Origin: Chara braunii
Taxonomy: Eukaryota > Plantae > Charophyceae
DNA: 57,831 bases
NCBI GenBank assembly: GCA_003427395.1
Contig: BFEA01000016.1
Span: 4,898,128 to 4,955,958, forward strand
Reading direction: 5' to 3'
Position numbers and translations under genes: made by a program. This document shows, piece after piece, positions 1 to 57,831 of this stretch (position 1 is its first letter; each line of letters opens with the position of its first letter). The notes under the pieces were generated by a model that saw nothing but the letters and a program-made list of their open reading frames with translations, ran no database searches and was not told the origin of the DNA.

Positions 1-830
1 TTCTTCTCCCGCTCTTTCCTATGTTTCGCAAGATAGCAAGGGAATGCTACCAAGAACATTTGTGAACGAACGCCTTCAACTTTGTGGCACCAGAGTCTCC
101 ATAGGACATGAAAAATAATGGGAGGGATACCCGTTGAAATTCTGCGGCCGCTCTTCGTGGAAACTCTGACGTCATTGAAACTCTGAAAATGCAAGGGGTG
201 TAGCCATTGAAACTCTGACACCATATTTTTTGCCATTAATTTAATACCCAGCTAGACTAGATGGCACATTCAACTGGAACTCACGGATGAAGCGACATTT
301 ATGATAGAAAATGAGGGCATCAGGGCATTTCACAGAATTAAGCAACTTTGCAGAAGTCGGAGGAAAAAAATCAGAAGTAAAACAAAATAGTATAATTGAA
401 CAGGCGGAGGCCAGCTGCGGGTGTGGTGATGGGTTGCGCACAAACCGGGAAAGGGGTATGAAGCGCCTGATTTGGACCCCATGATCTGACTATCACCAGC
501 TACATGTGAATCCACAAAGGAAAAAGGACAAAAGTGAGACTTCTCTTACAGTTCAGATTTGAACTCCTGACCTATTTATCGACAGCCGCATGTGCATACC
601 ATTCTGCGTTTGAACTTAATGGGGGGAGGTCTCTCCGAAAACCATCCACCATCCCAAGAGACCCAAGTCTTCCTGTGGGGAATTAGGGGTTAGCAAAGTT
701 TCCACTGATGTCATCAGGGCCGTCGCTTCTTTAGATTTCAGAACTTAAACTTATGGCCTGTCCCACCCAACCCCCACCACCCCCAGTTGTGTGTGCACGT
801 GTATTTGTGTGTGTGTGTGCGTGTGTGTGT

Positions 831-862
<32 letters not shown>

Positions 863-1281
863 CTGTGTGCGTGTGTGTGTGTGTGCATGTCTTTTTTTTA
901 ACTGTTTTTACTGTTTTTTTATTTTTTTTAAATACATTTGAAGTTGTGTGTGTGTGTGATGATGTTTGTGAACACATATTGCGGACACCTCTGCACAGCA
1001 AAAACCATGCACCATACCATCACAACACTTCAGGAGGAGAATACGCATCTGAGTGGAGTCGAGTCCAAAGGCAAGGAAGGGAGAACAACGAAACACACAG
1101 GCCACAGACAACAAGACCACATATGCTGGAGGGCATGGGGGAGGAGGGAAGGCAGAACGCACAAGCAACAGACACGACAAGCAAGAAAGAAAAAAAAAAA
1201 AATGACCAAAGGCAGGCAAATCAGGAAAAGTGAAGTCCATAAAAGTTTCAAAGACCGAAAAAAATAAAAACTGATGATGAA

Positions 1282-1337
1282 AGATTGTTTCGTCGGAGTT
1301 GCACCGACTCATTAGGAGGCTGAACCCTCGACAATCT
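1282..1337 (-). ncRNA. Type III hammerhead copy with a core mutation
   Basis: Minus strand reads AGAUUGU-C-GAGG GUUCAG CCUC-CUAAUGA-GUCGG UGCAACU CCGAC-GAA-ACAAUCU. All three stems form; core G5 is changed to A. Confidence 0.75.
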
Positions 1338-4300
1338 GCGGGAATCTCCGTATTTGATGGTTTGGGTCGAGAACCCTTTGACCCTCGTTGAAGGCAGACT
1401 GTCCCCAAGTGGAACATAGCAGCGGGCGGCGACCTTGTGGAGCACCAGGCAGCGCAGTAGAAGCAACATGGCTGCACAATGCCAAAAACAACTGCAAGGA
1501 TCAAACACAGACGGCACGGCCAGCGGATAGGCAGCAAAGCAGCGGAGCAGCGAAGCGCAAGGCAACACCGACAACACAGCCACACCACACAACGAACACA
1601 GCAACTTGCAGAGAACCACATGCCAAGCAAGCGGGATAGGCAGCAAGGCAGCGGTGGAGCGCAGACGAGGCAGTCCACACATCCAACACAGAGCAAAGCA
1701 GCGCATGACCTACTCACATCATGATTGAACCCTGCGGACTGTTGGTTCCCACCACCCACTGATCCAGGGAGTCGCTCCGACGAGCATCCGTCATCACCTA
1801 CAGGCAACACAGACATCCCGAACTGAGCGGCCCCCATAAGAGTGCAGTAGGCACTCCAAACGAGGAACCACCGACTTTTTGGCACTACTTAAGGGTGCTC
1901 AGTTTGGGTAAGCAAAAACACTTAGAAAAAGATCAGGGGGAGGACAGACAACAACAGGAAAACAGACAAACAGACGTGTGTGTGTGTGTCTTTTTTTTTT
2001 ACTGTTTTTGATTTTTTTGAATACAAGTTCAAAATTTACAATAAAAAATATATAGTTTTTGTTTTCTTTTACTTTGCCTACAAAAATTGGTCTGTGAATA
2101 AGAGGAAAACGCACCCATTTCATCTTTTGTTTTTTGTTTTTTCTTTCTTTTCATGTTTTTGCTTTTTTTTTAATATAGCAAAACTCCAAATTGTAGATCT
2201 ACAAGCCTATATTTTTTGCTTATTTTTTGCCCGAGAAAAAAAATCCCCAGGTTGCGGTGAGCCGCAATAAACGGGCGGTTCAAAGCCGTTTTACCGCGGT
2301 TTCAACAGCCGTTGAAAAATTCAATGCGTGGCGCGCGTTGAAAGAACCTCCAGCTACTCAGCTCCAGACTCTGGGACGCTACCTACCTTGAGCTGATCTC
2401 CCTGCTGGTCAGTAACAGCGACATTTGAGGAATATCTTGGACACAGGGCCGCAGGAGGGTGTCACTTGGCCGGAAATCAGCCAGCGGCTGTGGGCTATTG
2501 CATGCTGCATTCTCAACCCCCGAAAGAGAAAGACAAACCTCAAGAAGGGGAGCGGCTCGCCATAGCATGCCGCCGCGTTCTCAGCCCCCAAAAGACAAAG
2601 ACAAACCTCAAGAAGGGGAGCGGCCCGGAGACCGGACACAGGTAGTGGCCTCTGAGCAGGGGACCCGGCCTCTGGGAGCGGTACAGGCTGAGTGTAGGGC
2701 AGAAACACGGTCTGCAGGACGGGTCAGGAGCAGGGGACTGGGGGTCTGATGCACAGCCTCAACGGAGCACAGTCGGGGTACAGGCACTACAGCCCCGCAC
2801 AGATGTGCTAACGGAAGAACCATACAGGGGGGAGGCGCAGGATGAGTCATCAGACATCCCAGCAGGCCTGTCGAGCACGGGCGAGGGGCATGGTCCAGCA
2901 GATGACAACAGATGGAAAACATTACTGCGCCCCGACCCCCTGGACAGGGATCTGATTAGCAAGCGACAAAAAATGCGGCAGTTATTAGAATCCAGAAGGG
3001 GAGGGCAGTGATTATCCAAGGATGGCGTGCTGGTGCTACCGGTGAGAAAGGAGGACGGGCAATGGGAATTGGGACTGTCAGAGGCAGGCCAGGTTGCTTT
3101 GAAAGGCTTGGGGCTATTCACCCCCCGTTCTATGGACGGGACAAGATGCTGGAGGAGGAAGCACACAACTTTCTGAAGTGCAACTTCCAACCGGGGGTGC
3201 AGGCGATTAGGCTCAACGCGTATGGCACACACAGGGTGGCCCGCCGAGACCTGAGTGTTCCTTTCGTTCCTACATGAGATGCAGGCCTCTGCTGGTTTTC
3301 TCACAGCGCCTTGATCGATCTGCAGATCCTCAAGATTAAAGAAAACGAAACCATTCCGCTTTCTCGGACTGAAGATGACTTGTACGCGCCTTTCTCTACC
3401 GTTCCGGGAAACGGTTTGCTGCAGCAGGCGGGGAATCTGGACTCAGAACCATGGGTGAGGTTGTGAGGGTGTAAGAAAGATAACGCAGATGGGAGCGGTG
3501 GACACGATAACTTGACGAGCTCTATACGGCAGGGGGAGGATATAGTGCAAAGGGAAGAGGGAGGCAGACCTAGACCTTGGAACAATAAATGTCGATGGGC
3601 TGGCATACGCAAGTCCGGAAAAAAAATGATCTGGGGCCAACCGCGGGAAGTGGGGAGATGGGACTGGCCGGATGTGGTCTTTGTACAGGAAATTCATCTT
3701 CTGGACACGTCAGACCACAACCGCATGCAGCGGGTGCTTCCGGGCACATGCACTGCACCTTGGTAGTGCGGGTGTAGCCATTGGGCTGCCCCCAAGTATG
3801 AACGTGGAAGCAATTAATTGGGGCGCTGACCGAGAGGAGGGGAGATGTGTTTGTGTTCTCGCAATGCTTGAACTGGAAGTAGTGAGCATTGTCTGCATAT
3901 ACGGCCCCAGCAATGTGAGAGCCCGTGGCCACCTATACGAAGCCATCAAGGAGCAGATCTCTGTTGGGATTCCGGTCATAATGGCTGGTCATTTTATTGC
4001 AGCCCCTGATAGATGACTGGACAGGTGGTGCCTCCCATCCCTGTGCCATGTGTATATTGAGGAAGATGAACGTGTAATTCAAAACTTGTCTCGCGCCAAA
4101 TCTGTATGACACCTACCGTCGCACACACCCGACCAAAAGGACCTCCTAGTGCCACCACAATAGCGGGGAACACGGTTAGACACTCTAGAACCCGCATAGA
4201 CCTTATTCTAGCACCAGAAGAGCTAGACGGGGCACTTCAGATAGTGGTTGGGAGGTTTTCCCCTTTGGGCCTCGAGCACGCCATGTGCGTAGCCATGTTT

Positions 4301-4489
4301 GCCGTTCGGAAGAAACTGGATCAGGGGCACAGTTTGTAATGGGCCCAACTGTTGCACACACCCGACCAAAAGGACGTCCTCGTGCCGCCGTAATCGTGGA
4401 ACGGTTAGACAGTCTAGACCCTGCATAGACCTTATTCTAGCACTAGAAGAGCTAGATGGGGCACTTCAGATAGCGGAGTTTTTCCCCTT

Positions 4490-5240
4490 TAGTCCGTATC
4501 CGGGCCTCAAGCTCGCCATGTGCTTAGCCATGTTTGCCTTTCGGAAGGAATTGGAGCAGGGGCCCAGTTTAGGGGACCAGTTTTCACAAACTGAACGCTT
4601 AGCAATGGACAGTTTTTGACAGAACATTAGAGAAATCTGGGCATATTGGCAAACCCAGAAGGAAACCATTGGGCACAAAGTCCTTTGGTCAAGCAATCTC
4701 CTGGCCTACGTGGCGCGAAAGTGGGCATGAAGTCGATCTTCAACAGCAGCTTCAGGACTTGCAACAGCAACAACAACAGCAGGATCAGTAATTGCATGAA
4801 CAGTCGGCATAAAACAGAGAAGAATCGCAGAATGATCCGACACTTGAAATCGCATCATGCATTCAGAAAATCAAAGATCAGTTGCAGGAAAAAGCGATGC
4901 GATTTCAAGTGTAGGATCATCCTGGGATTGTTCTCTTTTTCCTGTTGATTGCTCATGTGGTTGCTGATCCTGCTGTTTGTTGGTGCTGTTGCATGTCTCG
5001 AAGCTGTTGTTGGAGATTGACTTCCTGCTGGTACTTTCTTGCCACCATTAGTTTAGAAAATTAGTTGCACTTTAGTGCCACGTAAGGCCATGTGATTGCT
5101 CAACCGAAGGACTTTCTGGGTTTGCCAATGTACCCACATTTCTCTAATATTCTGTAAAAACTGGCCATTGTTAAGTGTTCGCTTTGTTCTGAAAGGCAAA
5201 CAGGGCTACGCACATGGCATGCTTGAGGCCCGGATACCAT
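4490..5240. repeat. Large imperfect inverted duplication (foldback) of LINE-associated sequence
   Basis: 4729-4857 is the reverse complement of 4896-5025; 4594-4660 of 5112-5180; 4493-4545 of 5187-5240. Confidence 0.85.
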
Positions 5241-6208
5241 TGGCCTCGTGTACCTTGCTGGGTATGCCTCGCACATGCCACCTAGATATAGACCACTGGA
5301 TCCCCCGATCGGCATTCAGCAGTCTGCCGATGTTCATAGGGGAGGGGACTGGAGGGGAGGTGCAGGGATTGGTCCTATTGGCACGGTCCCTGATGCTACC
5401 GGCTGTCCCCTGACCGGTGTCGCCTACCTGCAGGTCGGGTGCAGTTCTTGCATGTTGTCTCCTGAATACGGTTCTCGCATCTATGGGGTTCCCCGTAAAG
5501 CGGAACATAGATGGAGGGGAGCATGAATCAGGGGGAAGATGCACAAACACCAGACGGAAGGAGCTGTGGACACTGATTTTTCTTGCAATGGCCAGGGAAT
5601 GGATAGGGAGGACTACCATCGAGTCACTGGCCGACCCCGCATGGGGGCAGTCCATGGCCACCTCAACACCTCAATGTGTGAGGACTTGTACCAAGATATT
5701 TTCACGTGCCGATAGAACCATCAGATCCAAAGGGAGAGGGAGGCAGAGATAGAGGCCTTCCTCTATCTTGGTCTTCCTCTCCCCCCTGCAGAAGCACTTG
5801 TCAGATGAACAACGTAGCGAGTTGGAAATGCCAATGTCAAGGATGAGGTATGGGCAGCACGATCACTAATGGAGGAGGAAAGACCCCGGGCAATTGACAG
5901 GCTGCCCAAGGAAGTTCTGGGAGTCCCTCTGGGTCACCCTCTCATAAACCTCATGGGCTTCTATTGGGCTGTCTGGGAGACGGGGCAGATTGGTGAGATG
6001 GTGGGCCAAGGGGTCTTGACTCTCCTATGCAAAAAAAGGGAGAAAATGAACATGCGTAATTATTGCTCAATCACGCTCGTCACGTTGGTCTACAAGATGT
6101 CCGTGAAAGCCCTCGCCAACCGAATGAAACAGTGTTGCCTGATGTTATTCACCCGACACCGAATTTATTAACAGGAGGAGGAATGCAGAAAAACATATTG
6201 ATTGTTAA

Positions 6209-7187
6209 ACCACCAGTCCTCCCCCCCACAAAACTTTGTGCCTACCGGTTGGACGATTTGTGCATTCTGTGTACAGGCTACCGGTTGGCCTGTGGTGGTC
6301 TCTGATGGCGTGCACGAAGTCTCCCAGGTGGCGGGGGGAATAAGGAACCCGCTCGCAGCTCCATTTTTTATTTCTTTTATTTTTCTTTCAAACTTCGTAC
6401 CTTGGCTCCAGTGAAAAGCGACGGGGGGAAAAAGACACCGGCTCGTCTCTGAAAATTTTGTATTTCTTTGGATCCAGTGAAAAGCGGCGGGGGGAAAAAA
6501 AAAACTGCCCGTCCCTCAAAATTTTGGATTTCTTTTCTAAGTGACTCCCTCCAGTACTCTTGAAATGTTCAAAATTAGAAAGAATCCTCCAGTAGAACAT
6601 GGAAAGATACATAACCATATTTTTTTGCCTTTTTTGCTTGTTGAGAGCAGTGGACTGGCGCCCTGTCCTTGGATAACGTCCATAGGATGGTGGCCAGTTC
6701 TGCGAACATGAAAGAAAGACCTCTCCAAAAAAAAGGCAGTGAATGTTCTCATGTTCTAGAAGAAAATTCATTCCCTTTTCGCACATATCGTGATAACTGC
6801 AGCGACCCCCAAACCGCCCCGCTCCACTACTCGTGACATGCATAAAAGACAAAAAAAAATGGCAATGTAACTTTTGATGTTCTGCCGGAGGATTCAGTCT
6901 TATTTTGCACGTTGTTTAAGCAGAGCGAGGCCCATAGGCTCTCGTTCTATCAATTTGTCGGTCTTTTTTTTTTTGGGGGGGGGGGGGTGTAACTTATTTC
7001 GAGGCACCAGTGAATAAGGCTGACCCTGCTCCTCATTCTCTCTAAACTCCATTTGGGATTGCACCCAACACCCCACCTTCGATAAATGGGAACCTGAGAG
7101 GTGAAAGCCTTTCGGGTGCCGACCCTTGAAAATTGGTCTTCGTTTGGCCCAGAAAGGTGAATTTCTCACAACGGGCGGACTGGTGGC
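6209..7187. mobile_element. Non-autonomous TTAA-specific DNA transposon (piggyBac/Kolobok-type) inside the LINE RT
   Basis: TTAA at 6205-6208 and 7188-7191. TIRs ACCACCAGTCCTCCC / GGGCGGACTGGTGGC. Excision restores the RT reading NILIV-NEVL. Confidence 0.8.
6541..6933. mobile_element. Three adjacent degenerate copies of the ~120 bp Tourist-like MITE
   Basis: Similarity to 34186-34307 at ~6541-6663 (reverse), ~6690-6810 and ~6816-6933. Confidence 0.6.
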
Positions 7188-9153
7188 TTAATGAAGTGCT
7201 CAAACCATTCCGTTAATCTAAAACGTTATGTGGCATTTATCTTCATAGACTTCGAAAAGGCCCATGACCACATTGACTGGGTCTTCGTAAACAAATACCT
7301 CGAAATAATAGATTTTGGGCCGACCTTTCACAGATGGGTTACCATTTTGCATCAGAGCATCGCCAGGTGCAGGTGAACGACATTCTGGCAACTTCCTTTT
7401 CGCTTCAACAATCAGCAAGTCATAGGGGCCCCATTGCTCCCTCATCTTTCTAATCGTCATGGAAGCCCTAGCGGCAAACCTTCGACCACACAAGAACCTG
7501 AGGAGATTGCCGGTGTCCTCTGTTCTTGAGGAGGTAGTCCCCACTGGCATCTGCTCGCTTTTTGCGGATGATCTCACCCCGATGGCGGATGCTTTTTACG
7601 AGAACATAGCAGCAATCAAGCTATTGATTGAGAGAAGGTGCCGCCTATTCGACATGCTGGTCAATAGGGGGAGCAAAACATTAGGCTGGTGGATTCACTA
7701 CCAAGGACGTTGTCCTCGAGAGTCCCCACAGATCTAGTGTCTCCGTCCCCAAGCATGGGCTGGGGTCTTGGGGTTCTCAATAATTATGGAATTGAAACCA
7801 GTGACCAGTGATGAATGGGTGTCAAAACCAACCCTAGAAAAACTATCAGAATGGAAAGACAAGCACACATTCGTGATAGGTAGGACATTCTCATTTTGGT
7901 ACAAGTGTGTGTTTTTGGTTTGACGTTCAACCTCACGCTCTATACCATCTTCCGGTCAGAATGATTAAAACGCGAAAAAGGCCCAGAAAAAATAGCAAGA
8001 TGGGGTGCGCCAAGGATTTTTGGGAAATTGAGTGTGGAGACAGAGACAGAATTGAAATCTCCTGTGTGGTCCCAGTTTTAACGAGAGATGGCCATCGCTG
8101 CACGGGAAAGGCAGACGGGAGCGCTTTTCAATATCTATCTAGTCCAAAACGTGTCTTTGAACTTTCATGCGGGCTACTCGATTTCTTTTTTATCGGAAAG
8201 GTGGGGGTATGCACGTGGGATCACGTTTTCGAATTAAATCTCATTGTCCCTCGCCACACAGTTAAGAATCCGACGTGGAAGGCTGTAGTTTGGCCGCTCG
8301 TTCCTTGAACTCGTCCTCGTCACATGTTCGAGACTGCAAAAAAGAATTTTGGTAGCGCTCTAGGCGGTGACAATCGCTGCAAAGAGTACTAGACCAAAGG
8401 GGTGTCACTGCCGTCCATGGGATGAAATCAACTTGTTAAAGGGAAATGATAAAGAATAAGGTGGAAAATGATTACCGGCAATCACAAACCTAACACTCAC
8501 AAACCCATAACATCTCGTTTTCGGAGGGAAATAATAACGTCCTTCGATTTGTGTGACGGCTTCTCGTACATCAGACTCGCATACGCGTGGCCGTTCTTTG
8601 CTGTACTTGAACGGGCAATGTGGGATGCCCACTCGGATATGTATGGTCAGTCCACATCGTGTAAGCTCGTTAGTTTTATCTGTCTACTCAATCCGTCATT
8701 TTGCCTAATCAATAGCACGTGTGACAACATTCATTCGAGGGAAGAAAGGAAGCAAGGATAGAGTCGAGTTAATCCTACGTGAAAAAATAATAAAACCGAA
8801 ATCACATTATGTCCGAGACATGAAAGCAACAGTTCAACCATACAAGGCGTGTTTCTCCCTTAACTTTTGCAAACGACCGAGTTCGCCCGGTGAAACTTCA
8901 ACCATTAAAAGGGGTAAGGGCAGGAGATCATGGACAGATCATTCATTGTCATGCACGCACATCATACATCATACAAAAGGGGCAAAGAAAAAAGGTCAAT
9001 GTGATCTCGTTAGCCTAAGTTCGACAATGCACGCCCATGCAAGATTCGATCGAACTAAAAGGGACAAACAGGGTGGTGACTCAGATGCGGACAGAAACAA
9101 GGACGTCGTCACATCCTCGAATCATTGATAAAAAGAGGGGAGGAGTGGGGGAG

Positions 9154-9245
<92 letters not shown>

Positions 9246-9305
9246 NNNNNNNNNNNNNNNNNNNNNNNNNACAAGCCAGATTTCCGGTCAGGTACTGCCA
9301 AAATG

Positions 9306-9343
9306 CTGTCTCTTATACACATCTAGATGTGTATAAGAGACAG
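9306..9343. other. Nextera mate-pair junction adapter (assembly artefact)
   Basis: Exact CTGTCTCTTATACACATCT-AGATGTGTATAAGAGACAG, i.e. back-to-back Tn5 mosaic ends. Confidence 0.97.
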
Positions 9344-10399
9344 AAGTTGTGACGTGGCCAAAAAAGGGGACCGCGACGTCTTGCCGTGAACTTATATTCC
9401 AAAATAAAATGAAAGAGAACAAGGAATTAAGGCACGCAAGCCTTCTGCTTTCATACTATGGCCCTAGGCAATGCAACCACTCGTCAACACACACCTTCCT
9501 TACTCAGGCGTTGGCGATCTCGGCTGCTACATACCAACCTCCATTCCACAATGATCGTTACCCGACAACTTGGTTTCTATACCGACTCGCCCAAATCCTG
9601 CAGATGGGGGGGGTGGCGCGGGAGAGAGATTGAAAAGTGGTGCGGAGGGAATGGAGGGAGAAAGAGCGCGGAGGGGATGGGAAACAGTTACAGCTTAGAG
9701 GAAGTAGGTGCAAGAGAAAAGGGATGAGATGGTCTGGGATACAATGAGAGGCGGGGGAAGCTTGCATGCATGGCGCCGCCGCGGAAACAAAAGACACCGA
9801 AACAGTTACACTGTGTCCAATCCGGCTCTGAAACTAATTCAAGATTGAAAAATTCAAAAGCAATATCTAGGCGCGAAATTGAATGCACGAATTCCCACAC
9901 CAAATCCGATTCCTTTAAAAAAATCACCGAGTTTTTAAAGACGGATTTGGGGATACTCATGGGCAAGAAAGGACACGTCAGCGAGAAGTGCGTCCACACA
10001 TTCCGCAACTCCCAACTGTTGAACAAAATTTCGAGAGCGCTTGCTAAGGCGCGGGTAATTCCTAAAGCCCATTCATACCCATATGGAAAAAGGAGCAAAA
10101 ACATGGGGCTTCAAAAATTCGTTCAAGTACGGGGGTTGGTACGCCATATATGTGATGTTCAGGGGGTTTCAAAATTATGCGATCTCCTTGTCGCACGTAT
10201 GTGTGACTGCGGAGAATACTTTTATGCAAGAAGGAAAAGAGAAGAGAGAGGGAGCATGAGGGACCCAGCATATCAACAAGCATAGGAAAACGCATGCCAC
10301 TAGGTTGAAGTGACGTTGACTAATGCATAAAAAACAATCAAGTCGGGGCTTTCGCCTTGATATTCTGCTCGATATGTTGACGCCAACTTTAATTGCAAT

Positions 10400-11600
10400 A
10401 TCTTTGCTAGGGGCTTGCCAACATCTTTTGGCGACAATCTGTCGCACCTGCCGAGAGGGATCGAGATCTTGCATGTTTGGTCGTCTTCCATGTGATACCA
10501 TCAACCTCTTGATCGGGCTCGGCGGTGTCCGTGATCGCTATCGCTTGCTCGTTGATGCTCTGCCCGATCGTAATCAACAAGGAGAGGGGGAGGCGACGGT
10601 TGAGGCCAATGTGATGGGAACAAGGGAAAGTGATCGCTTTCTTCATCACTAAGATTGAGGAAGTGGACGATCCAATGAGCGTGGGGGAATCGATGATTGG
10701 GTTGGGGAAGAGCAACAAGGTATTTGGCATAGAGGGTGGGGATAGTGCGAAGGTTAGGACTCATAAACGGCGGGGAAGATCCCTAAGATGATGCAATACA
10801 ACTCCATGTGGTTGTATTGCCGCCACGCAATGCTGAAGAGGAGAATATTAAGGAGGAACGCGGGTGTGGAATAAGGATGGACTTCACACAGTAAGCAGAC
10901 TAAGCGGTGGTGACACAATGGAAGATGGGACATGGACGAAGCACTCAACCAGGGAGGAGAACGGGGCCGAATTGCAGAGGCTCCAGCAAAGGAGGGAGAT
11001 GGTGAACGAGATTGGTGGTGGTGGGAGGATTTTGCGTCATCGTGGAGACTGGCGGCTTTTCAGGGAGCTCAGGATTCCTTGCAGAATCCGCTGGTCTTGC
11101 TAGCCGTGAACTTGTCGGGGGTGCTTCGTAGTGTTGGAGTTGGAACGGCTCCTCGAGCTGTTCCGATGCTGGCTCATTTTCCTCCTCTACTTCAACGGAC
11201 GTGGACTCAGCTTTTGCTTCTTCTTCTTCGTTGTTTTCTTCCTTGTCGGGGAGCACTACCGGTACCTCTTCATTATCCCGATGAGTCTTGGAAGTTCCAC
11301 GTGCCTGTATCGTGAGCGTTTTCGAATTGCTCCATCTCTTTCGTATAACCTATCCAGGTAACTGTAGGTGTCAACGTTCGTTCCAGGGTTACCGACTCTG
11401 TCTGGTTTGGATCGTTTGGGTTGAAGGAGATGATGGCAAGAGGCAGGTCATCGACGATCTGCGCCAGGAACACAAAGATCTTCTTAGCGGCAATCGCTTT
11501 TTCGCCTTGCTCCACCTTGCCGAAAAGAAGCCCAACAAGCAGCCCATTGCTTCCCACATGCGGTTAACCAGGGGTGTTATTTTCGATGAATTTTGCACCT
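10400..11600 (-). pseudogene. Degenerate coding remnant, probably an accessory ORF of an LTR retrotransposon
   Basis: GLLVGLLFGKV...VFLAQIVDDLPLAIIS followed by an acidic, then Pro-rich, tract. The resemblance to repeat-derived Chara proteins is recalled, not verified. No gag/pol motifs seen. Confidence 0.35.
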
Positions 11601-14600
11601 AATTGCACTGAAACTGTCATATTGTGTTGATTTTTTGCTTTTTTTCTTGTTTTTCTTTTGTGTGATATATATGTGCTTTAGGGTACGTCATGTCCGCAGT
11701 TTTGACATGTTTGGATCAATAATGAAAAAGTTGGCATTTTGTTGAATTCGTAGGACGCTTCATTTTGACTCGGACAATGTCTTTGTGTTAGGGTTTCATA
11801 GTGTTTTTTTGTTTTTTTTCTCGTTTTTTTTTTGCCTGTTTCCTTTTTTTATGTTTGCACTATGGTCTCATATCGTTTGTTTTTAAAATTTGTGATGAAA
11901 TTCGCACTGCAATTGCCAACGAAAACGGGGAATATTTGGGGTGTTAACTGTCTTTCATTGCTTTCTGATTGCCACGCCTGCACGAGAAGGAGAGTGATCT
12001 CATTTGGGATGATCACCTCTCGCTGTCGATCGTAATGTGTCAGTGTGCCTCCACGAAGAGCATAAAAAAGTTGGCCGCCACTAATCCCATCCAATCCTAA
12101 TTAAAGCGATGAGAGTGAAAAGGAGGTGTCTATATAGGATGGATCTCCAAAGACAGTAAAGGACCGGCCTTGGAGGATCACATAACAGGAAGATCGAAGG
12201 GGAGAGAGAAGGTAGAAAGGCGATTCATCAGCAAGGAGGATGAATGGGACGGATAATAGGAAGTATTGTTGAGGGAGGGTCCGAAGGATTAGAGCACAAC
12301 GACCCACTACTTCCTCGTCCGGTCGTGCTAATCGTTGTTGTCAATCTGTCACTAACTCGCATCCCCACTCGTACAACCTTTCCGTCATCTCAATCCGTTG
12401 AGGAGTCGCGATGTTGTAGATATCGCCGCAGAATTCGATGATCATTGTAATGTCACCTAGTCCATGTCGAGAGTATCGTAAGAAGGTTGAAGCTTCCACT
12501 AGACTCACCGTCTAGCCGCTACCTATCGAAATCGTTACTTCTACTTTCGCGTACCACGCTTGAGTGTTGAACAGTTGCACAAATCGCAGTAGATCGTGTT
12601 TGGGCCTAGGATGAGACACTTGACCAAACTGCAAAGATGGTAGAGGTTGAAGAAGTTGGGCAACGATGGTTGGCTCCAATGCAAAACTCATGGTGATGGC
12701 TGCGGTCAAAAGGAATCAGAGAGAGGGGAGGAGGAGACAGTTTTTTCGTCATTGTGGGAGGGAGGTAAAAAATGAGTCGGATCGACAGGAAAGGAAGAGG
12801 GCGAAGATAGGAGGTATGGCGAATGATGGGAAAAGAGTTATGACTTGCGTCTGTCTCAGGAGCGATGTACACAATGTCTATCCCGTTAGAGCCTACCTCC
12901 ACTTTGCATGTTTTTTTGTCACGTGCACACTTACGTAACTGTACCAGGTCCCCTAATTTATATTGAATCTGTGGACATGTGTTCCCAAGACCGAGGCCCA
13001 CCTACCACTCATTTGCGCAAGGTGCAGAAGAGGTTAGCACTCAAAACCTCCTTAGCGGTTGTCTAGCATCGAGAGATTAATCCCTCAAGGCGCGTGTCAG
13101 CCGACAATTGAGTGTCGAAAGCAACCCTCGAGCCCACTGAGGGTTGCATGATTATGGGTATTACATAGTACGTCATCACTGCGACTACTTGCGTATTCAT
13201 GCATGTCTAGTCAACATGATGAAGCCTGCATCCTTGTAATATTTATTGGAGTCTCGCATGTGATACTCAATTATTTATTGTGTTAGAAAGGTTATGGGTT
13301 GGATACAAAATGGACTACACGCGATTTGTGAGTGAGTTTTTGGTTTTATTTTGGCGTGGTGTAACGCGTGGTTAGATGGACCGTCCAAGTCAATTGGCGC
13401 CGAGTCGCGTTTGGGATATCAGCCCCCAGTGCATCGGCTTGCGTACGGGTCCGATAGAGGCCTTCCACAACTCGTACCCCCTATGCTACAACGCACGAGA
13501 AACGCTCTCGACTGGGCTACCTCTGCGATTGCAACTGAGTAGCTTTCGCACGTGGTTCGGAAGCTCAGCGAGGATACTCTGCCCAAGGGTGGTGACAACC
13601 CCTTGGGAAAAGCTAAGTTGTACCTCGCATGACCCTATCTTGTCGTAGGGGTTCACGAGAGATATGGTTGGTGCACTCGGCCGGAGCGGCGAAAGCTCCA
13701 TTGGGAAAAAGTCCTACAAATTCTGCGTCATGCGGCCGGGAGGGTCCCCCTGCGGGACCGATGGGCTCGACAATAGGGAACCCCATAGCCGCCACAACCG
13801 TGTTCAACCAGGGAACATGCAGGAGTTGCACTCACCAGCGGGTACGATACGCGCTTCAACTTGAATAGGTGGGTTATACCGGCCAGTGGACAGTCCGTAG
13901 CATCAGGAACGAGCTTCTTCGATGGGTCAGTCTTAAAGAATTGGTACGTCGCCCAACTATACAGTCCGAGCCTCAACCGATCGGTACTACAATCCTTGTC
14001 GACGCTACCTTCTTAACCCGAAAAAAACGTACGCACGTTCTATTCAAAATGCCTATGGAAATGGGGTTTTCAGAAACCGCTTGTTTTTCCTCAAATAGAA
14101 CATACGTTCGAATATAACGTACGTACGTTGTATTCGAATACAACGTAAGTATGTTGTATTCGAATTTTTGGAACTTTGATTTTTCAAAAATAATTAAAAA
14201 AAAAACAAAAATAATAAAATGTTACAACAATGCAATACAAACAATGTTTGCCCGAGAGTTGCCAAAAAAATTATTTTTGAAAATTATTGTGCATCTTTTT
14301 TTTTTCCATAAACATTCTCGTTTTGTTTTCTTAATTTTCTCAATTTCTTATTATTTTACTTGTGAACACAGCCTTCGTTGTGCAATGCCTAGTAGCACTA
14401 CCTTCTTAACCCAAAAAAAACGTACCTTGTATACGAATACAACGTACATACGTTATAGAACGAGTTTTAGGGTATAACTTTTCATAAGTCTGTACTTCTG
14501 TTATTGTTTTTATTTTTATTTCAAATTTAGTTGGGAATTTCACCAAGAACCTTAAGCAAAAGTTGTTTGCATTGCAATGTCGTACAACATACTTTTTTTT

Positions 14601-14681
14601 CGGATATTTTTCGATATATATTTGTTTTTAATCAAAATTTTAAAAAAAAAAATAAAAAACATTTTCATCCTTGTTTTCTCG

Positions 14682-14753
<72 letters not shown>

Positions 14754-14774
14754 CTCATTTGCACTATTGGTCAT

Positions 14775-15040
14775 GGCGAACACCTTGCCATCATGAAAAC
14801 ACCTGTTATTACCATAGTAGCTGCATGAATCATAGTTGATACTGGGGTAGGGCCCTCCATAGCATCCGGTAACCAAGTATGGAGTCTTATTTGTGCGGAT
14901 TTTCCTACAACTGCAATAAAGAGTAAAACACAAATATCAGTTAGTGCATGTATTTTCATATTAAAAAAAATGAAAGAAGATTCTCACACAAAGGCACTAG
15001 CATAAGCAAAAATGGTTAAAAAGTCTACTGTTTGAAGTAA
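14775..15040 (-). pseudogene. nad5: NUMT: mitochondrial nad5 fragment
   Basis: FQTVDFLTIFAYASAF*...[42 protein letters not shown]...ARCSP, with an internal stop. Confidence 0.92.
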
Positions 15041-15179
15041 ACCCAACCATCCCACATTACGCACTAATGGTGGATAATGCACTGTGCTCAGCAGACGCTT
15101 CGCATCTGATCTGATGCCAGATAAGAGAATCGTATATATATGGAAAAAGGCTAGAGGTGTGTCTTGGCTAGGCTAAGCA

Positions 15180-15360
15180 TTTCATGTTTTCAGAAGAAGA
15201 AAAAAAAATATGTTTTTCGAATCCAGAAACCAGTACTACTAAAGTGGCTATACATACCAACTTTTTCACATATCTTTATGCTTTGATAGGAACTGGGAGT
15301 TTAGAAACTGGTTGGTATACTACCATAATGAAGTTACCTTTCATTTTTTGTATTTGGATT
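15180..15360 (+). pseudogene. ccmFC: NUMT: mitochondrial ccmFC C-terminal fragment
   Basis: TSTTKVAIHTNFFTYLYALIGTGSLETGWYTTIMKLPFIFCIWI matches the plant ccmFC C-terminus. Confidence 0.85.
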
Positions 15361-15470
15361 GTCGGGTCGCTACGTTGGTATGGGAGAACCGCTGAAAGCA
15401 TATAAGCGTGAAACCCCTCTTGAAAAAAATTATCATACAAAGTGAAAGACCATCACTTGAATAGGCGAGA
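15361..15470 (+). pseudogene. NUMT: organellar LSU rRNA 3'-end fragment
   Basis: GGGTCGCTAC...GGGAGAACCGCTGAAAGCATATAAGCGTGAAACCC resembles the conserved 3' region of bacterial-type LSU rRNA. Confidence 0.7.
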
Positions 15471-16149
15471 ATGAATTGTCCACTTTGGCGTAGTCAAGTG
15501 GGGCGTAGTCAAGACGGACACGACTTATTTCATGCGTGGAGCATGCATGAAAGACACCTGGATGACGAACTCATTCCGGGGGCCATAGCCTGTCGTGAAA
15601 GGAGATCACTGGATTGAGCCAGTTCTTGGAAGATCTCTGACCGTGTCTCCGAGATGCAGTTGAACGGGGAGTTGGAGGAGAAAAAAAACAAATCATTTCG
15701 AATTTTATGAAACTTGAAGTCCAAAGATCCAATATTAAATTCCCCCTAGGTGGGAGTTGTCTCTATGTCGTAGAATGAAATTTGCGTTGTGCAGATGCAT
15801 AGGCGAACTTGGGATCCTTAGGTGTCCCCACATCTTGGATATGGTGCCTGCAGACAGTCGGTACGCTTTCTCTTGTGCGAATCCTCTACGTCCGAGTTTG
15901 TTACCGTTGACAAAAGTGGATTAGTTATCACTTGCCCTTATGTTTGGTTCGTCGGGATCTATGAACTTAACGCCATCTGCGTGCTTACCCGCCAGCAAAC
16001 ACCATGGTGTGCGTTAATTAAAATAGAAGAGAAATGGGGGCACAATTTATTTAAATAAACAGGCCTATGGAGGACCACAACGATAAATCGTTGTCGTTTG
16101 CTCGCTCTGGCCAAACCTTTCTCTCAGGCATAATTTAATTGATTTCGAA

Positions 16150-16345
16150 AGGGTACGAAGTTGGTAGATGTCGAAGCAGTTCAACTACAGGTAAAAAATA
16201 AATATATGTAACCACGGGATGTAAGCAACTAAGGTTGCAACACGAAGGCCCTATAGTAGTTGGGGAGGGAAACCAACCCTTACAGGCAGCGAAGAGGGTC
16301 AATCAGATTCCGCAAACGAACAAGAGTCTTTCTCCGGATAAGATC
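16150..16345 (+). pseudogene. Probable organellar group II intron fragment (domain III-like)
   Basis: GGCCCT-ATAGTAGT...GGGAAACC...GCGAAG-AGGGTC at ~16246-16300, adjacent to other mitochondrial pieces. Confidence 0.4.
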
Positions 16346-16351
16346 CACAAC

Positions 16352-16426
<75 letters not shown>

Positions 16427-16456
16427 CATTCTCATTTGCACTATTGGCCATGGCGG

Positions 16457-16495
<39 letters not shown>

Positions 16496-17033
16496 CTCCG
16501 GCGATAACGAGGGAAGATTCATTCCCATAGGGCGCCCTCTCTCTCTCTCTCTCTCCCCCCCTTCCTCCCTCCCGCGTGGACGAGCACAGCGGTTTATTCT
16601 CTGTGTTTTCCTATTTATTCCCTTTGATTTTTTTTTTTTTTTGCATTTTATGTTTGTTTTTGTTTTTAGTTTGGAAAATTTTGTCTGGCGTCCCTGTATT
16701 TTCCATTATTTTGTGTTACGCCCCTCTGACGACCGATTTGCCCTGTCGCACCTCTTTGACGTCACCGGTCAAATTTTCCATAAAACCTTGGTGTCGTTTG
16801 GGCCTCGTATATTTTCGATGTCCCCCTATCGGTACACACACCAAATTTGCAGCATGCACCTACCGAATAGCTGTTGGAAACATTTATGATATGCCCCTAC
16901 AGTTACCATTAATCTTTTGAACAGGGAAGTCTCCAACAACGCGGTTGACCTCATGCTACTTCCATCCATAGGATGAGCAAAATCGAATGACTCTGCCGCT
17001 AGAACATGAAAATATACACTGCCACACTTGTTT

Positions 17034-17085
<52 letters not shown>

Positions 17086-18019
17086 NNNNNNNNNNNNNNN
17101 NNNNNNNNNNNNNNNNNNNNNNNNNNNNNNNNNNNNNNNNNNNNNNNNNNNNNNNNNNNNNNNNNNNNNNNNNNNNNNNNNNNNNNNNNNNNNNNNNNNN
17201 NNNNNNNNNNNNNNNNNNNNNNNNNNNNNNNNNNNNNNNNNNNNNNNNNNNNNNNNNNNNNNNNNNNNNNNNNNNNNNNNNNNNNNNNNNNNNNNNNNNN
17301 NNNNNNNNNNNNNNNNNNNNNNNNNNNNNNNNNNNNNNNNNNNNNNNNNNNNNNNNNNNNNNNNNNNNNNNNNNNNNNNNNNNNNNNNNNNNNNNNNNNN
17401 NNNNNNNNNNNNNNNNNNNNNNNNNNNNNNNNNNNNNNNNNNNNNNNNNNNNNNNNNNNNNNNNNNNNNNNNNNNNNNNNNNNNNNNNNNNNNNNNNNNN
17501 NNNNNNNNNNNNNNNNNNNNNNNNNNNNNNNNNNNNNNNNNNNNNNNNNNNNNNNNNNNNNNNNNNNNNNNNNNNNNNNNNNNNNNNNNNNNNNNNNNNN
17601 NNNNNNNNNNNNNNNNNNNNNNNNNNNNNNNNNNNNNNNNNNNNNNNNNNNNNNNNNNNNNNNNNNNNNNNNNNNNNNNNNNNNNNNNNNNNNNNNNNNN
17701 NNNNNNNNNNNNNNNNNNNNNNNNNNNNNNNNNNNNNNNNNNNNNNNNNNNNNNNNNNNNNNNNNNNNNNNNNNNNNNNNNNNNNNNNNNNNNNNNNNNN
17801 NNNNNNNNNNNNNNNNNNNNNNNNNNNNNNNNNNNNNNNNNNNNNNNNNNNNNNNNNNNNNNNNNNNNNNNNNNNNNNNNNNNNNNNNNNNNNNNNNNNN
17901 NNNNNNNNNNNNNNNNNNNNNNNNNNNNNNNNNNNNNNNNNNNNNNNNNNNNNNNNNNNNNNNNNNNNNNNNNNNNNNNNNNNNNNNNNNNNNNNNNNNN
18001 NNNNNNNNNNNNNNNNNNN
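17086..18019. other. Assembly gap flanked by microsatellites (other gaps at 9246-9270 and 23619-23698)
   Basis: Run of N between (TG)n and (CT)n(CA)n. Confidence 0.99.
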
Positions 18020-18087
<68 letters not shown>

Positions 18088-18202
18088 ACACACACACACA
18101 CATATACATTCGGTTGAGAAATATGTATGTATACACATAGTTGTATTCACTAATGAGTTATATATAATATATATATTTGTATATTATGTATATATATATC
18201 GT

Positions 18203-18240
<38 letters not shown>

Positions 18241-19172
18241 TGAAGAATTAGCATGTCTCGTATTTTTTTTATCAGGACGGAATATGAAGGCTATGCATGC
18301 TCCTATTACAAAGCTAAAGAAGAATGTTTTTTCTTCATTTTTCTTGAAAATTATGTAGGGCGTTCAAATGCCCGGGCCGGTTGGGCTCGTCACTAAAATT
18401 GGAGGCCGCCATATGGGATATTCCCATATGATCGGGCTTGCAACATGATCTGTTTGTTGTAGGCTTACATTGATTCACCTGTTCGACTGTGGGAAGTTGC
18501 TCTGTATTTAAAAAGCAAAGAGCTGGTTTCCACCCTTATGGTTATGGGACGCAATACGATGAAAAAAATGCAATTCAAGTTTTCCCTCGCCAACGGGCCC
18601 GTCACTGAAAAAGGAGGCCTCCATATAGGGGCCACCTCTGTATGGCTTGCACCCCACTTGATGGGGTACCCTACGATGTATATAATACGTAGGCCGAAAT
18701 AGTTCCCGCCTACATTTTCAGAAGGCACGCGACTATGGTATATAACGACACGTAGCTACAATGTTCAATCCCTCCTCAACTGGTGCACTCGGACGATTGC
18801 TTAAAGCACCGCTGGAAGCATTGTTCTCCTATGCTGGATACGTCACTGCCATGGTGGAGGATCCTGATGCTACTGCTCTCATTGAAGGATAGTCCTCCGA
18901 GCTTCGTCTATCTTTCTCGCATTCTTTCCTTCCTCATTTCTTCCCCCTTCCCCCTATCTCTCTCCTGATCCCCACTTATCTCCTCCAAGCTCGATTATGA
19001 GGTAGAGTAATCATGAGTGGCGCACCTTCGTCTTCGTCGTCACGAGCAACGGTAATGCTTTTCTTGCTCCACGGCCCCACCCCCCACCCCCCATCCCCTC
19101 CCTACTATCCTTTCTTCTAAACAGTTCGAAAGCGAGACCAGATCCTTTCGGAATGTATACTTGAGGTTTATT

Positions 19173-19227
19173 TAACCCTTGATGAGCCAATCAAAAGTGG
19201 GGATTGGCGAAAAGGCCTTTGGGATTA
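19173..19227 (+). ncRNA. Candidate minimal type I hammerhead (Penelope-like-element style)
   Basis: UAACCC-UUGAUGA-GCCAAUC/GAUUGGC (7 bp stem II)-GAA-AAGGCCUU (palindromic stem III)-U-GGGAUUA. Confidence 0.55.
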
Positions 19228-21909
19228 CCCACTAAAACCTTTTCGTAACGTCGATATGTATAGGGCCGCATGACCGGATTGGGATTCTCTTCTTCTGTAT
19301 CCTACTCCCATACCCCTCTTTTGTTGTATAGATGCATGATACTACTTAACCGCCTCCTTGCCGTGAAAACTTTCGTTGTTGTTATCGATGTGATGGCGTT
19401 GTGTGTACTAGGAACTTGTGGCTGATTCTTCATTCCCGTGAAAGCGAATATGGAAGCGGCGGTTTTTGTTTTAGGGATCGTCGTCGTCTGCTCTATTCTA
19501 TTTGGCTACTTGACTTTCGTCGCGTATCTGGAAAGCGAGTGTATCAAGGCATTTTGCCTCCAACTGTCCTTACATTCGAATCAGTCGGGTGTGACTTCGG
19601 GTAGGGGCAAGTGTGTGATTGAAAGGTGATGGGGAATTTTGGGATGGTGCATGGTGAACTGCATGTTCGCGCTGTTCTCATCGGCGACCGTTATGATGGG
19701 GTTTGGCGGTAATGTACTGAACTCTAGGGAGGGGGTGTGCGTAAGGGGGAGTGGTGGGTATGGATATGCTGGTGGTAGCTAGTTCCTCCTTGATATTATC
19801 ATGATGCATTGGTCCTTCCTGTCGGCGCTAATCGTTATTTTTTTTGGTAGATCCGACTGTTATAAGTGTCCCTGCTGTTGCCACTGCTTCTTCTTCTTTT
19901 ATGCGGGAGCAATGTAGATGGTCACTTTTGGGTTGGTCCACGTTGTCGCTGTTCTTTGTGATGAGGTGGATGTGATGAAGATGGAGGAGTGTCGGGCTGG
20001 AGGAGCTTCGGGGGGGCGACGCTTGTTTGCTGAAGATGGTGTTATTGAGAATATTTTTTCCAAACAATATGATCGCCTGACTGTTGTCGTTATCATTAGA
20101 CGGCTCCCTAGCCTAATGGTGGTCCCTGAAGTAATCTTCGAAGATTGATTGCAGTGCCGCAGATGAATGGGATAATGGCGTTCCGTACAATCGCTTCTCG
20201 GAGTCCCCGTTCTTTTGACGACATCAATATATATATTTATTTTTCCTATGCCTCCTCCCCCTCCTTTTTTCTCGCCTGCCCCCCTTCGCTTCCTCCGCCC
20301 TCCTCCTCCCCCCCTTTTGGCTTGGTGAGGTAATGTAGTATTGTGTGACAGAGAACTTAATTTCCCCCCCTTTCTTTTCGTGAGATGCTTGCTGGCCTGA
20401 ATCGGTGTCGCTATGATTCTTTTAATTAATCTTTCGGATAGCTGAGGAGAACTAGGGGTTGATCATACATATGTAGTCGGGAGATGGCCTGGAGGTTATC
20501 TTTGCACACACACTCAATCTTTTTGAAAGTACTTAGGTACGAATTCTTGTGATGATTTTTTTTTGGATCCGTGGCCTCGACATCATTGTTTTTGCAGACC
20601 TTCCGAGGCATTTCGCTAAGGTCAGGTTTTTTTTAAGGCCCCGGTCTGACAATGTGCATTATGGGGACTCTGCAAATTAAATATTTGTTTGTGATTGCGA
20701 AATAAGCAAGGAATCACTGATCACTAGGTGGTGGACATCTTCTCTTGATCTTATTGCATCCCTCCTCCCTTCCTCCCTCCCTCTTCCTCCTCTCCCTCTC
20801 TCCCTCTCTTTTCCCTCGCCATCGAAATCCTGGTCCTGAAGCCCCTTTGTATGTTTTCTATGAATGCCAGATCTGGTTAGATGTTTGGGATGGTGTGCGA
20901 CGACTGTATATCACTGGGCCCAGGGAGCTTAAACGATTTTTTTTAGAAAAAGTCGAATGAGGTTTTCTCTGTAAAGCTCACTTGAATTTCCTAAAAGTAC
21001 GTTGTTGCCTCTTGGGCTAGTTCTCAGAGCCGAGCTTCAACCCGCCGCGTCGAACGACGTGGGGGTTTAGTAACAAATATTACACACGTACACACACACG
21101 CACACACGCACACACGCACAAACACACGCACACACACACACAAACAAGTGTGGCAGTGTGTATATTTCCATGTTCTAGCGATAAATTCATTCGATTTTGC
21201 TCATCCTATCGACATAGACATACAAACAAACTCGCAGGGAAGAGAAGGACATGAACACAAAGCAAAGGAACAACTACGAGCGAAAATGAAGAGGGCGAGA
21301 CGGGAAAACTCCAAGCAATGGGACAAGAGGTTGGCCTTTACAAGCTTCTCACGTCGATGGCGCGTCAACAACAAGTGGGATTTCAAATTTAAAGTGCCTC
21401 ACTGGTGCAGGGGCAGCATAGGAAGATGGCTGCCCCTTATGAGGGCATATGGCGCAGAGCCCAATGGAATGGGACCGCCAGTTGAGGGAGCGTGTCCTGG
21501 AAAGTAGCGCCCGCTGCCGATGGGGGCCTGCCGAAAAGTTTTTTAGGCCCAGGGGTGCGATAGGGTCAATCGGCCGTCGGAGGGGCGCGACGCAAAAATA
21601 ATGGAAAATATAGGGGTGCCAAACATATTTTCCCTTTTATTTTGTGTCGATTCCGAAAGTTGAATTTTCCCGGGCTTTTGCAGCGACCCGGCATGCACTG
21701 CCCCGATCCCTGCACAACATGGCGCGTTGATGGCCGCGTCACAAATTTTTAGCTGGGCGAGGTACTGGTTGTTTAAAAAGCTCTGCCTCCCCTCGAGTCC
21801 CCTACCCCTATGAACATCAGCAGTCTGTGCTCAATGCCGCTCGGGGAGAGCGACGACCTATCTCTAGGAGGCGGGCGCCAAGCTTGCCCAGGAAGGTACA
21901 TGAGGCCTA

Positions 21910-22150
21910 TGGGGATTAAACCCAAGATCTCCTGAATGCCACATGAGTGCCTTACCAACTGACTAGGCCACTGGATTTCATCAGCACTGAACCGACCGAC
22001 CCCAGGTAACTCAGAGTTATTTTACTTCGGTCATCTGATAGTCCGCACATAATTCACAATTATTTTATTTTGGTCATCTGAATGTATCGGGATTCGAACT
22101 TGGATCTGTCTGTATATTCAACAGCTCGTGGGTGTACCAACTTGAGCAAG
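21910..22150 (-). mobile_element. Two tRNA-derived SINE-like heads (similar ones at ~553-608 and ~48473-48640)
   Basis: A-box-like TAGTCAGTTGG and GCTCAAGTTGG with B-box-like GGGTTTAATCCC and AAGTTCGAATCCC at tRNA spacing. No complete cloverleaf. Confidence 0.45.
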
Positions 22151-24599
22151 GCCCGTTGGTGTTTCCGATATTTTCTCCTGTGGGGTCCAGGGCCGAAGAC
22201 ATGCCCGAAGTGGAAACAAATTAGGGGGGTGTATACCTACCTGTTCTAGCGGAAGCGTCATTCTCATTTTGCACAGTCGGGGAGTGGTGGAGTGAGGCCC
22301 ACAGCCTCGTTTTCGCTGGGAGAGCGTAGGGAGCCGTTGCCCTTCGGTTGCAGAAGAGGCGACTTTCCAAATCTGAAAAATGCCGAGTGTATCTTCTCTC
22401 AGACGTAGGCGCAATACACATCGGCCTTACTTTTTTCAAATCTGGCCAGCGGAAAGCTAGTGGTAGGTACATAGCCGTCTTGTTTCCGTCGCTCGAAGCA
22501 GAGGTAGCAAGGGTTTAGAACACGTTCATCACAGGCCCCATGCGGCCGAAGGGTACGCGCATGTAACTTTCTGTAACCAGGGGCTAGGTCCCACTTGCAC
22601 GGATTAAGAGATTCTGGCCGTTGATCTTTGCTATCTACGGTCAATATCGCTTAATTCGTGTAAGTGGGACCTAGCCCCAGAACAGACAGATCAGGCGCCA
22701 TGTCCCAGTACCGCTGGGGGTGGAGTTCACGTTTCGTTTAGTTTTCCAACGTGGTCACACTAGGGCCGTGAGATTGTCAGATCGGATGGATGGCAAGGAG
22801 CCATGTATGCATTACTGAAAACCAGAAGAAAACCTCGAGTAAGTGGGACATGGCCCCAGGGGCGAGGTCCCACTAGCAAAAAGGATAGGATCGAGCACCT
22901 GAATCTGGATGTGTTTTAAGCACAGATGAAGAAAAGCAGTTCAATCTCGATTTCCTGCAAAACGCGTCCAGATGCAGGCATTCGATCCGATCCTCTTTGC
23001 TAGTGGGACCACGCCCCAGGAGTTCGAATTGTGGCCGAATCAGATGGGTCCACGAATCTCAGGGGCGATTTTCTTGAACAAAAAAGGGAATAAGTTTTTT
23101 TTTTTTTTTTTTTTTTTGAAAAGGGAACGAGTTCGCATGGCGGGGAGGCGGAAGGACCCTACCTACCGGTTCGTTTCAATATGCAATATGCTCCCGCCGG
23201 TGCTTGGAAGCCACAGGTACAGCCACTGTGCTACTCCATTTGGACATATATATATATATATATGATATATATATATATTATATATATTATATATATTATA
23301 TATATATATTATATATATATATATATTTCGGGCGACGGTCTTGAGAAGATATAAATATTTGAATACCTTCGTAAGGTCCTCCCGCCGCTGCTTACCGACT
23401 GTGCAAAATGCAAAATGAGAATGAATCTTCCGTCGCAACATGGGAAGATACCGCCATTTTTTTGTTTTTGTTTTTGTCGTTTGTGCTTGTGGGAATAGTG
23501 GAGGGAGGCCGCAATGCGCGTACCCCGGCGACATCGACGCCATCTTACTCACAAGAAAGAGTCGAGACATTGTCACGTGAACGGCAGAAATACCTTCCCC
23601 CCTTTCCCCCTCCCCCCCNNNNNNNNNNNNNNNNNNNNNNNNNNNNNNNNNNNNNNNNNNNNNNNNNNNNNNNNNNNNNNNNNNNNNNNNNNNNNNNNGT
23701 CCCAGACAGTGCTCCACTCGATGCAAGAGGGCATGCGCGCGCACACACGCCCACGCATACGTGATATCATATGTTATACATACATCCTTAGACCCACCCA
23801 TTTGCAAACATCACCGCCGTGATTTCCGGGTTTGTCTTTGCGCGTGTTTCACGCACTCACACATACACACACACACACACAACACACTATTGGTGCGGTA
23901 AGTTTTGGTGCTCACATTGAATCAATGTCAGTGTTGTATGACCATCTTTGTCAGAGCCTGTGTGCACATACATGTACGCGCATTGTATCTGTCGATGTGT
24001 ATGTAGTCATTCCGTCTTGACAAGTTCGTCTTCATGTGCGCATCGGAACAGTCCTGTTCTATTATTCGTTACGCTTTGAATTCGCTGATAGAGTGATTGG
24101 TTCATTGATTGGTTCGTTGATTGGTTCGTTGATTGGTTTAGAGATCGGTTTAGTGATTGGCTCATTGATTAGTTCATTGATTGGTTTGTTGATCGAGCAG
24201 TAAATGACCTTAAACAGCCATAGATCCGGCTGTGCTAACTCCTTTTGAGTCCCCAGGGAACAGAGGAAAGGGAAAAGAACCCCTCTCTGGATAGGAGTCT
24301 GATGTGCTAATCGACATTCACAGGGAAAGGAAAGTACAACAGAGTAGGAGAGAAAGGACGCCGGAGATGGCTGGGTACCTGGTCTCGAACCGCGTGCTGG
24401 TTCATTGTCCGACGTGCCACATGGCACCACGTAGGCACTGCGAAAGGAGGGCAAGGGAAGGGGGTGATCGTGCCACGTGGCATGCAGGGACGAAGTTCGG
24501 TGTAAGGGAGCGGATAAGGAGGCGAGAGGGAGCCCCGCGGAAAGTACTGGGTTCGTCTTGCCACGTGGATTGCATCGCGGGATCAAGCAGGAGGAGCAG

Positions 24600-27560
24600 G
24601 AGCGACAGCAGTAGCTGCACAAGAAGAAGAAGGCGAGGAGGAGGAGGAGGGAGGAAGGAGTGGAGATGAGGGCAGGTGTGGGTGGGTGACCTGTGAGGCA
24701 AGCTGGGATCGGGGGAGGAGACGGGTCGCATCGAACCACAAGTCGGGCATGTTTAGAATCGGAGTTGGGATGTGGCGACAAGAAGAAGAAGGAGAGGATG
24801 AGGAAGAAGAAGGAGAGCAAGGAGAGAAAGACGAGGGAGAAGAAGAAGAAGCAGAGGACGAAGAAGAAGAAGAAGAAGAAGAAGAAGACGAAGAAGAATA
24901 GTGGAAACAGTGGCCAACTGCCTTTCGTACACGCATCGAAAGCCCATTTCAATACAAAGCCGCGCATACTCGTCTCAGCTCACGCGCACAATCCCCGACG
25001 CGTTTCGATCGGTTGCGCTCCGATCATCCGCAGGGGGCTTTCCACATAACCCTCGCCTTGCGGCCCGCCGACAAACCTCCCTACCTTCTGAGAACTGAGG
25101 GCCGATCAGGCCTTGCCTTCCTATATGCTGTACGCCAAGTAGAACGCTTCGCCAGCACGGTACTCACTCACCTAACGGGCACTTCCACCAAAAAGAACAA
25201 GGAGAGGAGGAGGAAGAAGACGAAGAAGGGAAAGAAGAGAAGAAAAAGATATAGGAAGTGCGAGAGCGAGGAGAGTGAGTCTTGTCTTGCGACCTGGCAG
25301 ATCCGTTAGGATCGGACGGCGTCGAAGAAGGGTTTCCACGTGGCACGTTTGTCGGAATCAGAGTTCATAAAATGCTCGGTGAGCGCACTTGGCTGGCAAG
25401 CCGGGATGGGAGTGGTGTGGGTGCCTACAGGATTTTGAAGAAGAAGAAGAAGAAGAAGAAGAAGAAGACGAAGAAGACGAAGAAGAAGAAGAAGAAGAAG
25501 AAGAAGAAGACGAAGAAGACGACGGCGACGAAGAAGAAGAAGAAGAGACGACGACGACGACGACGACGACGAAGAAGAAGAAGAAGAAGAAGAAGAAGAA
25601 GAAGGGAGGGTCCTCGCTCACGCAAGCCGGAAGCCTTAGTTAGGGCAGCAGTGGGGATAGCCTAGAGGTTCGTCGCAGCTCTTGGCCGCATGTCGGAATC
25701 GCAGTTAAGGCACGCACGTGGCACAGATGGTGCGCACATTGAGGTACGCGGAGTGGAGTCGGGGAAGAGGCTAGGAGAAGGCTGAGTAGAAGGAGGAGGA
25801 AGAGACGAATGGGGAAAAAGAACCAGGAGCTAGTGCCAGGTAGGCGGAAGTGGGTGTGGAGGGGGTTGCCTCCCACCACGTAGCACGCGTTCATGATGGC
25901 AGATGGCGGACACGTCGGGATCGGAACGGAATGGGATCGAAAAGATGCTGAAGAGGATGATGAAGGTCAACCAAGACGGAGAAGAAGAAAGAAAGCAAGA
26001 AGGGCGAGGAGAGGAGGAGGAGGAGGAGGAGGAGGAGGAGGAGGAGGAGGAGGGAGAAGGGAAAAGGGGGTATGAGATAGAAGGGTCCCGTTGTGCGGCG
26101 TGACAGGCCCCCCCCCTCAGGAGGGTGGGGAAGGGGAGAGGGGGCCACGGGGGGACGGAAACGAGCAGAGGTAAGAGGTGAAAGGGTTTCGCAGTGCGAC
26201 GTGGCAGACCCGGAGGACGTGAGGGAGCAGTCAAGAAGAGGAGGAAAAGAGCGGGAACGGCAGAGGAATACCAAGAGAAGGGGGGCAAGGACGAGGAGGA
26301 GAGGAAGAAAGATGAGAGGAGGAAGGAGGAAAAGAAATGGGAGGTAAGGCGGCCAAGGATTTCATAGTATGACGGTCGAGGCTAGAAGAGGTTTCATTAA
26401 GCCACGTGGCTTGCATAGTGCGTTACGTGTCAGGATGGATAGAGTACGTGTCAGGATGGATAGAGTACATGTCAGGATGGATAGAGTACGTGTCAAGATG
26501 GATAGAGTGCAAAATTCATTCGAGAAGGAAGGAGAAAAAGGAGAAGAAGAAGAAGGAGAAGAAGGAGAAGAAGAAGGAGAAGAAGAAGGAGAAGAAGGAG
26601 AAGGAGAAGAAGAAGAGAAGAAGATTGGCCGAGTAGTGGGATTTTCTAGTGGAAGAGGATTAAGATAGGCGTAGTAGGATGAGTACTAGTGGAAGAAGAA
26701 GAAGAAGAAGGAGGAGAAATTGAAGGAGAAGGAGAAAAAGGAGGAGGAGAAGAGAAGAAGAAGAAGATAGGCGGAGTAGTGGGATTTTCTAGTGGAAGGG
26801 GAATTAGATAGGCATAGTAGGATGAGTACTAGTGGAAGAAGAAGAAGGATAAGAATTGCATTTTTCGTCCATGATTCGATCTCAAGAATCCGAGAGGCGA
26901 CCTCCCTCATGGGAGTTGCACGCTCAACCAAACGGCTTAAGCGGACTGGGGTGAAAGTTAAGGCCCGATATTGGTATTTAACGCCACCCCAGCACGGTTT
27001 TCCGCGTCCCGGTGTACCCAGTCACACTCACACCTGACCCGCCCGACCACACAGGCCTGTCGACGAAGCCACCAGTCTAATGTGTCTCCTCGTTGCCGGT
27101 TACTGCGCTAAGCAAGAATTGCAAGAAGAAGAAGAAGAAGAAGAAGAAGAAGAAGAAGAATATAGGCGTAGTAGTAAAATTTTCTAGTGGAAGAGGAAGA
27201 AGATAGGCGCACTAGTAGGATTAGTACTACTACTGGTAGTAACGGCAGTAGTAGAAGCAGGAGAAGAAGAAGAAGAAGAATATAGGCGTAGTAGTAAAAT
27301 TTTCTAGTGGAAGAGGAAGAAGATAGGCGCACTAGTAGGATTAGTACTAGTGGTAGTAGTAGTAGTAGTAGTAGTAGTAGCTACTACTACTACTACTACT
27401 ACTAGTAGCGGCAGTAGTAAAAGCAGCAGGAGAAGAAGAAGAAGAACAAGAAGATAGGCGTAATAGTAGGATTTTCTTGTGGAAGAGGAAGAAAATAGGC
27501 GTGGTAGTAGTAGTAGTAGTAGTAGTAGTAGTTGTGGTAATAGTGGTAGTAGTAGTGAGC
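24600..27560. repeat. Purine-rich low-complexity domain of (GAA)n, (GAG)n, (GAC)n and (TAG)n with modular repeats
   Basis: Trinucleotide tracts. Recurrent ATAGGCGTAGTAG...TTTTCTAGTGGAAGAGGA unit at 26630-27500. 21 bp tandem x4 at ~26425-26508. Confidence 0.9.
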
Positions 27561-28725
27561 AAAAGGCTGTCGCGTCCTTTGAAAGCGACGTGAGGATGGA
27601 AGTAGGAGAGTAGAAGGGGGCGACGGATCGGATTGTTTTCTTCCCTTCCCGCCTTCCGCGCAACTCCTTAACCTCGGGGAAAATATATTCTGTCTTTTTC
27701 GTTTCCTCGTTAGTAAAAGTGGTAGCTAATCAACGGTAATTGATCAATCAATGAATAATTAATGAAGAAAATTGATGATCATCATCATATAATGAAGTTA
27801 ATCAATGAATGTGCAGAAAGCAACCCCCCCCCCCCCCCCCCCCCCCCCGGGGAATCGATCCGTCCGTTGATTTGAGTGATGGATGATGGAGCGAGTGATC
27901 CAGGGCGGGAACAGCAGCTCAACGTGACACGCAGGCAGGGTAAACAACGAATAATCCGTCGATCAGGCAGGTAATCATCGGAATTATTCCAATCCAATCC
28001 AGTCAATCGTATGGCCAATTAGTCTGTTAGCTAATCAACCAATCTCAACTAATCAAGGCATTTATCTTCTGCGTGCCTGCATATCATATCGCACTCCTCC
28101 GCACTCCCCCCGTCCTTTCCCCCCCTTCCCCCCCCCCCCCCGCCCCACCGATCCCTCGACATTTGCTGTTTCCGCGCTGCGGAAAGTACTTGGCGAAATC
28201 CCGTCCAGATTCGTCCCCCATTCGCTCATCGGTCATCGTGGATTAATTAATCAGTCAATTTATCCGCATGTTTTCTGATTTTTATCATCTCATAAATCTC
28301 ATAAATCCTTGTGAAATTACGGTGGATCTCCCCAGTCGCGCTCATCATGGCCGAAAATTATCGTCAGTCAGTCGGTCGATCAATCAATCAATCAATCAAT
28401 CAAATAATCAATCAATCAAATTAACAGCTTATATCCGCATAAAATTTATTGTTGAAGTGCACAACTATGGTTCGTCTCGCCGGGCGTCCATCATGGACGA
28501 ATTAATCGGTCCGTCACTCCAGCAGTCGATCACTCCATCAATCCACGTGGCAATGAGTCAATCAGTCTGTGACATTATATCCGCGCATAAAATTACGGTG
28601 GATATACTGCGAATAAAAGCAGGTGTGATCCAAAAAAAAAAAAAAAAAAAAAAAAGCAGGTGTGATCTTCAACGTTTTTAGTCAGTTCTTGCGTTTTTGG
28701 CGGTGATATGAGCATCCCCCCCTAC

Positions 28726-28834
28726 AACCGGCTTCCCCGGAACACAACGCACCCTGGTAACGAGTGTACACAAGCCAGATTTCCGGTCAGGTACTGCCAA
28801 AATGAGGGTGCGTTGTGTTCGGCGGAAGACGGTA
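28726..28834. mobile_element. Same mariner-like MITE family (another fragment at 9271-9305)
   Basis: Hairpin with matching TIRs and the shared core ACAAGCCAGATTTCCGGTCAGGTACTGCCAAAATG. Confidence 0.7.
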
Positions 28835-29394
28835 GGGTACCCCAGGCTAGTCCATCTATTGATGGGGCGCTGCACCAGCCGGAAAACGGGTCCAGCGTCC
28901 CATTGAATGCATCAATTGGGGTGATAGTTTATGAATGAACGAGGATATGATGATGAACCACCTGTGCCTCTTCTGAAGTCCAGTTTGTCGTTTTTTTTTG
29001 TTTTTTTTTTTCCCTTTTCTAAGTCGAGTTTGTTGTTTTTTATTTTTTTTATTTGAAGGTGGAGGAATCAGCCCTAGCGTCGCGGCAAGGAAGAGGTACA
29101 GGGGAGGCATGGATGGGGCGCGCAGATCCTAGAGACCGCTGAAGTGCACAGGATAATCCGAGGATTGTTTTTTTTGTGGTAATAATATTGAGGAGGAGGA
29201 GGAGGAGGAGGAGGACGGGGCTCCAACAGAGTGAGAAATTGTAGGGAAAGTGGGAGAGAGGAGCGGAGGGGAGCGGAGGGGAGGGGAGGGGAGGGGAGGG
29301 TAGAGAGGGGGGGAAGGTTTGTGAGGGAAGAGCGCGGAGGGGCGGGAAAGTTTTTGGATACGGGGCTCCGATAGAGTGAGAAATTCCAATTCTA

Positions 29395-29571
29395 TCCCTC
29401 CGCGCTCTTCCCTCCCAAACCACCCCTCCGCCCGCGCTCTTCCCTCCCAAACCATCCCTCCCCCCGCGCTCTTCCCTCCTCGCAAACCACCCCTCCCTCC
29501 GCGCTCTTCCCTCCCAAACCACCCCTACCCCCGCGCTCTTCCCTCCCAAACCACCCCTACCCCCGCGCTCT
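29395..29571. repeat. ~30 bp GC-rich minisatellite directly upstream of the BBR ORF
   Basis: CCGCGCTCTTCCCTCCCAAACCACCCCT about six times, plus one inverted copy at ~29315-29340. Confidence 0.9.
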
Positions 29572-29588
29572 TGCTAAAGGGGTAAAAG

Positions 29589-30317
29589 ATGAATTGCTGT
29601 GGAGAGTGGAAAGAGGGGAAAGGGAAGGACCAGGGCGATCGGAGAGGACACGTGGCTGATTGGGGGGGAGGTTTTGGGATGGTGTCGGAGGATAATACTA
29701 GTAATGTGGGGATAAGAAGAGTGGGTGAGGTGGGAGGGATGGATGATCCACGTGTCATAGCGAAGAAGCTGCAGGCGGGTCCCGATCTTGCGCCAGGTGT
29801 GGCGGTGGTAGCAGGTCCGGATCGCGACGGCGCGCGGGGGGCCGCTGGATGTCAGGGGCTTCTGGCAACGGACACGTCATCAGCGCTACCTCAGATCTGT
29901 AACGACGGTCTCCGCGTTGATGACAATCATGATGGCGGCTATCCTGATGAGAATGAGGATGACAGTGGGGGGGGAGCCTTCCTGAAGGCGGCGGCGGCGC
30001 AATGCGCAAGCGGGGGAGACGCTGACATGGCAAGAAGTGACGAGTCTGAAGGGACGGCGGGAATGGAAAAAGGGGAAGAGATGGACAAGGAGAATAGGGA
30101 AGTGGAGAAGATCAGCATCCCCCCCTCGGAGGAGATGGCCAGACCCCCGATGTCATCGACGGTCTCGATATCCCCCCTTGCGGAAACCCCCGCGGGCGCG
30201 AACGTAGCGGACGGCGGCTTTCGGGGATTCGATCTCGCGCGACCCGTACGGCAGTCATTCTCTCAGGCGAGCGGAGTGGACGCGGATCTTCTCTTAGCGC
30301 GTGTGCTGCAGGAGCAG
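29589..30317 (+). CDS. BBR: BIG BROTHER-related RING-H2 E3 ubiquitin ligase, exon 1 (start codon uncertain: 29589, 29679 or 29739)
   Basis: ORF ends ...SFSQASGVDADLLLARVLQEQ, then donor CAG|GTGAGC at 30317/30318, phase 0. It joins ERAY in exon 2 to give the QEQERAY motif of plant BBR proteins. Confidence 0.8.
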
Positions 30318-30395
30318 GTGAGCGCCCAATCGGGGGTTCGTTTTTTATGTGACAATACAGTATGTGTGTATATATATATGTATGTATGTAATATA

Positions 30396-30443
30396 CAGCC
30401 TCCTGATGAGTCGGTCGGTGAAACTCCGACGAGACAGTTTGTC
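30396..30443 (+). ncRNA. 5'-truncated, degenerate copy of the type III hammerhead
   Basis: CAGCCUC-CUGAUGA-GUCGG...CCGAC-GAGA-CAGUUUGU. Lacks the 5' strands of stems III and I, and GAAA is changed to GAGA. Confidence 0.7.
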
Positions 30444-30955
30444 ACAGCGCGTTGTTTGGTGTCCTCTTCTCCCTTTCTCCCTCTCTGCTTACGGTTTTCC
30501 GGGCAGCTCTGGTTGACTACATATATATGCGCTCTGATATTTTTGTGACAATATATATACCACGATACCACGACTTCGCTAGCACCCTGCTACGGTTTTC
30601 TCCGGTCAGCGGCAGTAGTCGGGGCCGTCACTACGCGGCCATGCTGTGCCTCTACTGCCAGCTGCGTGTCTGGAGTGTATATTTTGGCTGTGACAGACCT
30701 TCCTTCGTTTCGTGGGTGTTTTGCTGGCTTGTGATGGGGTGTGAACCGACCGACAGTCTGTAGAGTTTTCCTTCTGGTGGGGGTGAGTGATAGTCTGCTT
30801 TGATTTTCGTCACAGGTACCTGACCTTGAGGGCAGTGGTTGGTGGTCCCCACCACCTCAGAGGTGTATCAGTTGTCGGGCAGTCGTTGATGCTTAACCAC
30901 AGCCGGGGTTAAGGTGGATTATCACTTACAGTGTAATCAGTTATTAGGGGATTCT

Positions 30956-31019
30956 GCAGACTGTCGAGGGTTCAGCCTCCTGACGAGTCAGTTGGTGAAA
31001 CTCCGACGAAACAGTCTGC
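30956..31019 (+). ncRNA. Type III hammerhead ribozyme, intact core
   Basis: Stem III GCAGACUGU/ACAGUCUGC (9 bp). GUC cleavage triplet, cut after 30965. Stem I GAGG/CCUC, core CUGACGA (30980-30986), stem II GUC/GAC, then GAAA (31008-31011). Confidence 0.85.
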
Positions 31020-31416
31020 CATAGCCCCTCGTTTTGTTGTCCTCTTCTCCTTCTCCCTCCCTCTCTGCCTACGGTTTACCGGGCAGATCTGTTTGACGAT
31101 ATGTGACAAATTGTTTCTGTCGGAGATGGAGAATATATGACGATATATATATACATGTATTTATATATTTTATATAATACATAATTGTATGTGACGATAG
31201 ATAAACAAAATTATTTTTATGTAACATTAGCTATAACATGGATGGATCGGCATGGCGAGTCGGCGAGTCCTCTGCAGAGCGATTATAAATGCATTTTTTT
31301 TTGGCGTATATTTGTTATATATTTGGGCGTCGCATATTTTCCTTTCATTTTGGAATTGTTCTTTACGCAAGTGTCGTCTCCTTGCGTTTCTCTTTTTTTT
31401 TTTTTTGTCTTAAAAA

Positions 31417-31743
31417 CAGATTAGTACCGCGGTTGATTGTTGCAGACGTGGCCTCTAATCGAGTGGCAAGAACTGAATATTTTTCTTGATTGTTGCAGAC
31501 GTGGCCTCTAATGGAGTCGCAAGAACTGAATATTTTTCTTTTGTCTTTCAAACATACCAGTACTTTTTCGACATGTCGCACGTGTAGACCGACGCCATTC
31601 CTTGTGCGCTAATGGAGCCGTGCCCCAGCAAACTGTATGCCGTGCGCTTGCCCTTTTTTTTTTTTTTTTTTTTTTTTAATAAATCAGTTCTTGCCACCCC
31701 TCGATTAGAGGCCACGTTTGCAGCAATCAACCTTTGTAATCTG
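31417..31743. repeat. Foldback element with ~60 bp inverted termini
   Basis: GGTTGATTGTTGCAGACGTGGCCTCTAATCGAG...CTCGATTAGAGGCCACGTTTGCAGCAATCAACC; the left arm is tandemly duplicated. Confidence 0.7.
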
Positions 31744-32764
31744 ATCTTTTTTCTTTTCTTTTTCTTTTTCTTTGTTACCATCAGTAAGTATCCTTTTACA
31801 AAAAAAAAAAGAAAAACAAAACATAGAGGAGAGGAGCGAGGAGAGGAGAGGGGAGAGGAGAGGAGAGGAGTGGCCCGGAATGCCGTTAGTGGCCGTCGAT
31901 CACCGTTTAATGCCCCGTTTCTTTTCTTCCGTTTTCAAAGCAAGAATCGTTTGTGTCAAGGTTCTGTCCCATAGATTATATATAGGTACGTATTGAGGAA
32001 GTGCCGTTAGCTGCCGTTGATCTATGGGACAGAAGTGCCGTTAACGGCCGTTGATCTATGGGACAGAAGTGCCGTTAGCGGCCGTTGATCACCGTTTAAT
32101 GACCCTTTTGCTCTTCGTGCACGATACGAGTGAGGAGGCGGTGGTAATGTCGGTGCGCTTTCGGAGGCTTCAGAGGATCCACGTGTCCGCTTTTCGCTTG
32201 CCGACCAATGCTCTCTGTTGGCGTTTATATGTATTCGCGATCCCTATTGGTGGGCGAGACAGCGGCTGATTGAGCGGCCACTGCAGCGTGTTTTTTTTTT
32301 TTTTTTGAAGCTATACTCTTCTCTCAATTTCACCTCACACTACCTACCTACCACTACTACTAATTGGAGGCAGGTTGCCTAGGAGCGCTGTCTCATTGGC
32401 CGCCCACACGGACTACAGCCTTTAGGGCGAGATCCCACTGGCAAAGAGGATTGTAGCAAGTGTCTGAATGTGGACGTGTTTGTCTACAGGTGCAAAAATT
32501 TGTGATCGATCTACTTTCTGCATCTCTGTGTGGAACACGTCCAGATTCAGACTCTTAGCTACTGATCCGACAGTACTTCAAACGTAAGAGAACCTAAAAG
32601 AAACAGAAAAGTCGGAGCCGGACCGTGAGGCTCGTGAAACAAAAACGGGACCCCACAGTACCGCTGAAGAAGGAGGTATGACGACAGCACCGCCGCTTTT
32701 GTGTGCCCGCCCGTGGTTCCTGCGAATTCCAAGAAGTCGAAGAGGTCCACTGGGGGGCATCAAA

Positions 32765-33214
32765 GGGCCTCGTTCCACACCACTCCACTTCAATTTCAAG
32801 TGTGGCACTTGAGCTGCGTCACAGGGTAATCGTCATTAAAAAACACTTGAGCCTGGCACGGTTCGACGGTACACTCCACTCCACACTCGAAACAGGAGCG
32901 GGAAAGTGGCAGAGGCTGTTGGCGCGAGGGAAGGGGGGATGTAAAACAAAAAAAAGAAAAAACCGGGGGAACGTGCAGCGCCTACAACCGCCTCCTGGCT
33001 CTTGAAGTGCGGCTCAAGTGTGCCCGGAGAGGTGACTTGAAAAAATCACCTATTCGCCTGGGCGGCACTTGAGCCGCACTTTACGTTTTTGGTGGGCGCC
33101 GAGAGAGTGGGGAAGCCTAATCGCGATTAGGGAAGGTGAAACTCAAGTGCAGTGCAGTGTGGAACGAGGAATTTCTCAAGTATTTCTAAAGTGGAGTGGT
33201 GTGGAACGAGGCCC
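32765..33214. mobile_element. 450 bp Tourist-like MITE
   Basis: 26 bp perfect TIR GGGCCTCGTTCCACACCACTCCACTT with AAA TSD. Ends are related to the 120 bp family and to 36093-36236. Confidence 0.8.
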
Positions 33215-33698
33215 AAAGACATGGGCCCGGTGTGGCTTTTTGAAGGTTGTGCGGCCGGTACCGGGTGTGTGAACGGTAGGAAGTGCTGTTGGACCTGGAC
33301 ATCACAAAAAAAAGAAAGAAAAAAGAAAACGTTCTCTATCTTTTGCGTTGCAGAGACGGTGTGCGGCTCTTTTCCAAAAAGGTCCATTTTCTTGCGGATT
33401 CCATTCCGCGATGCGTGCCACGATACCCCAAACCCAAAATCCCTGTGACGGTGCCGGTGTCACCTGCGACCGTGGAAACAAGTCGCAGTTTGGGTGGGCA
33501 CGTCGTAGTTTGGGTGTATCAGCCCTGTGGGGATTTTGTCAGAATCCAAAAGTAAAATAAGGAAGGAAAAAACAAAGAAACGAATCTCAAAGAAGGGAAA
33601 AAAAAAGGAACGTGAATTTGGCACTGAAATTAGGCGCTGATCCGACAATATGTGAAAAGAGAAAAAACAAGAAAGCCCCTTGGAAAAAGATGAACACG

Positions 33699-33825
33699 GG
33701 TAGTGCGGGGCGGAAAAGCAAACTGGGACCCCACACAGGTGGGTAGTGCGGGGCAGAAAAGCAAACTGGGACCCCACACAGATGGGTAGTGCGGGGCGGA
33801 AAAGCAAACTGGGACCCACACAGGT
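33699..33825. repeat. ~42 bp tandem repeat x3
   Basis: Unit GGGTAGTGCGGGGCGGAAAAGCAAACTGGGACCCCACACAG. Confidence 0.9.
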
Positions 33826-34185
33826 GGGTTCCGCAGGTCCCAAAGTACCATGCCGGATTTTTTTGGGCTTCGGAGATGGACGTTCCTGTGGTCCGCCATA
33901 TGGCCTGGTCGTACAGTTCTCTGCTCCACGGACGGACATTGAAAAGGGCGACTCATGTTTGAGGCAGCTTTCTCGGTAGGGGTAGGGGCTCGACATTTCC
34001 ATTTTGTGTAGCGCCGTTGGGCCGTTCGTCACAGCCGACGTGCCGTGTACACATGAACGCGTACACATGAACCGAAAAGGTACCCCTAACAAAGCGCGAC
34101 GCCTGTGATTTCGGAAAGTGGTGGGATCCGCATTTCTCAATGAAATTGGCTAATGTACGCACTGTCGGATCGGATCAGAAGCTTA

Positions 34186-34307
34186 GGGCCCCGCTCCACT
34201 ACTCTCGACATGCACAAAAGACAAAACTCATAACGGTGTATCTTTCGATGTTCTAGCGGAAGACTCACTCTCGTTTTGCACATTTCGAGAGTAGTGGAGT
34301 GAGACCC
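34186..34307. mobile_element. ~120 bp PIF/Harbinger (Tourist-like) MITE
   Basis: TIRs GGGCCCCGCTCCACTACTCTCGA / TCGAGAGTAGTGGAGTGAGACCC, with TTA TSD. Confidence 0.85.
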
Positions 34308-35832
34308 TTAGTTAGATACATTTGTCTGTGTGCAAGTGTGAGAGTACGCCCTTAACGAGGGCTGTTCAGTAGATCACGGGATATGCCCTGCCTCGCTGGC
34401 AGGGGAATCTAAGAAAAATGGAAAAAAAACAAAAGCAGAAAAAAACGACATCCAGAATCTAACTGCAAGTGGGACCATGCTCCTGAAGTTAAACCGAAGG
34501 TAGTCAGTACTGAAGGGCTCGAACAAAGAAAAGCCTGTGTGGAGGGATTCCTGTGTCCCCTTTTTTTTTTTTTTTTTTTTTTTTGTCTCTTCTCATTACC
34601 ACAAGTGAAACTTGAGTGGTAATAAAATGAGCAGAGGTTTCTTGTATAAAAAAAAAAGAAGAATCATTCCCGCCGCACCATACATTCGACATCCTGATAG
34701 TGATCCTGTGCAATCATTTTTTTTTTTTCCTGTGCAGTTCCCCCCCCCCCCGGTGCAATCGTTTCTGCTGTCCGTTCAGCTCACCGACGAACATCCATCA
34801 GACAGGGCAGTCACTTCTGCTGGGGCCTCAGCCCACATGCACCGTGTAGTGCCTGAAAACTACACGGAGTGACAGCGGAGAGCGGGAAATGTACATCCGC
34901 AATATTGTCTGTGCCATGGTGCCACGCCATGTGTCAAGGTGGTCCCATCATTGTAAAAATCGTGCAGCAAGTGAGGGTGCGGTAGATCTTCGCAGGAGGC
35001 CGTATAGAGTGCTGCCTTTGATCTCCGCAGGCCAAAGAAAGGGCCGGCCCATGGAAAAACAAAAATCACCACACTCGGCCCAGAGGCATTTCCTGAGCAA
35101 TGATTCGAACCGCAAGTAGGCGAGAATCAGACTGTAAGTCTCTGGAAAAAAAAAAACAAAAAAAAACATGAGCTTTTCTGCAACGGCGGATTTGAACTCT
35201 CGCCTTTGTGATCCCTCTTCGCTTTCGGCCTCCCTGCACTACTCTTCACATGCAGAGAAGACAAAACAAGGCAGTGTATCTGTTCATGTTCCAGCGGAAG
35301 AGTCAGTATCGTTTTGCACATTCGGAGACTGAGAGATCCCACACGCCTCACTACAGTTACTGAGGTTCATACTCGACATACCAGAGGTAGGGGAGAAAAT
35401 CAGTAGTGTTCTTCAGCCTCAGTACGAGGCGATCTTGTCTGCACTACGGAGACTGACAGATTCACGGATCTGCGGTCTGGACCCACCACCGCCCCCATGT
35501 CCTATTTCGTGCCGTTTTCATAACTTTTCAGTCCATCGGACCAGACCCCGCCGTGTAGTTAGCCACCCTGCTTTTCAGAAGGTGGCTAACTACACGACCA
35601 ACTCACAAACGCTGCCTCCCCTCCTCGCACAAAACGAATGGGAAAATGACATGTATCAGTGGAAGAGGCGCACCATTTTTAAAACGCGCATCTTCGCCAT
35701 ATGCCGTCCGATCTGTGGCCTCTGGATGGCTATGGCCTGTCACACCCTGCGCACAAACTACACTACACGCTGCATGTGGGCCGAGGCCCCTGGAAAAGGA
35801 GGACTCAGTGAGTGAGGGGATGTTGCTACGAC

Positions 35833-36034
35833 TACCGTCTTTCCCCGAACATAACGCACCCTGATAATGAATGCACACAACCTATATTTCCGGTCAGGTG
35901 CAGCCAAAATGAGGACAATAGTTTGCCTTCCTCTGAACATAACGCACCTTGATAATGAATGTACACAACCTATGTTTTCTGGTCAGGTACAGCCAAAATG
36001 AGGGTGCGTTGTTGTGTTTGGGGGGAAGACGGTA
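35833..36034. mobile_element. Tc1/mariner (pogo/Tc2-like) MITE with an internal duplication
   Basis: TA-CCGTCTTTCCCCGAACATAACGCACCCT...AGGGTGCGTT...GGGGAAGACGG-TA. Confidence 0.7.
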
Positions 36035-36367
36035 GGACGAACTACCCCAGCAAGCTGCTTGTTGTTTTGCAAGATGGATATTGCTCACCGAGGGGCTTCG
36101 CTCCACTAAGCAACACTCTCCATGCATTTGGACGCTTTTTGGTGCCGATACCTTCCAAATGTTGGACTCGTACAAATGCACGCGGTCCAGATAACGTCCA
36201 AATGCACGTACAGTGTTGTGTAGTGCAGCGAGGCCCAAGGACTTTTGGGTCTTTTTTCCTGTTTTTGATATTGCGGGTCTTTTTTCCTTTTCCTGATCCG
36301 ATGCGGCGATTATCCCTGCAACGTCATGTAACTAATCGAAACAAAATAAATACGGAAGGGAGTCTGA

Positions 36368-36653
36368 GGGCATACTTGCACTATAGGACCTTTTTACTTA
36401 TTTCTGGATGCAATTGCAGCCGTAACTATGGTCAGATAGATTCAGGAGAGTGGTAGTGTGAGTATGCCCCGAGTGTGTCGGATAAGCAAGCACAGACAGA
36501 CAGACAGACTATTTAAGCAACACACACATTCAGAGCGTGCTCGCCCTAGCACTTTTGTAAATGTATCTGACCGCATTTACGGCCGGACTTGCGTGCATGT
36601 GGCAGCAATTCCGTCCAGAAATAAGGAAAAGGTGCTAGTGTGAGTGTATGCCC
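36368..36653. mobile_element. Two copies of a second Tourist-like MITE family (36368-36469 and 36533-36653)
   Basis: TIR GGGCATACTCGCACTA-like / TAGTGTGAGTATGCCC-like. TCA TSD on the second copy. Confidence 0.65.
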
Positions 36654-38171
36654 TCATTCGCATTGCCCCCTGCTTTGGGCCCTTGGGTACTTGTTATGTC
36701 TGTGTGTCTGGCAAAGTGCAGGCTGATCCTGTATCAGGGGGAGAGGGAAGAGAGAAGGAGAAAGGGAAGGGGAGGGAGAAGAGAGTTTAGAGAGATGGCT
36801 TTACCCTTGCAGCCCTAGTCGCCTGCTCAAGGGGGGGACTGCTGCAACACGCATCCTCCTCCAGATCCTGGCTCTTCTTCAGGCTTCCCTTGCTGATCGG
36901 GAGGCTTTCTAGCAGCACCCAGTCACGCAGCAGGGGGATCCCTAGAAGAGCGAGGTGGGGAGCGGAGGCTGTCCCTAGCAGTCTCACATGCCCATTATCT
37001 ATATCTCAACATCTTCCCTTTACTAGTATGGTCCCGAATACTCTATTTCTTATTTCCGCCGGTGGGCGTTTGAAGAGCATCTAATTTCATGTACAGAACC
37101 TTATTCATGTCTCTCTGTCTTGCCCCTCCCTCCTTACCAAAGCCTTCTATTTTATATATGCAACCTACTACTCTTATCTCTCTACCCTCGTCTCTCTGCT
37201 TTTTTCAAGAGACTAACAGGCCTTCTGGCTATTCTACCTTGTATTTACACCTTGTTTCCCTCCATGTTCATCCATTGTATTTACACCTAGTTTCCCTCCA
37301 TGTTCATCCATATCCCCTTCTTACTGCCTTTCTTTCCCTTCTTCCTTTTATCTACTACGATTTCTTCATTTCCTATTCCAAAGTTCAAATATATTCAACT
37401 TTAGCTTTTTTTTTTTTTTTTGGTCCCCCAGTTTTTTAAAGGATTTTGTCCCTCCCTGCTTCCCCCATTTTCCTATCCGGATATCTACCCCCCTTACCTA
37501 CGGAACTGTTATGGTACACACAAGACTACTCGTCCTCCTATCCTTCCTTCGTAGCTATAGTACACCTCGGTTGTTATCCATGGAACGGTGATCTCCTGCT
37601 GGTCTCCTAGATGCTTTCGGATTCTGGTTCAGGACAGGGTCCATGGTGCAGCAAGACGGGGCCGAATCCCATCTGGTCCGTCTGAGGATCTCGCTTCACC
37701 AGCTGTGGGTAGGGGATCCATCTTTCCCGGAAGCCTTCCTCCACCGGCCCCCCTGTGCGTCTACTCCGAGTAACGTCCGCCGGGAGGGCCATTCTAGTGT
37801 TCGCCAGGGCCCTTTCCTGATATACCTGCAGTGATGGGAATGCTCCCTGTCTGCATCGTTCATTCCACAGGGTCCACAAGGCCCACAAAACCGCTGCCCG
37901 TGGAATTTCTGTTGCTATTAGCCCCTCAATCTTCGATTTGTTGACTTTCATTAGAATCCCTAGGAGGATTACTGCATCATCTTCCTCTGAGAGGTCCAGC
38001 GGTGTCTTGTCTGTGACTTCTTGCACCCACCACTCCCAGAACGTCCGAAGTATTGGGCATCGTACAAAAAGGTGAGGAATAGTCTCAACTTGTCTGCAAC
38101 CTGCCACACATTGTTGGTCCTTGTGCCAGTTCTTTGTTGCTATCCATTGCGTTGTGGGGATGGCCAGATGG

Positions 38172-38567
38172 CAGTGTTGCACACCCCGACCGTCGGCGAC
38201 CCGTGACTGGTTGGCTGCCGCCCCGTTGACTGGTCGGCTGGTCGGCACCTACCGGTCGGGGGTCGTCGGCACCCCGCCAAAATTTTTTTTTTTTTTTTTG
38301 GGTCCAGAACCCCTAATAACCCCATGAACACCCCCATACCCCCCCGAAACACCCACAAACCGCCCCCCAACACCCTCATACCCCCCCCAATACCCCCTAT
38401 ACCCCCTGCCTCTTATACACATCTAGATGTGTATAAGAGACAGTTCCAACTCAGATCTGAAAAAAAATTAGTGGATGGTTGTTTTCTGACTGGTTGGCAG
38501 ACCGCCGACTGGTCGGCCCTACTGGTCGGCTGCAATATGGTCGGCGGTTGGCAGGGATGCAACCATG
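38172..38567. mobile_element. hAT-type MITE inside LINE ORF2
   Basis: TIRs CAGTGTTGCA / TGCAACCATG. 8 bp TSD CCAGATGG at 38164-38171 and 38568-38575. GGTCGG subterminal repeats. Confidence 0.9.
38406..38443. other. Nextera mate-pair junction adapter (assembly artefact)
   Basis: Same 38-mer with one mismatch. Confidence 0.95.
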
Positions 38568-41462
38568 CCAGATGGTATATTTGCCGTAGCAGACCAGCCT
38601 GCTTCTGGTCAGGCAGGGAAGCCAGAATAGCACACTGTTCATTCCATCTCCTCTGCGTCCATCTGTTGAAGTACAAACCCGGGATCCAGCCCCTCTTTGC
38701 CCACCGATCCCTCAATCCCCTGCAGATGTATACTTGCTCCAGCAGCGAATTATAAATATTCTTTGTGGTCAGTTCTTGGAGCTTCTCCGTTTTCCTCTGC
38801 ATCCCCTGAACTGCCCATTCCCTCTCTGCCGGGTCCCATATGAGATCCCGCTTTCTACTCGCCACCCGAAATGCCAGGTATTGTCCTTCTCCCTTATATC
38901 TCCCTTCTCGTACTGCCACTGTTTCCACAGCGGTCCTTGATAACTTCTTCAGGGAGCGCCCCCCTTGCGTGCCCCCCTCTTGCAGGGGTTCACCTAAACC
39001 TTCGTATCCCGATGTGACCTGCCACTCCGATGCCTCTAGCCGTCCTGCCAAGACCCGTTCCACCCTATACACCCTCTCCGGTCATGTGCTTCATCTAGTC
39101 CTTACCCATTTCCCAGGTGTTATTTCGTCTCTCCTTGGCATCTCGGTCCACCCAGGGGGGATGGCCTCCCGCAGCTCTGCCACCCTTCGCCGTCGCCTCA
39201 TTCTCCCATGCAGCATTACCTCCATTTCATCATCGGGGCACCAGTCCTTCCGGTCATAAGTGCCCCACCTTATAGATACCCTGTTCCGCGCACTTCCATC
39301 CGTAGGCGCCCCGCGGGTTCTGCTTTGTTAACGACTCCCCGGTTGCATCGCAGATGAATCTATTGCTAAAGACTGCATCTGCTGATTTCGGCCGGCGGCA
39401 CCTCATCTGCGTCTTTTTCCACAAAGCCACTTTCGTGGTCCACACCGTGTCCCTGTGAATGTCCTATTGCTGCAGTGCTGATCAGGCACAGATCCAGCAC
39501 CTCCCTAGCCGCCTGGAGTGTGTATGCCAAATGGGTCCGAGTTATTTCTTGCCAAGTTCCTCCCACCGTGCCAAGAAGATACCATATCAGGTGCCGTAGC
39601 TGCAGGGCAATGATTTGCAGCCACGGGTAAGAAATCCCCAGTCCTCCAAACCGCCTTGGCTGGGTCAATTTGTTCTACGCGACTCTGCAAATGGAGTCTT
39701 CGGCAACAGCGCTGTTAGACCAGAGGTGCGCATGAATAGCCCTCTTGATATATCGAAAGGTCCTTTTGCCCGGCATATGCACAGCACCTGCATACCACAG
39801 CGCTGCCAGTACTGAATTCTTGATCACCGAAACCTTTACCGAAAACTCCCATGCTCCCTCTCGCACTCCATGCTGTCAGTCTTGCCACCGATGTCGTTGC
39901 TCGAATCTTATCTGCTCAACCCCTCCATAGGCCGGCGTTAGGTTAGCCCCCAGGAAAACTGTTCTTTTTCCCTCCACCGCTGTCGGGTTGTCCCATCCCT
40001 CTGGCGGCTCAACCTCCGGTGGGAGGATGGCCTTAGATGTGAGCCAGTTCACCCTTGCTCCCAAATACTTACAGAACACAGCGAGATCTTCTTTGAGGAT
40101 TCCCAGTCGTTGCGGGGATTGCTGCTCCAGAGTCTTCCGCAAATGCTGTGGACTGCAATTCCATCCCCGGCCCTGCCTTCAGACTGTTCAGCCGGTCGCC
40201 CTTAGTATGTCATGCATTGACTCGATATAACTGACATATAAGGCTGGGGATAGCGGGCACCCCCGCCTAACCGATCTGGTGATTCTCAATTTGTCTGATC
40301 GAACTCCGGTCACCTGCATCACTGTTGTGGCCCCCCCCCAGCAGACTCCTGACCCACCTGCAAAAGATTCCCCCTATTCCCCAGCGCACCATCCCCTGCA
40401 GTAAGAATTCCCAGCGAACCCGATCATAGGCCTTCTCCAGGTCTATAGACACAAAGGCCTGCCCTGTGCATTCATCTCCTTCCAAAATCTGCTCCGCCAA
40501 TAGCACATTGGAGAGGATCTGGCGCCCAGCTACGAAGCCTGTCAGAGTGCAATTAATGATGTGTGGCACCACCTGCTTCAGCCGAGTGGCCAGCACCTTA
40601 GCGAGGATCTTGTATAGCGCGTTCAGGATAGATATCGGATGCCAGTTGCGCACGTCCTCTTTCACCGCCTTCTTATAAAGCAGGACTATCTATGCATCTG
40701 CGAAACCCTGCGGGAAGGAGCCATGCCTCAGTGCCTCGTTGTATGCTGTTGTCAGCAAGGTCACAAAAAAACAGTGGAAATCCTTATACATCTCCACTGG
40801 CATCCAGTCCAGTCCGCGCGCTTTGAGGCGGGGGACCTCTGCGATTGCTGTCTCCATCTTTTCTGCTCTGAGATCATCGTCCAATCCGCACGTACTTTCT
40901 AAGTCCAGAGGATTCTGGACATGCTTCCATACTTCTTGCTCCGGTGCACTGGCCATCTCCACCGGTGTCCAATCCTCTTCTTCCGTTAAATAGTTGCCAG
41001 TAGAAATCTGTAACATACTTCAAGATGCCTCGTGTGGTGCGCTGCTTTTCCTGATTCTCGTCGAATGGATGGTTCATTGCTATCATCAGAGGTGCCACCT
41101 TACGCTTACCTATCGTAGCAAAGAATCTATGCGACATACGCTCCCTCACCAGGATCCACGACTCATTGGTACGCCTCCCTCATTTGACTGCTTCCTCCCT
41201 CTGCCATTCCCTCCAACTTCAAGCCACCTCCAGTCTCTCCACCCACCATTCATCTTCCATTTACTCCCCATCAGGGCCTTTATTAAACTCCTCTAGCCTG
41301 CTAGAGTACTCCTCCCGTCCTTTGGTGAGCCAGATAATTGCACCGCAAGTTCCGCAACTGTTTTACCAAGTTCCTTCGCAGGTCTTGGGTTGCCGCCACC
41401 ACATGATCCAACAGATTGTTCTGTAGGCATTCTTTCGCCCAGTCTTCGCAAAACTGGGCCAC

Positions 41463-41654
41463 CATAGGTCGAAACCATACTTGCGGCGCACCAGTGTGCA
41501 GCACGGGGCGGGGCAGTGCGCATTGCGCCGTGCGCTGGAATTCCAGCGCGCACACTGTGCGCTGTACGCAGTGCGCAGTGCACAGTGCGCACGCTGTGGA
41601 AGCTGCGCCAGGTGCGCAAAAAAAAAGTAAAAAAAACACAACATTTATTTGTGC

Positions 41655-41748
<94 letters not shown>

Positions 41749-42688
41749 TCCCTTTTCGTCAATTTAGGGTCCCCTGCAGGTAGCTCAAATGACTCCAACG
41801 ATGCACTTAGACATTGTGGAGGCATTGAGTACCGCTGCTTCAGCAAGCAGGGTGGCCGCGTCACAATGAGAGAGTCGGGAGCAGACCACCAGTATATTCT
41901 GTGGCGGTGAGTTCAGGTCTGTAGCTCGGGAGTTATGGGTCAGCAATTCAGCTAGACCCTGTTTGTGTCTCCATGTGACTCTCAGGGCCTAGCTCCACCA
42001 CTCACTGGTACTCACCGAGTGTAATGAATCTTCTGCTAAAATATGGAACCATACACCGTCTATGGTATGTCTTTTGTGGATGTGGTGAGTAGTGGCCAGA
42101 GGCTCCTTGGGCCACTGTACGTATTCAGAAGAAGACAAAAAGGAAAAAACGAGAGAGCTACAGGCATCTTCACGGTCACTGTACGTATTCAGAAGAAGAC
42201 AAAAAGAAAAAACGAGAGAGCTACGGGCATCTTCATCCTAACCCATCACTGCCGACATGCAGACCTGAATGCCAAACTTCAGCAATATATTGGTGGTTGG
42301 CTGGACTTACCAAACATTTCGTGTGCCCTCTGCCATGCAGTGTGAACATGGCAGTACTGGGCAATTATACCCTTCTTGCAAATTTGTCCACCTCTGCGTG
42401 GGATTTGCAGAAGGAAAGGGGAAGTCCAGTTATCATACCTCACCCGAAAAGGAAAACCTAGAGGTTCAATGAGCCTTATTTTCATAATCAGCAATTTTGA
42501 AATTTGTGGCGGAGCAGCCTGCAGAATTCGGAATTCGGCAACGCTTGCTCAAAATTTTTTTTTTGGCCAAGTGGCGCGGACAATTTCCGAACTCGCGAGG
42601 CGAGTTGAACATTTTGCACGTGGTGCGGTGCGCTGCGCATGCACAAATTTGCGCACCGAGGTGCGCCACAACTATGGTCGAAACTCTG
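41463..42688. mobile_element. ~1.2 kb TIR element interrupting LINE ORF2
   Basis: Imperfect ~30 bp TIRs sharing ACCATAnTTGnGGCGCACC, with TGCGCA-rich subtermini. CAC flanks both sides. LINE-like coding sequence resumes on both sides. Confidence 0.6.
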
Positions 42689-43182
42689 CACTTTTGAACA
42701 CGCTGGTATTGCTTTTGGTGGGTGGCCCATCTCTAGCCAACCCGTTGGGAAGCTCGCCAGTACTGCTGAATGGTCCGAAGTGGCCATAGGCTTGATCTGC
42801 ACTCGTTCTAGTACTTCATTTAGGCCTGCCGAAGCCCATATCATGTCTATTCTACTCCTCCTGGTCACTGTGTTTCCCCAGAAGGTGTAGACGTTTTCTT
42901 GCTGAGACAATGTTCGATATGAGTCTGTGCAGCCCAGCCAGTTATTCCGTTAGCGAGAGTGAGCGAGTGGGCCTCCATCTGCCTTGGGTGGGCAGCAAGA
43001 CTTGGATGGATCGGCGATGGAGTTGAGATCACCTGCTATAAGAAATTTTATCAACCTCCGGCACCAAGTCTGCAGGCTTTCCCACATCCTGCGTCGCGTT
43101 CCGGCTTCCGGTGGGCCATACACTGTCACCACTCCCCAAATTTCCTCCTCCCCTGCAGTATCACCCATGCCCACCTACCCCT

Positions 43183-43456
43183 TGAATCATAATACCAAAA
43201 CTTATCAAAAATCATTGTGCATAGCTTTCATTTTGAATTGAATGTCATGCATGATATGTACCAATTACCCACCCGTTCGGGTGGGGTTTCAATCTTTCTT
43301 GTTTTATAGTACGTGTGATAAATTGAGAAGCGGCTTGTTTCATTTCATGCGTTGACAACATCTAAAAAAACAACAAACAAAATGAAATTGTATATAATTG
43401 GCATTTTAGCCAAAATACTTGGAATAATAATACCACTTTTACTAGGAGTTGCTTTC
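43183..43456 (+). pseudogene. nad1: NUMT: nad1 5' end plus AT-rich upstream sequence, inserted in the LINE endonuclease
   Basis: ATG at 43382 starts MKLYIIGILAKILGIIIPLLLGVAF. LINE EN sequence resumes on both sides. Confidence 0.88.
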
Positions 43457-45703
43457 CATAACGTCCCCCCTAAAAATGGTGGAATACCAGGATGCACACC
43501 CCTCCTTTTGCACCCTGCACCGGTGCCCATATCTGGTGGCCTTTCCACTGTAATGCCAGTCCTTCCGTCTTGAGCTCATTCAGCCATATCCGTCTCCTGA
43601 AGACAGACAATATCAATCTGCTCTGCTGCCACCTGCTTCGCTAGTTCCCTTCGCTTGGGCAAGAGTGACCTTGCTCCTATTCCCCACAGGTTCCATGTCA
43701 TTATGTTCAACCGATTGCATTTCCTACCCGGCCCCATACCCCTTCTCCTATAACCTCCTTTCTGTTTCTCCCAGCTCCCCTCACGGTCCCTCAACCTATC
43801 TATCATTTTGAAACATCACCTCACCTAGGCTTCCCTGTTTTGATGTTTGGGGGGGGGGAGTCCTTCTCCATGCGACACCCTACAGGATAACATAGTTCGT
43901 GCTTTGCTCCCCCCTTTCCCATATCCCTATTCCATTCTGAAACTGCTCGTTTCCAACATGATCCTTCTGCGGAAGGCGCGCATTGACGCTGTTAAGAATG
44001 GCCAAGGATGTCGTGTACACCACATGGTAATCTTGTGGGATTGCTGCCGGCCCAAAGGCTTCTTCAAATGGAATCCACTGCAGGCCTCCCCGAAGTCTCG
44101 GATTGCCCGGTCTTTTGGATACGAGTTCGACAAAGTACACGATCACTGCATATTCCTTCCCTTTGACCGTACTGTGCATGAATCTAGAAGCAGAAATAGG
44201 GGGCAGGGACCGCACTTCGAACTTTTGTCCCACCCAGTCCGTCACCTGCTTCAACACTTGCCACTCTTGTGGCAACTTGCTTGCACTAAAGGTCAGTACT
44301 TCGGTTGCCCCCTCCATCAGTATCTTATCCCCGCCAGCCGTCCGCCAAAGGGTTATGGGGCACACATAACACCCTTCTGCCTGCAAAATACTCTTCAAAC
44401 CCATCCCTGCCCGCTCTTGCTTTGCTAATTCTACTAGCTGGGCCAGCGGCTCCTGCTGCTGCCCCTCCTCCCTTGCCTCCGCCCGATGTGTCTGTGTTCT
44501 GGTCCTACTCGCTTGCGTGGACTTGCTTTGCGAGGCTTCTTCCTCAGGCACCGGCCAATGTCGGTCCTGCTTCGAGTGCTGCCCTCCCTCACCTTCCTCC
44601 TCTCCCCCACCTTCTTCTGTCGATTCCTGGGTTGACTGCTCCCCCTGCACCTCCTCAGTCCCTGAGGTTTCCAAAGTTTCCAAAGTCTCTCCCCATGGCT
44701 CCCTGTATCTGCCGCCCCCGATACTGCCTCCCTTTCCGGAGTGCATATATTCACGCTTATTCCCTCCACCGGAAGGTCGTAACTCACTTCCCTGAGCAGA
44801 GCCTAGGCCGAGGGGGATGGCGTAACATCCCTACGCCGTTTCCCTCTCAACCAATACCGTGGTCCTTGTCCCCTTCCCCCAATCAGGGATCGCTCCCTTT
44901 CTCGTATATAAGCCGATTGCTCCTGCAGGCTCGACTTCGGTTGGTAAACATCTCCCTTCCATGTGGACCCAGCCTCTGTTGACGAAAACGTCGGGGCCGG
45001 GAAACACTCCGCCGATGACGAGCTTTTGGGGGGACCAGCAGATACCGTCTTCGTTCTACGCTTATATCCAGTCGACATCCCCTCTCTTTTATCTTCTTCT
45101 GCTGTTATGGGTATTTCATAGACCGGCCTACCCTGTACCTGGGGAGTTCCAGATTCGCAGGAGCTTCCCTGTCTTCCCTGCATACCTTCATCTGCCCCCT
45201 CCTTCTCCTCCGTCCCCCCTGCCTCTTGTACCTCTTGTCGCTCTTGTTGTTCCCTCCTCAGCCCGGTGCCTATTTCCCCCATCCTCTGTTCCTCCTCTCC
45301 TTTGTCTCCCTCATCTTGTCCTTCTCCCTCCTTTACCTTTCCCTGGTCCTGCCTTTGTCCCCCCCTTCCCATTGCACTTTCCCTTTTCACTTCCTCTTCC
45401 TTCGTTCCCCTCTCCCGCTTCCCAATCCCTACTTCACTCCTTTCCTCCTGATGATTCCTCCCTTGTACTTCCCCCGCCCCCTGTTCTATCTCGGCATTGC
45501 CTGTTTATACTGCACCCCAGGTCCTTGGCTTTGCCAACTTCTTCACCCTCTCTCCCTCCCTTTCAGACCCTCCTCTCATATACCGCCCCTGCCAACTGCT
45601 CTCCTGATCCTACTGCCCCTCTTTGAAGCCCTGCTTGCTAGTGTATTTCTGCCTGAGTCTTTTCTTTTTTTTTGTTTTCTTCTTTTCCTTGTGGTTGTTT
45701 CAG

Positions 45704-46079
45704 GAACGGGCTTACCTTCTGCTAACTGGCTTTGGAGCTCATGGGTATGGTAGCGAGAGTGAAGAACTTTTGGGTGGTGTCTTTGACGACGGAAATCTTC
45801 TCCATCTTGGCAGAGCGGAGAATGATGCCAGAGTGGAGGGAGATGGCGATGGGCCCGCTGCTGGCGAAGACGATGGTGGGACAGGGTCGCAGGGGAGACC
45901 TGGGCAAGGCGCTCACTCTGAGGGGAATGCACAGGAACCATTGGATCAACGAACAAGAGAAAGCATGGAGATCGACGGTACAAGATACGACGATGATGAA
46001 TCGCTTGCACGAGCTTTGCAAGAGGAGGAGGACAGGGAGATGACGGCAAGGCTGATGGCATTAGCATGCTCGCTGCCTG
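45704..46079 (+). CDS. BBR: BBR exon 2
   Basis: Polypyrimidine tract and CAG acceptor at 45701-45703. Encodes ERAYLLL...DDDESLARALQEEEDREMTARLMAL (UIM-like BBR motif). Donor G|GTGAGA, phase 1. Confidence 0.9.
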
Positions 46080-46220
46080 GTGAGACTGCTGTTTGTCTGG
46101 GCGTCAACAAGGTTGCGTCTTCTTTTTGTTTTGCATTGGACATCACTTTTTCTGTCCTCTCTGTCTCGGTTCTGTCCCAATCCCTGTTGCTCGGGTTAGC
46201 ACTGTTGTTCACTTGGGTTT

Positions 46221-46302
<82 letters not shown>

Positions 46303-47723
46303 ATTTGTATATGTATATGATGGAGACGTCCTGAGTTCTTTCTTAAAAAAAAAACAGTTTGAAAACTTATTTCAAATTCATATATTAAGACTACATATCA
46401 ATTTTGCGAGGCTACGCCCGCTTAGCCCCTACGGGGCCCTATCTGCAACAAGGTCGGCCGCCCTAAGTGAAGGCAGGCACGACAGGCCCTTCGGGCCTCA
46501 TTCTTCAGGGTACCCCACAACGGGGAAATTCAGACAGTTGCGTTGCGCCAGTTGGTTGAATGAATCCAGGCCCTGGGCCGCCTGTGTAAATTAATGTGAA
46601 GCAGGCCCTGGGCTGGATACGGGTACCGGGCCAAACACAGGCCGAAAGCAGTTGGGCGCATGCAACCACTTCAGGCCGAAGGCCTGCTCTCTTCGTGACT
46701 GGGCCTGTGCCTACCGGGGCCTACCGGAAGCTTCCTGGACTGGACGCAGGCAGGCCACTTCGATATAGGGAAGGGCCTGCCTCCTCATTCGGCGTTCGGG
46801 TGCTGGCTGCATGCTGCGTGAGCGCTGCTGCGCAATCCGCTGGCTGGCTGNCACTCACGCTCTCACGGGCGAGTAGGAGGGAGCACGCAGCCATAGCCAA
46901 GCTGCGCTGCTGTATGCTAGGTGAAGCGCAGGGTGGTCCTTGNGGTGCTAGTGGCATCTGTGCGGTGTGGATCGGGGTTGTGAGTGTTACGAGAGACATA
47001 CCTGGNGCTGAAGCGTGCGACATTGGTCGCCATATGCTCGTACTTCGGGAACGCTGTTGATGTCATCATTCTGCTTCGTAGTATAGGCTAGATAGGATCT
47101 GCCACNTGTAGTCTGGGCGCCGAGCGNCAATAGGATATCAACTCTGGTTCGTAGTTGATGATGATGGGACTACTTCAGNATTGTCAATTTTGAACTCTTG
47201 GTGTGTTCTTACTTGGTGTATCTTGTGATGCCAGTCTGCTGTGGTTCGAGGTCAAAACTATCTGGGCTCATATGTATGATGCGGTTTGATTGCTGAAGTT
47301 CGCTAATGCTCATCTTCCTTGCGATTTATTGGATGGGGCAACTTTTGTGCAGTCTGGAAAACAGTTTGAAAATACATTTCAGGCATCCCTCAAACATAAT
47401 ACACCCCCACCGGACCCTGAAGCTAGCTTGTATACATCCAACATTTTCAGCGTTTTGCCTAGACTGCATTTTGAAACCCTAAACAGTGACCGCGCCCGGG
47501 TTTTCCCTTATTAAATTCATTCATTCATTCATTCATTCATATTTCATATATAAAGTCTATGTTACGTCTGTGCACTAATGGCCTGCAAGTTTGGGTAACT
47601 TCCTAGTGCAGAGTTATGCTCATGTTTGCTGCAGAGTGTGCTTACAGTCATTGACTGCTGGCTTATTCACTTCACTGGTTTTCTCCACTGCATGTTCTTT
47701 GTCGTTGTGATGTGTTGAACCAG

Positions 47724-47758
47724 AGTCACCCGAAGACAGTGAGGATGAAGGGTTACAG
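47724..47758 (+). CDS. BBR: BBR exon 3 (35 nt micro-exon)
   Basis: CAG|AG TCA CCC GAA GAC AGT GAG GAT GAA GGG TTA CAG|GT encodes the acidic linker (E)SPEDSEDEGLQ. It converts phase 1 to the phase 0 needed by exon 4. Confidence 0.75.
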
Positions 47759-47964
47759 GTGTGAACATGTTGCCCGCGCAATTCGACCTGCATTGTCTTT
47801 GTATGAAATCCTATTTTTGACTTACTGAGTGCACTTTTATGAGCGGCTTTGCCGCAACCTGTTGGACCCCTACAAGGAGCCAAAAGAGCAGTTGCAGCGT
47901 GCGTGCTCTCATTTCAGTTGATAGAGAGCTGACAATACGTACACATATTATATATATCTATACA

Positions 47965-48376
47965 CAGGGTTGCATCCCTGCCGACCGCCAACCCCGATTG
48001 CTGACCGTATTGCATCCGACCAGTAGGGCCGACCGGTCGGCAGTCTGCCGACCGGTCCGGAAAAAAAAAAAAACAAACCATCCTCTTTTTTTTTCTTTCG
48101 AATCTGAGTACATCTCAAATCCGCTGAGAAACTTTTGGGGATGCGGGGTGGTATGGGGGGGGGCGGTTTGGGGGTGTTGGGGGGGTGTATGGGGGTATTG
48201 GGGGTATTGGGGGCCGCTATGGGGGTGTTGGTGGTTTTATTAGGGGTTTTCTGGACCTTTTTTTTTTTGTGCGGGGTGCCGACGACCCCCGACCGGTAGG
48301 TGCCAACCAGCCGATCGGTCGGCGGGTTGGCATCCAACCAGTCAAGGGCTGCCGACCGTCGGGGGGTGCAACCCTG
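47965..48376. mobile_element. hAT-type MITE, same family, opposite orientation
   Basis: TIRs CAGGGTTGCA / TGCAACCCTG. 8 bp TSD TCTATACA at 47957-47964 and 48377-48384. Confidence 0.92.
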
Positions 48377-50271
48377 TCTATACACATGTTTGCATATAAA
48401 CACATATATTATCTAATATCTATCTATAAACCGTGCATATTATATTGTCACGTATCTATCAGGTGAAAAAGCGCATCAGGATTTGAACTCATGCTGTGTT
48501 TCTTAGCAGTTCCATGTTTCACTAACAGTCACATGTTTTACTAACAGTTAACGTGTCTTACTAACGGTTAACGTGTTTTACTAACAGTTAACGTGTTTTA
48601 TTTAGAGTTAGGTACATGGTTGTACCACTGAGCTGCATGGGCTGGGTACTTCCAAGGGTGCTTCATTTTCTTGACGAGCACTTTTTCCCCCATTGAGCCT
48701 GCAGTTCGACTACAACCCACTGCCACCTCTTACAACCACGCTGGTCACCCAGGTGTTCACCGTTTGCCCCCAGCTGGTATGTTGAAAATTGGCAATCTGA
48801 CGGTCATAGGATTTTCTCTGTTGTCAGAGGTTGGCCTGATCTTTCAGCAGGTAGTGGCGGCAGCAGTGTGAACTTTGAACCTCCAGGAGACCTGCCGCCA
48901 TGCCGTAGAGGATGTGGGCTGTATACGGACTCAGAGGGATCCCGTCCCAGTTTGCTGGGCGCAGTGCCCAGTGGGGGGCAGAGCGTGGCACCAGGTCCAG
49001 TGGGCCCATTGGTGCGTGAAGAAAATGCTGCCATGCATCTGGAAGATGGTACGTACTACATCAAAGGTACTCCTGAAAGACACCATACAAAACGTAGGTG
49101 CCATTTCAACCTCGTACCCAATGGATCCGCGTTGAGCAAGCTTCCTTCCCCCCCCCCCCCCCCCCCCCCTCCGGGCCTGTAACCCACCCAGTTTTCTTTG
49201 AAAAAGGGGTCCCTTTGGTTTGCGAGTGGAGGTCGCAGTGACTGGCGCAATATTGTCAAAGGGGGCCTCCACAGACACACATCAAATGCAAAAGCAGTTG
49301 TGATGCATGCGAGTGGAAACAAGCAAGCGCAATATGGTCAAATGCAAAAAGGGCCTCAACAGACGCACATCAAATGCAAAAGCAGCTGTGCTGCAGGCGA
49401 AGTGAAACAAGCAGTCACACACAACAAGATTTCAGTCCGCAGAGCGCCTCTGCAGACGCACATGGAATGCAAGACCAGGTTAGACAGGAACGCCGAAACC
49501 AGCATTCATTTGCCACTTCACGTGCAAACACATGGAGGGCGCACTGTCATGTGCATCTGACCCGGTTATCGGACGTGCACGGTAGAAGGGCGGCCCAGTC
49601 AATCTTCTTCTTCTTCTCTTTTTCTTTTTGTTTTCAGAAACGGGGTTCTCTTTTTATTTATTTTAAGAGCCGGAATCCGGGCCACCGTCCCTTCCATCCT
49701 TGTTACCTCACTCTGCGTTTCTCCTCGTTATGGCCGGGAGAGCCTTCGGACGGTGGAATTGGTTACTTGCTCCTTGAATGGTTTACTGCTGCTCTGCCCC
49801 TGTTTGAATCATGCACCCTCTACCATTGCTGTCCTACCCCCCACTATGCTCTGGCAGCATTGATTACTTTCCCCTGGGAAGGATTGACTGCCAGTTTTGT
49901 TACCGTGGTAGTTTAAAACCTCCTCGACTTCTCCCGACTTCTCTCTCTGTCTTTCCTTTCGCTGTTCTACTTTCTATATCGGTCTACAATACCGTGGTAA
50001 TTTAAAACCTTCCCCCTTCCACGTTTCTTCCTTCCTTTCTTTCTTTTTTTTTTTTTTTTTTTGTATGCCCATCCAACGGTTTGAGCCAGACCCCCTCCCT
50101 CTTTACGTACTACCCTTTTCCACAGAACGTCTCAAAAGTCTAGCCTTTCGCCTTCGTCTTACCTGCCCTACTCTCTTCCCATACTGAAACTTGAGGTTCC
50201 AGCTATGCTTCTGACTTATTGGGGGCTAGCTCTATCTGGGTCTCAGTCCCTGCCCCCACCGTATGAAAACT

Positions 50272-50615
50272 GTTGTCTCTGTCCCTCAATCTTCGCTATC
50301 TCCTTCCCCTTTTCTGGGTGATCCTTCATCTGCCCATTGGGTCCTTTTCCATTGCACCCTATATCCTGCTGTCTCCATCAAGCTCCTAAGTATGTCTCTG
50401 TCCCTCAATCTTCGCTATCTTGCCCCCTTCGAATACTCCTTTCACAAACTCTCCTAAGTATGTCTCTGTCCCTCAATCTTCGCTATCTTGCCCCCTTCGA
50501 ATACTCCTTTCACAAACTCTTCCGTTATCTCCTTCCCCTTTTCTGGGTGATCCTTCATCTGCCCATCGGGTCCTTTTCCATTGCACCCTATATCCTGCTG
50601 TCTCCATCAAGCCCC
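50272..50615. repeat. Nested local tandem duplications
   Basis: TGTCTCTGTCCCTCAATCTTCGCTATCT x3, and an ~85 bp block (50296-50382) repeated at 50526-50612. Confidence 0.9.
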
Positions 50616-51356
50616 TGAGCATCTCTTCCACTTCCTTCATGTGTACTTGCTATCGATCAGCACGTGCACCTTGATCGTTACTTGCCATGTTCTTGGCACC
50701 TTGCTTTCCATGCTTGTGAAAAGAAAAAGCGCGCAGACCATGGGAACACGGGAGACTCAATAAGCGCACTGATCATGGGAAGACATCGTACATGCATGCG
50801 TGATGGGAAGGTGTGGAAACGAAGCAAGCACAACGGAGGACTCAATAAATGCGCAGACCCGGAAGAATACATGCACTGCCTGCTCATGGTACTCTGGTGG
50901 AACTCCGAAACTGAAAGGGTTCGTCATGAGTGACTTCACTGGAGGATTTTCTATTTTGTCAGAGGTCCAGTCCGCACAGCTCTGGCTGTCTTTTCAATGC
51001 GAGACGACCCAAAATTTGAAACAATACCAAAAAACGAAGAAACGATCAAACCAGGTGGGACCTGGTGCAGAAGGTAAAAATTTCCGTAAAATAGAAAAGA
51101 GAGGAGAAAAGGAAAGAAAGAAATGGAAACAGAATACGAAAAGCCTGTCTAAGTTAAGTCTAACCAAAATCAAAAGAAACAAAAAAGGAATCAAAATCAG
51201 ACCCAAGAGAGCTCATGTCAAGCGTGTATGGAAAACTTGATGTTGACAGTGCGCCACTCCTCCATCGTTGACCCTCTGACAAATTCACATGTGCGTGCAC
51301 ACATGCACTCATGTGGTTGTAGAATACCAAAAATGTAACACGTGCTTACGCAGAAG

Positions 51357-51440
<84 letters not shown>

Positions 51441-51657
51441 GGGTTTAGGAGCACTTTATACCAACAAGCTTTTGAGCCATGGATTACGGCCTCCTGTACA
51501 TTTCCAGTGAAATATTCTTTTTCAATCTTTTCTGATAATGCATGCGAAATTGCAAATGCAAAAGGTTATCAGCATCATCTCCCTGAGGTGTGTTCAGGTA
51601 TTGATTCATTCTGGTGCATTTGCCCGTCTTTGATGGCTATTTGTGTGCTCTGTGCAG

Positions 51658-51702
51658 GATGTCTGGGCGCAAGAGTATGACCCGGACAATTTTTCATACG
51701 AG
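51658..51702 (+). CDS. BBR: BBR exon 4
   Basis: TGCAG|...|GTAAAT boundaries. Encodes DVWAQEYDPDNFSYE (DPDxxSYE motif). Confidence 0.9.
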
Positions 51703-53120
51703 GTAAATCGTTGCCCGGCGAAAAAGGATGTAGGAAACAAGTTTGCGACCGGGATGATGCTACTCATCGTCTTTTTTCCTCGAGAAGTCGATTGGTTTCA
51801 CACATTTCATCGCTTCAGCATTCAACGAAGAACAGGCCTCTCTCAAATCTCCAATCCAAAACGCAGTTGGTTACCCGACACGAGCATATCTGGAGTTCGC
51901 TAAGGCGTTTGATTTGATGATTTTAATGATTCAAACCACTGACTGTTATCTCGAGTTAGGATGAGCGAAATGGTGTCCTTGCACTTGCTTGGTGACTGAC
52001 TGAATGGTACCCAGCAGCAGTTGCAACTTGAGTTGTGGAGCTGAAGGCTGAAGGCTGAAGGCTGTTTGTTCTAGTCGTGTTCGACTCTGGAGTAATGTCG
52101 AGCACGGAGTGTTCAGCAGAATAAAAGTAGGCGAAAGCAGAAGAAGAACAATTCTCTCAGTGCCACAGTGCTTTGGAACAGTATGCATGACCACAATGCT
52201 GCGTGACAATTTGCATCATGGTGGTCCTGTCCTGTTTGATGGTCTGAAGGTAGAACCAACATGCACCCGCAAGAGTGTTCACATATTGGATGGGCGAGAT
52301 TTCACAAACCTGTCGGGTAGGGTTGCTGTCATGGGGATATGCAGAACGCCATGCAGGGAAAGGTCAATTGAAACCAGACTCTGTCAATTGGCTTCTCCAC
52401 ATTTGTGACCAGCTCTGCTTTGCCCAGTTGCTATGTCTGATCTCCCTCTGCTGATCCCCCTCGTGTACACCGACTCACTCGCAATCAGGCCTGTTGCCCA
52501 GTTTGCCAGGTAAGGCTCCACTGCCAGCTGGTCAGACAGGTGGGGAGAGCGAGCAGCTCCCTAGGGGGGGCAGGGGCCGGGCGCTGGCGTATTTCATTTG
52601 TGGATAAGGTGTTAAACCACCGGTACCTGGCCCATATGTCGGCCGCGGGGCGTTGTCGTTAACGCCCCACAAGTTTCGGAGGCCCGGGGTACCGGACTTG
52701 AAAAGCTGACGCCGTCAGCCAAAACAGTTGGCGGGTCGGCGCAAAATGACGCGCAGGGCATATTCGGGCTCGGCATCGATAGCTGGGCCAAGTACTGGTG
52801 GTTTAAGGACTTTCAGTAGGGAGAGCGGCGCACTCTCTGCAATGGGTGTAATGCATTCGAGGGCAAGCTTATTATTGTGGAGGTCGCAGAGTGGGCGAAG
52901 GTGGTCATGAATGCCACCTTTTTTGAAGTTTGAGAGGGGTGAAGAGGGCGCAGCAGGGAGGGGGGGCGGAGGTGGGGGAGGGGAAGAGCTGGAGTCGGCG
53001 AAGTTTATGTTTACACAAACTATGCGCATCGGTTTGAAATTTTTTGAAACTTTGAATTGAAAGGTCTTTCGTGTTGAGTTGAGTTCTTACTGCTGTTTCA
53101 GTTTTTCTTGGGCCGCGCAG

Positions 53121-53281
53121 GAACTGGTAGCTCTGGGAGATGTCGTGGGAACGGAGAGCCGAGGATTGCCACAGGAGGTGATTGCCTCTCTGCCTAGGTC
53201 TACATATGGGCAGGTCAGGCAGCAAAGCGGAAGTGGTGAAGGAGATGGATCTAGCCAATCCACTGTGGCTGAAGAAGAACA
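53121..53281 (+). CDS. BBR: BBR exon 5
   Basis: GCAG|...|GTGAGT boundaries. Encodes ELVALGDVVGTESRGLPQEVIASLP..., phase 2. Confidence 0.92.
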
Positions 53282-53842
53282 GTGAGTATGGTTTTGTTTC
53301 CTTGTTCCTTTGGATATGCTTCCCGGACAACAGTGTGCGATTACGTTGCAGAAATCTCAAATTTGCCACTTCCATTCTACGCTCTTTGCCTGAACAGAAT
53401 GCCCGGTCGTTATCGCTGTTTCTAGACTGAAAGTTGCCCCAAATATGGCTACGATGACCGGGTGTTCTGTTGGGGTGAAGGCGGTAGTAGCACAGATGGG
53501 TGAAGATCAAGGTTCAAGATGACTGACTGACTCGGGAGAATTTGGATATGCATTGCGCCAGGGGCGATGAATGCTCGTATGTGATTTGACAACGATTCTG
53601 ATTGCCAATTTGTCGGAGACTCTGCATCATTGCAGCTGAATGCAGACTTGTATTGATGTGGAAACTTTATGCGATGCGGTTTCTCGGTGATGAGGTTCGG
53701 CCGTTCTTGCTACGGCATAAGTATCGTGCAAGTCAACTCTTCTTGTCTTGATTGAAGTTCCAAAAAAAAAAAAAAAAATCCAACTTCAAACTTCAAACTT
53801 CAAAGTGTATAACTTTTTTCTTTTTTGGATCTCGTTGTGCAG

Positions 53843-53951
53843 ATGTGTGGTGTGCCGGCTGGAGTTCGAGGCAGCAGACACTGTCACTGTGCTTGGCTGC
53901 AATCACGTCTATCACTCGGAGTGTATACAAGGATGGCTGAACATCAACAAG
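53843..53951 (+). CDS. BBR: BBR exon 6, RING-H2 domain (final CPxC exon not found in window)
   Basis: TGCAG|A TGT GTG GTG TGC...AAC AAG|GTATTC encodes CVVCRLEFEAADTVTVLGCNHVYHSECIQGWLNINK. Confidence 0.92.
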
Positions 53952-54077
53952 GTATTCCTTCTTGCTTTGTTCGTCTCTCGTTGCCCTCTTGAAAATGTCT
54001 TCCCCGCTCCCTCTGTTCTCCCCGCTCTCCTCCGTCAGCCAAGGTTTCCTTGTGCCCAGGCGTCTACCACTTACTCA

Positions 54078-54196
54078 GGGCATACTCGCACAGGGCTATT
54101 TTACTTGTTTATGAACGTAGTTGCGGTCGCATACGTCCGCGTCCGGCCGCAAATGCAATCAGATACATGTAAGGTAGCGTTAGTGTGAGTATGCCG
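54078..54196. mobile_element. Tourist-like MITE of the GGGCATACTC family
   Basis: GGGCATACTCGCAC...GTGTGAGTATGCCG, flanked by TCA and TTA. Confidence 0.65.
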
Positions 54197-54601
54197 TTAG
54201 CTCTGTCGCAGTGAATCTCCAGTGCTGCTTGGCCGGCAGGCAGTCAGTCAGGCAGTGAAAACCATATCTTGTGGTGAAACCATATCTTGTGGTGAAAATA
54301 ACTCAAGCAAAACCTACTTCGAAATTTGAATGCCAGACCATCTGGTCAGGGTCCCAAAAAAAAGGGTGGGGACAGGTCTGTCTGTGTCAGTCTGCCGCGC
54401 ACCGATTGTCTTCGGACGTTTTTTCCAGACCCGGTGTTACACGCCCAGTCGGGCGATGTACATATAAAGCCAAGGATCCGCAATGTGATAAAAAGGACTG
54501 AATGGACAATGCAGTGCAAGTGCAATCTCAATAAGCAATGTACATCCTGATACATACGAAATGGTGCTTTGTAGTGCAGTGGAAGACTTAGATATAAGCC
54601 C

Positions 54602-55745
54602 TGACCTGACCGGGACTGACCTCTCTCACATAGTGCAAGATAGCACAGCAGAATGGTAGAATACCAATGACTAGCCCAATCAATGTCGCAGTGCAGACCA
54701 AACAGACATCATCCTCATCACAAGGTGTGACGGGGCCTGGCGCTACACACAGGAAGAATGCGCCAGGTCCAGACCATACACAGACGAAGAGGAGGGAATC
54801 AGACGAAGAAGAAGGGGGGCGATGGGAATGTCGTCAACACCAAGTCTTCGTTACAAGGCCCAGATAATCCCTCGTCAAATGTCTGAAGCCCAATGTCGAG
54901 TCTGGATCCAAATGTCACCAAGCCTGCTCTCTCATAGTCTGCTGATGCAGTGAAGTCAGGTAGCGAGAGGGTGAGAGGGAGATGGTGGACTGAGNAGAGG
55001 AAGAAGAAGAACTCTCTCTCTCTCTCATTTGCCAGCCTTGCCAGGTACTAACCTGTGAAGATGGCGCCGTGCTGCAGGCACCTCGAAGGCGAAGCTGGAG
55101 CTATGGCGCTGCAGGTAAAGTCTCCCTGGCCTCCTCCCAATCTCTCTCTCTCTAGTACTATAGCTCCTAATAGCGGCCAGCGCTGAAGACTACTGCTAAC
55201 GCTACTAGCGCCTAGCGCTGAAGACTACTGCTAACGCTACTACTACTCCTGCAGCACTCCTTCAGAGTGCTGCTGCCGAATCCTGAAGACTACCTCCTGC
55301 TTCCTGAACTGCACATGAAGTGCCTGGGAAGTACCTACCTGCAGCCTGCAGGGCGGGCCAGTCCTATATAGTGCTGCCCCGTCCAGGAGGCTGCTCTTGC
55401 CAATGCCGCAACGTGCCAGACCCTGGCGTTGAAGCTCAACCAAGGGTTGTCTTGAAAACAGGCCCAAAATGGCCTGTGCTAAAACCCTGGTCTGGTGCCT
55501 GAGTTTCAGGGCAGGTCGATCTTATGGGGGCCTGAAAATGGCCCTCCGTTTCAGGCTGAAAAGACTCAGGGCCGGGAAGGCCATGTTTTAGGCTGAGACG
55601 ACACAGGGCGTGTAGGCCCTTGTTTTCAGGCTTTCAGGCTGAAAGGACACAGGGCCTGTAGGCCCTTGTTTTCAGGCTTTGGGGCTGAAAACGACACGGG
55701 CCTGAAAATGGCTTGTGCAGCCTGTTGCAGGCGCAGCATGTAACA
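54602..55745 (-). mobile_element. Candidate solo LTR
   Basis: Minus strand begins TGTTACA and ends GGTCA. TATATA box near 55365 and CAGGGCC/AGGCCC repeats. No clean TSD. Confidence 0.4.
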
Positions 55746-57389
55746 CCCTGTCTGGATGGCGGGGCGGCTGGGCTGGATGGACTCCATCCAGACCCAAAAA
55801 CTCCGGCCACACACCTGTGCCAGTCGCCTACCTCTCAAGGCCGTTTAGCTGTTTGGCTGTAGAGCCTAAGTTATTGATTGATTGTCTGGCATTGATTGCC
55901 TGGCACGAATGTTTGTTTGGCCAGATCCATCCGTCCGGACAGGATGTTGGATTTAAATTTTGAACCTGGCCTGATTTCTGGACAGTTCAGAAGAGTTTTG
56001 CGGAGATGCACTTCTTTCAAATGGTTTTGTCGCAAGACGAAACTTCGTAGTAATAAAATAAATACGCGCAGATAGCTAAATGCCATAAAGGCTGCGTGTA
56101 CTCGGGCTTGGTTGGTGGTGATTTCTATATGTACATTCTTGCGGTGATTTTATGTGTGTCGAAAGGAAAGCAGCAGAATCTGCCTGTTGTTTCTGTGAAT
56201 GTTTGTTTGGCCTTCAGAGCCGTGTTGTTATTCGGGGAGGGGGGGGGGGGGGGGGGGGGGGAAGGGGGGTTACTGGCTCGATTCAGAGGCGTGGAGGCGG
56301 CGGCCTTGGGGCGCGAGTCCTCCTGTGGAAATGGTGTCCGACCGAGGATGGCAACGGCAGTGCACAGCTGTGTCGGATTGTAGGTCGTGACAGCCAAATC
56401 TTGTTTTGGCGTTCTGTGCCGCTAAATGAAAAGATATGTCATCCATGGAAGACATTTCCAACCCGGAAACTTGTCCCGTGCCCGATGCAGGGTCATAAAC
56501 CAGTCTTGAGAATCAGTGCAGGCTCGGAAGGGTAAACCTGAATGAAGCGGTGGTTGGTAGGGGGGTGTTCTAAGGGGGCATGCAATTTCCACGTTTCTGT
56601 TTTCCTTATTTGTCCCTTTGCTTTCTCAGTGTTGAACTTGGCGGCGACGCCGGCGAGGAGTTTTGAGGCTGACCCACGTCCAGCAGTCATTCGTAAACGT
56701 ATTCCTAGACTCAGTGCTCGGAAACAAATAAGAAATAAGTTTAAGAAATAAAGTTTAAGAAATAAAGTTTAAGAAATAAAGTTTAAGAAATTAGTTTGAG
56801 AAATTAGTTCAAGACAGGGCTGGTCCCCGGATGGACCGGGGACCCCTACCCCATCCGCGGTCCTTCCGGTTGGACCGGCCGTTGGCCCCGGCCGGTTCCC
56901 TCCCGGTTGCCCCCAGCGCATTTTCGCTGGGGGCTGAATTTTTTTTTTTCTGTCGGCGCGTATGTGTTCCCAAGGCCTCGTGGGTGCGGGCCCTGCCCCG
57001 CAATTTCGAAACCGGGTCCTGTAGGCCCGGATTTTTCAAGTACAGAAAGTGGCCCCTAATCTATAAGAAAAACGGGCAGAGGATATCCGCCGATGATCTG
57101 TACAGATCAGCAGCGGAGAACAGCCATGCGTTTTTCCTAAGATGTGGGTCGGGTAGGCCCCTAATCCAATTTGTCATCTTGTGGTCCATGTACCAGTTAC
57201 CATTGGCAACATCTGATGCTTTTTCACCCTCAGCCATGAGGGGAACACTATGCCTCTGATGAGACTCTGCTGAGATTATATCCTTCTGCGACGTCCCTGC
57301 CATCTGTGGAAAAAGTTATGGGTTCGGATTTTGGAATTGTGATTTCAGAGCCGTCTGAGGTGCAATCCCAAGAATGGACCTAAAATATG

Positions 57390-57511
57390 GGGCGTTGCTG
57401 CACTACTCTCGACATGCACAAAAGACAAAAATCTTGGCGGTGTATCTTTCCGAATGCTAGTGGAAGATTCACTCTCGTTTTGCACATTTCGAGAGTAGTG
57501 CAGCGAGGCCC
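57390..57511. mobile_element. Tourist-like MITE, same family as 34186-34307
   Basis: Near-identical internal sequence and TIRs. More decayed copies at ~22225-22300 and ~35226-35340. Confidence 0.8.
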
Positions 57512-57831
57512 ATATTCTTCTCTCTATCTATCTCGAATGGACCTTGCTCCACTACATGTATCTGGACAGACTGCCAGACAAGATCCTTCCGGACTGACAA
57601 CTCACCTTATGTAGGAACCAACAAACAGAAAACGCTCTGCCTCCACGAGCAGAAAACTCGAACCATAACCTTTCTGCTGTCGAAATATACTCTGGAAGAG
57701 CTATAATTTCGGGCAAGGACCTCCTCTCATCATATCTGGTTCAGCTCATGGGGTATCAATATCAAATGACATACTCCACGAAGTGCTCCAGCGACGGGGG
57801 GGTCGGATAAGTGAACTTGCTTACTTGACCC

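Follow-up and report, generated by a model that had tools for sequence, protein, structure and literature searches.

The window, meaning the whole stretch of 57,831 nt that was analysed, comes from the charophyte Chara braunii (contig BFEA01000016.1 of assembly GCA_003427395.1) and contains a RING-type E3 ligase gene that spans 25 kb in the NCBI annotation and has RING-finger Pfam hits. Its first exon ends in a donor that reads CAG/GTGAGC, and exon 2 begins at 45704. In the long intron between them, in sense orientation and 78 nt past the donor, lies a small non-coding element made up of a short and a long copy, with a complete type III hammerhead ribozyme in the long one (Table 1). Contigs from RNA-type runs of several studies account for 9-19% of the sampled words of 30250-31250, a share that exceeds the 68 nt which are exonic there; the figure applies to the stretch as a whole.

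The same intron holds a LINE remnant (40270-42949, minus strand), which includes RVT_1 (40270-40689), zf-RVT and an endonuclease-like ORF; the closest database proteins to its reverse transcriptase reach at most 47% identity, and none is from Chara. Just 3' of the hammerhead element there is a 53-nt tandem duplication (31433-31538), and inverted repeats that are 78% complementary (31412-31466 and 31697-31751) lie between long T-runs; 31412-31751 may be a small hairpin element or MITE. Just 5' of the start codon of the RING gene, a GGGAGG/CCCTCC-rich imperfect palindrome (29250-29481) yields spurious miRNA-family matches below threshold (MIR1858, with 56 bits where the gathering score is 137). 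At about 16.9-18.1 kb and again at about 23.3-23.7 kb the assembly has gaps, written as N, whose flanks are (GA)n, (CA)n and (TA)n microsatellites.

Table 1. Features of the hammerhead element, its host gene and a second hammerhead element in the window
Feature	Positions	Strand	Basis
Hammerhead of second non-coding element	1282-1337	-	RF00008, 40.4 bits
Exon 1 of RING-type E3 ligase gene (P0014, 488 aa)	29589-30317	+	tblastn; 100% identity to residues 1-243
Intron 1, ~15.4 kb	30318-45703	+	tblastn exon mapping; GT...AG ends
Isolated tail motif, T-run then ATGTGACAATA	30339-30357	+	repeat family D7
(TG/TA)n microsatellite, directly 5' of short copy	30358-30395	.	sequence
Short 5'-truncated copy, with 3' part of hammerhead (30396-30446, A14 to G)	30396-30553	+	alignment to 30973-31112
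Parts of short copy: polypyrimidine tract, small hairpin, then tail motif	30462-30486, 30494-30515	+	alignment, pyrimidine runs
(TA)4 spacer between copies	30554-30561	.	sequence, end of homology
Long copy, ~550 nt, 53% G+C, non-coding	30562-31112	+	sequence, alignment, fold
Left arm of predicted rod ("anti-hammerhead" arm)	30686-30807	+	minimum-energy fold, arm alignment
Right arm of predicted rod, with whole hammerhead inside	30905-31026	+	minimum-energy fold, arm alignment
Complete type III hammerhead ribozyme	30956-31019	+	RF00008, 39 bits; cut predicted between 30965 and 30966
Polypyrimidine tract, then small 3' hairpin	31040-31066, 31064-31087	+	fold, pyrimidine runs
Tail motif closing long copy	31098-31112	+	alignment

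As the definition of a type III hammerhead we took the core C3 U4 G5 A6 N7 G8 A9, G12 A13 A14 and A15.1-U16.1, an NUH triplet, and a topology in which helix III is open-ended and helices I and II are closed by loops. Direct reading of the complete motif gives a GUC triplet and the core CUGACGA...GAAA, which agree with this definition and place the cut after C30965; helix III, of 9 bp, is open-ended, as type III topology requires. A cmscan search matched RF00008 to 30958-31017 on the plus strand with 39.0 bits (E 1.1e-6 when the 1.1-kb stretch is searched, 5.9e-5 across the whole window). The match was obtained with E-value thresholds and lies below the curated cut-off; because 39 bits falls short of the gathering score of 48.5, a default Rfam search of the window at gathering thresholds returns no match. 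The complete hammerhead reported in the earlier note is thus borne out by the RF00008 match and by the core. Across four related copies, 96.6% of the cells in the hammerhead helices are paired, against 37-58% in slid controls; one compensatory pair occurs in helix III (C-G to U-A), which in four sequences is by itself without statistical significance.

Helix I has 4 bp under a 6-nt loop, and helix II is built of 3+2 bp, with a 4-nt insertion relative to the related copies and an A·C mismatch or bulge. Folded alone, the 64-nt motif has as its minimum-energy structure a hairpin in which the core CUGA pairs with UCAG in helix II; when the hammerhead is imposed as a constraint, the best fold lies 7 kcal/mol above this alternative and is predicted to make up about 3e-6 of the ensemble. 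Nearest-neighbour energies take no account of tertiary contacts or of folding during transcription, so that a gap of 7 kcal/mol is no proof of inactivity; it does make the activity of this copy doubtful. Two further possibilities were dropped: a ribozyme of opposite polarity, in the manner of viroids, since the minus strand opposite the plus hammerhead has no Rfam hammerhead match up to E 10, and a tRNA or Pol III head, since no RNA-family match adjoins the ribozyme.

The terminal direct repeats claimed for the element are real: 30396-30522 and 30973-31102 share about 127 nt at 83% identity, at a spacing of 577-580 nt. Alignment of the copies also confirms the claim that the 5' edge of the element corresponds to a point 7 nt downstream of the cut, as the homology begins at 30396, the counterpart of 30973. 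Starting where it does, the upstream copy (30396-30446) has lost the cleavage site together with the 5' strands of helices III and I; in addition it reads GAGAC where GAAAC is required, an A14 to G change at an essential core position, and its sequence thus predicts a dead ribozyme. The description of the locus as carrying tandem hammerheads does not hold, as there is one cleavage site and not two; neither does the proposed release of a 577-nt RNA, because no RNA of unit length can be excised from a transcript of a locus with a single site, and the "577-nt unit" itself is the distance between the two copies found here. If a copy of 551 nt were truncated at random, the break would fall within 7 nt of the cut with a chance of about 0.03; as a single observation, the edge of the short copy is suggestive of, and would fit, a self-cleaved RNA template, for which a circle is not required.

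Several features recur along the region. The tail motif TTTTTATGTGACAATA occurs at least four times, at 30342, 30538, 31098 and 31214, with unequal spacing. As part of a shared 3' motif, a T-run followed by (A)TGTGACAATA, it ends the homology of the two copies (30538-30553 and 31098-31112); it stands alone at 30342-30357, 5' of the microsatellite, and recurs in diverged form at 31214-31229. The heptamer TGTGACA is found four times on the plus strand in the 760 nt around the element and three times in the remaining 57 kb. A polypyrimidine tract of 25-27 nt is present in both repeat copies, and TA-rich sequence follows 31112 (including 31147-31191). A small hairpin motif, CUGC..CGG-UUUU-CCG..GCAG, is present three times in direct orientation (30494-30515, 30588-30612 and 31067-31088), twice near the 3' ends of the two copies and a third time within the long copy's 5' domain; the reverse transcriptase may recognise it.

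We read the region from its sequence as a head-to-tail series of segments with a common 3' end and lengths of about 20, 158, 550 and 20 nt, each adjoining a TA-rich repeat; the long copy may be full length or itself 5'-truncated. More than one round of copying around a circle, in a single event, should space the tail motifs equally, and the observed spacing is unequal. This, together with the (TA)n between the copies, fits stacked or partially tandem 5'-truncated insertions, so that insertions in the manner of Penelope-like elements explain the layout no less well than a circle copied into a 1.2-mer does, and the circular intermediate of about 577 nt that had been postulated is not needed.

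The element has no recognisable coding capacity, in agreement with the earlier note. A Pfam scan of all stop-to-stop ORFs of at least 110 aa in the window found no domain within the ORFs of the element, and a 113-aa ORF inside it has no relative among 5.8 billion proteins. Neither a reverse transcriptase nor a GIY-YIG endonuclease ORF of Penelope type is present in the element or anywhere in the window, where the RVT_1 domain of the LINE is the sole reverse transcriptase; if it belongs with Penelope-like elements at all, it can do so only as a non-autonomous derivative. The reported lack of a primer-binding site, a polypurine tract and TG...CA ends is likewise confirmed: the element contains no tRNA-Met PBS-like site with up to two mismatches and no run of nine or more purines on its plus strand, and it shows neither TG...CA ends nor a 4-bp target duplication.

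Set against the known classes of hammerhead elements, the locus has a repeat of about 127-158 nt whose upstream copy lacks a cleavage site, not a pair of LTRs with two complete hammerheads; it comprises 1.2 units with one complete ribozyme, not a tandem array of monomers each with its own; and its hammerhead has type III topology, not type I. What it does share with them is a non-coding body without LTR, PBS or PPT whose RNA is highly self-paired (fold z -5.0), and a partial tandem (pLTR) in which the upstream copy is 5'-truncated, the repeat contains a hammerhead and the target is a microsatellite. The earlier designation of a non-LTR retrozyme-like element in an alga accordingly stands as far as "non-coding", "non-LTR" and "hammerhead-bearing" go, and fails in that one site allows no excision of a unit.

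The sense RNA of the long copy (folded as 30554-31112) is markedly more stable than expected from its composition, at -222.4 kcal/mol compared with -190.1 +/- 6.5 for dinucleotide shuffles (z -5.0), while the antisense RNA reaches z -0.95. The dominant predicted fold is an imperfect hairpin of about 120 bp in which the two arms listed in Table 1 pair with each other and the entire hammerhead is buried; 30751-30770 pairs with 30947-30966, across the cut site. When the reverse complement of the left arm is aligned to the right arm, 77 columns are Watson-Crick pairs, 23 are G·U and 2 are A·C. If the arms were simply an inverted repeat decaying as DNA, G·U and A·C would be expected equally often. 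The excess of G·U has p 1e-5 against such a 1:1 null and p 0.025 against the arms' own G+U-rich composition. Its simplest reading suggests that the family evolved under selection on the structure of the sense RNA; a strand-biased mutation process could account for part of it. The 17% divergence of the repeat copies was considered as a contradiction of so well-kept a rod and dropped as too weak (about 6 A·C expected, 2 seen). A weak hammerhead fold combined with the rod would make efficient cleavage of the host pre-mRNA unlikely, and this would explain how the intron can tolerate a ribozyme on its sense strand, 650 nt from its start.

A second hammerhead-bearing element lies in the same window, on the minus strand at 985-1975. 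It is about 990 nt long, non-coding and flanked by (CA)n; its ribozyme core is broken (CUAAUGA, G5 to A), a protein search with its ORF was blank, and it has no significant fold (z -0.6 on both strands), by which we dropped the idea of a rod in this second family. The two elements have in common a ribozyme module of about 77 nt and a weak similarity in the pyrimidine-rich stretch that follows it. A search of metagenomes with a 27-nt ribozyme pattern gave no match, as did a scan of viral contigs; a 20-nt pattern gave five metagenomic loci, of which one has a hammerhead, and this one belongs to the second family. The locus in question (BFBZ01011546.1, 1-1534, from a metagenome collection) is 77-84% identical to the second element, shares with it the 5' end after (CA)n, is non-coding, and retains an unbroken core in which the site is GUA. 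Its first 86 nt are identical to its last 86 nt, so the contig may derive from a tandem or circular template. Two or more non-coding families thus have this ribozyme module in common while differing in their microsatellite targets, and single genomic copies are often decayed.

How the element arose can be considered in several ways. A true non-LTR retrozyme would release an RNA of about 577 nt from tandem masters, and this RNA, once circularised, would be reverse-transcribed for more than one round to leave a 1.2-mer. Animal non-LTR retrozymes operate in this way (PMC7229834), and the edge 7 nt from the cut site, the absence of LTR, PBS and PPT, and a rod-like, self-paired sense RNA with a strand-specific excess of G·U, comparable to viroid-like and retrozyme RNAs, would all be in keeping with it. 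Yet the locus offers a single cleavage site and no tandem array, its repeat copies differ by 17%, and the extra tail motifs at 30342 and 31214, unequally spaced, together with the (TA)n spacer, fit separate events; we therefore regard a true retrozyme as unlikely, while giving it some weight. The classical LTR retrozyme of plants has still less in its favour: a type III hammerhead, a non-coding body of less than 1 kb and 53% G+C agree with it, but the pair of LTRs with two complete ribozymes is missing, as are a tRNA-Met PBS, a polypurine tract in the right place, TG...CA ends and a 4-bp target duplication. These tests refute this identity, and the chance that it is nevertheless correct seems negligible.

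Two further explanations, both improbable in our judgement, leave aside the mobility of the RNA. The direct repeat could have arisen by local duplication of DNA, through slippage or unequal exchange between (TA)n tracts, from part of a single insertion and without relation to RNA cleavage. Microsatellites do flank and separate the copies, and the copies have diverged, which would make the event an old one; such a process, however, should duplicate the whole unit and not place just the last ~150 nt upstream, it gives no account of an edge that adjoins the cut site, and further isolated tail motifs are hard to obtain from it. Slightly less probable again is exaptation, in which the ribozyme or the G·U-rich hairpin would serve the host gene in the control of its pre-mRNA or as a source of small RNA. 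The sense orientation close behind the donor of intron 1 and a strong structure confined to the transcribed strand would suit such a role, and intronic hammerheads of amniotes with a role in mRNA biogenesis are cited in PMC7229834; against it, the ribozyme has weakening changes, and the LINE in the same intron suggests that the intron is simply a sink for transposons.

The best reading, in our view, is a partially tandem or stacked intronic insertion of a non-autonomous element of Penelope-like kind, which is retrozyme-like only in a broad sense. We consider it rather probable that a non-coding, non-LTR family of Chara braunii, which carries a type III hammerhead and lands in (TA)n, inserted here long ago, either once or as a small stack; membership of such a family, the full length of the element and a link to an autonomous Penelope-like element would hold by analogy with published elements. 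Penelope-like elements classically carry minimal type I hammerheads, and the type III hammerhead found here counts against the Penelope reading, as does the lack of any Penelope-type reverse transcriptase within the window. So does the choice of target: Chlamys elements target (CA)n and (C)n, and (TA)n is the target of Naiads (PMC8557442).

In the mechanism that we propose for this Penelope-like reading, master copies would be transcribed and the hammerhead would cut the RNA to give a defined 5' end. A reverse transcriptase supplied in trans, most likely by the hammerhead-bearing Chlamys Penelope-like elements of Chara braunii, would start at a nicked (TA)n by way of the UA-rich tail of the RNA, and would copy to the end of its template, giving a short copy of about 150 nt where that end is the cut site and a copy of about 550 nt where it lies farther upstream; repeated or template-jumping events would then produce a partial tandem. 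Reverse transcription that runs off a ribozyme-made 5' end predicts a copy of about 150 nt, which the short copy matches, minus 7 nt. A single event and stacked events may both account for this locus. Because the upstream ribozyme is predicted to be dead, helix II of the downstream one is weakened and the rod is predicted to be much more stable than the catalytic fold, the element is probably inert here.

A bolder form of the Penelope-like reading, to which we assign a low probability, is that Chara braunii has a family of viroid-like, rod-shaped RNAs with type III hammerheads, which undergo cleavage and perhaps circularisation before Penelope-type machinery copies them back into microsatellites, with the RNA-selected rod as the on/off switch of the ribozyme. 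If this were true, viroid-like RNAs of Chara would link Penelope-like elements to the hammerhead viroids and the retrozymes of type III that occur in flowering plants. This copy is decayed and intronic and so matters mainly as one more datum; the point of most carry-over value is the strand-specific, G·U-rich rod that conceals the ribozyme, which, if it is kept in other copies, would support the view that selection acts on the element as RNA.

What we describe is not a new system, as autonomous hammerhead elements of this alga have already been published (PMC8557442). The earlier statement that no such family had been described was too strong: besides these Chlamys elements, a paper of 2017 had already pointed out tandem hammerheads of a retrozyme-like kind in algae (PMC5680766). 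Our literature search found no published description of short non-coding type III families of Chara. Among the Chlamys elements, Craig et al. (2021) distinguished two hammerhead-bearing subclades, one in Chara braunii and one shared with spike mosses, and reported very high copy numbers in Chara; for Penelope-like elements they described frequent 5' truncation, partial tandems (pLTRs) with a hammerhead, short extra tails at their ends and a bias towards microsatellites (PMC8557442).

By their published description, the Chlamys / PLE-X elements of Chara braunii resemble the present element in their host, in a canonical hammerhead within the terminal repeat or 3' region (PMC8557442), in the partial tandem with a 5'-truncated upstream copy, and in frequent 5' truncation, microsatellite insertion and extra tails; the element differs from them in having about 550 nt and no ORF (GIY-YIG, RT or gag), and in lying in (TA)n whereas the targets reported for them are (CA)n and (C)n. 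Metazoan non-LTR retrozymes, which are derivatives of Penelope-like elements (Cervera and de la Pena 2020, PMC7229834; Li et al. 2026, bioRxiv 10.64898/2026.07.22.740005) and more precisely of their pLTRs (10.64898/2026.07.22.740005), are likewise non-autonomous and non-coding, lack LTR, PBS and PPT, have highly self-paired RNA and share the likely Penelope-like link. Their hammerheads are of type I and their monomers, of 150-450 bp, form multi-copy tandem arrays; they have low G+C and are depleted in introns, whereas the present element is a type III, intronic 1.2-mer with 53% G+C and one predicted live cleavage site. With angiosperm LTR retrozymes (Cervera et al. 2016, PMC4918200) it has in common the type III hammerhead, the sub-kb non-coding unit and a G+C content above 50%; LTRs of about 350 bp, each with a complete ribozyme, the PBS and PPT, 4-bp target duplications and mobilisation by Gypsy elements are theirs only.

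Hammerhead viroids and viroid-like satellite RNAs also have the ribozyme within a long rod, paired with an opposing strand and with many G·U pairs on one polarity, and a conformational switch between ribozyme and rod is plausible from the predicted folds; what is found here differs in being a genomic DNA copy in a nuclear intron, with no ribozyme of opposite polarity. Plant retrozymes, and via them hammerhead viroids, have reportedly been proposed by De la Pena and Cervera to descend from Penelope-like elements. A streptophyte alga with short elements that mix both sets of features, the Penelope-like ones (no LTR, microsatellite targeting, partial tandems) and those of plant type (a type III ribozyme and a structured, viroid-like RNA), would be the kind of intermediate that this idea of descent predicts.
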